Source: a phage
Length of the DNA: 1,020 nucleotides
Sequence record: MT912505.1
Direction: 5' to 3' (one strand)
The stretch's first letter is position 1. The number at the start of each line of letters is the position of its first letter. Of the stretch, positions 1 through 1,020 are shown in pieces. The position numbers and the translations under genes were made by a program. The notes below the pieces were generated by a model. It was not told where the DNA came from. It was given only the letters and a program-made list of their open reading frames with translations, and searched no databases.

Positions 1-1020
1 ATGTCTAAACGTAAACCTCGTAAACAGGTTGCTATGACTGCTTCTGCTCCTCAGAAAATGGAGGCTTTTACTTTTGGTGAGCCTGTTCCTGTTCTTGATA
101 AACGTGATATTCTTGATTATGTTGAGTGCATTTCTAATGGTAAATGGTATGAGCCTCCTGTTTCTTTTTCTGGTCTTGCTAAATCTCTTCGTTCTGCTGT
201 TCATCATTCTTCTCCTATTTATGTTAAACGTAATGTTCTTGCTTCTACTTATATTCCTCATCCTCTTCTTTCTCGTCAGGATTTTTCTCGTTTTGCTCTT
301 GATTATCTTGTTTTTGGTAATGCTTTTCTTGAGCAGCGTCATTCTGTTACTGGTCAGCTTATTAAACTTCTTGCTTCTCCTGCTAAATATACTCGTCGTG
401 GTGTTGATGATTCTGTTTTTTGGTTTGTTGAGAATTTTACTCTTCCTCATGAGTTTGCTCCTGATACTGTTTTTCATCTTCTTGAGCCTGATATTAATCA
501 GGAGATTTATGGTCTTCCTGAGTATCTTTCTGCTCTTAATTCTGCTTGGCTTAATGAGTCTGCTACTCTTTTTCGTCGTAAATATTATCAGAATGGTGCT
601 CATGCTGGTTATATTATGTATGTTACTGATCCTGCTCAGTCTGCTACTGATGTTGAGTCTCTTCGTGAGGCTATGCGTAATTCTAAAGGTCTTGGTAATT
701 TTAAAAATCTTTTTTTTTATGCTCCTAATGGTAAACCTGATGGTATTAAAATTGTTCCTCTTTCTGAGGTTGCTACTAAAGATGATTTTTTTAATATTAA
801 AAAAGCTTCTGCTGCTGATCTTATGGATGCTCATCGTGTTCCTTTTCAGCTTATGGGTGGTAAACCTGAGAATATTGGTTCTCTTGGTGATGTTGAGAAA
901 GTTGCTAAAGTTTTTGTTCGTAATGATCTTTCTCCTCTTCAGGATCGTTTTCGTGAGGTTAATGATTGGCTTGGTATGGAGGTTATTCGTTTTAAAGAGT
1001 ATACTCTTGATAATCCTGAG
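1..1020 (+). CDS. Partial CDS (3' end not in window), 340 codons; putative phage portal-vertex protein (P2 GpQ-like, tentative); encoded in artificial one-codon-per-amino-acid form
   Basis: Seen in sequence: ATG at 1-3 and frame 1 open for all 340 codons to the last base; frame 2 hits a stop at 35-37 (tga). Translation begins MSKRKPRKQVAMTASAPQKMEAFTFGEPVPVLDKRDILDYVECISNGKWYEPPVSF and ends EVIRFKEYTLDNPE. Product assignment rests on recalled similarity to P2-family portal proteins and a size of about 340 aa or more; no search was run. Confidence is for the ORF; the product call alone is about 0.45. Confidence 0.8.
   Translation, partial: MSKRKPRKQVAMTASAPQKMEAFTFGEPVPVLDKRDILDYVECISNGKWYEPPVSFSGLAKSLRSAVHHSSPIYVKRNVLASTYIPHPLLSRQDFSRFALDYLVFGNAFLEQRHSVTGQLIKLLASPAKYTRRGVDDSVFWFVENFTLPHEFAPDTVFHLLEPDINQEIYGLPEYLSALNSAWLNESATLFRRKYYQNGAHAGYIMYVTDPAQSATDVESLREAMRNSKGLGNFKNLFFYAPNGKPDGIKIVPLSEVATKDDFFNIKKASAADLMDAHRVPFQLMGGKPENIGSLGDVEKVAKVFVRNDLSPLQDRFREVNDWLGMEVIRFKEYTLDNPE

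Follow-up and report, generated by a model that had tools for sequence, protein, structure and literature searches.

A phage 186 portal protein reading frame written with only twenty codons is almost certainly an artificial back-translation

The window (the whole stretch of DNA analysed, 1,020 nucleotides) is filled from end to end by one forward reading frame, whose translation is that of a phage portal protein, and by an open frame on the opposite strand (Table 1). Six-frame codon tabulation over positions 1–1020 gave 340 codons in frame +1, of which just 20 were distinct, with no internal or terminal stops. The frame opens with ATG and closes on a sense codon, GAG (Glu), the length of the window is exactly 340 × 3, and neither a stop codon nor any flanking sequence is attached. 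The codons, with their counts, were GCT for Ala (27), CGT for Arg (19), AAT for Asn (17), GAT for Asp (21), TGC for Cys (1), CAG for Gln (10), GAG for Glu (20), GGT for Gly (18), CAT for His (8), ATT for Ile (13), CTT for Leu (32), AAA for Lys (22), ATG for Met (8), TTT for Phe (22), CCT for Pro (22), TCT for Ser (25), ACT for Thr (12), TGG for Trp (4), TAT for Tyr (14) and GTT for Val (25).

A preliminary description, made from the letters of the window alone, had claimed that each amino acid is written with one codon and had listed the table; our tabulation returned exactly 20 codons and an identical table, and no amino acid in frame 1 was found to use a second codon. Even the six-codon residues Leu (32 occurrences), Ser (25) and Arg (19) keep to one codon each, while Cys is present once, so that the single-codon use of TGC is uninformative for this residue. 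The remaining 41 sense codons are missing from the reading frame. Because of this table, the base composition of the window is dominated by T, which makes up 441 of the 1,020 bases and stands at the third position of 275 of the 340 codons (GC3 0.13; GC 0.37).

Table 1. Features of the 1,020-nucleotide window and their coordinates.
Feature	Position (nt)	Strand	Remarks
Complete coding sequence, almost certainly back-translated, for residues 1–340 of the phage 186 portal protein (gene W; homologous to P2 gpQ)	1–1020	+	Codon table, tblastn, Pfam, PHROG
Single Cys codon, TGC	127–129	+	Only codon that separates a real usage table from a T-ending rule
Open antisense frame −1	1–1020	−	0 stops; not a gene
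Single stop of frame +2	35–37	+
T6 run	416–421
T9 run	710–718	+	Leu-Phe-Phe-Tyr = CTT TTT TTT TAT
T7 run	786–792
A6 run	799–804
Direct repeats, one family	96–114, 222–240, 729–747, 858–876		Five more families present

Homology searches placed the translation firmly among portal proteins. The Pfam family Phage_portal (PF04860), for which the gathering cut-off is 39.1, scores 45.9 bits over residues 86–324, and PHROG 68, ‘portal protein’, matches residues 1–338 (E 1.3e-170). In a tblastn search of 50,697 phage records, 340 of 340 residues (100% identity) matched gene W of Escherichia phage 186 (U32222.1 / NC_001317.1, 199–1218, minus strand), in keeping with the strong protein matches that had been predicted; the next matches were to Erwinia phage EtG (99.1% protein identity) and Salmonella phage PSP3 (98.2%). 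In a look-up of ∼15 billion proteins, the exact protein was found as AAC34146.1, NP_052249.1 and UniRef100_Q37851 (UniProt Q37851), recorded from a single 30,624-bp contig, which is the phage 186 genome. That the exact protein is recorded solely from phage 186 identifies this database entry specifically, and not any P2-like portal, as the source of the protein.

The encoded protein itself is an ordinary P2-family portal, already known and annotated. Portal proteins form a dodecameric ring at one vertex of the capsid; terminase packages DNA through the ring, and the tail attaches there. The 90%-identity cluster of the exact protein holds 1,460 enterobacterial prophage portal proteins, many close homologues among them having an annotated length of 348 aa in place of 340 aa, which suggests alternative upstream start-codon calls for the portals of Salmonella/Enterobacteriaceae prophages. 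Very common as the P2/186-type portal family is in enterobacterial prophages, a phmmer search of the PDB returned no solved chain related to it at E ≤ 0.001.

The DNA, as distinct from the protein, was without a close match. Megablast of the window found nothing in the phage collection, in the plasmid collection (72,556 records) or in complete E. coli genomes (5,426), and a sensitive blastn search returned natural portal genes only, at 72–74% identity, as would be expected from back-translating a conserved protein. Natural relatives with 96–99% protein identity reach at most ∼74% DNA identity to the window. The earlier prediction that no near-identical natural DNA match would be found was thus borne out, the best blastn matches being these portal genes. 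Exact 36–39-mers from three parts of the window, used as the only substrings in four exact-substring contig scans, were absent from IMG/VR viral contigs, from JGI metagenome contigs and from 100,044 species-representative genomes.

Comparison with the natural gene showed how the two DNAs diverge. The W coding sequence of phage 186 (NC_001317.1, 196–1218, complement) is 1,023 nt long, comprising 340 codons and TAA, and uses 54 codons, with a GC of 0.57 and a GC3 of 0.74. Aligned codon by codon, the window and natural W are 73.3% identical in DNA and identical in protein, all 272 nucleotide differences being synonymous. Identity was retained at 324 of 340 first codon positions and 327 of 340 second positions, and at only 97 of 340 third positions (243 changed). 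All of the first- and second-position differences are codon-box switches, from AGC or AGT to TCT for Ser (13) and from AGG to CGT for Arg (3), which evolution could not have reached via single synonymous steps. Because synonymous change is saturated and every AGY serine has been swapped, yet all 340 residues are kept, only a conversion of protein into DNA explains the pattern.

In phage 186, natural W ends in TAA and is followed by the terminator tW, neither of which is found in the window. Natural W also overlaps an upstream terminase-like coding sequence and adjoins cos, whereas this terminase-adjacent head-gene context is absent from the window, which has no flanks. In RefSeq NC_001317.1, the coding sequence that lies upstream of W (1215–1961; NP_052250.1, ‘similar to Orf12’), and whose stop shares 4 nt with the start of W, bears the gene name W and the locus tag of the portal, and both NP_052250.1 and the adjacent Orf12 (P2 P homologue) are named ‘terminase large subunit’. 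The shared name and locus tag, together with the double terminase naming, have the look of an inconsistency in how the public phage 186 record is annotated.

Several further properties of the window are by-products of its codon table. The homopolymer runs (Table 1) arise because Phe, Leu and Lys codons fall next to each other under a fixed table; natural W has only one run of at least 6 (an A6). No stop interrupts antisense frame −1, since the reverse complements of TAA, TAG and TGA are all missing from the 20-codon table, which likewise leaves frame +2 with a single stop; a listing of open reading frames in the window was empty because both of the fully open frames run off its ends. Six direct-repeat families were found, with start-to-start spacings that are all divisible by 3, because short repeated peptides (for example, GKPD/GKPE) are made identical in DNA by a one-codon table; no direct repeats were found in natural phage 186 W. 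A scan of the window for promoters and terminators gave promoter-like and terminator-like sites that were not above shuffled expectation.

We then considered where the table might come from. Most of its codons end in T, the four exceptions being TGC, CAG, GAG and AAA. When codons were counted in the 11 annotated coding sequences of phiX174 (NC_001422.1), the modal codon was the window codon at 17 of the 17 decidable degenerate amino acids, with one tie (Cys) and no mismatches; the tie was exact, at 15 TGT and 15 TGC, and became 13:13 without A*. The modal codons of alpha3 matched at 17 of 18, the sole miss again being Cys (TGT 12 versus TGC 11), those of M13 at 15 of 18, and those of G4 at 10 outright plus 1 tie of 18. 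Agreement was 6 of 18 for phage 186 itself, 8 of 18 for E. coli ribosomal and elongation-factor genes, and 9 of 18 for E. coli gsp/chiA/bfr genes. On these counts E. coli, phage 186, G4 and M13 were rejected as reference sets, while alpha3 was not cleanly rejected. An E. coli optimisation table was set aside at the same 8–9 of 18, the window having CTT, CCT and GAG versus CTG, CCG and GAA.

Simple rules were tried as well, and all of them fell short of the fit given by phiX174. Taking the alphabetically last codon (15 of 18) or the first in TCAG order (14 of 18) fitted worse than the phiX174 modal codons; a maximum A+T rule left 5 mismatches and a maximum G+C rule 15. A T-ending, or maximum-T, rule fixed 13 amino acids and left 4 undetermined, with 1 mismatch (Cys).

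The description that suits the table best is a set of modal codons from a phiX174-type microvirus, a T3-rich ssDNA coliphage. PhiX174 was probably the actual reference set, with TGC chosen by the alphabetical tie-break of a simple arg-max on the Cys tie. PhiX174 does not stand alone as a candidate, since there is a single Cys in the window, a handful of genomes was sampled and alpha3 misses by one Cys count; the same string would also result from a T-ending table made by hand, with the codons of Gln, Glu, Lys and Ser picked arbitrarily and that of Cys idiosyncratically. Our literature search found no paper or tool back-translating with phiX174 codon usage. The window shares modal codons with phiX174 but no sequence similarity, and the protein that it encodes is that of a tailed dsDNA phage.

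Together, these results make it almost certain that the window is an artificial, one-codon-per-residue back-translation of the phage 186 portal protein, and not an evolved gene. The input would have been the 340-residue W product (NP_052249.1 / AAC34146.1 / Q37851), each residue of which would have been replaced by one fixed codon, in a ‘one amino acid–one codon’ back-translation, from a lookup table holding the modal codons of a T3-rich coliphage, with phiX174 as the best fit. The stop codon would have been left unwritten and no genomic context attached. The string was probably made by a program and probably exists in silico only. That the DNA is back-translated or recoded rather than an evolved locus had already been proposed in the preliminary description, and the codon count, the protein identity and the missing DNA matches all support it; no result spoke against it.

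Such conversions have been described. The paper on OPTIMIZER defines the approach called ‘one amino acid–one codon’ as the replacement of all synonymous codons by the commonest one in a reference set, and reports that proteins can be back-translated in this way, that about ten tools implement the method and that its drawback is repetitive elements (PMC1933141). EMBOSS backtranseq gives each amino acid the most frequent codon of a chosen species (PMC1810562). The window is like the output of these back-translation tools (EMBOSS backtranseq, OPTIMIZER, JCat, GeneDesign and the like) in having one codon per residue, modal in a real genome. It differs from the usual optimisation in that its reference set is phiX174-type, and not the E. 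coli host or phage 186, which would be odd for expression.

A string made in silico and a synthesised molecule are inseparable by sequence alone, and a physically synthesised recoded gene has therefore to be weighed. Such a gene might have been made for codon compression, against recombination with resident P2/186-like prophages or as a one-codon expression construct, and its sequence deposited afterwards. Genome-scale codon compression, as in 57- and 61-codon E. coli, removes a few codons genome-wide and keeps other natural usage; these projects share with the window a deliberate removal of synonymous codons, but the window is an isolated reading frame without genomic context. One amino acid–one codon designs have already been built and expressed (PMC3893498, PMC3056764, PMC5476587), and on a CAI-like scale set by the ribosomal genes of E. 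coli the window does no worse than the natural gene (0.52 and 0.47, respectively). However, the window lacks a stop codon and an RBS as well as any cloning site, tag or flanking vector, the table is not the E. coli optimum (8–9 of 18 modal codons), and the in-frame repeats and homopolymers (T9, T7, T6 and A6) are of a kind that synthesis-oriented designs avoid. Neither the 72,556 plasmid records nor the literature search yielded a match to such a construct. We consider a synthesised gene very improbable, and a shade more so when it is specified as a physically built 20-codon phage 186 gene from an unpublished one-codon phage or cell project, or one insulated from prophage recombination.

Natural extreme codon bias, in an unsampled relative of phage 186 with a T3-rich background, is effectively excluded by probability, by real genes and by the perfect protein identity. 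Frame 1 is an intact reading frame for a genuine conserved portal protein and T3-rich phages exist (phiX174 and alpha3), but even phiX174 genes, at 175–513 codons, use 45–60 different codons. Given the codon frequencies of the natural phage 186 gene, the probability of a single codon for every amino acid is ∼1e-77, and that of the exact codon string of the window is ∼1e-89 even given the T3-rich usage of phiX174. Such a gene would also have undergone the 243 third-position changes and the 13 Ser and 3 Arg switches and still kept 340 of 340 residues, and its DNA was unmatched in every collection searched. Generative sequence tools exist and make unnatural coding DNA, so that, in place of a lookup table, a genome language model or some stochastic codon optimiser might have produced the window; sampling, however, gives codon variability and residue changes, of which the window has none over 340 codons, exactly as a fixed table would have it, and we find this origin scarcely credible.

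As a back-translation, the window DNA belongs to a familiar class of artefacts, without biological novelty. It is the table, and not evolution, that produces the T-richness, the GC3 of 0.13, the open antisense frame, the repeats, the homopolymers and the lack of natural DNA matches, and frames −1 and +2 could wrongly pass for antisense or overlapping genes. The case also illustrates that back-translated DNA can be recognised correctly by a reader of the sequence only. As a matter of data hygiene, the window should be left out of searches for new biology, and the practical value of the finding lies in flagging it as synthetic.

Follow-up and report, generated by a model that had tools for sequence, protein, structure and literature searches.

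A recoded, single-codon DNA sequence that encodes the portal protein of coliphage 186

The reading frame and its relatives

The window, as the whole stretch of 1,020 nucleotides analysed here is called, is occupied from end to end by one feature on the + strand, a recoded portal coding sequence (1..1020) of 340 codons that ends without a stop. Frame +1 begins with ATG and remains open on translation across bases 1-1020; when the window was shuffled 20,000 times by mononucleotides, the frame never stayed open. An automatic ORF listing of the window was empty, since it leaves out frames that extend past either end. In a tblastn search of 50,697 phage records, the best match was Escherichia phage 186 (U32222 / NC_001317), whose CDS 196..1218, annotated as "capsid portal protein; Orf2; P2 Q homolog", agrees with the window in 340/340 residues (100%). 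An exact-sequence look-up of the translation led to AAC34146.1, NP_052249.1 and UniRef100_Q37851 / Q37851 ("Capsid portal protein, Escherichia phage 186"). The natural 186 gene measures 1023 nt, that is, the window's 340 codons followed by TAA, and the window is thus the complete coding sequence minus its stop. Besides this identity, the assignment as a complete portal CDS draws on matches to profile HMMs and on single-codon usage, both described below.

In natural 186 DNA, the portal ATG overlaps an upstream TGA (ATGA) and is preceded by a GAGGTGG Shine-Dalgarno sequence, an arrangement that supports M1 as the start of the protein. Start annotation varies among members of at least 90% identity, with cluster lengths of 340, 344 or 348 aa, and in phages SEN1 and FSLSP004 the match begins only at residue 12 (Met).

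The protein was placed by comparison with family profiles. The NCBIfam equivalog TIGR01540 (portal_PBSX) was matched with 248.9 bits (E 6.9e-74), above its curated cut-off of 166.05 bits, by residues 49-327 over model positions 1-316 of 320. Pfam PF04860 (Phage_portal) was matched by residues 86-324 with 45.9 bits (E 5.8e-12), against a gathering threshold of 39.1 bits, and phrog_68, described as "portal protein", by residues 1-338 (E 1.3e-170). The equivalog TIGR01537 (portal_HK97) gave 38.6 bits (E 6.6e-10), well below its curated cut-off of 112.05 bits. Because TIGR01540 was passed and TIGR01537 fell below its cut-off, the 186 portal is, as judged from its profile scores, a homologue of the HK97-type portals that lies outside the HK97 equivalog and belongs to the PBSX/P2 branch. 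Identity to members of the HK97 side is low, only 16-18% with HK97 gp3 (PDB 8cez / 8fql) and the RcGTA portal (PDB 6tba / 6te8), which represent the HK97 branch of PF04860.

P2 gpQ (NP_046757.1, 344 aa) shares 267/341 identical positions (78%, with 88% similarity) with the 186 portal in a full-length alignment spanning residues 1-337. Both are PBSX-type portals, and the difference of four residues in length falls in the basic N-terminal tail. The preliminary description of this DNA, made from the letters alone, had given the 340-residue string and had tentatively compared it with P2-like GpQ portals of the PBSX type; the translation of bases 1-1020 reproduces that string letter for letter, and the search of family profiles and of P2 gpQ, proposed there as a check, returned portal families and gpQ with significant scores and thus confirmed the comparison.

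Homologues of the 186 portal are numerous. At E <= 1e-5, 4,552 clusters were collected at 90% identity, with PF04860 present in 120/120 of the matches listed, and 1,209 clusters were collected at 50% identity and E <= 1e-3. The closest relatives found by tblastn were those of Erwinia phage EtG (99.1%) and Salmonella phage PSP3 (98.2%), followed by many P2-like phages of Salmonella, Yersinia and Klebsiella. Portal proteins also serve well as markers when P2/186-like prophages are to be called.

Several homologues are much longer than 340 aa and carry the portal-like part at one end only, namely P0004 (505 aa), P0128 (443 aa), P0160 (455 aa), P0172 (454 aa) and P0186 (590 aa), the last of which aligns its residues 481-587 to residues 232-338 of the query. 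These longer proteins may stem from fused genes, from frameshifts in gene calling or from artefacts of assembly.

Codon usage and the origin of the DNA

Throughout its 340 codons, the window uses one codon only per amino acid, so that all 32 leucines are written CTT, all 25 serines TCT and all 19 arginines CGT, and 81% of third positions are T. The natural 186 portal gene uses 2-6 codons for each of Leu, Ser and Arg. Of the degenerate amino acids for which phiX174 has one untied favourite, 17/17 are written in the window with the most frequent phiX174 codon, Cys being tied at 13:13 in that phage, and only 7/20 window codons are those preferred in the head genes of phage 186. The source of the codon table is thus phiX174-like, although another genome rich in third-position T may have supplied it.

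The same features bear on whether the DNA might be natural, as that of a 186-like phage not yet sampled whose codon bias is extreme. Such an origin would agree with the full-length alignment of the window to real 186-like portal genes at 72-74% identity, but it is exceedingly improbable in view of the strict use of one codon per amino acid in all 340 codons and of the pattern of divergence: 272/1020 bases differ from the 186 gene (73% DNA identity), 243 of them at third positions, and every difference is synonymous, leaving no amino acid changed. The GC content is 37%, against 57% in the natural gene. No match to the window was obtained by megablast in 5,426 complete E. coli genomes, 207 of which matched the natural 186 portal gene in the same kind of search, and the highest blastn identity to any phage record was 73.8%. 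A natural origin of the DNA was accordingly rejected.

A DNA so clearly artificial might instead encode a designed or engineered portal variant. Against this stands the identity of the amino acids, end to end, with the 1990s GenBank entry for phage 186 (AAC34146.1), with no substitution, tag or truncation other than the missing stop codon, and we consider a redesigned protein scarcely credible. The preliminary description had allowed for a divergent or designed variant; for the protein, which is identical to a natural sequence, this does not hold, but it was right in spirit for the DNA, a synthetic back-translation. The protein could also be some other component of the head or of the packaging machinery, for instance a subunit of the terminase or a "capsid packaging protein" in the generic sense, and some close relatives are indeed annotated as "capsid packaging protein" or "phage-related capsid packaging protein". 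Nothing was found that contradicts the portal assignment. Such a reading has a negligible probability, and it was rejected together with that of a designed protein.

Single-codon usage identifies the window as a back-translated sequence, whose biological information therefore resides in the protein only. It is almost certainly a computer back-translation, with one fixed codon per amino acid from a table of phiX174-frequent codons, of the portal protein of the temperate coliphage 186 (Peduoviridae, Eganvirus), a protein also known as Orf2, labelled W, and orthologous to P2 gpQ. The 186 portal protein is already catalogued, in GenBank and UniProt since the deposit of the phage 186 genome, and its family is well understood; its recovery here is not a discovery, and its biological weight is small.

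The antisense in-register frame of the window has no stop over all 1020 bases, and frame 2 of the + strand has one stop only. Both features follow mechanically from the codon table, which consists mostly of NNT codons and contains none of TTA, CTA and TCA. The absence of these three keeps the antisense frame open; in the natural 186 gene, four such codons occur and make four antisense stops. An overlapping antisense gene was considered and rejected, the open frame being a by-product of recoding. The low GC content, the abundance of T at third positions and the openness of the antisense frame are all artefacts without biological information, and single-codon sequences of this kind are to be read as protein only.

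Predicted fold and domain map

Remote structural homology emerged only with a sufficiently diverse alignment. Searches of the PDB sequences (2026) with the single protein or with a shallow profile returned no P2-family portal, and nothing at all even at E <= 10. The shallow profile came from an alignment (A1) of 36 close homologues of 77-96% identity; with it, hhalign assigned only 28% probability to a relation with HK97 gp3, and the AlphaFold model had a pLDDT of 46.5 and was discarded. A broader alignment (A2) of 58 sequences with 29-96% identity was assembled from representatives of the 50%-identity clusters. Its profile matched, among PDB entries, the HK97 portal 8cez (E 4.4e-10), the T5 portal 9ilp (1e-3) and the RcGTA portal (0.02), and hhalign gave 97.5% probability over 237 columns with HK97 gp3. 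AlphaFold (AF2) with this alignment produced a model with pLDDT 84.3 and pTM 0.80, and the best 50 PDB matches of that model in Foldseek were all portal proteins, so that the comparison with known portal folds, also proposed in the preliminary description, agreed with the profile searches.

The model displays a wing-stem-clip fold, in which an alpha/beta clip joins two long stem helices, with a tunnel loop and then a long wing helix after them. The canonical clip-stem-wing topology has been described for the portals of T4, SPP1, P22 and phi29 (PMC4493910). The domain map given below was derived from the predicted model and from remote homologues of 13-18% identity, and the roles attached to individual residues are to be taken in that light. 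Residues R132, Y170, G171, L184 and N198 are invariant across the 58 sequences of the broader alignment, and F191, G199, H201, D261, R279, G296, P312 and N321, as well as G203, are nearly so.

The N-terminal tail (aa 1-40; 1..120, + strand) is predicted to be flexible, and its basic tip, MSKRKPRKQ, belongs to a segment (aa 1-20) with a pI of 12. Mean pLDDT values for successive blocks of ten residues are 62, 63, 44 and 43, with aa 24-39 below 50, and the tail lies outside both the TIGR01540 match (aa 49-327) and the HK97 alignment. About 26 N-terminal residues are probably removed from P2 gpQ. By analogy with that protein, aa 1-40 probably correspond to a segment that is removed or disordered in the mature portal; the processing enzyme would be the scaffold/protease, gpO in P2 and V in 186. 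The first part of the wing domain would follow at aa ~41-173 (121..519, + strand), with helices at 56-62, 67-83 and 92-105 and then a beta-sheet at 107-161, and was aligned to HK97 residues ~104-195.

The putative stem helix 1 (aa 174-197; 520..591, + strand) is a helix of 24 residues, aligned to HK97 ~196-220, that ends in the family signature FRRKYYxNGAHxG. The predicted clip domain (aa 198-256; 592..768, + strand) lies between the two long helices and is composed of strands 204-208, 237-240 and 249-253 and of helix 215-227. In T4, the clip is made of one helix and three strands, bridges the two stem helices, and is the part to which the packaging ATPase and the neck attach (PMC4493910). By the same analogy, the 186 clip would be the expected docking surface for the terminase and then for the head-completion/adaptor protein. 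Stem helix 2, assigned to aa 257-278 (769..834, + strand) from the model, is a helix of 22 residues aligned to HK97 ~278-300.

The candidate tunnel-loop region (aa 279-297; 835..891, + strand) is modelled as a loop that contains one short helix (282-285) and connects stem helix 2 to the long wing helix, a position that agrees with the definition of the T4 tunnel loop as the segment linking the second stem helix to the bent helix of the wing (PMC4493910). The long kinked wing helix, placed at aa 298-324 (892..972, + strand), is made up of helices 298-317 and 319-324 and has pLDDT values of 95-98. After residue 324, a short C-terminal tail (aa 325-340; 973..1020, + strand) contains one short predicted strand.

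Most portals carry a crown domain C-terminal to the wing helix, which in phi29 is largely missing. The alignment with HK97 stops at HK97 residue ~342 of 424, from where HK97 gp3 runs 82 residues further and the 186 protein 16 at most; overall, the 186 portal is ~85 residues shorter than HK97 gp3 and seems to be without most of the crown. Because only about 16 residues follow the wing helix, compared with about 80 more in HK97 gp3, the model suggests that the crown of the 186/P2 portal may be vestigial or absent.

Gene neighbourhood and proposed role in packaging

The comparison of gene positions applies to the natural 186 genome, the window itself being without flanks. From the left end of that genome, the order is cos, the terminator tW, the portal gene, a 248-aa large-terminase-like ORF and the large terminase Orf12. 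Transcription of the portal/terminase operon and of the divergent V-T-R-Q operon is driven by two B-activated promoters, p12 and pV, the second of these operons encoding the scaffold (V), the major capsid protein (T), the small terminase (R) and the head-completion/adaptor protein (Q). The setting among head genes that had been anticipated for the portal, near large terminase, scaffold and capsid genes, is thus the one seen in 186. In both 186 and P2, the portal gene is the cos-proximal last gene of an operon that starts with the large terminase, and a terminator and cos follow it. In P2, portal gene Q abuts the large terminase gene P, whereas in 186 the 248-aa ORF is interposed. In the 509 phage records that matched, the neighbour of the portal is typically a large terminase.

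According to the account given in PMC7552001 of the work of Rishovd (1994 and 1998), P2 gpQ is an experimentally characterised dodecameric connector that occupies a single unique vertex. It enters procapsids along with gpN, the capsid protein, and gpO, the scaffold, and is cleaved during maturation, presumably by the protease domain of gpO (PMC7552001). In solved portals, the clip docks the packaging ATPase and later the neck, and the tunnel loops contact the DNA and help to retain it (PMC4493910). No direct experiment on the 186 portal was found in the literature searched, where the papers returned mention 186 in passing only.

A mechanism can be proposed for the 186 portal on the basis of its 78% identity to P2 gpQ and of the conserved portal fold. 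By analogy with the P2 connector, twelve copies of the protein would form a ring at one unique vertex of the capsid, and the ring would become part of the procapsid along with the major capsid protein (186 T) and the scaffold (186 V). At its exposed clip end, the portal would then dock the terminase, composed of the large subunit Orf12 and the small subunit R, which would pump cos-cut DNA through a central channel probably lined by the stem helices and the tunnel loops. Once packaging is completed, the same clip end would bind the head-completion/adaptor protein (186 Q, the homologue of P2 L) and the tail, and at infection the DNA would leave through the portal channel.

The 248-aa ORF (NC_001317 1215..1961) is located directly upstream of the natural portal gene, and its TGA is the one that overlaps the portal ATG. 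Its product is a stand-alone paralogue of the ATPase domain of the large terminase, matching Pfam Terminase_6N only and being 37% identical to Orf12 residues 125-371, and Walker-A-like and Walker-B-like motifs are visibly kept. In U32222 and NC_001317, the gene name W appears on both the portal CDS (196..1218) and the 248-aa CDS (1215..1961), which share one locus tag in RefSeq. The genetic name of the portal ORF is ambiguous because W has been given to both ORFs. If the paralogue were the essential W product, the portal might work with an extra ATPase-like subunit besides the canonical terminase, an idea that is speculative and, in our estimation, rather unlikely. A second and milder possibility, in keeping with the short C-terminal tail, would be a P2/186 portal of a minimal, almost crownless kind.

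As to its distribution, the 248-aa paralogue is present in 186, EtG, PSP3, Midge, SI22, SW9, BIS20 and 186-like E. coli prophages. It is missing from P2, and some Yersinia enterocolitica phages carry a form of it that is 46% identical.
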